Shown: positions 1-64,000, numbered from the stretch's first letter. The stretch is 64,000 bases of DNA from Escherichia coli (GCF_003334335.1 NZ_QOWQ01000029.1), one strand, 5' to 3'. Program-made: numbers and translations. Notes: generated from the letters alone by a model not told the origin.

Positions 1-71
1 GTAGCTCAGCTGGATAGAGTACTCGGCTACGAACCGAGCGGTCGGAGGTTCGAATCCTCCCGGATGCACCA
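1..71 (+). tRNA. argZ: tRNA-Arg (anticodon ACG), 5' end truncated by the window edge
   Basis: Identical to the 3' 71 nt of the complete tRNA at 270-346; ends in CCA. Which of the four tandem Arg genes this is rests on position only. Confidence 0.85.
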
Positions 72-212
72 TATTCTCCGAAATCTTCAGCAATGAAGGT
101 ATCGAAGAGGTAGCGGAATTAACCGCAGGCACTAGGGATGATAACGTTGCTTTAGCAACGGCCCGAAGGGCGAGCCGCAAGGCGAGTAATCCTCCCGGAT
201 GCACCATCTCTT
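72..212 (+). repeat. Conserved tRNA-Arg spacer unit with two hairpins, ending in a copy of the tRNA 3' end (cctcccggatgcaccatc)
   Basis: About 140 nt, near-identical to 347-487; the pseudo 3'-end copy lies at 191-208. Confidence 0.7.
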
Positions 213-269
213 AATTGATATGGCTTTAGTAGCGGTATCAATATCAGCAGTAGAATAAGTTTTCCCGAT

Positions 270-346
270 GCATCCGTAGCTCAGCTGGATAGAGTACTCG
301 GCTACGAACCGAGCGGTCGGAGGTTCGAATCCTCCCGGATGCACCA
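270..346 (+). tRNA. argQ: tRNA-Arg (anticodon ACG)
   Basis: 77-nt cloverleaf sequence gcatccgtagctcagctggatagagt...ggttcgaatcctcccggatgcacca; last tRNA before yqaB as in the K-12 serV-argVYZQ array. Confidence 0.9.
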
Positions 347-487
347 TATTCTCCGTAACCTTCAGCAATGAAGGTATCGAAGAGATAGCGGTATTAACCG
401 CAGGCACCAGGAAGGATAACGTTGCGCCAGCAACGGCCCGAAGGGCGAACGTCAGTGAGTCATCCTCCCGGATGCACCATCTTCTCC
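347..487 (+). repeat. Second copy of the tRNA-Arg spacer unit, with pseudo tRNA 3' end at 461-478
   Basis: Direct repeat of 72-212 with a few substitutions. Confidence 0.7.
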
Positions 488-626
488 AAAAAATTTCCTT
501 CAAAAATATCTCATTTCTAAATAACTCCTTTATCCATTTCCTGAATTTTCTTCTCCTTCGCCATCAGCGACAAAATCAAGCAATTACGCTAAAGTAGCGT
601 CATATTTTTCGACTTGCGAGAAGACC

Positions 627-1193
627 ATGTACGAGCGTTATGCAGGTTTAATTTTTGATATGGATGGCACAATCCTGGATACGGAGCCTACGCACCGTAA
701 AGCGTGGCGCGAAGTATTAGGGCACTACGGTCTTCAGTACGATATTCAGGCGATGATTGCGCTTAATGGATCGCCCACCTGGCGTATTGCTCAGGCAATT
801 ATTGAGCTGAATCAGGCCGATCTCGACCCGCATGCGTTAGCGCGTGAAAAAACAGAAGCAGTAAGAAGTATGCTGCTGGATAGCGTCGAACCGCTTCCTC
901 TTGTTGATGTGGTGAAAAGTTGGCATGGTCGTCGCCCAATGGCTGTAGGAACGGGGAGTGAAAGCGCCATCGCTGAGGCATTGCTGGCGCACCTGGGATT
1001 ACGCCATTATTTTGACGCCGTCGTCGCTGCCGATCACGTCAAACACCATAAACCCGCGCCAGACACATTTTTGTTGTGCGCGCAGCGTATGGGCGTGCAA
1101 CCGACGCAGTGTGTGGTCTTTGAAGATGCCGATTTCGGTATTCAGGCGGCCCGTGCAGCAGGCATGGACGCCGTGGATGTTCGCTTGCTGTGA
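627..1193 (+). CDS. yqaB: HAD-family sugar phosphatase YqaB
   Basis: 188-aa ORF with HAD motif DMDGTILDT; synteny next to yqaA-gshA. Confidence 0.9.
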   Translation: MYERYAGLIFDMDGTILDTEPTHRKAWREVLGHYGLQYDIQAMIALNGSPTWRIAQAIIELNQADLDPHALAREKTEAVRSMLLDSVEPLPLVDVVKSWHGRRPMAVGTGSESAIAEALLAHLGLRHYFDAVVAADHVKHHKPAPDTFLLCAQRMGVQPTQCVVFEDADFGIQAARAAGMDAVDVRLL

Positions 1194-1618
1194 GTGAAGC
1201 GTTATCGCTTTTCTCGTTGTTTGCCAGTAGTTTTCTCAGCGCTACACTATTACCCGGCAACTCCGAAGTCGTGCTGGTGGCAATGTTGCTTTCCGGGATC
1301 AGTCATCCCTGGGTTTTAGTTTTAACAGCAACAATGGGTAATAGCCTTGGAGGGTTAACTAACGTTATCCTTGGGCGTTTCTTTCCATTGCGTAAAACAT
1401 CGCGCTGGCAAGAGAAAGCTACCGGCTGGCTGAAACGCTATGGTGCAGTCACGCTATTATTAAGCTGGATGCCCGTGGTTGGCGATTTACTGTGTCTGTT
1501 AGCGGGATGGATGCGCATCTCGTGGGGACCGGTAATCTTTTTTTTGTGCCTTGGTAAAGCGTTACGCTATGTTGCAGTTGCAGCAGCGACCGTTCAGGGC
1601 ATGATGTGGTGGCACTAA
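1190..1618 (+). CDS. yqaA: DedA-like inner membrane protein YqaA
   Basis: 142-aa hydrophobic ORF overlapping the yqaB stop by 4 nt. Confidence 0.85.
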   Translation: MSEALSLFSLFASSFLSATLLPGNSEVVLVAMLLSGISHPWVLVLTATMGNSLGGLTNVILGRFFPLRKTSRWQEKATGWLKRYGAVTLLLSWMPVVGDLLCLLAGWMRISWGPVIFFLCLGKALRYVAVAAATVQGMMWWH

Positions 1619-1663
1619 TTGTAGGCCTGCACATATGGTCACCATTACAGTTATGCTAATTAA

Positions 1664-3247
<1,584 letters not shown>

Positions 3248-3255
3248 CAGAAAAG

Positions 3256-3328
3256 AAAAAGGCCACTCGTGAGTGGCCAAAATTTCATCTCTGAATTCAG
3301 GGATGATGATAACAAATGCGCGTCTTTC
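3256..3328 (-). ncRNA. micA: MicA (SraD) small RNA, divergent from luxS
   Basis: Minus strand reads GAAAGACGCGCATTTGTTATCATCATCCCTGAATTCAGAGATGAAATTTTGGCCACTCACGAGTGGCCTTTTT, the MicA sequence as I recall it, with its own terminator hairpin and T-run. Confidence 0.85.
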
Positions 3329-3396
3329 ATATACTCAGACTCGCCTGGGAAGAAAGAGTTCAGAAAATTTTTAAAAAAATTACCGGAGGTGGCTAA

Positions 3397-3912
3397 ATGC
3401 CGTTGTTAGATAGCTTCACAGTCGATCATACCCGGATGGAAGCGCCTGCAGTTCGGGTGGCGAAAACAATGAACACCCCGCATGGCGACGCAATCACCGT
3501 GTTCGATCTGCGCTTCTGCGTGCCGAACAAAGAAGTGATGCCAGAAAGAGGGATCCATACCCTGGAGCACCTGTTTGCTGGTTTTATGCGTAACCATCTT
3601 AACGGTAATGGTGTAGAGATTATCGATATCTCGCCAATGGGCTGCCGCACCGGTTTTTATATGAGTCTGATTGGTACGCCAGATGAGCAGCGTGTTGCTG
3701 ATGCCTGGAAAGCGGCAATGGAAGACGTGCTGAAAGTGCAGGATCAGAATCAGATCCCGGAACTGAACGTCTACCAGTGTGGCACTTACCAGATGCACTC
3801 GTTGCAGGAAGCGCAGGATATTGCGCGTAGCATTCTGGAACGTGACGTACGCATCAACAGCAACGAAGAACTGGCACTGCCGAAAGAGAAGTTGCAGGAA
3901 CTGCACATCTAG
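3397..3912 (+). CDS. luxS: S-ribosylhomocysteine lyase (AI-2 synthase)
   Basis: 171-aa [17 protein letters not shown]...; ends with a TAG stop. Confidence 0.95.
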
Positions 3913-3940
3913 TCAGTAAACTATCTTCACAATTAATTGA

Positions 3941-3970
3941 AAAAAGCCAGTTCAAATGAACTGGCTTAGT
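3941..3970. terminator. Hairpin between convergent luxS and emrB
   Basis: Stem-loop agccagttcaaatgaactggct flanked by an A-run, giving a T-run on the minus strand. Confidence 0.55.
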
Positions 3971-3975
3971 TGTAC

Positions 3976-5514
3976 TTAGTGCGCACCGCCTCCGCCGCCA
4001 CCTGCGCCAAATGGCGGTTTAGCAAACCACACCAGCCCCAGCAGGACGAGGAATATCCCGGCTGACATCCAGAAGATCTCATTGGCGGAAATAATCAGCC
4101 CCTGATTGGTGATCTGCTGGGCAATCCAGCCTGATGCCTGCTGTTGCGTCATCCCAAGCCCTTCCAGTTGACTGTACATCGCCTGGGCATTCGGGTTGAA
4201 CGGGTTTACCGACTCAGTCAACTGCGCATGGTGCATCGACTCGCGGTTGGTCCACATGGTCGTGGTTATCGACGTGCCGATAGACCCCGCCAGCGTTCGC
4301 GTAAAGTTAGAGAGGCTCGATGCCGCCGCCAGTCGTTCCGGTGGCAAACCAGACAGCGTAATGGTGGTCAGCGGCATAAAGAAGCAGGCCACCGCAAACC
4401 CCTGGATAAACTGCGGCCAGGCCGACGCGCCAAAATCCATACCTGGTTCAAAGGTATAGGCACGCCAGTAGAAGCAGACGGCATACATAATAAAGCTGAA
4501 GGTTACCAGCCGCCGCATATCCAGTTTATGCGCGAAGCGGCCGATAATCGGCGACAGGATCACCGGAATAATCCCTACCGGCGCAGAGGCCAAACCTGCC
4601 CAGGTCGCCGTGTAACCGTAGACCTCCTGCAACAACTGCGGCAGCAGAACAATAGCGCCGAAGTAGAGCATATACGCGAGGCTGATACACAAGCAGCCGA
4701 TGGTGAAGTTGCGCGACTTAAACAACGACAGATCGACTATCGGGTTATCGTCGGTCAGCTCCCAGACAATCAGGAAGCAGATAGCCACCACCGCCACCAC
4801 GGTAAGGATGATAATTTCCTGTGATGAAAACCAGTCCAGCTCTTTACCGCGGTCGAGCATAATCTGCAGGCTGCCGATACCAATAACCAGCAGTGCCAGC
4901 CCCACGGCATCAATCCGCCGCCGTTCGGTGCGGGTTTCACGTCCGCGCAGAGTTTGCAGTGTCATCAACACCACCGCCACGCCAATCGGCACGTTGATGA
5001 AGAATATCCAGCCCCAGTGGTAATTATCGCTGATATAACCGCCGAGGATCGGGCCGCAAATTGGCGCGACAATCACCGTCATCGACCACAACGCCAGCGC
5101 GATCGAGCGTTTGGCTGGCGGGTAGTTATTCAGCAATAGACTTTGCGAAAGCGGGATCAACGGCCCGGCGACAATCCCCTGAATCACGCGGAAGAAGATC
5201 AGCATATTCAGGCTGCTGGAGACACCACACGCCCACGACGCAATAGCAAAGGCGATGGTGGACCAAAGGAACAGTTTCACTTCCCCGACGCGCTTTGCCA
5301 GCCAGCCGGTAAGCGGGATCGAGATGGCATTCGCCACCCCGAAAGAAGTGATTACCCACGTTCCCTGGCTGAGCGATGAGCCCAGATTCCCGGCGATAGT
5401 GGGGATCGCCACGTTAGCAATGGTGGAGTCCAGCACCTGCATGAATGTCGCCAGTGACAGCGCAATCGTCATAATGACCAGTTGCGCGCCTTCCAGCGGT
5501 TTTTGCTGTTGCAT
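3976..5514 (-). CDS. emrB: MFS multidrug efflux pump EmrB
   Basis: ORF of 515 aa; start placed at the MQQQKPLEG methionine (512 aa) as in K-12. Confidence 0.9.
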   Translation of the reverse strand: MQQQKPLEGAQLVIMTIALSLATFMQVLDSTIANVAIPTIAGNLGSSLSQGTWVITSFGVANAISIPLTGWLAKRVGEVKLFLWSTIAFAIASWACGVSSSLNMLIFFRVIQGIVAGPLIPLSQSLLLNNYPPAKRSIALALWSMTVIVAPICGPILGGYISDNYHWGWIFFINVPIGVAVVLMTLQTLRGRETRTERRRIDAVGLALLVIGIGSLQIMLDRGKELDWFSSQEIIILTVVAVVAICFLIVWELTDDNPIVDLSLFKSRNFTIGCLCISLAYMLYFGAIVLLPQLLQEVYGYTATWAGLASAPVGIIPVILSPIIGRFAHKLDMRRLVTFSFIMYAVCFYWRAYTFEPGMDFGASAWPQFIQGFAVACFFMPLTTITLSGLPPERLAAASSLSNFTRTLAGSIGTSITTTMWTNRESMHHAQLTESVNPFNPNAQAMYSQLEGLGMTQQQASGWIAQQITNQGLIISANEIFWMSAGIFLVLLGLVWFAKPPFGAGGGGGGAH

Positions 5515-5530
5515 CACACGCACCTCTGGA

Positions 5531-6703
5531 TTAGCCAGCGTTAGCTTTTACGATATCGTCGATCAGTTTATTGACAGGTGCCAGGCTGATTTCACGCGCG
5601 GTGCTTACCGCTACCGGAGTGGAACGTACTTTATTTGCCAGTACCTGACCGTCACGGTTAGTGGTATTGACGCTCACCAGCGTGGACAAACCGATACGCA
5701 GCGGATATTGCTCCAGCTGTTTCTGGTCCAGTTCGATACGCACAGGCAGACGCTGAACGACTTTGATCCAGTTACCGGTCGCATTTTGCGCTGGAAGCAG
5801 TGAGAACGCGCTACCTGTGCCCATATCCAGACCAACCACTTTACCGGTGTATTTCACATCATCGCCGTAAATATCCGTGGTGATAGTGACCGGCTGACCG
5901 ATACGCATATTGGCAATCTGCGTCTCTTTAAAGTTGGCATCCACCCACATATTGGTGGCTGGAACGACCGCCATCAGCGGCGTCGTTGGGCTAATTTGCG
6001 CCCCAGGCTGTACCGCGCGGCGGGAGACATAACCGGTCATCGGACTGATAATACGAGTACGCTCCAGCGCCAGCCAGGCGTTACGTACTTCGGTGGCAGC
6101 CTGTTGCACGGCTGGCTGATCTTCCAGTTTAGTCCCCAGAATCATCGCCTGATTGGCATTGTATTGTTGAATCGCGACGTCCAGTTGCGCCTGGGCACTG
6201 GTGACGGCGTCGCGGGCGTGTTGCAGCTCTTCGCGACCAATCAGGTTGGCATTGCCCAGCGGCACACGGCGGTTGTAGTCGCTTTGTGCTTTCGCGAGGG
6301 CGATTTTCTGCACCTCAATATTCGCCTGCAACTGCTTGCTGTTAATCATCAGCTGGTGGGTTTGGCGAACGCTGGAAGCCAGTGCAGTTTTGGCTTTTTC
6401 AAACGCCTGGCGAGCATCTGTCGGGTCGAGAGTGACCAGCACGTCGCCTTCTTTTACAAAATCGGTGTTATCGGCCCAGACTTTCGTCACGCTGCCAGAC
6501 ACCTGAGACATAATTTGAATTTGATTCCCTGCCACGTATGCGTCATCGGTTTCTTCGAAGTGACGCAGTACCAAAAACCAATAAATCCCTATCGCTACGG
6601 CAATAATTATAAAGAGCAAGGTGAGAAGGAGGAGCAGACGCTTACGTTTGCCGCTCTTCTTTACCGGTTGCTGCGGGGTTTGAGTCTCCGCATTTGCGCT
6701 CAT
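5531..6703 (-). CDS. emrA: Multidrug efflux membrane fusion protein EmrA
   Basis: ORF of 394 aa; start placed at MSANAETQTPQQ (390 aa). Confidence 0.9.
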   Translation of the reverse strand: MSANAETQTPQQPVKKSGKRKRLLLLLTLLFIIIAVAIGIYWFLVLRHFEETDDAYVAGNQIQIMSQVSGSVTKVWADNTDFVKEGDVLVTLDPTDARQAFEKAKTALASSVRQTHQLMINSKQLQANIEVQKIALAKAQSDYNRRVPLGNANLIGREELQHARDAVTSAQAQLDVAIQQYNANQAMILGTKLEDQPAVQQAATEVRNAWLALERTRIISPMTGYVSRRAVQPGAQISPTTPLMAVVPATNMWVDANFKETQIANMRIGQPVTITTDIYGDDVKYTGKVVGLDMGTGSAFSLLPAQNATGNWIKVVQRLPVRIELDQKQLEQYPLRIGLSTLVSVNTTNRDGQVLANKVRSTPVAVSTAREISLAPVNKLIDDIVKANAG

Positions 6704-6829
6704 ATTGTTCTCCACGATCTTCTTAACTCATCGGCTGAGCCGACCTGCTTGCCAAAAAGGCCAGCATGTTGCGATGCTGGCCAGTCATTTTTTCTTTTAT
6801 AAATCTGGATTTTTGAGCGAGATGACGCG

Positions 6830-7360
6830 TTAGCTCATCGCTTCGAGAACCACACCGTCTTGTTCCATCTGGTCGAGACGGGAGAGCAATTTGCGGGTGA
6901 TTTGCTCGAGCTGATCTTTTTCTGTTGTGCTGAGCGCGGACCAGAGTTGATGCAGGCAGTTATGCTGCGGTGGTAAAACCTCGCGCAAAAACTCGTGACC
7001 TTTTTCCGTTAATTGCAGATGCAGGCAGCGGCGATCGTTATCGCTTTCACGACGTTCGATCCAACCGCGTTTTTCCAGTTCATCGGCAATACGCGTCGCG
7101 TTGGTACGGGATGATCCAAGAGCACAACTTAATTCAGAAGGCTGAATACTGTGGTTTTCCTGAGACTCCAGCGTAATCAACGCCATAAACAACGTCTCGT
7201 TAATCCCCTGAGCCTTCAGCATTTTATTGCGGTTCTCCAGCAGCTTGCTTTGCATGTGCATGCAAAGACGAGTCAGAAGGATCTCCTGATAAGGAAAATC
7301 TTCGTGGCGGCTGGCGCGAAATTTTAGCATTTGTTCAATGGGCGTAAACGAACTATCCAT
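6830..7360 (-). CDS. mprA: MarR-family repressor of emrAB
   Basis: 176-aa ORF immediately upstream of emrAB. Confidence 0.9.
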
Positions 7361-7450
7361 TTGGGTATGACCTCATTAATTTCAGCCGATATAGTAACGA
7401 CAGTGACAAATAAAGTAAATGTATTGTTTTAGAAAAATGATTCTTGTGGG

Positions 7451-7786
7451 TTATATAATCGCCATCACTTTCCAGGCGAGCCCATAGGCCAGCGCACTAA
7501 GCAGTGTTGGGATGATAATGCTGCGTGTTTTATAGAAACTGGCACCCAGTACCGCGAAGCCGACCAGCGTGGGCACGAAACGGCGTGTATCGTGCATCAC
7601 TTCTGGTGCGGTAGAGACAACCAGCAGAGCGCATATCGAGGCGATGCCAATGGTGTCGAGCAAAATACCTACCGCGCCACGTTTGGTTGGGCGGGCATTA
7701 CCCACACGCAGGCGCAGCGGCAAATAGCGGAAGCAATAATTCGCCACGCCAACTAGTAACCCAAGCAGCAGAACCTCATAGCTCAT
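7451..7786 (-). CDS. ygaH: AzlD-family L-valine exporter subunit
   Basis: 111-aa hydrophobic ORF overlapping the end of ygaZ. Confidence 0.85.
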
Positions 7787-8513
7787 CGGGCGCTCCTTGC
7801 CAGAATGCCTGGATTAACGCAGTGAGGCAGCCACAGACAATGCCTGCCAGAATGGCGACGGGAATAGAAAATAGCGTTACGCCTGCAAGGGCACCAACTA
7901 ACGCTGCGGTAACGCAAAGAGATTGTTTGCGCTGGAAAGAGGCGAGCAGGAAACTCATAAAGAGTGCCGGAAGCATAAAACCTAATGCAGCTTCAACGGC
8001 GGGATAACCTTGCAGCAAGCCGCTGCCGGAGAATGCCCCTATTACCGTACCAAATACCCACGATGACCATGAACTGAAGGCAATGCCGATCATCCAGTTC
8101 TCGCTCCAGCGGCGATTATTGCGTACCAGTTTTGCGGTTGCGGCGGCAAAAACCTCATCCGTCAGGCCAAACGCCCACAGGGCGGTTTTCGATTTTTGCA
8201 GACGCTGAATAATACGGCTACGCAGTGACGGGCCATACAACACATGGCGAACATCCATTGCCATGACGGTCAGTGCAGCAATCCACAAACTACTCCCGGC
8301 TGCCAGCATCGCGGTAATGACGAACTGGCTCGCGCCTGCATAAATGATGCAGGAGAAAAAAACGCTTTCGAGAGGAGAGAATCCCAGACGGGTCGCATTC
8401 AGACCGAACGCAAAGGCCACCGGAATATAACTAATAACAATCGGTAAACTGTCTTTGCATCCTTCCATGAAGGTCGCCGAACCAGGAGCAGGCTGTGGAG
8501 TAGGGCTTTCCAT
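7776..8513 (-). CDS. ygaZ: AzlC-family L-valine exporter subunit
   Basis: 245-aa membrane protein ORF. Confidence 0.85.
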
Positions 8514-8636
8514 AGAGTGTACGCTTAACGATTGTTAATATTATAAATAGACTGAATGAATATCTTAACCTTATCAGACTGATGGGCTTCTTAACACCCT
8601 TATAAGTGTAAAGCCACGAAAACGGTTGCTGATTGC

Positions 8637-9821
8637 TTAATTTGCGGCTTCCTGACGATGAAAACCTCGCCACCAGACCAGTAAGTTAACCAGGGCAATC
8701 GTCGCGCCAGCCAGACAAACGCCAGCCCAACCGCCATGTTGCCAGGCTGAGGCTGAAATTAGCGAACCGGCGGCACCGCCAATAAAGTAGCTAGTCATGT
8801 AACCTGCGGTCAGGCGATTGCGCGCATCAGGATGTATCCGATAAATTACCGTCTGGTTAGTGATATGCACGCCCTGCACGGTGAGATCCAGCACCAGGAT
8901 TCCGATAATCAACGCCAGTACGGAAGTGTGACCAAACCAGATCGCCAGCCATGAAAGTAATAGCAGCAGCAGACCGAAAGTTGTGGTGTGGTGCGATTTG
9001 CCCTTATCGGCAAAACCGCCCGCCGGACGAGCGCCCAACGCTCCGGCAGCTCCCGCAAGTCCAAACAGACCAATGACACCATCGCTGTAGTTAAAAGGTG
9101 GAGCGGCAAGCAAAAAGGCCATTGAGGTCCAGAGAATGCTGAAATTGGCAAAGGTCAGGCAGCCCAGCAACGCGCGGGTACGCAGAATTTTATCGCTGAT
9201 AAACATACTGAAAACGGAACCCAACAACTGTGGGTAGTTGAGGTGGGTTTCTGATTTCATTTGTGGCAGACCACGCCATAATGCCAGCGCCATCAGTGCC
9301 ATTAACACCGAAGCAACCCAAAAGACGGTGCGCCAGCCGCCGAGATTCGCCAGCAATCCGGCAACTGTCCGTGCCAGCAAGATCCCCAACAGCAGACCGC
9401 TCATAATAGTGCCAACCACTTTGCCGCGTTTATCCGGTGAAGCCAGCGTCGCTGCCAGCGGAACCAGAATTTGTGCCACGACTGAGAATAAACCGGTTAA
9501 TGCCGTACCGAGGATCATCATCGCCAGCGACTGACTGCTGGCGGTAATCAACATGCCGCATGCCGCCAGTAAGGTCATCGAGACAATCAGGCGGCGGCGT
9601 TCAAACATATCACCGAGGGGAACAAGAAACAGTAGACCTGCGGCATAGCCCAACTGCGCGGCGGTAACAATAAAGCCTGCCGAACTGGCGGAAAGGGAAA
9701 AGTTACGCGCGATGGTGTCGAGCAATGGCTGGGCGTAATAGTTACTGGCTACCGCCAGACCGGTGGCGATAGACATCAGCACGATCAGCGCCGGGCTAAG
9801 CTCATGATTAGGTTTAGTCAT
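8637..9821 (-). CDS. ygaY: MFS transporter YgaY, intact reading frame
   Basis: 394-aa ORF with about 12 hydrophobic segments; synteny between ygaZ and proX. Confidence 0.8.
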   Translation of the reverse strand: MTKPNHELSPALIVLMSIATGLAVASNYYAQPLLDTIARNFSLSASSAGFIVTAAQLGYAAGLLFLVPLGDMFERRRLIVSMTLLAACGMLITASSQSLAMMILGTALTGLFSVVAQILVPLAATLASPDKRGKVVGTIMSGLLLGILLARTVAGLLANLGGWRTVFWVASVLMALMALALWRGLPQMKSETHLNYPQLLGSVFSMFISDKILRTRALLGCLTFANFSILWTSMAFLLAAPPFNYSDGVIGLFGLAGAAGALGARPAGGFADKGKSHHTTTFGLLLLLLSWLAIWFGHTSVLALIIGILVLDLTVQGVHITNQTVIYRIHPDARNRLTAGYMTSYFIGGAAGSLISASAWQHGGWAGVCLAGATIALVNLLVWWRGFHRQEAAN

Positions 9822-9919
9822 TATTTTTGTTCATCAGGTGATGATTAAGCTGGAAATCAATAATAGCGGATGTTGATGAATATGGGATGAAAGATAGATT
9901 GTTGAAATGTGCGATGTGG

Positions 9920-10005
9920 TTTGTAGGCATGATAAGACGCGCCAGCGTCGCATCAGGCATTGTGCACAGAACGGCGGATGCGGCAAAAACGCCTTATCCG
10001 CCCGA
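9920..10005. repeat. REP/BIME-type extragenic palindromes
   Basis: gcctgatgcgacgctggcgcgtcttatcatgcctaca-like and cggatgcggcaaaaacgccttatccgcc units. Confidence 0.6.
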
Positions 10006-10012
10006 ATAAAAA

Positions 10013-11005
10013 TTACTTCTGCGCTGCCAGCGCCTCATTCACCCAGCCATCGAACTGCTGCTGGTGGGCTTTGATCCAACCATCAACGTGTCCCTGAATA
10101 TCGCCTTCTGAGGCTTTGCCGTCATGCATAATGGCGTTCTGGGCGTTAATATCTGCCACTGGCAACTGCATAATGGCAAACAGTTTCGCTGCTGCCGGGT
10201 TTTTCTCGGCCCAGGCTTTGTTGGCAACGATATGCATGGTGCTGACCGGGAAGCCATAATTCGCACCATTCGGCAGTTTGGTATCGGCGTTTTTATCGCC
10301 CGGCAGTGCGGAGAACGGCACCTGCAACCAGACGACATCTTTGCCCGGCTTCAGTTCGTTACTCACCCAGTACGGCGTCCAGGTGTAATAAAACACCGGT
10401 TTGCCCTCTTTGTAGCGACTGATGGTGTCGGCCATCATCGCTGCGTAGTTCCCCTGATTATGCGTCACGGTGTTGGTCAGTTCATACGCGGCAAGCTGGT
10501 GGTTGATCGCACCTTCGCAGCCCCAGCCAGGGTTACAACCGGTTAAATCCGCTTTTCCGTCGCCGTTGGTATCGAACAGTTTGGCGATCTTCGGATCTTT
10601 CAGTTGTGCGATGTTGGTGATTTTGTACTGGTCGGCGGTTTTCTTATCGATCAGGTAACCCTGTGCCGCGCCGTTAACAAATACCCCTTCACGATAAAAT
10701 TTCTTATCGCCACCGGCAGCTTCGTACATGTTGTCATGCAGTGGCGTCCAGTTCACGGCGGTGAAGGTTGCATCGCCGGAAGCAAGCGAGGTGTAGCCAA
10801 CGTTGTAATCTACTTCGCTGGGTTTGTTGACGGTATAACCTAATTTCTCCAGCGCACGACTGACCAGCAGCGTCTGGAAGGTTTCTTCAGTGATGGTGCT
10901 CTGAACTGGATTAACAGTAATGCCTTTGCCCGGCAGATCGGCAGCAAAAGTTTGTGTAGAGATAAGCGTGGCAAACGCTGTCGCAAAAAGTACGCTATGT
11001 CGCAT
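10013..11005 (-). CDS. proX: Glycine betaine/proline periplasmic binding protein
   Basis: Start placed at [21 protein letters not shown] (signal peptide), 330 aa; the ORF track extends 14 codons upstream. Confidence 0.9.
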
Positions 11006-11062
11006 TGTTATTCCTTTTTTTGGCAGGGTGATAATGCCCGGCGTCACCGGGCAAGTGCAGAG

Positions 11063-12127
11063 TTACTTAATGAATGGGCGGGTCAGCAGACCAACAGGGC
11101 CAGTGGTGTACCAGCGACGGTTGCCGCGACTGCGTGAGTCGCGCCCAACGGCCTGCGTCAGACGATCGAGGATAATGGCGAGGATCACAATCCCGACGCC
11201 GCCAACGGTGGCAAGCCCCATATCCAGACGACCGATACCGCGAAGTACCATCTGACCCAACCCGCCGACGGCAATCATCGAGGCGATGACCACCATAGAA
11301 AGGGCCAGCATCAGCGTCTGGTTAACGCCCGCCATAATGGTCGGCATCGCCAGCGGTAACTGAACTTTGAACAGCATCTGGCGCGGGCTGGCACCGAATG
11401 AGCGCGAGGCTTCAATCAGATCCGCCGGAACCTGGTTAATCCCCAGAATGGTCAGACGGATAATCGGCGGCAGAGCAAAGATGATCGTCACCACCACGCC
11501 CGGCACGTTACCGATACCAAATAGCATGACGATTGGCACCAGATAAACAAACGCTGGCGTGGTCTGCATGGCATCAAGCAGTGGACGAATAATTTTCGCC
11601 GCTCGCGGACTTCTCGCCAGCCATATCCCCAACGGCAAACCGATGACGATACAGAACAGCAGGGCGGTTAACACCAGCGCCAGAGTCACCATTGCCTGCG
11701 ACCAGGCACCGATTGCGCCGATGGCAATCAGCGAAACCAGCGTCGCCACACCCATTCCGACCCCGGAAATCTGCCAGGCGATGAGAGCGAAAACGATAAT
11801 CGCCACCGGTGCGGGCATACCCAGCAGCAATTGCTGGAAACCGTTGAGGATATAATCAACCGGAACGCGCACGCCCTGGAAGACGGGACGGAAATGGGTA
11901 ACGACCCAGTCGATCCCTTCAGTGACCCAACTGTCGAGCGGGATCAGCGTTTTATGGAACGGATCGAGAATATTAAAATGCTCGACGTTTGGCGCAGGCG
12001 TACTGGTCAGCCAGTCAGCACCACCGCCGTCAGTCGGTGCAGTCGTCGGTGTACCCCAGGCGTCTGCGGATTGCGCGGCACTGTCCGCCGCTGGCGTGGT
12101 ATCCCACGGATTATTTTGATCAGCCAT
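11063..12127 (-). CDS. proW: Glycine betaine/proline ABC permease
   Basis: 354-aa ORF with ABC permease character. Confidence 0.9.
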
Positions 12128-13322
12128 TATTTACCCCCTCACGATCTAAAGCGCGCAGCAGCATTCCTTTCGAAATGATGCCGACATACTGTTGGTCCTC
12201 GTCGACCACGGGCACCGCACAGGGTGCCTGTCCGACATGAGAGAGCAACTCGCTAAGAGGCGTTTGTGCATCGACTGCTAACGGCGCATCAATCAGCGCC
12301 GCATCAAGACCTTGCTGCTGCGTTAACGCGGTTTTAAGCGAATCGATGGAGACTGCGCCGACAAACTTATTACCGCGTTCGATAACGTAGCCATATTCGC
12401 GATCTTCATCCTGCAATAATTTCAGTGCCGAACGTGGGCCGAAGCCAGGGGTTTTACGAATTAAGCCATTCGGTGTCCGGCGGGCAATATCTTTCGCACT
12501 GAATACCTGACTAATATCAACGCCACGGAAGAAGGTACGGACATAATCATTCGCCGGATTATTGAGAATTTCATCCGGTGTGCCGACCTGTACCACTTCA
12601 CCATTTTGCATAATGGCAATTCGGTCGCCAATACGCATGGCTTCATCAAGATCGTGGGAAATAAAGACAATGGTGCGCTGATGTTTCGCCTGTAATTTTA
12701 CCAGCTCATCCTGCATCTCGGTGCGAATTAATGGATCGAGCGCCGAGAAGGCTTCGTCCATTAATAATATATCCGGATTAATCGCTAACGCGCGGGCTAA
12801 TCCCACACGTTGACGCATCCCGCCAGAGAGTTCATCCGGGTAGCTGTGGGCATAATTTTCCAGCCCGACCTGACGCAGTGCATCAAGGGCTTTTTCCCGG
12901 CGTTCTTCGGCATTAATTCCGGCCAATTCCATACCGAACGCAGTATTGTCCAGCACGGTCATATGCGGCATTAAGGCAAAGGACTGGAAGACCATCGCAA
13001 TCTTTTTTCTGCGCACCTCACGGAGTTCGGCGTCGGATATTTTGGCAATATCCACACCATCAATCAGCACTTGCCCGCGGGTGGGTTCAATCAGGCGATT
13101 GAGAAGGCGTACCATTGTGGATTTACCCGAGCCGGATAATCCCATGATGACAAATATCTCGCCTTCTTCAATGGCCAGACTGGCGTCTTTTACGCCAAGC
13201 GATAGCCCAGTTTTTTCCAGAATTTGTTCTTTTGAAAGTCCTTGTTCGATATATTTGAACGCTCGCTGTGGATGCTCGCCAAATATTTTATAAAGATTTT
13301 TAATTTCTAATTTAATTGCCAT
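12120..13322 (-). CDS. proV: Glycine betaine/proline ABC ATPase
   Basis: Start placed at [14 protein letters not shown] (400 aa) with Walker [10 protein letters not shown]; the ORF track's upstream extension to 13595 is rejected. Confidence 0.9.
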
Positions 13323-13675
13323 GCAATAGAAAGATTCCTTTATTTGTCTATGTCGATATATTACCCAATGGAAATAGTCACTTTTTTCTACCCTAACATA
13401 CTGAGAATCTGAGGCAACCCCTGATGGCAAATGTGGCATGAATATTGATGCGAGCAAATCGCCGGAATTTCCCGTGATATAAGGGCTGAGAGCAAATCGA
13501 GAAAGTTGATATTTTTTGTCAAAGATAGCGAAAAAACGCCTGAATATTGTGGTTTCAGGCGAATAATGCAACAGAGTATCAGTGTAGATCACCACAAATT
13601 ATTTGCGTGATAAAAAGCTATTTGGCGGGAATTATTTCCCTGCTGCGGGTAGTGATATTTTTGAAAATAACACCC
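13323..13675 (-). promoter_or_regulatory. proU osmoregulated promoter region
   Basis: AT-rich region upstream of proV; role from established knowledge of proU; exact promoter elements not mapped here. Confidence 0.5.
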
Positions 13676-14644
<969 letters not shown>

Positions 14645-16789
14645 TTAAAGTGCACAGGAGACGCAGCCTTCAATTTCAGTGCCTTCCAGCGCCATCTGAC
14701 GCAGGCGGATGTAATAGAGCGTTTTGATACCCTTGCGCCAGGCGTAAATCTGCGCTTTGTTGATATCGCGAGTGGTGGCGGTATCGGGGAAAAAAAGCGT
14801 CAGCGACAGCCCCTGATCGACATGGCGAGTCGCTTCCGCGTAGGTGTCGATGATCTTTTCTGCGCCAATTTCGTAAGCGTCCTGATACAGCGCCAGATTC
14901 TCGTTAGTCATAAACGGGGCAGGGTAGTAAACGCGTCCTGTTTTGCCCTCTTTGCGTATCTCTACTTTCGCCACAATCGGATGAATACTCGACGTAGCAT
15001 GGTTGATATAAGAGATAGAACCGGTTGGCGGCACCGCCTGAAGATTCTGGTTGTATATGCCGTAGCGCATCACGTCGTCGCGCAGCTGCGCCCACATCTC
15101 ACGGGTAGGTAACGTAATACCGCTACGGGTAAACAGTTCGCCAACTTTCGCCGTTTTCGGCTGCCAGTTCCCTTGCAGATATTGGCTAAAATATTCACCA
15201 CTGGCATAGCGTGACTGTTTGAACCCGGCGAAGGTTTCACCGCGTTCGCGTGCCAGCAACATCGAGGTACGCAGTGCATGCCAGGTGATGGCATAGAAAT
15301 AGAGATTGGTGAAATCCAGTGCTTCCGGCGAACCATAAGCGATGCCTTCTCGCGCCAGATAGCCGTGTAAATTCATCTGCCCCAGTCCGATGGCGTGCGA
15401 GGCGGCATTTCCGGCTTCGATGGACGGCACGCTGCGGATATGACTCATATCTGATACTGCCGTTAAACCGCGCACGGCAGTCTCTACCGTGCGGGCAAAA
15501 TCGGGGGAATCCATGGTGTGCGCAATATTCAACGAACCTAAATTGCAGGAAATATCATGGCCTGTGCGGGTATAGTCGAGATTCTCGTCATACTCTGAGG
15601 CGCTGTTAACCTGCAAAATTTCTGAGCAGAGATTACTCATATTTATGCGCCCGGCGATAGGGTTAGCACGGTTTACCGTGTCTTCATACATGATGTAGGG
15701 ATAGCCGGACTCAAACTGGATTTCTGCCAGTCGCTGGAAGAAATCACGGGCGTTGAGGTATTTTTTGCGAATGCGTTCATCGGCAACCAGTTCGTCATAG
15801 TGTTGGCTGATGGCCACATCGGCAAACGGCTTGCCATAAACTCGCTCTACGTCATAAGGCGAAAACAGCGCCATCTGCGCATTCTCTTTTGCCAGATGGA
15901 AAGTGATATCCGGGATCACCACGCCAAGCGACAGTGTTTTAATGCGGATTTTTTCGTCGGCATTTTCCCGTTTCGTGTCGAGAAAACGCAGAATATCGGG
16001 ATGATGAGCATGTAAATAGACTGCACCAGCCCCCTGACGAGCGCCGAGTTGGTTGGCATAGGAAAATGCGTCTTCCAGCATTTTCATCACCGGAATTACG
16101 CCAGAAGATTGATTTTCAATACGTTTAATTGGCGCGCCCGCTTCTCGCAGATTCGACAGCAAAAATGCTACGCCGCCGCCGCGTTTCGACAGCTGCAGTG
16201 CGGAATTTACCGCCCGACCAATCGACTCCATATTGTCTTCAATACGCAGCAAAAAACAGGAAACCAGTTCGCCGCGCTGCTGCTTACCGCAGTTGAGGAA
16301 TGTTGGCGTGGCTGGCTGAAAGCGTCCTGACAGCATTTCATCGGTCAGTTGCAACGCCAGCGTCTCATCGCCTTGTGCCAGCGTCAGCGCCACCATCGTT
16401 ACTCGATCGGCAAAATCTTCCAGATAACGTTTACCGTCGAATGTCTTCAACGTATAGCTGGTGTAAAACTTCCATGCCCCGAGGAATGTCTGGAAACGAA
16501 AACCGCTGGTGTGTGCGTGGGCAAACAGCGTAATGACAAAGTCGCGAGAGTAGCGATTAAGAACGCTTTCATCATAGTAACCTTCGTTGACCAGCCAGTT
16601 CAGGCGCTGCTGCTGGCTACTGAAGGTCACACTGTTCGGACGCACATGCGTCGCAATAAAGGCGTCAACGGCCTGGCGGTCTTTATCGAACTGAATGCGA
16701 CCTGCGCTATCGTAGAGGTTAAGCATCGCATTCAGCGCGTGGTAATCCATCGTTTCCTGCGTCAGGCATTCTGCGGTTGTCGTTGCCAA
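14645..16789 (-). CDS. nrdE: Class Ib ribonucleotide reductase alpha subunit
   Basis: 714-aa ORF. Confidence 0.95.
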
Positions 16790-17172
16790 AATTCGGTTAC
16801 TCCTTTACGAACGTTTTCGATATCGCTTTGCGTACCCATGAGTTCAAAACGGTACAGCCACGGCACGCCGCATTTCCGGGCAATCACATCTCCGGCGCGG
16901 CCATACGCCTCACCAAAGTTGCGATTACCAGAAGCAATAACGCCGCGAAGCAACGCCCGGTTGTGCTCGTCGTTTAAAAAGCGAATTACCTGTCGTGGCA
17001 CCGCGCCAGCCGTACCGCCGCCGCCGTAAGAGGGCACGATCAGGATGTAAGGCTCGTCTACCTGAATCCGTTCCCGCTCATTGAGCGGGATGCGCACCGC
17101 GGGCAGACCTAAACGTTCGATAAAACGCTGCGTGTTTTCGGAGCTGCTGGAGAAGTAGACGAGCTGGCTCAT
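16762..17172 (-). CDS. nrdI: Flavodoxin-like NrdI
   Basis: 136-aa ORF overlapping the nrdE start. Confidence 0.9.
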
Positions 17173-17414
17173 GCACTGGCCGCGTGTGGCGCTGGATGCA
17201 GACGGTTAATCATGTCCGGACGGAAACCAGACCAGCTAAGATCGCCAGCAATCACTACCGGCAACTGACGAAAGCCCTGAGCACGCAACGCTTCTGCCGC
17301 TTCAGGAACGCGATCGACATTAATCATTTCAAAATCAAAGCCCCGGTTTTCCATCGCCCGTTTGGTGGCGTGGCACTGAACGCAATCGTTACGAGTGTAA
17401 ATAGTAATGCGCAT
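17169..17414 (-). CDS. nrdH: Glutaredoxin-like NrdH
   Basis: 81-aa ORF with CVQC motif. Confidence 0.9.
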
Positions 17415-17487
17415 GATTCGTATTTCCGTTTAAAATGAAGATACGGCGCGATGATACGCGTCGGGTTGTCTCTCTGTTGATACAGAG

Positions 17488-17532
17488 ATACTAGATGTAG
17501 TTGAAAAAAGATTCAACCACACAATATATAGC
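17488..17532 (-). promoter_or_regulatory. Two NrdR-box-like palindromes upstream of nrdH
   Basis: atactagatgtagttg and cacacaatatatagc about 30 bp apart; resemble the NrdR operator consensus as I recall it. Confidence 0.45.
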
Positions 17533-17661
17533 AAATATTGGTCGAAATTACCCTGGATATGAGCGTGACGGGGTAGGGGGATTTTTGTGATTCACCAGGC
17601 AAAAAGAAACCCCGAAGACAGGCTTCGGGGTCAAAGACGCGTATTTATTATCATTTTTGCA

Positions 17662-17991
17662 CTACGATTTGCGCATGCTTAACAGTGCGCCGATAAAAAT
17701 ACCTACCGCAGCTGCTGTACCCACGCTACACCAGGGTCTTTCACGAACAAAAGAATCCGCGCAGCCAACGGCATCGCGCGCGGCTTGCTGGACGCGAGTA
17801 CGACCATGCATTCGCGCCCTGGTTTCTTTCAGCAATGCCTGAGCTTTACTGCGTGCGGCTTCAGCTTCCCCTTTGGCGTCGCTGCCCCAGGACTTCAATA
17901 CAGATTCGAGGCTGTCAGCTAATTGATTGACATCATTCTGGATATCCTGCACGCCATCATCAACGTCGTTGCGGTTCGGTCGGTTAAACAT
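17662..17991 (-). CDS. ygaM: DUF883/ElaB-family membrane-anchored protein
   Basis: ORF MFNRPNRNDVDDGVQDIQ... with C-terminal transmembrane anchor; the start could be 4 codons upstream (18003). Confidence 0.8.
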   Translation of the reverse strand: MFNRPNRNDVDDGVQDIQNDVNQLADSLESVLKSWGSDAKGEAEAARSKAQALLKETRARMHGRTRVQQAARDAVGCADSFVRERPWCSVGTAAAVGIFIGALLSMRKS

Positions 17992-18142
17992 ATGATCCCC
18001 CATTAGAATTCGATGTAATTTTCAGTGTAGACCATAATTTTCTTAACTGAGGTTCATCGCGGCTTTATGGACTTTTCTGAAAGCGTTGTGAATGCGCAAT
18101 CAGGTAAGGTAGGCCCGCGGTTGATAATAACGAGGATCAAAT

Positions 18143-18487
18143 ATGTATTTACGACCAGACGAGGTGGCGCGCGTACTTGAAAAAGTCGGTTTTACTGTCG
18201 ATGTGGTAACCCAGAAAGCGTATGGTTACCGCCGTGGGGAAAATTATGTCTATGTTAATCGCGAAGCGCGAATGGGACGTACCGCTCTGGTAATTCATCC
18301 AACATTAAAAGAACGCAGTTCGACACTGGCTGAACCCGCTTCCGATATTAAAACTTGCGATCATTACCAGCAATTTCCGCTCTATTTAGCAGGCGAGCGA
18401 CACGAGCATTACGGTATCCCGCATGGCTTTAGTTCGCGTGTTGCGCTTGAACGTTATTTGAATGGTTTATTTGGCGAAGCCAGTTAA
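18143..18487 (+). CDS. ygaC: DUF2002 protein YgaC
   Basis: 114-aa ORF; synteny. Confidence 0.85.
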
Positions 18488-18523
18488 AGACGCGACTGGC
18501 GATGCCAGTCGCGAAAAGAAGAG

Positions 18524-18973
18524 TCAGGCTTTTACCTGCTGGTAACGGCTGACTTTAAACAGTCGGCGGCAATAATCGAGGAAGTAGCCATAAACCGCCC
18601 CCATCAACATCGAAACAACGATGTTTGAACTGACCGCCGCCATAATCTGATGCCAGTCTGCGCCCACCACTAACAAGATCGCCACATACACCGGTGACTG
18701 GAACGTCACATAAGCCAGGATATCCGCCAGATTTTTTATCCAGCCCGACGGGCTAACTTTGCGTGCCGCGCGCATAAACAGATCACGGTACATACCGTAT
18801 GGCCATGCAATTAAGATGTTCACCGGAATCGCTACCAATCTGGAATAAAAAGACTGTTCGAAGCTCATTCCGGAGAGGAAAACTTCAATACACATGTTCA
18901 CGACAGAACAGTAAACAACCATCGCGAACGTATCTGCAACTGCATGACGCAAGCGTGACTGCGGTGAGAACAT
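18524..18973 (-). CDS. alaE: L-alanine exporter
   Basis: 149-aa membrane ORF; synteny. Confidence 0.85.
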
Positions 18974-19641
18974 GCTAATGCTCCTTAATAAAAGCGTAAT
19001 GGGATGTTAATGGAGATGAAAGCAGTGGATCTCATTGCCATCTGCATTTTCGCATAGCGTATATCGCTGGCTATGACTAATCAATTAGTGAAAAATTTTT
19101 ATTTAGTCAGTTTTTGTAGATAAAATATTCCGTAACGGCTCGTTTTTTGTACATTGTGGATTTTTACATGCCGATATGATTTATTTTTAATTAAATCAAT
19201 TAGATATGGCCTTACCTTTAATATCACTAATGAAAGTTTGGGGGTGAGGTAACGCTATAAGCGTAGAGAATTCGGTGTATGTAGTAGCTGGGTCATTTTC
19301 AGCATTTTTTATGCCAGACAATGTACATTAACAGCAGAAAGCACCAGTGATGGATGTTTTCTTTTATTCTGTTATATTGCATTTTTATTCACTTTGATTT
19401 TGTCAGGCTTGCGGAATTAGCGAGCAGAGAGCGCCGCTCTGTTCACCAATAATCTAAATTACTCATCAAAATGGCTAATATATAATCTTGAAATTATTCT
19501 GAGAGTTTCAGAAAATAACAGCTGAAATAATCTCGCGCAGGACTGTAAATAGATTAAATTTTGTGGAAATATAATAAGTGATCGCTTACACTACGCGACG
19601 AAATACTTTTTTTGTTTTGGCGTTAAAAGGTTTTCTTTATT

Positions 19642-20046
19642 ATGTCCGTAATGTTACAAAGTTTAAATAACATTCGCACCCTCCGTGCGATGGCTCGCGA
19701 ATTCTCCATTGACGTTCTTGAAGAAATGCTCGAAAAATTCAGGGTTGTCACTAAAGAAAGACGTGAAGAAGAAGAACAGCAGCAGCGTGAACTGGCAGAG
19801 CGCCAGGAAAAAATTAGCACCTGGCTGGAGCTGATGAAAGCTGACGGAATTAACCCGGAAGAGTTATTGGGTAATAGCTCTGCTGCTGCACCACGCGCTG
19901 GTAAAAAACGCCAGCCGCGTCCGGCGAAATATAAATTCACCGATGTTAACGGTGAAACTAAAACCTGGACCGGTCAGGGCCGTACACCGAAGCCAATTGC
20001 TCAGGCGCTGGCAGAAGGTAAATCTCTCGACGATTTCCTGATCTAA
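19642..20046 (+). CDS. stpA: H-NS paralogue StpA
   Basis: 134-aa [35 protein letters not shown]... with C-terminal [12 protein letters not shown]-binding motif. Confidence 0.95.
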
Positions 20047-20092
20047 TTACTGAGGCCGGATGTCGCTGCTAGGGCGCGTCCGGCGTCGCTTC

Positions 20093-20617
20093 TCAAGCTC
20101 GTTGGTTCCACGGCATCTTATCTAACAACCTTGCCATTCCACAAAAACCGCTGATTCCTGCAAACAGTAACCCGGCACCAACAAAGCCACTTAATAAGAA
20201 GAAACCGCTATTTACGGTATAACCCAGTACAACGCCGATTAATATTAAACCACCCGCAGCGATCTGCACCTGGCGCATTAACGGCAAGGGTTGAGATTTA
20301 TTTACCGCTACTGGCAATCCTGCTTTTTTCCAGCCATCAATCCCATCTTCGAGTAAAAAGATTTCTGCGGGGGCGGCAATCGCTGCTAATTTATCGGCAT
20401 TATTACTGGTGCGTTTACCTGCCTGGCAGTGGAATATAATTTGCTCGTGACGTAATTTAGCCGGAAGACCTGACTGTTCCAGCACGGATAATGGAGCCAG
20501 ATCTGCTTCAGGAATATGTTCACGAAGATATTCATCAGCATCACGAATATCGATTAACTTTGCGCCGCGTGCGATTAATTCTTGTGCATCATGCGGCGAA
20601 ATGGTTGTCAAAGCCAT
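20093..20617 (-). CDS. ygaP: Rhodanese-domain inner membrane protein
   Basis: 174-aa ORF with active-site Cys (CQAGKRT) and C-terminal transmembrane segments. Confidence 0.85.
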
Positions 20618-20626
20618 AGTGACTCC

Positions 20627-20926
20627 TTACGGACAATAGACATTTTTCAGGGTGGCGATAATGGCATTTACCGCCTCATTTTTAATGGAATATAGAATGC
20701 GTTGGGCATCCCGTTGGCTGTCGATAAGCCCTTCGTCCCGCATACGAGCGAGATGCTGTGATGTCGCAGAGGCACTCAGTCCGGTAATGCGCGTCAGCTC
20801 TCCCGCGCTGGTGCCGGGGGAACCGCTAAGCATGCACAGAATCAGCAATCGTTTAGGGTGGCTCATTGCTTTCAATAAGGCCGCTGCCTGTTCGGCACTG
20901 GCCTGTAATTGCGCGAGTTCAGTCAT
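20627..20926 (-). CDS. ygaV: ArsR-family transcriptional regulator
   Basis: 99-aa helix-turn-helix ORF upstream of ygaP. Confidence 0.85.
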   Translation of the reverse strand: MTELAQLQASAEQAAALLKAMSHPKRLLILCMLSGSPGTSAGELTRITGLSASATSQHLARMRDEGLIDSQRDAQRILYSIKNEAVNAIIATLKNVYCP

Positions 20927-21108
20927 ATTTATTTAAGTATTTTCTAAATTAAGTAAACTCTAAACTAAAAATGCAACATATACCAGCCTCAGCAGCGTAA
21001 ATGAGAGTAAAAGCGTAAGCTGAAACTGGCAGGCTCCGCTAAAATTACTACGCTTAAGAGATAAAATCTCTTTTTAAACAATGAGTAATTTTCTTATAGG
21101 GAGTACAT

Positions 21109-21267
21109 ATGGGTTTCTGGAGAATCGTCATCACCATCATTCTGCCGCCGCTCGGCGTGCTGCTCGGTAAAGGGTTCGGTTGGGCGTTCATTATTAATAT
21201 TCTGTTGACACTGCTTGGGTATATCCCCGGTTTGATTCACGCGTTCTGGGTGCAAACCCGCGATTAA
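21109..21267 (+). CDS. yqaE: Pmp3/YqaE-family small membrane protein (52 aa)
   Basis: MGFWRIVITIILPPLGVLLGKGFGWAFIINILLTLLGYIPGLIHAFWVQTRD; below the 60-aa cutoff of the ORF track. Confidence 0.8.
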   Translation: MGFWRIVITIILPPLGVLLGKGFGWAFIINILLTLLGYIPGLIHAFWVQTRD

Positions 21268-21350
21268 ACCTGTGCTCATCCCCGCGGCGTTAACGCGCCG
21301 CGTTCCTCTGCTACACTTTCTGAGTGTTTCCGTTAACGAATGAGGTAGCT

Positions 21351-21800
21351 ATGGGTCTGTTCAATTTTGTGAAAGATGCCGGAGAAAAACTCTGGGACGC
21401 GGTTACAGGTCAGCACGATAAAGACGATCAGGCGAAGAAGGTGCAGGAGCATCTGAACAAAACCGGTATACCGGATGCCGATAAAGTGAATATTCAAATT
21501 GCCGACGGCAAAGCGACGGTCACTGGTGACGGCCTGAGTCAGGAGGCGAAGGAGAAAATCCTTGTTGCGGTGGGGAATATTTCCGGTATTGCCAGTGTCG
21601 ATGATCAGGTGAAAACGGCGACACCAGCCACTGCCAGCCAGTTTTATACCGTTAAGTCTGGCGACACTCTGAGTGCCATTTCCAAACAGGTCTACGGTAA
21701 CGCTAATCTGTACAATAAAATCTTCGAAGCGAATAAACCGATGCTAAAAAGCCCGGATAAAATTTATCCGGGGCAAGTGTTGCGTATTCCGGAAGAGTAG
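21351..21800 (+). CDS. kbp: K+-binding BON/LysM protein
   Basis: Start placed at [16 protein letters not shown] (149 aa); C-terminal LysM motif. Confidence 0.85.
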
Positions 21801-22463
21801 TTAATTGCCAGCCATCGCCTGCTGGATAATGGGAATTGGCGTCAGTAAATGCTGGCGCATTAACTCACTGGCGCGCGCGGTATCTCGCGCCAGTACCGCC
21901 GCAGTCAGGGTCTGGTGCTGATCGTGTTTATCCTCCAGCATTTCCACCGAAAGCACCGTTCGCCGCAGCCAGATAAATCGATAACGCGCCGCCAGATCAA
22001 ACAACCGTTCACGCATTTGCAGCAAATAGTGAGAACCACAGCCCGCCACAATTGCCGTATGAAACGCCTGATGACGCAGATCCCACTCATCAAGCATTTT
22101 CTCGCTGGCGTCACAGGCCTCAAGCTTACTCAGCAGATGCGCTTTTGCGAGAACGTCTGCCTCCCACTCATCGCCACCGCGGGCAATCGCCAGACTCACT
22201 AACATCGCTTCCATATTGGCGCGGGCGTCGAAAATATCGAGCAGCTCCTGCTCTGACATAGACGCCACCCGATACCCTTTTTGATTCACCACCGTGACCA
22301 GCCGTTCCGCCACCAGTTGCGAAAGAGCTTCCCGTAACGGCCCAACGCCAAGTGCATAACGCGATGTCAGCAAACTCATTCGTAATTTTTCATCCGGTTG
22401 AAAATTACCGCGAATAATATCGTTCTTCAGCCAGCGATAGCCATCCAGAGACGTAATGGTCAT
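21801..22463 (-). CDS. csiR: GntR-family regulator CsiR
   Basis: Start placed at MTITSLDGYRW (220 aa); downstream of gabP. Confidence 0.85.
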   Translation of the reverse strand: MTITSLDGYRWLKNDIIRGNFQPDEKLRMSLLTSRYALGVGPLREALSQLVAERLVTVVNQKGYRVASMSEQELLDIFDARANMEAMLVSLAIARGGDEWEADVLAKAHLLSKLEACDASEKMLDEWDLRHQAFHTAIVAGCGSHYLLQMRERLFDLAARYRFIWLRRTVLSVEMLEDKHDQHQTLTAAVLARDTARASELMRQHLLTPIPIIQQAMAGN

Positions 22464-22483
22464 GGTGTGACTCCTGATCATGA

Positions 22484-23884
22484 TCAGCGCGTATTATGAA
22501 CGGGTGTTTTTTGCCACAATACCAGCTTTTTCCAGCGAGCCATAATTGGCACGGTACAGATAATCCCTATCGCTAATAAGCCGGTGGAGATCACTTCTAA
22601 CTGTTGCGCCGGACGGAATAGCATCACTACCAACACAAAGGTAATAAAGCCGATGACTAGCCAGGTGAGCCACGGATAAAGCCACATTCGCAAGCGAATT
22701 TCGCTTCCTTCTGCTCGCAGAATTTTGCGCATCCGCAACTGTGAAACGGCGATGACTAAATAAACCAGCAGGGCGATAGCGCCGGAGCTGTCGATCAGAA
22801 ATTTAAATACCTTCGCAGGCGCGTAATAGTTCACCACCACCGTTAAGAATGCCGCGCCGGTGGAGAGTAACACCGCCACGTACGGGGTTTTACTGCGGTT
22901 GATTTTACCCATTACCGCGGGAGCATCACCGCGACGACTTAAGGAGTAGAGCATCCTTGACGCGGTATACAGCGCCGAGTTCAGGCAACTGGTTACGGAA
23001 AGTAATATCACGCAGTCCATGATTAATTTCGCATGGGGAATATTGAGCAATTCCAGTACCGAGCGATAAGAACCGACGGCTTTTAGTCCGGGCATATTCC
23101 ACGGAATTAATGCCACGACGACAAAAATAGAACATAAATAGAAGATAGAAATACGCCAGATAACCGAGTTGGTGGCGCGGACAATATGTTTTTCCGGCGT
23201 GTCGGATTCCGCGGCGGCAATGGTGACAATTTCTGCGCCCATAAACGAGAACATGGTGATCAACATCGCGCTTAATACCGCACCGAAACCGTTGGGCATA
23301 AAGCCGCCGCTATCCCACAATCTTGAGATCCCGCTCACTTCGGCATACGGGTAAAAACCGCTAATTGCGACTGCACCAAGGAAAATAAAGGCCAGGATAG
23401 CGATGACTTTGCACAGCGCCAGCCAGAACTCAAATTCGCCGTAGTTTTTAACGCTTAATAAGTTACTGCCAGTTAAGGCGAGGGTAATGACGAGGGAAAA
23501 TAACCAGATGGGAATGCCTGGAACCCATGAGTGCAGGATCATGGCGGCGATGTTGGCTTCCAGCGGGATAACCAGTACCCAAAACCACCAGTACAACCAG
23601 CCGATGGTATAGCCCGCCCAGCGACCAATGGCTTTATCGGCATAGGTGGAAAACGAACCGGTATCGGGCGTGGCAACCGCCATTTCCGCCAACATCCGCA
23701 TAATCATAACCACCAGTAGCCCGGCGAACAGATAGGCCAGTAATACCGCCGGGCCCGCTTCGGCGATGGCGACGCTGGAACCGACAAACAGACTTGCGCC
23801 GATAACACCGGCAATAGACAACATGGTGACGTGGCGTGACTTCAGCCCGCCGCCTAACTCATGTGGTTGCGATGATTGCCCCAT
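22484..23884 (-). CDS. gabP: GABA permease
   Basis: Start placed at MGQSSQPHELGGG (466 aa); amino acid permease family. Confidence 0.9.
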   Translation of the reverse strand: MGQSSQPHELGGGLKSRHVTMLSIAGVIGASLFVGSSVAIAEAGPAVLLAYLFAGLLVVMIMRMLAEMAVATPDTGSFSTYADKAIGRWAGYTIGWLYWWFWVLVIPLEANIAAMILHSWVPGIPIWLFSLVITLALTGSNLLSVKNYGEFEFWLALCKVIAILAFIFLGAVAISGFYPYAEVSGISRLWDSGGFMPNGFGAVLSAMLITMFSFMGAEIVTIAAAESDTPEKHIVRATNSVIWRISIFYLCSIFVVVALIPWNMPGLKAVGSYRSVLELLNIPHAKLIMDCVILLSVTSCLNSALYTASRMLYSLSRRGDAPAVMGKINRSKTPYVAVLLSTGAAFLTVVVNYYAPAKVFKFLIDSSGAIALLVYLVIAVSQLRMRKILRAEGSEIRLRMWLYPWLTWLVIGFITFVLVVMLFRPAQQLEVISTGLLAIGIICTVPIMARWKKLVLWQKTPVHNTR

Positions 23885-24034
23885 TCTGAATCCTCTCGAA
23901 AGTGTGTCACTTGGGAGAGCGCCCCGACATTTCCCGCGCCGGGTCACGCGTATAATTGTTATTGATTCTTTTTGCCGGAGAGCGGCTCCGCCTTACCCGG
24001 CCAACATAGATTTCTTCCTGTTCACGTACAGATT

Positions 24035-24115
24035 GTCGGATGCGGCGTAAACGCCTTATCCGACCTGGATCCCCGTAGGCCGGACAAGACGCGCAGCGTC
24101 GCCTCCGGCATAGGA
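24035..24115. repeat. REP/BIME elements between gabT and gabP
   Basis: gtcggatgcggcgtaaacgccttatccgacc and gtaggccggacaagacgcgcagcgtcgcctccggca units. Confidence 0.6.
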
Positions 24116-24121
24116 GCGGCG

Positions 24122-35410: not shown

Positions 35411-38400
35411 ATGAACAGGACCAGTCCCTATTATTGTCGCCGCTCAGTACTTTCCTTATTGATATCTGCCTTGATATATGCCCCGCCCGGGATGGCTGCC
35501 TTCACTACTAATGTTATTGGTGTGGTAAACGATGAGACTGTAGATGGCAACCAAAAAGTGGATGAACGAGGTACAACAAATAACACTCATATTATCAACC
35601 ATGGCCAGCAGAATGTTCATGGCGGGGTATCTAATGGAAGTCTTATTGAATCTGGTGGATATCAAGATATAGGAAGTCATAACAATTTTGTGGGGCAGGC
35701 TAATAATACAACCATTAACGGTGGCAGACAGTCAATTCATGACGGGGGTATTTCCACAGGTACGACAATCGAGAGTGGCAATCAGGACGTTTATAAAGGG
35801 GGTATCAGCAATGGAACGACAATTAAGGGCGGTGCTTCACGCGTAGAGGGAGGGAGTGCGAAAGGAATACTCATTGATGGTGGTAGCCAGATAGTAAAAG
35901 TTCAAGGGCATGCTGATGGTACAACGATAAATAAGTCTGGCTCTCAGGACGTAGTACAAGGAAGTCTGGCAACGAACACAACCATAAATGGTGGTCGACA
36001 GTATGTTGAACAGAGCACAGTAGAAACAACAACCATTAAAAATGGCGGTGAGCAAAGAGTATATGAGAGCCGTGCGCTGGACACGACGATTGAAGGCGGA
36101 ACTCAGTCTCTGAATAGTAAGTCAACGGCAAAAAATACGCATATCTATTCTGGTGGCACGCAAATTGTTGATAACACCAGCACCTCGGATGTTATTGAAG
36201 TTTATTCTGGTGGCGTGCTTGATGTTAGTGGTGGTACGGCAACAAATGTTACCCAGCACGATGGTGCAATTTTAAAAACTAACACTAACGGTACGACGGT
36301 GAGCGGTACGAATAGTGAAGGTGCATTCTCCATCCACAATCACGTGGCAGACAATGTGTTGCTGGAAAACGGTGGTCATTTAGACATAAACGCATATGGT
36401 TCGGCAAACAAGACGATTATTAAAGATAAAGGAACAATGTCAGTTTTAACCAATGCTAAAGCTGATGCGACCCGAATAGATAATGGCGGGGTTATGGATG
36501 TTGCAGGAAACGCGACAAATACCATAATTAATGGTGGCACACAGAATATTAATAATTATGGCATAGCCACAGGCACCAATATCAACAGCGGAACGCAAAA
36601 TATCAAAAGCGGCGGGAAAGCTGACACAACAATTATATCCTCCGGGAGCCGGCAGGTTGTTGAGAAAGATGGTACGGCAATTGGCAGCAATATTAGCGCC
36701 GGAGGCTCGCTGATTGTCTATACCGGCGGTATTGCACATGGGGTTAACCAGGAGACGGGCAGTGCTTTAGTTGCCAACACGGGTGCAGGGACTGATATCG
36801 AAGGATACAACAAGCTCTCTCACTTCACTATTACCGGAGGGGAGGCTAATTATGTTGTGCTGGAAAATACCGGCGAACTGACGGTAGTGGCTAAAACCTC
36901 GGCGAAAAATACTACCATTGATACTGGCGGTAAGCAGATTGTCCAGAAGGAGGCTAAAACAGATAGCACCAGACTTAATAATGGCGGCGTTCTGGAGGTT
37001 CAGGACGGTGGTGAGGCTAAGCATGTTGAGCAACAATCCGGCGGCGCATTAATTGCTTCCACGACCTCCGGAACACTTATCGAAGGAACCAACAGTTATG
37101 GTGATGCTTTCTACATCAGGAATTCAGAAGCTAAAAATGTAGTGCTGGAAAACGCTGGCTCATTAACAGTCGTCACTGGTTCCCGCGCAGTTGACACGAT
37201 TATTAATGCCAACGGCAAAATGGATGTTTATGGAAAAGATGTTGGCACTGTACTCAATAGTGCTGGCACCCAAACAATATATGCCAGTGCCACTTCTGAT
37301 AAAGCAAATATCAAAGGTGGCAAGCAAACGGTATATGGTTTAGCCACTGAAGCAAATATCGAAAGTGGTGAACAAATTGTTGATGGTGGGTCAACAGAGA
37401 AAACACACATCAATGGTGGCACGCAAACCGTTCAGAATTATGGTAAGGCAATCAATACCGATATCGTCTCTGGCCTACAACAAATTATGGCAAACGGGAC
37501 AGCGGAAGGTTCCATTATTAATGGGGGTTCACAGGTAGTTAATGAGGGCGGTCTGGCTGAAAACTCGGTGCTTAATGACGGCGGCACACTCGATGTGCGG
37601 GAGAAAGGCAGCGCAACGGGGATACAGCAGAGTAGCCAGGGCGCTTTGGTTGCAACCACCAGGGCGACGCGGGTCACAGGAACACGCGCGGATGGCGTCG
37701 CGTTCAGCATCGAGCAGGGTGCGGCGAACAATATCCTGCTGGCAAATGGCGGCGTGTTAACCGTGGAGTCAGACACCTCTTCTGACAAAACACAGGTCAA
37801 TATGGGCGGACGGGAGATCGTCAAAACAAAAGCCACTGCGACAGGCACGACGCTCACCGGCGGTGAACAAATTGTCGAGGGTGTGGCGAATGAGACAACA
37901 ATTAACGACGGCGGAATACAAACAGTTTCAGCTAACGGAGAGGCAATAAAAACAAAGATCAATGAAGGCGGTACGCTGACAGTCAACGATAATGGCAAAG
38001 CGACAGATATCGTCCAGAACAGCGGTGCCGCTCTCCAGACGAGCACGGCTAACGGTATTGAAATCAGCGGTACTCACCAGTACGGTACTTTTTCCATTTC
38101 CGGCAATTTAGCGACCAATATGTTGCTGGAAAATGGCGGTAATTTATTGGTATTAGCAGGTACCGAAGCTCGCGACTCCACGGTTGGCAAGGGTGGGGCA
38201 ATGCAAAACCTGGGTCAGGACTCCGCCACAAAGGTTAACTCTGGCGGGCAATATACCCTTGGGCGGTCAAAAGATGAGTTTCAGGCTCTGGCCCGGGCAG
38301 AAGATCTCCAGGTCGCTGGCGGTACGGCAATCGTCTACGCAGGTACGCTGGCGGATGCATCGGTCAGTGGCGCGACAGGAAGCCTGTCGTTAATGACGCC

Positions 38401-39991
38401 ACGGGATAATGTTACGCCAGTTAAACTCGAAGGGGCGGTCCGGATTACCGATAGCGCGACATTGACTCTGGGAAATGGCGTCGATACCACGCTTGCCGAC
38501 CTGACGGCTGCCAGCCGGGGCAGTGTCTGGCTTAACAGCAATAATTCCTGTGCAGGTACCAGCAACTGCGAATATAGAGTAAACAGTTTGCTACTCAACG
38601 ACGGTGATGTTTATTTGTCAGCACAAACAGCAGCGCCTGCCACAACTAACGGTATCTACAATACGCTGACAACCAATGAACTTTCCGGTAGCGGTAATTT
38701 CTACCTGCATACCAACGTTGCAGGCTCCCGGGGCGATCAACTGGTCGTCAACAACAACGCCACTGGTAATTTTAAAATCTTTGTTCAGGATACCGGCGTC
38801 AGCCCACAGTCTGACGACGCGATGACGCTGGTGAAAACAGGGGGAGGGGATGCTTCGTTTACGCTGGGCAATACCGGCGGTTTCGTTGATCTTGGGACCT
38901 ATGAGTATGTCCTGAAAAGTGACGGCAACAGCAACTGGAACCTGACCAATGATGTCAAACCCAACCCGGACCCCATCCCAAATCCAAAGCCAGACCCAAA
39001 ACCCGATCCAAAGCCAGACCCAAATCCAAAACCAGACCCTACTCCCGATCCAACGCCGACACCCGTTCCGGAGAAACGCATTACGCCTTCTACGGCAGCC
39101 GTACTCAATATGGCAGCAACATTACCGTTGGTATTTGATGCTGAGCTAAACAGTATTCGCGAGCGGTTGAACATAATGAAAGCGAGTCCACACAACAATA
39201 ATGTCTGGGGGGCGACGTATAACACCCGTAATAATGTCACCACCGATGCGGGTGCCGGGTTTGAGCAGACGCTGACCGGAATGACAGTGGGGATCGACAG
39301 CCGTAATGATATTCCTGAAGGAATTACCACGCTAGGCGCTTTTATGGGCTATTCCCATTCACATATCGGTTTTGATCGCGGAGGACATGGCAGTGTGGGC
39401 AGTTATTCTCTGGGCGGCTATGCCAGTTGGGAACATGAAAGTGGTTTCTATCTGGACGGTGTCGTGAAGCTGAACCGTTTTAAAAGTAACGTAGCAGGTA
39501 AAATGAGCAGCGGTGGAGCCGCCAATGGCAGTTACCACAGCAACGGGCTGGGCGGTCACATTGAAACCGGGATGCGATTTACCGATGGTAACTGGAACCT
39601 GACGCCGTATGCATCGTTAACGGGGTTCACCGCTGATAACCCCGAATATCATTTATCCAATGGCATGAAATCGAAATCAGTCGATACCCGCAGTATATAT
39701 CGTGAACTGGGCGCAACGCTGAGTTACAACATGCGTCTGGGGAACGGTATGGAAGTTGAGCCGTGGCTGAAGGCGGCTGTGCGCAAAGAATTTGTCGATG
39801 ATAACCGGGTGAAAGTGAATAGTGACGGTAATTTCGTCAATTATTTGTCGGGCAGACGTGGAATATACCAGGCAGGTATTAAAGCCTCATTCAGCAGTAC
39901 GTTAAGCGGGCATCTTGGGGTGGGGTATAGCCATAGTGCCGGTGTGGAATCCCCGTGGAACGCGGTAGCTGGTGTGAACTGGTCGTTCTGA
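35411..39991 (+). CDS. ypjA: AIDA-I-type autotransporter adhesin (1526 aa)
   Basis: Signal peptide MNRTSPYYCRRSVLSLLISALIYAPPGMA; long passenger of about 19-aa Gly/Thr/Asn-rich beta-helix repeats; Pro-rich linker; C-terminal beta-barrel ending ...GVNWSF; the ORF track extends 43 codons upstream to 35282. Confidence 0.9.
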   Translation: MNRTSPYYCRRSVLSLLISALIYAPPGMAAFTTNVIGVVNDETVDGNQKVDERGTTNNTHIINHGQQNVHGGVSNGSLIESGGYQDIGSHNNFVGQANNTTINGGRQSIHDGGISTGTTIESGNQDVYKGGISNGTTIKGGASRVEGGSAKGILIDGGSQIVKVQGHADGTTINKSGSQDVVQGSLATNTTINGGRQYVEQSTVETTTIKNGGEQRVYESRALDTTIEGGTQSLNSKSTAKNTHIYSGGTQIVDNTSTSDVIEVYSGGVLDVSGGTATNVTQHDGAILKTNTNGTTVSGTNSEGAFSIHNHVADNVLLENGGHLDINAYGSANKTIIKDKGTMSVLTNAKADATRIDNGGVMDVAGNATNTIINGGTQNINNYGIATGTNINSGTQNIKSGGKADTTIISSGSRQVVEKDGTAIGSNISAGGSLIVYTGGIAHGVNQETGSALVANTGAGTDIEGYNKLSHFTITGGEANYVVLENTGELTVVAKTSAKNTTIDTGGKQIVQKEAKTDSTRLNNGGVLEVQDGGEAKHVEQQSGGALIASTTSGTLIEGTNSYGDAFYIRNSEAKNVVLENAGSLTVVTGSRAVDTIINANGKMDVYGKDVGTVLNSAGTQTIYASATSDKANIKGGKQTVYGLATEANIESGEQIVDGGSTEKTHINGGTQTVQNYGKAINTDIVSGLQQIMANGTAEGSIINGGSQVVNEGGLAENSVLNDGGTLDVREKGSATGIQQSSQGALVATTRATRVTGTRADGVAFSIEQGAANNILLANGGVLTVESDTSSDKTQVNMGGREIVKTKATATGTTLTGGEQIVEGVANETTINDGGIQTVSANGEAIKTKINEGGTLTVNDNGKATDIVQNSGAALQTSTANGIEISGTHQYGTFSISGNLATNMLLENGGNLLVLAGTEARDSTVGKGGAMQNLGQDSATKVNSGGQYTLGRSKDEFQALARAEDLQVAGGTAIVYAGTLADASVSGATGSLSLMTPRDNVTPVKLEGAVRITDSATLTLGNGVDTTLADLTAASRGSVWLNSNNSCAGTSNCEYRVNSLLLNDGDVYLSAQTAAPATTNGIYNTLTTNELSGSGNFYLHTNVAGSRGDQLVVNNNATGNFKIFVQDTGVSPQSDDAMTLVKTGGGDASFTLGNTGGFVDLGTYEYVLKSDGNSNWNLTNDVKPNPDPIPNPKPDPKPDPKPDPNPKPDPTPDPTPTPVPEKRITPSTAAVLNMAATLPLVFDAELNSIRERLNIMKASPHNNNVWGATYNTRNNVTTDAGAGFEQTLTGMTVGIDSRNDIPEGITTLGAFMGYSHSHIGFDRGGHGSVGSYSLGGYASWEHESGFYLDGVVKLNRFKSNVAGKMSSGGAANGSYHSNGLGGHIETGMRFTDGNWNLTPYASLTGFTADNPEYHLSNGMKSKSVDTRSIYRELGATLSYNMRLGNGMEVEPWLKAAVRKEFVDDNRVKVNSDGNFVNYLSGRRGIYQAGIKASFSSTLSGHLGVGYSHSAGVESPWNAVAGVNWSF
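38960..39070 (+). repeat. Tandem PKPD/PNPD/PTPD codon repeat (proline-rich linker) inside ypjA
   Basis: PNPDPIPNPKPDPKPDPKPDPNPKPDPTPDPTPTPVP encoded by reiterated ccaaa(g/a)ccagaccc units. Confidence 0.8.
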
Positions 39992-40000
39992 CCATCAACG

Positions 40001-40028
40001 AAAAAGCCCACATCTGTGGGCTTTCATG
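40001..40028 (+). terminator. Intrinsic terminator of ypjA
   Basis: aaaaagcccacatctgtgggcttt hairpin plus T-run 10 nt after the stop. Confidence 0.7.
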
Positions 40029-40151
40029 TTACCAGGAGCCGCGGCTCCTTTGCGTATCCTTTTATGTCTCCTCACCGTCTGGTCGGTGTTTTGCTGAGAC
40101 TTCTAACTTCCTGTTTTTGTTGGTGTTGTCCTTACACCGTCCAATCATGAT

Positions 40152-40514
40152 TGGTGGAGCTGGCGGGAGTTGAACCCGCGTCCGAAATTCCTACATCCTC
40201 GGTACTACATGCTTAGTCAGTCTTTACATTCGCTTGCCAGCTGCGGACGGACACGCCACTAACAAACTAGCCTGATTAAGTTTTAACGCTTCAACCCCAG
40301 GCAGGGCTTCCACGCGATCTCTTTTGGGTTTGACCTCTCTTGATCCCCGTCCTAAGAGCGGAGGCTAGGGAGAGAGGGCTCTAAGCAGGTTATTAAGCTG
40401 CTAAAGCGTAGTTTTCGTCGTTTGCGACTATTTTTTGCGGCTTTTTACGAGGCCAACCGCCCCTCGGCATGCACCTTGGGTTTCGCAAATCCCGTCGAAT
40501 CCAGAATCAGCCCC
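40152..40514 (-). ncRNA. ssrA: tmRNA (SsrA)
   Basis: Minus strand reads GGGGCTGATTCTGGATTCGACGGG...CGGGTTCAACTCCCGCCAGCTCCACCA and includes the tag ORF gcaaacgacgaaaactacgctttagcagcttaa (ANDENYALAA). Confidence 0.95.
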
Positions 40515-40728
40515 AATGTGTAAAGGTAAGTATACCAGATTTATGAGCGCCATGACCAGCCTCAATGGCGTTATCGTTAAAGATTTAGCACCCATGTAGC
40601 CTGATTTTTATTCGATTAAGCAATGGGATGGCAACATTTGTGTCGGATGTGATAGCCAATAAGATGTTCATTCGCGCCGCCGGAGAGGGAGGCGCGGTGA
40701 GGAACTGGTCAATAATTGGAGTGCAGGT

Positions 40729-41211
40729 TTAACGGTGGGCGTTTTTCATGATACGTGCTTTATCCACCTGCCATTCGCGCTCTTTGATATCTGAACGTTT
40801 ATCGTGCTGTTTCTTACCTTTGGCGACGCCGATTTTCACTTTGCACCAGGCATTTTTCCAGTACAGGGAGAGCGCCACTACGGTATAGCCTTCTCGATTG
40901 ACGCGACCGTACAATGAGTCCAGTTCGCGCTGGTTGAGAAGTAACTTGCGGGTACGGGTAGGATCGCACACCACATGCGTGGAGGCCACGGCCATTGGCG
41001 TGATGTTAGCGCCAAACAGAAATGCCTCTCCGTCACGCAGAAGGACGTAGCTGTCGCTGATATTGGCTTTTCCTGCGCGCAGGGATTTAACTTCCCAGCC
41101 TTGCAGGGCAAGTCCCGCTTCGAACTCTTCTTCGATAAAGTATTCGTGACGGGCGCGCTTGTTAAGCGCGATGGTCGCTGAACCAGGTTTATGTGCTTTT
41201 TTCTTCGTCAT
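40729..41211 (-). CDS. smpB: SsrA-binding protein
   Basis: 160-aa ORF upstream of ssrA. Confidence 0.95.
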
Positions 41212-41342
41212 AAGCGTCGTGAATCATCGGTAATCTGAAATCGAAAACACCCCATATCAATCCTGCGGGGGACAAGGCTCTATCTTAGCATGAACCCGAT
41301 GTTACCCAGCGCCGGGATAGCGTTTTTTTTACAGCAGGATAA

Positions 41343-41819
41343 ATGATATTATTTGTTGGATTTTTGTTGATGGAAATTGTTATGCCTCAGATTAGCCGGA
41401 CCGCACTGGTACCCTACAGCGCGGAGCAAATGTATCAGTTAGTGAATGACGTTCAGTCTTATCCTCAGTTTTTGCCGGGTTGTACCGGAAGTCGGATTCT
41501 GGAGTCCACTCCTGGGCAGATGACTGCGGCGGTAGATGTCTCTAAGGCTGGGATCAGCAAAACGTTTACTACCCGCAACCAGTTGACCAGTAACCAAAGT
41601 ATTCTTATGAATCTGGTGGATGGGCCGTTCAAGAAATTGATTGGTGGATGGAAGTTTACGCCGCTGAGCCAGGAGGCGTGTCGTATCGAGTTTCATCTCG
41701 ACTTTGAGTTTACCAATAAGTTGATTGAACTCGCCTTTGGTCGCGTGTTTAAAGAGCTGGCGGCTAATATGGTCCAGGCTTTTACGGTTCGTGCGAAAGA
41801 GGTTTACAGTGCCAGGTAA
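41343..41819 (+). CDS. ratA: SRPBCC/Coq10-like protein RatA (PasT)
   Basis: 158-aa ORF; the start may be the internal MPQISRTAL. Confidence 0.85.
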
Positions 41820-42099
41820 AATTGCCGTTGAGGTGGCTTATGCGCTACCTGAGAAGCAGTACCTGCAGCGAGTGACGCTGCAGGAGGGCGCGACGGTTGA
41901 AGAAGCTATTCGCGCCAGTGGCTTGCTGGAATTGCGTACCGATATCGATTTAACTAAAAACAAAGTCGGCATTTACAGCCGTCCGGCAAAACTAAGCGAT
42001 AGTGTGCATGATGGCGATCGGGTGGAGATTTATCGCCCTCTCATTGCCGATCCGAAAGAGCTTCGCAGGCAACGAGCAGAAAAATCAGCGAATAAATAA
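41809..42099 (+). CDS. ratB: RatB (PasI/YfjF), GTG start overlapping the ratA stop
   Basis: 96-aa frame from GTG at 41809 ([16 protein letters not shown]...), overlapping the ratA stop codon at 41817-41819. Confidence 0.75.
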
Positions 42100-42160
42100 C
42101 AGACAGAAAAAAGGTGCTCATTGAGCACCTTTTTTAACGTCTTTGAGAGCAACTTTATTA

Positions 42161-42502
42161 TTAGTTACCACTCAGCGCAGGTTTGTTATCAATATTGGTC
42201 AACACACCGCTACTGTTAAAGGTCAGCGTCAGCGTTTGCTGAGTTACACCTTCATGACCTGGTTGCTGGCGGAAGACATAGAACCAGGTATTCGTACCAA
42301 ATGGATCGGACATCAGCGGTGTACCCAATGCGTACGCAACTTGTTGTTGCGTCATGCCAACACGTATTTTGGATACGTCGTTAGCGGTCAGATAGTTCCC
42401 CTGGTTGATGTCAGGACGGTAAACCACTCGCTCCAGAGTGGAACAGCCTGCGGTCAACATCAATAGTACTGCTGCTGCAGCAGTCAGCGTTTTACAGCGC
42501 AT
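42161..42502 (-). CDS. bamE: Outer membrane assembly lipoprotein BamE
   Basis: 113-aa ORF with lipoprotein signal (...LTAGCSTLE). Confidence 0.9.
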
Positions 42503-42650
42503 AGTGATTTGATTCCTTTTCGGGCCCGAGCAGTACGTGGCTCATCTGTAATATGCCGATGATAATAGACCTTTCATCACTTTAAAACCTTTTGCTTTCC
42601 GGTCTTACGGCGTTTTGCTGTTTACTCTGACCGTGAAGCAGGAAAAAAGT

Positions 42651-44312
42651 TTACGCTGCAAGCAGTTCTTTCGCATTCGCCAGTGTATTACGTGTGACTT
42701 CACTGCCACCAAGCAGGCGCGCCAGCTCTTGTAACCGCGCTTTTTTATTCAGGGATTGCATATGCGTTTCTGTCATCGCACCATCGGTTTCTTTGCTGAC
42801 AAAATAGTGTTGATGACCACATCCCGCGACTTGTGGCAGGTGGGTAACACACATCACCTGAGTTGATTCGCCGAGTTGACGCAGCAGTTTGCCGACAACT
42901 GCCGCTGTTGGACCGCTAATCCCTACATCCACTTCATCAAAAATCAGTGCCGGGGTTTCCATTTTACGCGCCGTGATGACCTGGATTGCCAGTGCGATGC
43001 GGGACAATTCACCACCGGATGCGACTTTGGCAATAGGCTGCATTGGCTGACCTGGGTTGGTGGTTACCCGAAACTCAATACGATCGGCACCGTCAGCGCC
43101 CAGGTGATGCTCGTCAAATTTAACATCGATCGTAAACTGCCCATGCGGCATTGAGAGCGCATGCATACTGTCGGTGATCAGCTGTGCAAGTTCTTCTGCA
43201 TATTGCTGGCGTTGTTGGTGTAATGCGCGCGCGATTTCCAGTGCCTGCTGATGATGTTTCGTTACCGCCAGCGCAAGCGTTTCTTGTGAGTCGGCCTGAT
43301 CGTCCAGTTGCTGCTGTTCTTCCAGTAGCGACTGGTAATACTGTGGCAATGCCTCAGGGCTGACGTGATGTTTACGTGCCAGCGAAATCTGTTTTGAGAT
43401 GCGCTGTTCAAGTTCAAATAGTCGGTTGGGATCGAGATCCAGACGATCGCAGTAGTGGCGCAGTTCATCGCTGGCTTCAGCAATCTGGATGGTAGCTTCT
43501 TCCAGCATATCAAGTACGCCGGACAGTTTGCTGTCCATGCCAATCAATTCGCTCACCAGTTGTTTAGCCGTGTAAAGCTGACTTTGCAGGTTTGCGTCTT
43601 CACCGTCGGCCATTAATGCCAATGCATTCTGGCTGGTGGTCAGCAATTGACCGCTGTTCGCCAGACGTTTGTACTCTTCGTCGATTTGTTCAAACTCTCC
43701 GGGCTGCGGATTAAATTCGTTAAGTTCTTTTAATTGGTATTGCAGCAGTTCCGCACGGGCGGCGCGTTCCTGACTTAACTGTTGATGATGCGCGAGGTCA
43801 CGGCAGCTTTGATGCCACAACTGATAACGTGCGGTCATTTCCTGCAGTAGAGAGGTTTCATTGGCATAGCCATCAAGCAGGAATTTTTGGTGCTCAGGTT
43901 TGGTGAGTAATTGATGAGCGTGCTGACCATGGATCTGAATCAGCAACTGACCCAGTTCGCGCAGTTGTGACAGAGGAACAGCTGTACCGTTGATGAAACC
44001 ACGGGAGCGACCATCGCTGCTGATCACGCGACGAAGCAAACATTCATGCCCGTCTTCAAGCTGGTTTTCTTCCAGCCAGCGCAGAGCCGCTGGCGTATCT
44101 TTCAGAGAAAAACGGGCGCACAGGTCAGCGCGAGCAGCGCCGGTACGCACCATGTCGGCTTCAGCGCGACCACCGAGACAAAGACCGAGGGCATCTATTG
44201 CAATAGATTTACCCGCGCCGGTCTCGCCAGTTATTACGGTCATGCCGCTATGAAAATCAATCTCAAGCTCACGAACGATAGCAAAGTTGCTGATGGTCAG
44301 TTGTGCCAACAT
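42651..44312 (-). CDS. recN: DNA repair protein RecN
   Basis: 553-aa SMC-like ORF with Walker A GETGAGKS. Confidence 0.95.
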
Positions 44313-44321
44313 AGTCGTTTT

Positions 44322-44380
44322 CCTGTATGAAAAACCATTACTGTTATTGTGTACAGTATAAACTGGTTTTATATACAGTA
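44322..44380 (-). promoter_or_regulatory. recN SOS operator with overlapping LexA boxes
   Basis: tactgttattgtgtacagta (44339-44358) and aactggttttatatacagta (44361-44380) fit CTGT-N8-ACAG; a weaker third box lies at 44322-44343. Confidence 0.7.
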
Positions 44381-44397
44381 AAGAGGCTGGCGTAAAA

Positions 44398-45276
44398 TTA
44401 GAATAATTTTTTTGACCAGCCGAGCTTGGTGCTTAATGTGTTGAAATAACTGTAATCTTTCGGATGAATCAGATTCAGATGGTAATCACAGCGACGAATC
44501 AGGACATCTTCACCTTCCTGAATCGGCAGTGCTATCTGGCTGTCGCAACTGATTTCCAGGTCGTTACGGCGATGCGAAAAACGCAGACGGATCGTGCTGC
44601 TGCTGTTTATGACCAGTGGTCGTGCTGACAACGTATGCGGGAACATGGGCACCAGGGTAATCGCATCCAGAGAGGGGGTCAGAATAGGACCGCCTGCAGA
44701 GAGGGAATAGGCGGTGGAGCCTGTTGGCGTCGAAATAATTAGTCCATCAGATCGCTGAGAAAACGCAAAGATCTCGTCGATATACACTTCGAACTCAATC
44801 ATATGCGCCACTTTGCCTGGATGAAGCACCACTTCATTTATCGCGGTGCTGATGCGTTTCTGGCAATCTTGCTGACAGACTTGCGCTTCCAGCAAAAAAC
44901 GTTTCTCGCTGATGTAGTGGCCTTCCAGCACATCGGCTAACTGTTGCTGGGCGTTATCGGGGTCAAGGTCAGTCAGGAAACCCAGGTTGCCACGGTTGAT
45001 TCCAATAACTTTAATATCGTAACGGGCGAGTGTGCGTGCCGCGCCCAGCATATTACCGTCGCCACCAACGACTACCGCGAGATCAGCTAGTTGCCCAATC
45101 TCCGCGAGCGTGCCAGTTTTCACATTCTTCAGTTGCAGTTCGTGAGCGATTTGTTGCTCAACGATGACCTCGTAACCTTTTGTGCACAGCCAGCGGTAGA
45201 GCATTTCATGTGTTGTCAGTGCAGTGGGGTGCCGTGGGTGTCCCACAATGCCAATACACTTGAAATGATTATTCAT
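44398..45276 (-). CDS. nadK: NAD kinase
   Basis: 292-aa ORF with GGDGN motif. Confidence 0.95.
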
Positions 45277-45322
45277 TTTTCCGAGGTCCTTGTTGCGAAG
45301 ATTGATGACAATGTGAGTGCTT

Positions 45323-45353
45323 CCCTTGAAACCCTGAAACTGATCCCCATAAT
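45323..45353 (+). promoter_or_regulatory. sigma32 heat-shock promoter of grpE
   Basis: cccttgaaa -35 and ccccataat -10 with 13-nt spacing, matching the sigma32 consensus CTTGAAA/CCCCATNT. Confidence 0.7.
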
Positions 45354-45365
45354 AAGCGAAGTTAG

Positions 45366-45992
<627 letters not shown>

Positions 45993-46046
45993 TTTCTGCT
46001 TTCGTAATAATTCACGGCCCTGCATGCGAATGCCGGGCCGTTTTCG

Positions 46047-47309
46047 TTACTCCGCCACACTCTCGCGCAGCGGTTTCACAGGAAAAACTTTTACCTGCTT
46101 AATCATATTGTCCTGTACGTCGAGAATATCGATATCGTACTCGCCAATACGCACGCGGGTGCCTGCGACAGGGATCTCTTCCAGTGCCTCAAGAATGACG
46201 CCATTAACCGTGCGGGCATCATCTTCCGGTAGATGCCAGTTAAAGGCTTTGTTGATTTCCCGCACGTTGGCGGTGCCATCGATAATCACCGAACCGTCGT
46301 TTTGCGGCGTGACCTCTTCGGCAAGTGTTGGCGACATCGACGTAGTGAAATCGCCGACAATCTCTTCCAGAATATCTTCAACCGTCACCAGCCCCTGAAT
46401 GTCTCCATACTCGTTGACGACCAGGCCGACTTTCTTTTTGTTGCGCTGAAACTTTACCAACTGCGTGCTGAGCGGCGTACCTTCCGGCACAAAATAGATC
46501 TCGTCCGCGGCGCGCAGCATGGTTTCTTTGGTGAACTCTTTTTTCTCCGACATCAACCGCCAGGCTTCACGTACTCGCAGCATACTGATGGCGTCGTCCA
46601 GCGAATCACGGTAGAGCACGATGCGCCCGTGAGGTGAGTGGGAGAGTTGGCGCAGAATCGATTTCCAGTCATCGTTGATATCAATACCGATAATTTCACT
46701 GCGCGGCACCATGATGTCATCAACGGTCATTTTTTCCAGATCGAGCACCGACAGCAGCATATCCTGATTGCGACGGGAAATTTGTGAGCGTGATTCGTGC
46801 ACGATAGTGCGCAACTCTTCTTTGCTCAAAGAGCCGCTAACCACGATATCGGTTTTGATACCCATCATGCGCATCAGCATACGGGTGATAGCATTCAGCA
46901 ACCAGACCAGCGGCATCATCAAAATTTGCAGCGGAGCCAGCAGAAAACTACTCGGATAAGCGACTTTTTCCGGGTACAGCGCGGCAATGGTTTTCGGCAA
47001 TACCTCAGCAAATACCAGTACGACAAAAGTCAGCACACCAGTCGCAATTGCCACGCCCGCATCGCCGTACAAACGCATCCCAACAATAGTGCCGAGCGCG
47101 GAGGCAAGAATATTGACCAGGTTATTGCCGATTAACACCAGGCTTATCAGGCGGTCTGGCTTACGCAGCAATTTTTCGACGCGTTTGGCCGAGCGATTAC
47201 CCTGTTTCGCCATATGTCGCAGACGATAGCGGTTGAGGGTCATCATTCCGGTTTCGGACCCGGAAAAATAGGCTGAAATGACCACCATGATGATCAGAAT
47301 AATGATCAA
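46047..47309 (-). CDS. yfjD: CorC/HlyC-type inner membrane protein with CBS domains (UPF0053)
   Basis: 420-aa ORF; synteny between grpE and ypjD. Confidence 0.85.
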   Translation of the reverse strand: MIIILIIMVVISAYFSGSETGMMTLNRYRLRHMAKQGNRSAKRVEKLLRKPDRLISLVLIGNNLVNILASALGTIVGMRLYGDAGVAIATGVLTFVVLVFAEVLPKTIAALYPEKVAYPSSFLLAPLQILMMPLVWLLNAITRMLMRMMGIKTDIVVSGSLSKEELRTIVHESRSQISRRNQDMLLSVLDLEKMTVDDIMVPRSEIIGIDINDDWKSILRQLSHSPHGRIVLYRDSLDDAISMLRVREAWRLMSEKKEFTKETMLRAADEIYFVPEGTPLSTQLVKFQRNKKKVGLVVNEYGDIQGLVTVEDILEEIVGDFTTSMSPTLAEEVTPQNDGSVIIDGTANVREINKAFNWHLPEDDARTVNGVILEALEEIPVAGTRVRIGEYDIDILDVQDNMIKQVKVFPVKPLRESVAE

Positions 47310-47353
47310 CGTAGTAGTAGAAATGTGTTCCAGGGGAAACTCCTTTTCTGGGT

Positions 47354-48145
47354 TTAGCTGATTAACTGCTGGACAATTCGGCTGCCGAAGTAGGCCAGTG
47401 TCAGAATTACCGCGCCCGCAACGTTAAACCAGACGACGCGGCGTCCACGCCATCCTTCATGATAATGTCCCCACAGCAGCACAATATAGACAAACCACGC
47501 CACGATAGAGAGCACAGCCTTGTCGATATTTTCCATGCTAAATAAGTTGTGCATGTAGAACAGGCCAGTGCAAAGCGTGAGCGTTAGCAGCACCACGCCA
47601 ATCTGCGTGATGTGGAACATTTTACGCTCGATACTCATCAATGGCGGCATTTCCTGGTTAAACGCCAGCTTCTTGTTCTTCAGTTGGTAATCAATCCACG
47701 CCAGTTGCAGCGCGTACAGGGCGGCGATAATTAGCGTGGCATAGGAAAAGAGCGATAAGCCAATGTGCACCAGCATCCCAGGCGTAGCTTCCAGATGGGT
47801 GATGTATTCATTGGGCATGAAGGTTGCCAGCGCCAGGTTGATAAGCGCAAAGGCATAGACAATGGGTAGCAGCAGCCAGCCACGATTGCGAGAAGCCACA
47901 ATGGTCATTACCGTACAGATCATCAAACTGACCAATGAACCAACGTTCAGCAGGCTGAGGTTTTGTCCGCTATCACCGTCGGGCAGGATGCGGGCTTCCA
48001 GAGCGATTGCGTGGCAGACCAGCGCAATGACCGCAGAAATAATAGCCATGCGCCGCCAGCCGCCGTTTTTTTGCAGCAGACCGGGAACAATCAGCGCAAG
48101 ACTGACGGAGTAGGCGACAAGCGCGAGCAGAGCAAAAACGGGCAT
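47354..48145 (-). CDS. ypjD: Inner membrane protein YpjD (cytochrome c assembly-like family)
   Basis: Start placed at MPVFALLALVAYSV (263 aa); divergent from ffh. Confidence 0.8.
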   Translation of the reverse strand: MPVFALLALVAYSVSLALIVPGLLQKNGGWRRMAIISAVIALVCHAIALEARILPDGDSGQNLSLLNVGSLVSLMICTVMTIVASRNRGWLLLPIVYAFALINLALATFMPNEYITHLEATPGMLVHIGLSLFSYATLIIAALYALQLAWIDYQLKNKKLAFNQEMPPLMSIERKMFHITQIGVVLLTLTLCTGLFYMHNLFSMENIDKAVLSIVAWFVYIVLLWGHYHEGWRGRRVVWFNVAGAVILTLAYFGSRIVQQLIS

Positions 48146-48311
48146 AGTGATGTCGACAGTTTGAGCAATAAGAAAGAGAAGCAGTATAGCGTCAGGTGAA
48201 CGCTGCTCCAACCGTTGCATAACAACAAAGACGCCTTCATGTTATACTGCGGCAAAATACTGATGATGTGTCGCGATTGCGGCCAACCGTTTCCACCCCA
48301 GGCGAGAGACA

Positions 48312-49673
48312 ATGTTTGATAATTTAACCGATCGTTTGTCGCGCACGCTGCGCAATATCAGTGGCCGTGGACGCCTCACTGAAGACAACGTAAAAGATAC
48401 GCTGCGCGAAGTGCGCATGGCGCTGCTGGAGGCGGACGTAGCTCTGCCGGTAGTGCGTGAGTTTATCAATCGCGTAAAAGAGAAAGCGGTTGGTCATGAA
48501 GTTAATAAGAGCCTGACGCCGGGGCAGGAGTTCGTCAAAATAGTCCGTAACGAACTGGTTGCGGCGATGGGCGAAGAGAACCAGACCCTGAACCTGGCTG
48601 CGCAACCGCCTGCGGTCGTACTGATGGCGGGCCTGCAAGGTGCCGGTAAAACAACCAGCGTTGGTAAACTCGGTAAGTTCCTGCGCGAGAAGCACAAGAA
48701 GAAAGTGCTGGTGGTTTCTGCCGACGTTTATCGCCCGGCGGCAATCAAACAGCTTGAGACGCTGGCAGAGCAGGTGGGCGTTGATTTCTTCCCTTCTGAT
48801 GTTGGTCAGAAGCCGGTAGATATCGTTAACGCGGCGCTGAAAGAAGCCAAACTGAAATTCTACGACGTGCTGCTGGTGGATACCGCTGGTCGTCTGCACG
48901 TTGACGAAGCGATGATGGACGAGATCAAACAAGTCCATGCGTCGATTAACCCGGTTGAAACCCTGTTTGTGGTTGACGCCATGACCGGTCAGGATGCGGC
49001 CAATACGGCAAAAGCATTCAATGAAGCGTTACCGCTTACCGGCGTAGTGTTGACCAAAGTGGACGGCGATGCCCGCGGCGGTGCGGCGCTCTCTATTCGT
49101 CACATCACTGGCAAACCGATCAAGTTCCTCGGTGTTGGCGAGAAAACTGAGGCGCTGGAGCCGTTCCATCCGGACCGCATCGCGTCGCGTATTCTCGGCA
49201 TGGGCGACGTACTGTCGCTGATCGAAGATATCGAAAGCAAAGTTGACCGCGCGCAGGCAGAGAAATTAGCCAGCAAGCTGAAAAAAGGTGACGGCTTCGA
49301 TCTCAACGACTTTCTTGAGCAGCTGCGCCAGATGAAAAATATGGGCGGCATGGCTAGTCTGATGGGCAAGCTGCCGGGCATGGGGCAGATCCCGGATAAC
49401 GTCAAGTCACAGATGGACGATAAAGTGCTGGTGCGTATGGAAGCCATCATCAACTCGATGACGATGAAAGAGCGCGCTAAGCCAGAAATCATCAAAGGTT
49501 CGCGTAAACGCCGTATTGCTGCCGGTTGCGGTATGCAGGTGCAGGACGTTAACCGTCTTCTGAAACAGTTCGACGACATGCAGCGCATGATGAAGAAAAT
49601 GAAGAAGGGCGGAATGGCGAAGATGATGAGAAGCATGAAGGGTATGATGCCCCCAGGCTTCCCTGGTCGCTAA
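48312..49673 (+). CDS. ffh: Signal recognition particle protein Ffh
   Basis: 453-aa ORF with GTPase motifs GLQGAGKTT and DTAGR and a Met-rich C-terminus. Confidence 0.95.
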   Translation: MFDNLTDRLSRTLRNISGRGRLTEDNVKDTLREVRMALLEADVALPVVREFINRVKEKAVGHEVNKSLTPGQEFVKIVRNELVAAMGEENQTLNLAAQPPAVVLMAGLQGAGKTTSVGKLGKFLREKHKKKVLVVSADVYRPAAIKQLETLAEQVGVDFFPSDVGQKPVDIVNAALKEAKLKFYDVLLVDTAGRLHVDEAMMDEIKQVHASINPVETLFVVDAMTGQDAANTAKAFNEALPLTGVVLTKVDGDARGGAALSIRHITGKPIKFLGVGEKTEALEPFHPDRIASRILGMGDVLSLIEDIESKVDRAQAEKLASKLKKGDGFDLNDFLEQLRQMKNMGGMASLMGKLPGMGQIPDNVKSQMDDKVLVRMEAIINSMTMKERAKPEIIKGSRKRRIAAGCGMQVQDVNRLLKQFDDMQRMMKKMKKGGMAKMMRSMKGMMPPGFPGR

Positions 49674-49814
49674 TCGGCCTGGCTTGTTTGCCATTTTGGC
49701 ACCGGGATGTGCTCGTCATCCTCACGTACTGCGTGTACGCTCCGGTGACTGCGCGCACTCCGGCACCAAACTGGCTGCACCGCCGACGGCCTTTTACAGC
49801 AGAGTTAGCAACTG

Positions 49815-50170
<356 letters not shown>

Positions 50171-50188
50171 TCTGTCACGGTGGTCATG

Positions 50189-50737
50189 ATGAGCAAACAA
50201 CTCACCGCGCAAGCACCTGTTGATCCCATCGTTTTGGGAAAAATGGGTTCGTCTTACGGTATTCGTGGGTGGCTCAGAGTGTTTTCTTCCACCGAAGACG
50301 CCGAAAGCATTTTTGACTATCAGCCCTGGTTTATCCAGAAGGCGGGTCAGTGGCAGCAAGTCCAGCTGGAAAGCTGGAAGCACCACAATCAGGACATGAT
50401 CATCAAGCTGAAAGGCGTTGACGATCGTGATGCGGCGAACCTGCTGACGAATTGTGAAATTGTCGTGGATTCATCGCAGCTGCCTCAGCTTGAAGAGGGG
50501 GACTACTACTGGAAAGACCTGATGGGCTGCCAGGTAGTAACCACTGAAGGCTACGATCTCGGTAAAGTCGTCGATATGATGGAAACCGGATCTAATGACG
50601 TTCTCGTCATTAAGGCAAACCTGAAAGATGCGTTTGGTATCAAGGAACGTCTCGTACCGTTCCTCGATGGGCAGGTTATCAAGAAAGTCGATCTCACTAC
50701 TCGTTCAATCGAAGTAGATTGGGATCCTGGTTTTTAA
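50189..50737 (+). CDS. rimM: Ribosome maturation factor RimM
   Basis: Start placed at [10 protein letters not shown] (182 aa). Confidence 0.9.
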
Positions 50738-50767
50738 ACCACCGGATAAACGGTAAAAGACGGCGCT

Positions 50768-51535
50768 ATGTGGATTGGCATAATTAGCCTGTTTCCTGAA
50801 ATGTTCCGCGCAATTACCGATTACGGGGTAACTGGCCGGGCAGTTAAAAATGGCCTGCTGAGCATCCAGAGCTGGAGTCCTCGCGACTTCACGCATGACC
50901 GGCACCGTACCGTGGACGATCGTCCTTACGGCGGCGGACCGGGGATGTTAATGATGGTGCAACCCTTGCGGGACGCCATTCATGCAGCAAAAGCCGCGGC
51001 GGGTGAAGGCGCAAAGGTGATTTATCTGTCACCACAGGGACGCAAGCTTGATCAAGCGGGCGTCAGCGAACTGGCAACGAATCAAAAATTGATTCTGGTG
51101 TGCGGTCGCTACGAAGGTATAGATGAGCGCGTGATCCAAACCGAAATTGACGAAGAATGGTCAATCGGCGATTACGTTCTCAGTGGTGGTGAGTTACCAG
51201 CAATGACGCTGATTGACTCCGTTTCCCGGTTTATTCCGGGAGTACTGGGACATGAAGCCTCGGCAACGGAAGATTCCTTTGCTGAAGGATTGCTGGATTG
51301 CCCGCACTATACGCGGCCTGAGGTGTTAGAAGGGATGGAAGTTCCGCCAGTGTTACTGTCGGGCAACCATGCCGAGATACGTCGCTGGCGTTTGAAACAG
51401 TCGCTGGGCCGTACCTGGCTTAGAAGACCTGAACTTCTGGAAAACCTGGCTCTGACTGAAGAGCAAGCAAGGTTGCTGGCGGAGTTCAAAACGGAACACG
51501 CACAACAGCAACATAAACATGATGGGATGGCGTAA
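50768..51535 (+). CDS. trmD: tRNA (m1G37) methyltransferase
   Basis: 255-aa ORF. Confidence 0.95.
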
Positions 51536-51573
51536 GCCCCCGAGATATCAGTTTACCCAGGATAAGAGATTAA

Positions 51574-51924
<351 letters not shown>

Positions 51925-51954
51925 GATTTCGCTTAAGCGACATCCTGTTAAGAA

Positions 51955-51982
51955 GGGCTGGCCAATTGGCTGGCCCTTTTTT
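51955..51982 (+). terminator. Intrinsic terminator of the trmD operon
   Basis: gggctggccaattggctggccc hairpin followed by a T6 tract. Confidence 0.7.
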
Positions 51983-51999
51983 ATCTGTTTGCTGGTGTT

Positions 52000-52482
52000 T
52001 TAAGGGGTAGTAATCACCACTGCGACGCGGCGGTTCTCGGCGCGGCCCTGGGCGGTCTTGTTACTGGCTATGGGATATTTTTTTCCTAAACCCTGTGTGG
52101 TGAGATTGCTGCGTGGAATTTGTCCACCCATAGCCCATGCATCGGCCACGACATTCGCCCGTTTCAATGATAAGCCTTCGTTGTAACTGTCTTCACCATA
52201 GTTATCGGTGTGTCCATCCATACGGGCATGTGTTAGCCCTGTCGAGGCCAATTTAGCTGCCATGGTTTGGATCTGTTGCTGGCTTTCCGGGAGCAATTTG
52301 TAGTCATTTTTTGCGAACAGAATGGCATCTGATAAGCCCAGCGACCAGTCGCCGGCGGATTCAGTAAATCCATAAGATTGCATAGCGGCGACTTGCTCAG
52401 GAGTAAACTTTCCCTGAGGGGACTGGCAGCCAGTCAGTATTAGTGAGGTGAAAACCAGGGGTGCTACCAGGTGCTTTATCAT
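52000..52482 (-). CDS. yfiB: OmpA-like outer membrane lipoprotein YfiB
   Basis: 160-aa ORF with lipobox LTGCQ. Confidence 0.9.
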   Translation of the reverse strand: MIKHLVAPLVFTSLILTGCQSPQGKFTPEQVAAMQSYGFTESAGDWSLGLSDAILFAKNDYKLLPESQQQIQTMAAKLASTGLTHARMDGHTDNYGEDSYNEGLSLKRANVVADAWAMGGQIPRSNLTTQGLGKKYPIASNKTAQGRAENRRVAVVITTP

Positions 52483-52497
52483 ATCGATATATCCTTG

Positions 52498-53724
52498 TTA
52501 TCTCACCAGCTTTTCGGCACGCTGGTGTTTGGCCTGATACATATTGTGATCGGCAAGCTCTTGTAATTTTTCCGCAGAGGCGTGCTCAATGGTCATCGCG
52601 TAACCAATGCTTAATGTCATGGTGGTCTGATGGCCATTATGAAGATCAAACGGGAGATTAAAGATTTGTGTCAGTGCTGAACATATCTGCTGCACTTCAG
52701 ATTCCGACTGTACATCATAGAGCACCATAGCGAATTCATCGCCGCCCAGGCGGTATGCTTTATGTCGCAGCCCGCCAAATTCAGCTAACCGTTTTGCGAT
52801 TTCAATCAAGACTCTATCGCCCGTCGCATGACCCCAGGTATCATTGATGTATTTGAAATTATCGCCATCAAGAAATAGTAACGCCGACGTTTTTCGGGCA
52901 TCGGAATTGTTCATCAACGTGTTGATGCCGCTACGAAACGCTGCGCGGTTAGCCAGCCCGGTTAATGGGTCATGTAGCGCGGTACGTAGAAGCTGCGCAT
53001 TTTTAGCCTGTAAACGAAGCTGCCACTCTTCCATTTCATCCAGCAGACTGTTGAAGTCGAGAGCGAAGCGGTGAAACTCAGCGATACGTTCTTCCGAAAC
53101 TCGTCGGGAAAAATTGCGGTTGGAACGCACATCATGTACGACATCGGTGATATTTTTCAGCGCTTCTACCAGGCCATTGTGCAAATGGCGGGTGAGGGTA
53201 ATTGCGATGCCTGATGCCAGCAGAATACAACCGGTCAGTACGGCGAGCGAAAACCAGATAAAATGGCTGATTGAACTGTCGCGAGCGGTTAAGCGTACTT
53301 CGCCAATGGTTTCACCATTGTGACGAATCGGCTGAATGATGGGGGCAGGGAAGAGCCAGTGGCTTATGAAATTACTGAAAGTATCGCCTGGATCCTTACG
53401 GGTGTAATGCCAGGATGCCAGAATATTTTGCTGCTTATCACGTACTTCTGCAGTTGAAAATTGCCCTTGCTGGCCCAGCGCTGCCAGTGTTTCAGTTGCT
53501 GCAGGGCCATCGGCAAAAACGACAGCTGCTTCCAGACTGTAAGTCATTGTTGCTGCTGTCAGTGCCAGGTTTTTTTGCGCGTACTGTTTCAGGGTCAGCA
53601 CCGAGGTCACGGAAAGCAGCAACCAGATCAGCATCATAGTGATAAATATGCTGGTCATACTGATGTTGCGTAATGCTCTTTTAAACGTGGGGCGCTTATT
53701 AAGAGAATTATCGTTATCCATCAT
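52498..53724 (-). CDS. dgcN: Diguanylate cyclase DgcN (YfiN)
   Basis: 408-aa ORF with transmembrane/HAMP region and GGDEF motif RLGGDEF. Confidence 0.9.
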
Positions 53725-54232
53725 TTTTCTTCCGTGCGAGCATTAAGACATCCGGGTTGACCTTTACACCGCTACGCGATAAGGCATCCAGGTTTACGGC
53801 AAATCTGACGTCATTATTGTGGATGATCAGACAAAAGGCGCTACCAATAATGCACTCGGTATTTTGTTCGGCAATTAATAATAACGCCTTTGACGGATAT
53901 TGTTCGGTTAATTCCATCTGGAATGTCGGTGACTCGTTGCCAAAATAAAAACCATTGCAGCCTGAAATCATCGCCTCTTGTTGAGTGTGAATGATGACAG
54001 GCAGATAAGGCAAAGATGTCGCGGCATTCTCTTGTAGGGCGGTACTAAAACGTGAAGATGAAAAGATACATAACTTTGGTGGCCCTGATAGCGCAGGCCA
54101 GCGGGTGTAACTGACAATACCGGAAACCATCATACGCACGTTTTTCGCAACGTCAGAAGGCTCCTGAGCGAGTATTGGTGCTCCCGTCAGCAGGAGAATC
54201 AGAAGTAAGAACAGTCGGTGAGAAAAACGCAT
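53714..54232 (-). CDS. yfiR: Periplasmic repressor of DgcN, YfiR
   Basis: 172-aa ORF with signal peptide; overlaps the dgcN start. Confidence 0.85.
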
Positions 54233-54381
54233 TCAGGGATCCCCACCATCTTCGCTCGAAATGCATCGATATTTTTTCAGAATGCTCATTAAAATATCAT
54301 TTTTTCATGCGACCGTCATCAATGTGAGAAATAAAACACAATGAGTAAAATCTTATGTTTAATTTATTTGTGGGGTTTTAA

Positions 54382-54747
54382 TTAATTTAATCGTATTGTG
54401 CTGGCATTTTCATCAGCCCCTTTTTGCCATACTTCATGCAGTTGGCTGGCATTTTCAACATTGTTGCAGCTGGCAGGAAAGCTTTTACCGGAAAGTCCTC
54501 GGGCATAAGTAAAATCGGTCTGGCAAGTTTTCTTTTGTCCTTCGGCATATCCTTTAAGGTATAGACCGCGATCCGCCTGTGAATCGCTAAATGCATCGTC
54601 ATCTTTTATGGCGCTGCCCGATATCGCATCTTCCATACCGACATCATACCAGTCGGTGCTGGTCAAGGTTGGCGCGTGAGTATAAGGATCAATCTGACAT
54701 CCGCTAACCAGTAAAGCCAACAAGGGGGCGATAAACTTTTTCATCAT
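54382..54747 (-). CDS. yfiL: Lipoprotein YfiL
   Basis: Start placed at MMKKFIAPLLALLVSGCQ (lipobox); the ORF track extends 13 codons upstream. Confidence 0.75.
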   Translation of the reverse strand: MMKKFIAPLLALLVSGCQIDPYTHAPTLTSTDWYDVGMEDAISGSAIKDDDAFSDSQADRGLYLKGYAEGQKKTCQTDFTYARGLSGKSFPASCNNVENASQLHEVWQKGADENASTIRLN

Positions 54748-54844
54748 TTCTTTCTCCTTTTTCAAAGCATAGCGGATTGTTTTCAAAGGGAGTGTAAATT
54801 TATCTATACAGAGGTAAGGGTTGAAAGCGCGACTAAATTGCCTG

Positions 54845-54890
54845 TGTAAATAAAAATGTACGAAATATGGATTGAAAACTTTACTTTATG
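54845..54890 (+). promoter_or_regulatory. TyrR boxes at the aroF promoter
   Basis: tgtaaataaaaatgtacg and ttgaaaactttacttta fit TGTAAA-N6-TTTACA. Confidence 0.6.
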
Positions 54891-54956
54891 TGTTATCGTT
54901 ACGTCATCCTCGCTGAGGATCAACTATCGCAAACGAGCATAAACAGGATCGCCATC

Positions 54957-56027
54957 ATGCAAAAAGACGCGCTGAATAACGTACATATTACCGACGAACA
55001 GGTTTTAATGACTCCGGAACAACTGAAGGCCGCTTTTCCATTGAGCCTGCAACAAGAAGCCCAGATTGCTGACTCGCGTAAAAGCATTTCAGATATTATC
55101 GCCGGGCGCGATCCTCGTCTGCTGGTAGTATGTGGTCCTTGTTCCATTCATGATCCGGAAACTGCTCTGGAATATGCTCGTCGATTTAAAGCCCTTGCCG
55201 CAGAGGTCAGCGATAGCCTCTATCTGGTAATGCGCGTCTATTTTGAAAAACCCCGTACCACTGTCGGCTGGAAAGGGTTAATTAACGATCCCCATATGGA
55301 TGGCTCTTTTGATGTAGAAGCCGGGCTGCAGATCGCGCGTAAATTGCTGCTTGAGCTGGTGAATATGGGACTGCCACTGGCGACGGAAGCGTTAGATCCG
55401 AATAGCCCGCAATACCTGGGCGATCTGTTTAGCTGGTCAGCAATTGGTGCTCGTACAACGGAATCGCAAACTCACCGTGAAATGGCCTCCGGGCTTTCCA
55501 TGCCGGTTGGTTTTAAAAACGGCACCGACGGCAGTCTGGCAACAGCAATTAACGCTATGCGCGCCGCCGCCCAGCCGCACCGTTTTGTTGGCATTAACCA
55601 GGCAGGGCAGGTTGCGTTGCTACAAACTCAGGGGAATCCGGACGGCCATGTGATCCTGCGCGGTGGTAAAGCGCCGAACTATAGCCCTGCGGATGTTGCG
55701 CAATGTGAAAAAGAGATGGAACAGGCGGGACTGCGCCCGTCTCTGATGGTAGATTGCAGCCACGGTAATTCCAATAAAGATTATCGCCGTCAGCCTGCGG
55801 TGGCAGAATCCGTGGTTGCTCAAATCAAAGATGGCAATCGCTCAATTATTGGTCTGATGATCGAAAGTAATATCCACGAGGGCAATCAGTCTTCCGAGCA
55901 ACCGCGCAGTGAAATGAAATACGGTGTATCCGTAACCGATGCCTGCATTAGCTGGGAAATGACCGATGCCTTGCTGCGTGAAATTCATCAGGATCTGAAC
56001 GGGCAGCTGACGGCTCGCGTGGCTTAA
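54957..56027 (+). CDS. aroF: DAHP synthase, Tyr-sensitive
   Basis: Start placed at [15 protein letters not shown] (356 aa). Confidence 0.95.
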
Positions 56028-56037
56028 GAGGTTTATT

Positions 56038-57159
56038 ATGGTTGCTGAATTGACCGCATTACGCGATCAAATTGATGAAGTCGATAAAGCGCTGCTGAAT
56101 TTATTAGCGAAGCGTCTGGAACTGGTTGCTGAAGTGGGCGAGGTGAAAAGCCGCTTTGGACTGCCTATTTATGTTCCGGAGCGCGAGGCATCTATGTTGG
56201 CCTCGCGTCGTGCAGAGGCGGAAGCTCTGGGTGTACCGCCAGATCTGATTGAGGATGTTTTGCGTCGGGTGATGCGTGAATCTTACTCCAGTGAAAACGA
56301 CAAAGGATTTAAAACACTTTGTCCGTCACTGCGTCCGGTGGTTATCGTCGGCGGTGGCGGTCAGATGGGACGCCTGTTCGAGAAGATGCTGACCCTCTCG
56401 GGTTATCAGGTGCGGATTCTGGAGCAACATGATTGGGATCGAGCGGCTGATATTGTTGCCGATGCCGGAATGGTGATTGTTAGTGTGCCAATCCACGTTA
56501 CTGAGCAAGTTATTGGCAAATTACCGCCTTTACCGAAAGATTGTATTCTGGTCGATCTGGCATCAGTGAAAAATGGGCCATTACAGGCCATGCTGGTGGC
56601 GCATGATGGTCCGGTGCTGGGGCTACACCCGATGTTCGGTCCGGACAGCGGTAGCCTGGCAAAGCAAGTTGTGGTCTGGTGTGATGGACGTAAACCGGAA
56701 GCATACCAATGGTTTCTGGAGCAAATTCAGGTCTGGGGCGCTCGGCTGCATCGTATTAGCGCCGTCGAGCACGATCAGAATATGGCGTTTATTCAGGCAC
56801 TGCGCCACTTTGCTACTTTTGCTTACGGGCTGCACCTGGCAGAAGAAAATGTTCAGCTTGAGCAACTTCTGGCGCTCTCTTCGCCGATTTACCGCCTTGA
56901 GCTGGCGATGGTCGGGCGACTGTTTGCTCAGGATCCGCAGCTTTATGCCGACATCATTATGTCGTCAGAGCGTAATCTGGCGTTAATCAAACGTTACTAT
57001 AAGCGTTTCGGCGAGGCGATTGAGTTGCTGGAGCAGGGCGATAAGCAGGCGTTTATTGACAGTTTCCGCAAGGTGGAGCACTGGTTCGGCGATTACGCAC
57101 AGCGTTTTCAGAGTGAAAGCCGCGTGTTATTGCGTCAGGCGAATGACAATCGCCAGTAA
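56038..57159 (+). CDS. tyrA: Chorismate mutase/prephenate dehydrogenase
   Basis: 373-aa ORF. Confidence 0.95.
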
Positions 57160-57167
57160 TAATCCAG

Positions 57168-57200
57168 TGCCGGATGATTCACATCATCCGGCACCTTTTC
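57168..57200. terminator. Bidirectional terminator between convergent tyrA and pheA
   Basis: gtgccggatgattcacatcatccggcac hairpin followed by cttttc. Confidence 0.65.
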
Positions 57201-57201
57201 A

Positions 57202-58362
57202 TCAGGTTGGATCAACAGGCACTACGTTCTCACTTGGGTAACAGCCCAATACCTTCATTGAACGGGTGATTTCCCCTAACTCTTTCAATGCTTTTTGCAT
57301 TTCCGCTGATTCAAGATTGGCCTGAATATCCAGATAGAACATCTCTTCCCATGGATTACCGTGAATCGGGCGTGATTCCAGACGGGTCATAATCAGATTG
57401 TGGTTGCGCAGTACCAGCAACGCTTCAACCAGCGCACCGGCTTGTTGCCCGGTCGCCATTAACAACGTGGTTTTCGCCGGAACCTGATCAGACACGTTAA
57501 TGGCTTTACGCGCCAACACCACAAATCGGGTGAAGTTTTGTCGCTGATTTGCTTCAATACGCTCCAGTACCTGCAAACCGTACAAAGTGCCGCCAGCTTC
57601 GCTTCCCAACGCAGCAACATGCGGTGATTTTGCCTGTGCAACCTTTTCCATTGCCGCAGACGTACTTTCGGTATATTCAATCTTCCAGTGCGGATAACGA
57701 TTAAGGAATTTGCTGCATTGCTGGAATGGCTGCGGATGGCTGTAGACCGTATTGATGGTGGATAAATCAGTAGTGCCGGAGACCAACAAACAATGGTCGA
57801 TAGTTAACGTCATCTCGCCAACAATCGACAAGCTGGTATGTTGCAGCAGATCGTAAACGTCGTTTATGGCACCGGAGCTGGTATTTTCAATCGGTACGAC
57901 GGCATAGTCGGCCTGGCCGGTTTCCACCTGATTAAAAATATCGGCAAATTTGGCGCAGCCACTTTCAATGAATTGCTCAAAGTGACGGGCAGCATACTGG
58001 CGCGCCGCAAGATGGGAATAAGAACCTTTGGGGCCGAGAAAAGCGATGCGTGCTGAGTGCGGATTAATTTTATTGAGATGTTGTTGGAGCAAAGCCTGCT
58101 GAGTTAATACGGAATCTTCAATGATGAGCTGGAACAGGCGAGTAATGTAATGGGCGTCCAGATGGTGCGCTTTACCGAGCGTAATTAATCTTTCCAGCAA
58201 ATCGCGTTCACGATCAATATCACGTACCGGGCGATGCGAGAGCAGTTTGGCTTTTCCCACCTCGACGGCCAGTTCGCGCCGTTCTGCCAGTAACGCTAAT
58301 AATTTTTCATCCAGCGCGCTGATTTTCTCTCGCAGCGCCAGTAACGGGTTTTCCGATGTCAT
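57202..58362 (-). CDS. pheA: Chorismate mutase/prephenate dehydratase
   Basis: 386-aa ORF. Confidence 0.95.
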
Positions 58363-58384
58363 AGTGTTGCCTTTTTGTTATCAA

Positions 58385-58414
58385 TAAAAAAGGCCCCCCG
58401 ATTTGGGAGGCCTT
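58385..58414 (-). terminator. pheA attenuator terminator
   Basis: aggcctcccaaatcggggggcct followed by a T7 tract on the minus strand, between pheL and pheA. Confidence 0.75.
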
Positions 58415-58460
58415 ATTGTTCGTCTTCGCATTCTGTTTCACACGACGAAACGCCTCCCAT

Positions 58461-58508
58461 TCAGGGGAAGGTAAAAAAGAATGCGAAGAAAAACGGTATG
58501 TGTTTCAT
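58461..58508 (-). CDS. pheL: pheA leader peptide (15 aa)
   Basis: Minus strand atgaaacacataccgtttttcttcgcattcttttttaccttcccctga = [15 protein letters not shown]. Confidence 0.9.
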
Positions 58509-58564
58509 GTTTGTTTCCTTAAGTGACTTTAGTACAGTACCCGTACTGTTTTCACGCTGTCAAC

Positions 58565-58588
58565 AAAAAACGCGCCCGAAGGCGCGTT
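58565..58588 (-). terminator. raiA terminator
   Basis: gcgccttcgggcgc hairpin followed by a T-run on the minus strand. Confidence 0.6.
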
Positions 58589-58611
58589 GGCGATACACTC
58601 AATATAAAGGA

Positions 58612-59007
<396 letters not shown>

Positions 59008-59176
59008 TCAAAATGTGTGATGAAAATCTCATAATTTTGTCACTTTTTGTCAACGAATCTTTTTTGTGAGAAATCGCAGGAAGAGATGTTTTTTTACTTG
59101 AGGAATATCTCAAAGCGAGCCATATTTGATGAGATCGATAGCGACTAAATCGCTTCAGTTTCACAACTGACAGAAT

Positions 59177-59210
59177 AAAAAAACGGCAGCTCAAGGGCTG
59201 CCGTTTTGTG
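59177..59210. terminator. Bidirectional hairpin 3' of bamD
   Basis: aaacggcagctcaagggctgccgtttt with A/T runs on both sides. Confidence 0.6.
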
Positions 59211-59223
59211 TTTCAGGTTTCTG

Positions 59224-59961
59224 TTATGTATTGCTGCTGTTTGCGGCGATGATTTTCGCTACTTTTTCAGCTTGCGCATTCATCTGCATCTGACGGTATG
59301 CATTTTCCATCAGCGGCAGCGCATCACGCGTAGCCTGGGTATCCGGGTAGTCGCGCAACATGCCTTCTACGCGGTTAACGACGGCAACCCATGCGCCACG
59401 TTCTGTATAGTACTCGGCCACGGAGTATTCATATTTCGCCAGACGATCTTTCAGGAATACCAGACGTTTGGTGGCATCGGTGGTGTACTGACTGTTCGGA
59501 TAGCCGCGCACCAGTTTGGAAAAGTCACTAAACGCAGCTCGTGCATGTTGAGGATCGCGATCGCTACGATCGACGCCAAAGAACCCTTGCAGCGCACTGT
59601 CATCCAGCGCCATATTGGTCAGGCCACGCATGTACATGACATAATCGATATTCGGATGGGTCGGGTTAAGGCGAATAAAACGATCGATAGCAGCCTGTGC
59701 TAACGGCAAATCGGCGTTTTTATAGTAGGCGTAGATGAGATCCAGCTGCACCTGCTGCGAATACGGACCAAACGGATAGCGATTATCTAACGCTTCCAGT
59801 TGCGTTATTGCCTGTCTCCAGTTACCGTCCTGCAGCTTTTGTTGTGCAGTCGCGTAAATTTCATTTGGCGGATTATCAGGTACTTCTTCCTTTGACCCCG
59901 AGCAACCCGCCAAAAACAGGCTTAGTGTGGCGGCTGCCACCAGATATTTCATGCGCGTCAT
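59224..59961 (-). CDS. bamD: Outer membrane assembly lipoprotein BamD
   Basis: 245-aa ORF with lipobox LAGCSG and TPR-like character. Confidence 0.95.
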
Positions 59962-60095
59962 GACGTTTTGACTTTCCTCAAAATGTAATACGGGAGATTC
60001 TCTGTTCCTGCTCCCGGTTAAGACCAGCTACAATAGCACACTATATTAAACGGCAAAGCCGTAAAACCCCAACGATAAACGAAGAAGCAGTATAT

Positions 60096-64000: not shown

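Follow-up and report, generated by a model that had tools for sequence, protein, structure and literature searches.

A length-polymorphic X-Pro spacer in the Escherichia coli autotransporter YpjA/EhaD

The 64,000-nucleotide stretch of Escherichia coli DNA analyzed here (GCF_003334335.1, NZ_QOWQ01000029.1; hereafter, the window) contains a long open reading frame for an autotransporter whose passenger and barrel are joined by a proline-rich codon repeat. A preliminary description presented this repeat as near-perfect and as a classic substrate for length change, in an intact adhesin gene located inside a decayed island. The locus raises three questions: what the gene is, from which codon it is translated, and whether its linker behaves as a hypermutable repeat or as an ordinary spacer. 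Our analyses indicate, with a probability that we place at about 0.85, that this is ypjA, an E. coli gene already known (and called EhaD in EHEC), which encodes a classical type Va autotransporter adhesin with a length-variable unstructured spacer.

Identity, conservation, and neighborhood of the gene

The reading frame is uninterrupted from 35411 to 39991 on the plus strand (1526 amino acids plus a stop codon, by ORF calling and translation), and on 100%-identical DNA RefSeq gives the same coordinates to an intact coding sequence named 'adhesin-like autotransporter YpjA/EhaD'. The window is 99.9% identical to ypjA of E. coli K-12 (b2647), from which its coding sequence differs by 4 SNPs, and approximately 98% identical to EhaD of EHEC O157:H7, whose allele encodes 20 X-Pro dipeptides as opposed to the 19 found here; both are the same gene as that of the window, and toward ileY their flanks match as well. 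The gene of the window has 94-100% DNA identity to loci annotated as ypjA in 2436 genomes and occupies the same position between ileY and ssrA, which makes it a member of the YpjA/EhaD orthologue group. This diversity of E. coli alleles was drawn from DNA searches and not from the protein search: the full-length YpjA cluster was missing among the best 120 protein matches to the C-terminal 526 amino acids, which were fragments and paralogues only.

The adhesin had been described as intact, and in the window it is, but this intactness depends on the lineage. Of 5426 complete genomes, only 2436 retain at least 80% of ypjA, and alleles with frameshifts or deletions are frequent. Recombination between passenger repeats was considered as the origin of those genomes in which 73% of the gene is covered, and it was rejected: the real cause is a deletion of 1310 nt (38197-39506), which takes out the linker and half of the barrel and shifts the frame.

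The image of a decayed island holds for one side of the gene. On the upstream side there is an AT-rich block that contains an amylase pseudogene, ileY, a ypjCB pseudogene, and a recombinase fragment, and it is on this side only that pseudogenes adjoin ypjA. Downstream, 160 nt past the stop codon, the nearest neighbor is an intact ssrA encoding tmRNA (40152 to 40514, minus strand; ARAGORN, annotation, and Rfam RF00023 with 295.8 bits), followed by smpB and core genes. In K-12, the CP4-57 prophage separates ypjA from ssrA, whereas in the window it is absent from this position, the prophage attachment site is unoccupied, and ssrA comes directly after ypjA.

The literature records some expression or function for YpjA/EhaD. 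Biofilm is reported to form when ypjA is induced, and ypjA mutants are reported to release fewer outer-membrane vesicles (PMC1868505, among other sources). Reviews list ypjA as cryptic in the laboratory, which fits poorly with the mutant phenotypes that other authors describe.

Domain architecture and related autotransporters

RefSeq, Pfam, TIGR01414, and AlphaFold2 bear out both the gene identity and the AIDA-type architecture of 1526 amino acids that had been proposed. All of the domains described below are encoded on the plus strand. The protein begins with a Sec signal peptide of approximately 29 amino acids (MNRTSPYYCRRSVLSLLISALIYAPPGMA, followed by AF; 35411 to 35497), in which a positively charged n-region is followed by a hydrophobic core (residues 11-21, Kyte-Doolittle). 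The passenger carries about 12 significant AIDA repeats (PF16168; residues 64-946; 35600 to 38248), identified with Pfam, the TIGR04415 repeats, and a DNA repeat search; at the DNA level these repeats are just 60-83% identical, in agreement with the low identity noted previously. Next comes a Pertactin-type junction or autochaperone domain (residues 1057-1179; 38579 to 38947; PF03212, E = 8.5e-46), which has a sequence match to pertactin (1dab) and is made of beta-helix rungs, that is, beta-strands, in the AlphaFold2 model. Beyond the proline tract, an alpha-helical linker (residues 1226-1258; 39086 to 39184; model residues 226-258) is predicted to plug the barrel pore and aligns, by PDB sequence match, with the beginning of the crystallized BrkA beta-domain. 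The C-terminus is a 12-strand outer-membrane beta-barrel (residues 1263-1526; 39197 to 39988), recognized by PF03797 (residues 1265-1504, E = 1.5e-46), TIGR01414 (329 bits against an NCBIfam cut-off of 16), AlphaFold2, and Foldseek.

The AlphaFold2 model, which covers residues 1001-1526 with a mean pLDDT of 83.4, contains both the pore helix and the 12 strands. Its Foldseek matches are BrkA (3qq2, TM 0.91), EspP, NalP, AIDA-I (4mee), and pertactin (1dab), and the sequence matches in the PDB are Vag8, BrkA, and pertactin. In these predictions, the protein has the hallmarks of type Va: a Sec signal peptide, a pore helix with a 12-strand barrel, and a beta-helical passenger with an autochaperone. 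NCBIfam has no YpjA-specific model, and its Ag43, AIDA-I, and BafA models all score under their own cut-offs; the models of self-associating autotransporters reach 350 bits (NF033177) and 266 bits (NF033176), against a cut-off of 1200 in both cases.

The established autotransporter pathway suggests the following export route. Translation would start at ATG 35411, the signal peptide of approximately 29 amino acids would lead to passage through Sec, the C-terminal 12-strand barrel would be inserted by BAM, and the AIDA-repeat beta-helix of approximately 1150 amino acids would be threaded outward, folding from the pertactin-like autochaperone. The (X-Pro)19 segment (residues 1183-1220) would lie outside the membrane as an unstructured, probably extended spacer, with the base of the beta-helix on one side and the pore-plugging helix on the other.

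Related proteins place this spacer in context. TibA, the self-associating autotransporter of ETEC, has the same domain order as YpjA (repeat passenger, junction, proline-rich domain, and membrane domain). TibA is shorter than YpjA and is glycosylated by TibC, which is encoded adjacent to it; in the window, no glycosyltransferase gene adjoins ypjA. The proline-rich domain of TibA is residues 627-677 (PMC3835316). In Bordetella pertactin, the C-terminal part matches the YpjA junction domain (PF03212; 1dab), and the proline-rich 'region 2' differs from the YpjA tract in its repeat motif. Pertactin carries PQP repeats near its C-terminal end, with a repeat number that is polymorphic among strains, the best-known variation in pertactin being that of region 1 (GGxxP). 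AIDA-I and Ag43 have AIDA-type repeats and repeats of the heptosylation-target type in common with YpjA, and a review assigns all three to phylogenetic group 4. Finally, the E. coli paralogue YejO is 49-50% identical to YpjA over the junction, helix, and barrel and has no proline tract at the corresponding position, which shows that the fold does not require the spacer.

The proline tract and its length among alleles

The tract (38957-39070, plus strand; residues 1183-1220) lies between the Pertactin and barrel domains and consists of 19 consecutive X-Pro dipeptides, KPNPDPIPNPKPDPKPDPKPDPNPKPDPTPDPTPTPVP; in the AlphaFold2 model, residues 1185-1220 have a pLDDT below 50 and are devoid of secondary structure. 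To call it a near-perfect tandem repeat of 12 nt, as had been done, overstates its regularity. Tandem Repeats Finder reports a period of 12 with 3.8 copies and 78% matches, and a period of 6 with 68% matches; shifted copies of the tract are 62-79% identical, and the exact unit AAGCCAGACCCA occurs just twice because synonymous codons are scrambled. At the DNA level, the tract is a degenerate repeat.

The linker had also been called contractible, and its length is indeed not invariant: the E. coli ypjA alleles encode 16, 18, 19, 20, or 39 X-Pro dipeptides. The span across the linker, measured in 59 evenly spaced genomes, was 451 nt in 30 of them, 445 in 19, 457 in 8, and 433 and 571 in one each, and the indels are located in the tract, all of them in frame and in steps of 6 or 12 nt. 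For example, the H71/L001 allele differs from the window by a 6-nt deletion and nothing else. In an ETEC allele, Asn-Pro makes up 33 of the dipeptides, with a run of nine AATCCA units among them, and judging by this composition its expansion looks recent. The form of the window is found at 99% identity or more in 1269 genomes; among these are hundreds of laboratory derivatives of K-12 with a long history of propagation, as well as isolates from many hosts. The O157 form is present in 268 genomes and that of strain 042 in 348. The length class tracks the allele identity class, and the five O157 genomes sampled all share one length. Length changes are rare and in frame, and the length classes are stable in lineages.

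Since the tract consists of tandem codon repeats, belongs to a surface protein, and has length variants, one of them a large expansion to 39 X-Pro, it could be read as a contingency-type hypermutable repeat whose frequent length change would produce phase or antigenic variation of the adhesin. This reading is highly improbable and largely refuted by the data above. With units of 6 and 12 nt, a frame change is impossible; instead of a non-triplet unit or a promoter repeat, we found indels of 6 nt or its multiples, all inside the coding sequence. Neither is there a long perfect tract that varies among close relatives: the repeat is degenerate (68-78% matches), and a single length is kept in the 1269 genomes at 99% identity or more and in the sampled O157 genomes.

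It also seems unlikely that the linker length is adaptive, with the projection of the passenger tuned to the thickness of each strain's O-antigen or capsule. Short adhesins such as Ag43 are shielded by surface glycans, which counts in favor of such tuning, and the tract is extracellular, proline-rich, and predicted to be extended. Discrete classes persist by serotype lineage (20 X-Pro in O157 and O145 versus 19 in the K-12-like group), and the X-Pro pattern is under strong purifying selection, with a dN/dS of 0.07 across the tract at a dS of 0.34 that is perhaps raised in part by misaligned repeat units. However, the common classes are 1-2 dipeptides apart, a difference of far less than 1.5 nm in an extended chain, which is little compared with the O-antigen; the paralogue YejO works without any tract; and the association of length class with allele phylogeny is equally expected from neutral inheritance.

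At the tract position, homologues have from 0 to approximately 78 extra residues with unrelated proline-rich motifs. The dS of 0.34 across the tract, with its dN/dS of 0.07, counts toward low constraint as well. We infer that the tract is a low-constraint, predicted-disordered spacer that changes by slow slippage and is not a switch. Beyond 'X-Pro', few sequence constraints would apply to it, and among its similar units of 6 and 12 nt, occasional replication slippage or unequal recombination would gain or lose whole dipeptides in frame. Such events would be rare, with exact repeats kept short by synonymous scrambling, and the resulting length classes would be passed on stably within lineages. 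The gene is a previously annotated and partly characterized adhesin, and the finding is an ordinary one, since changes in spacer length are rare, never break the frame, and have counterparts in related surface proteins.

Translation start and the invariant leader

Extended signal regions are found in many large autotransporters, and YpjA would have one if translation started at GTG 35282 or ATG 35315, giving a precursor of 1569 or 1558 amino acids. The frame is open for 43 codons upstream of 35411, back to GTG 35282 (35282 to 35410, plus strand), as the preliminary description had observed. It is open in 9 of 9 alleles, where all 43 codons are identical, and every nucleotide of the block just upstream of 35411 is invariant, which implies some constraint there; a superseded annotation had 1569 codons (PMC1868505). 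The alternative start that this opening had suggested is nonetheless very unlikely, and the extension is probably not translated as YpjA. A Shine-Dalgarno-like AGAGGA (35397 to 35402, plus strand, by reading of the sequence) precedes ATG 35411 by 8-9 nt, and the three in-frame starts farther upstream all lack a comparable element at usable spacing; neither 35282 nor 35315 is preceded by a Shine-Dalgarno sequence. Pfam detects no ESPR motif (PF13018) in the 150 amino acids from GTG 35282. When both forms were scanned (Kyte-Doolittle), the sole strong hydrophobic core fell at residues 54-64 of the long form, which are residues 11-21 of the short form; the n-h-c layout of the signal peptide fits ATG 35411, from which SignalP 6.0 gives a 29-amino-acid peptide (PMC13101318). 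In the paralogous copy, the extension frame shows W-to-R, K-to-E, and K-to-R changes. Furthermore, synonymous sites and the non-coding DNA upstream of 35282 are equally conserved; therefore, the constraint acts at the nucleotide level and not at the protein level. We favor the start at 35411 over the upstream ones on account of its Shine-Dalgarno sequence, the layout of the signal peptide, and the absence of ESPR.

The conserved DNA forms a leader block of 171 nt (35254 to 35424, plus strand) with 0 variable sites in 9 alleles, while the allele coding sequences diverge by up to 5.6% (mean pairwise dS of approximately 0.08), and 2598 of 3011 genomes keep at least 99% identity over 35230-35430. 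An ORF of 39 amino acids, which PGAP lists as a hypothetical protein, overlaps the leader (35227 to 35346, plus strand). We tentatively suggest, as a possibility that falls well short of likely, that the leader is an undescribed cis-regulatory element (a DNA platform for regulation, a leader RNA at the 5' end, or an upstream ORF that is translated), and that it would hold both the cryptic adhesin and the paralogue at the ymgJ locus in a silent state or restrict their expression to certain conditions. The constraint comes without a match to an RNA family, a promoter consensus, or a stable fold: Rfam, run on the whole window, has no match at ypjA; the sigma-70 promoter scan of 34500-35600 found no site on the plus strand; the minimum-free-energy z-score of the leader is 0.02; and comparison with the paralogue revealed no compensatory changes.

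An exact 22-mer of the leader, searched against one genome per species, gave 3 matches in short contigs or metagenome bins labeled as non-enterobacterial. These are probably contamination and hold no cross-species information.

Spacers that are rich in proline and polymorphic in length are well known from autotransporters, and the one described here has little discovery value. With respect to the older 1569-codon annotation, the start codon and signal peptide of YpjA are clarified. The length classes of 16, 18, 19, 20, and 39 X-Pro could act as lineage markers, and the tolerance of the spacer position for 0 to approximately 78 residues is useful for YpjA surface-display scaffolds. The leader is the only element of the locus that might repay experiment on the control of cryptic E. 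coli adhesins.

Identity and surroundings of ypjA

Translation of 35411-39991 (+) yields the 1526 amino acids attributed to this ORF in the preliminary description, and our DNA searches of 5426 complete E. coli genomes confirm it as ypjA, the RefSeq name for the matching stretch being "adhesin-like autotransporter YpjA/EhaD". A single open frame runs from a GTG at 35282 to the stop at 39989-39991. Matches of any extent occur in 5336 of these genomes, but only 2436 match at least 80% of the gene, and decayed copies are frequent within the species: frameshifted, truncated, IS-interrupted (match H1) or carrying a 1310-nt deletion. This deletion (38197-39506), recurrent in other strains, produces a frameshifted pseudogene lacking half of the barrel as well as the linker and the last part of the junction domain. 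The window differs from K-12 ypjA by 4 SNPs across the gene (99.9% identity), and several wild isolates are 100% identical to the window over 18 kb.

The location of ypjA inside a decayed island, as first proposed, is only partly sustained. Upstream lies an AT-rich block (29000-35500, 33-43% GC) with an amylase-like pseudogene (29488-31740, -), ileY (32300-32375), the ypjCB pseudogene (33126-34499) and a recombinase fragment (34836-35003), and this block looks like an old decayed insertion beside a tRNA gene. Downstream, however, an intact ssrA (tmRNA; 40152-40514, -) begins 160 nt past the ypjA stop, followed by smpB, ratA, bamE and recN. In K-12, the CP4-57 prophage lies between ypjA and ssrA, whereas it is absent from the window, which therefore comes from a strain other than K-12 whose attachment site is unoccupied. 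The window also holds MicA (3257-3328, -), naRNA4 (9926-10003, -), the Phe leader (58384-58509, -) and RyfD (61815-61953, +), all at Rfam gathering score.

Start codon and invariant leader

The frame is indeed open for 43 codons upstream of 35411, to the GTG at 35282, and this extension is the same as that of the old 1569-codon annotation ("codon 165 of 1569" in PMC1868505); RefSeq now places the start at 35411. Nevertheless, the suggestion of an alternative upstream start went too far. AGAGGA stands 8-9 nt before the ATG at 35411, the only strong hydrophobic core is downstream of it (aa 11-21), and a 29-aa SignalP 6.0 peptide is given in a recent toolkit paper (PMC13101318), whereas the extension has no ESPR motif in Pfam searches and no ribosome-binding site seen in its sequence.

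A 171-nt block at 35254-35424 extends from the ypjA 5' leader 14 nt into the coding sequence. No site varies in this leader block among nine alleles, although their coding sequences diverge by as much as 5.6%; across the whole gene, variable sites number about 9 per 100 nt, with a mean pairwise dS of about 0.08. Likewise, 2598 out of 3011 genomes match 35230-35430 with at least 99% identity; the corresponding share for coding segments is about 40-50%. A paralogous copy at the ymgJ-minE locus is 94.5% identical over these same 201 nt (35230-35430) and about 87% in the surrounding 5' block. Searches of the leader for a promoter consensus, an RNA fold, covariation and an Rfam family gave nothing that would explain its invariance. 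Overlapping both this leader and the former extension, in a different frame, is a 39-aa ORF, MPHSYAEYHHFIMMSLMSGEHNTLALSLQDESPGLVPVG (35227-35346, +), which PGAP calls a hypothetical protein in all genomes checked; the changes in its ymgJ-locus copy are mostly non-synonymous. The paralogue at that locus (ycgH/ycgI region; L018:2823-3535 and L022:5794-10933 in other E. coli genomes) has a leader and barrel 87-96% identical to those of ypjA. In most strains it is a remnant in which the leader is joined to the barrel's final 345 nt; a longer version in an O139:H1 strain carries an IS1203 insertion precisely within its proline linker.

Protein architecture and reported functions

Within the first 1000 aa, Pfam identifies 11 significant AIDA repeats (aa 64-946) together with weaker ones, followed by a Pertactin domain (aa 1057-1179) and an Autotransporter beta-domain (aa 1265-1504); a "PARP" match over the proline tract was judged spurious. 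In NCBIfam, the barrel model TIGR01414 scores 329 bits against a cut-off of 16, and the Ag43, AIDA-I and BafA family models score far under theirs. Seven TIGR04415 matches (35600-38248) are repeats of the heptosylation-target type on which AAH/TibC heptosyltransferases act; no glycosyltransferase gene adjoins ypjA in the window. By sequence, YpjA matches the solved structures of Vag8, the BrkA beta-domain and pertactin. An AlphaFold2 model of the passenger end and barrel (aa 1001-1526; 24 homologues, mean pLDDT 83.4) has beta-helix rungs reaching aa 1179, a helix at aa 1226-1258 and then twelve barrel strands, and its Foldseek matches are BrkA (TM 0.91), pre-cleavage EspP, Hbp, NalP, AIDA-I and pertactin. 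Between these elements, aa 1185-1220 lack secondary structure and have pLDDT below 50, so that the proline tract is predicted to be an unstructured spacer outside the barrel, between the passenger's autochaperone end and the pore helix. Divergence is far higher in the passenger tip (35591-36010, aa 61-200) than anywhere else in the gene (dS 0.24, dN 0.11; 18-36 variable sites per 100 nt), a pattern suggestive of mosaic import, at the adhesin's distal end, of divergent alleles.

Some expression or function of YpjA has been reported. According to reviews, Roux et al. 2005 and Wells et al. 2008 showed adhesion and biofilm formation upon YpjA/EhaD expression; the Ghigo group describes such adhesins as cryptic under standard conditions. 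The ypjA::Tn5 and delta-ypjA mutants of K-12, K1 and an avian pathogenic strain are reported to release fewer outer-membrane vesicles, the avian pathogenic mutant being attenuated, and an RpoS-holoenzyme SELEX peak is recorded between ypjA and ileY. PIRT-Seq is also reported to detect a translated antisense ORF within ypjA, the 85-aa "CDS87" of K-12 (36767-37024, -), from which the window differs by 1 nt (Q to L).

Variation of the proline linker

The linker (38957-39070) encodes 19 successive X-Pro dipeptides. Tandem Repeats Finder reports period 12 (3.8 copies, 78% matches), period 6 (68% matches) and period 42 (1.9 copies, 87% matches); shifted copies 42 nt long are 62-79% identical, and the exact 12-mer AAGCCAGACCCA occurs only twice because synonymous codons for Pro, Lys, Asp and Asn are interchanged along the tract. 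The tract is therefore degenerate at the DNA level, and "near-perfect tandem repeat" was an overstatement.

The anticipated length differences among alleles do exist. With a 451-nt query centred on the tract, we obtained matches in 2525 genomes; across 59 full matches sampled at even spacing, the span was 451 nt in 30, 445 nt in 19, 457 nt in 8, and 433 and 571 nt in one each. In representative loci whose codons we read, every length difference maps within the tract. Alleles carry 16 X-Pro (one KPDP lost, 12 nt), 18, 19 (window and K-12), 20 (an additional NPNP, 12 nt; O157 and O145) or 39 (in ETEC, where an allele has 33 Asn-Pro dipeptides, nine of them encoded by consecutive AATCCA units). 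Outside the tract, aligning the full gene from nine alleles shows a single further coding indel, a 6-nt gap at 36384-36389. A 6-nt deletion is the sole difference from the window over 451 nt in one allele (L001), and is a recent event on the window's background.

At 99% identity or more, a threshold that rules out any 6-nt gap, the window's form occurs in 1269 genomes, among them numerous laboratory derivatives of K-12 and isolates of human, porcine, avian, bovine and seawater origin; the O157 form occurs in 268 and the strain-042 form in 348. Length class tracks allele identity class, identity to the window being 94.4-95.7% for 18 X-Pro alleles, 97.2-98.0% for 20 and 97.4-100% for 19. By these comparisons, tract length changes slowly. 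We considered a contingency locus and rejected it, as the tract has none of the defining features: all length steps are in frame, the repeat is degenerate and length is stable in the 1269 genomes.

At the tract position, homologues range from no insert, as in the E. coli paralogue YejO, to inserts adding about 78 residues, built from unrelated Pro-rich motifs that include PEPEP, PVDPVEPP, TPPDDGG and a PAKQVIPASVLT repeat of 12 aa; E. albertii homologues vary too (segment lengths 36, 38, 48 and 50). TibA has a separate proline-rich domain and the same domain order as YpjA (PMC3835316). Within E. coli, the tract has a dN/dS of 0.07 and a dS of 0.34, four times the flanking value, though part of the tract's dS may reflect repeat misalignment. 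The best reading is that of a spacer with low constraint, whose length would drift through rare slippage; less probably, linker length may have an adaptive role in "reach". The finding is a known gene, correctly identified, with an ordinary, slowly evolving proline spacer.
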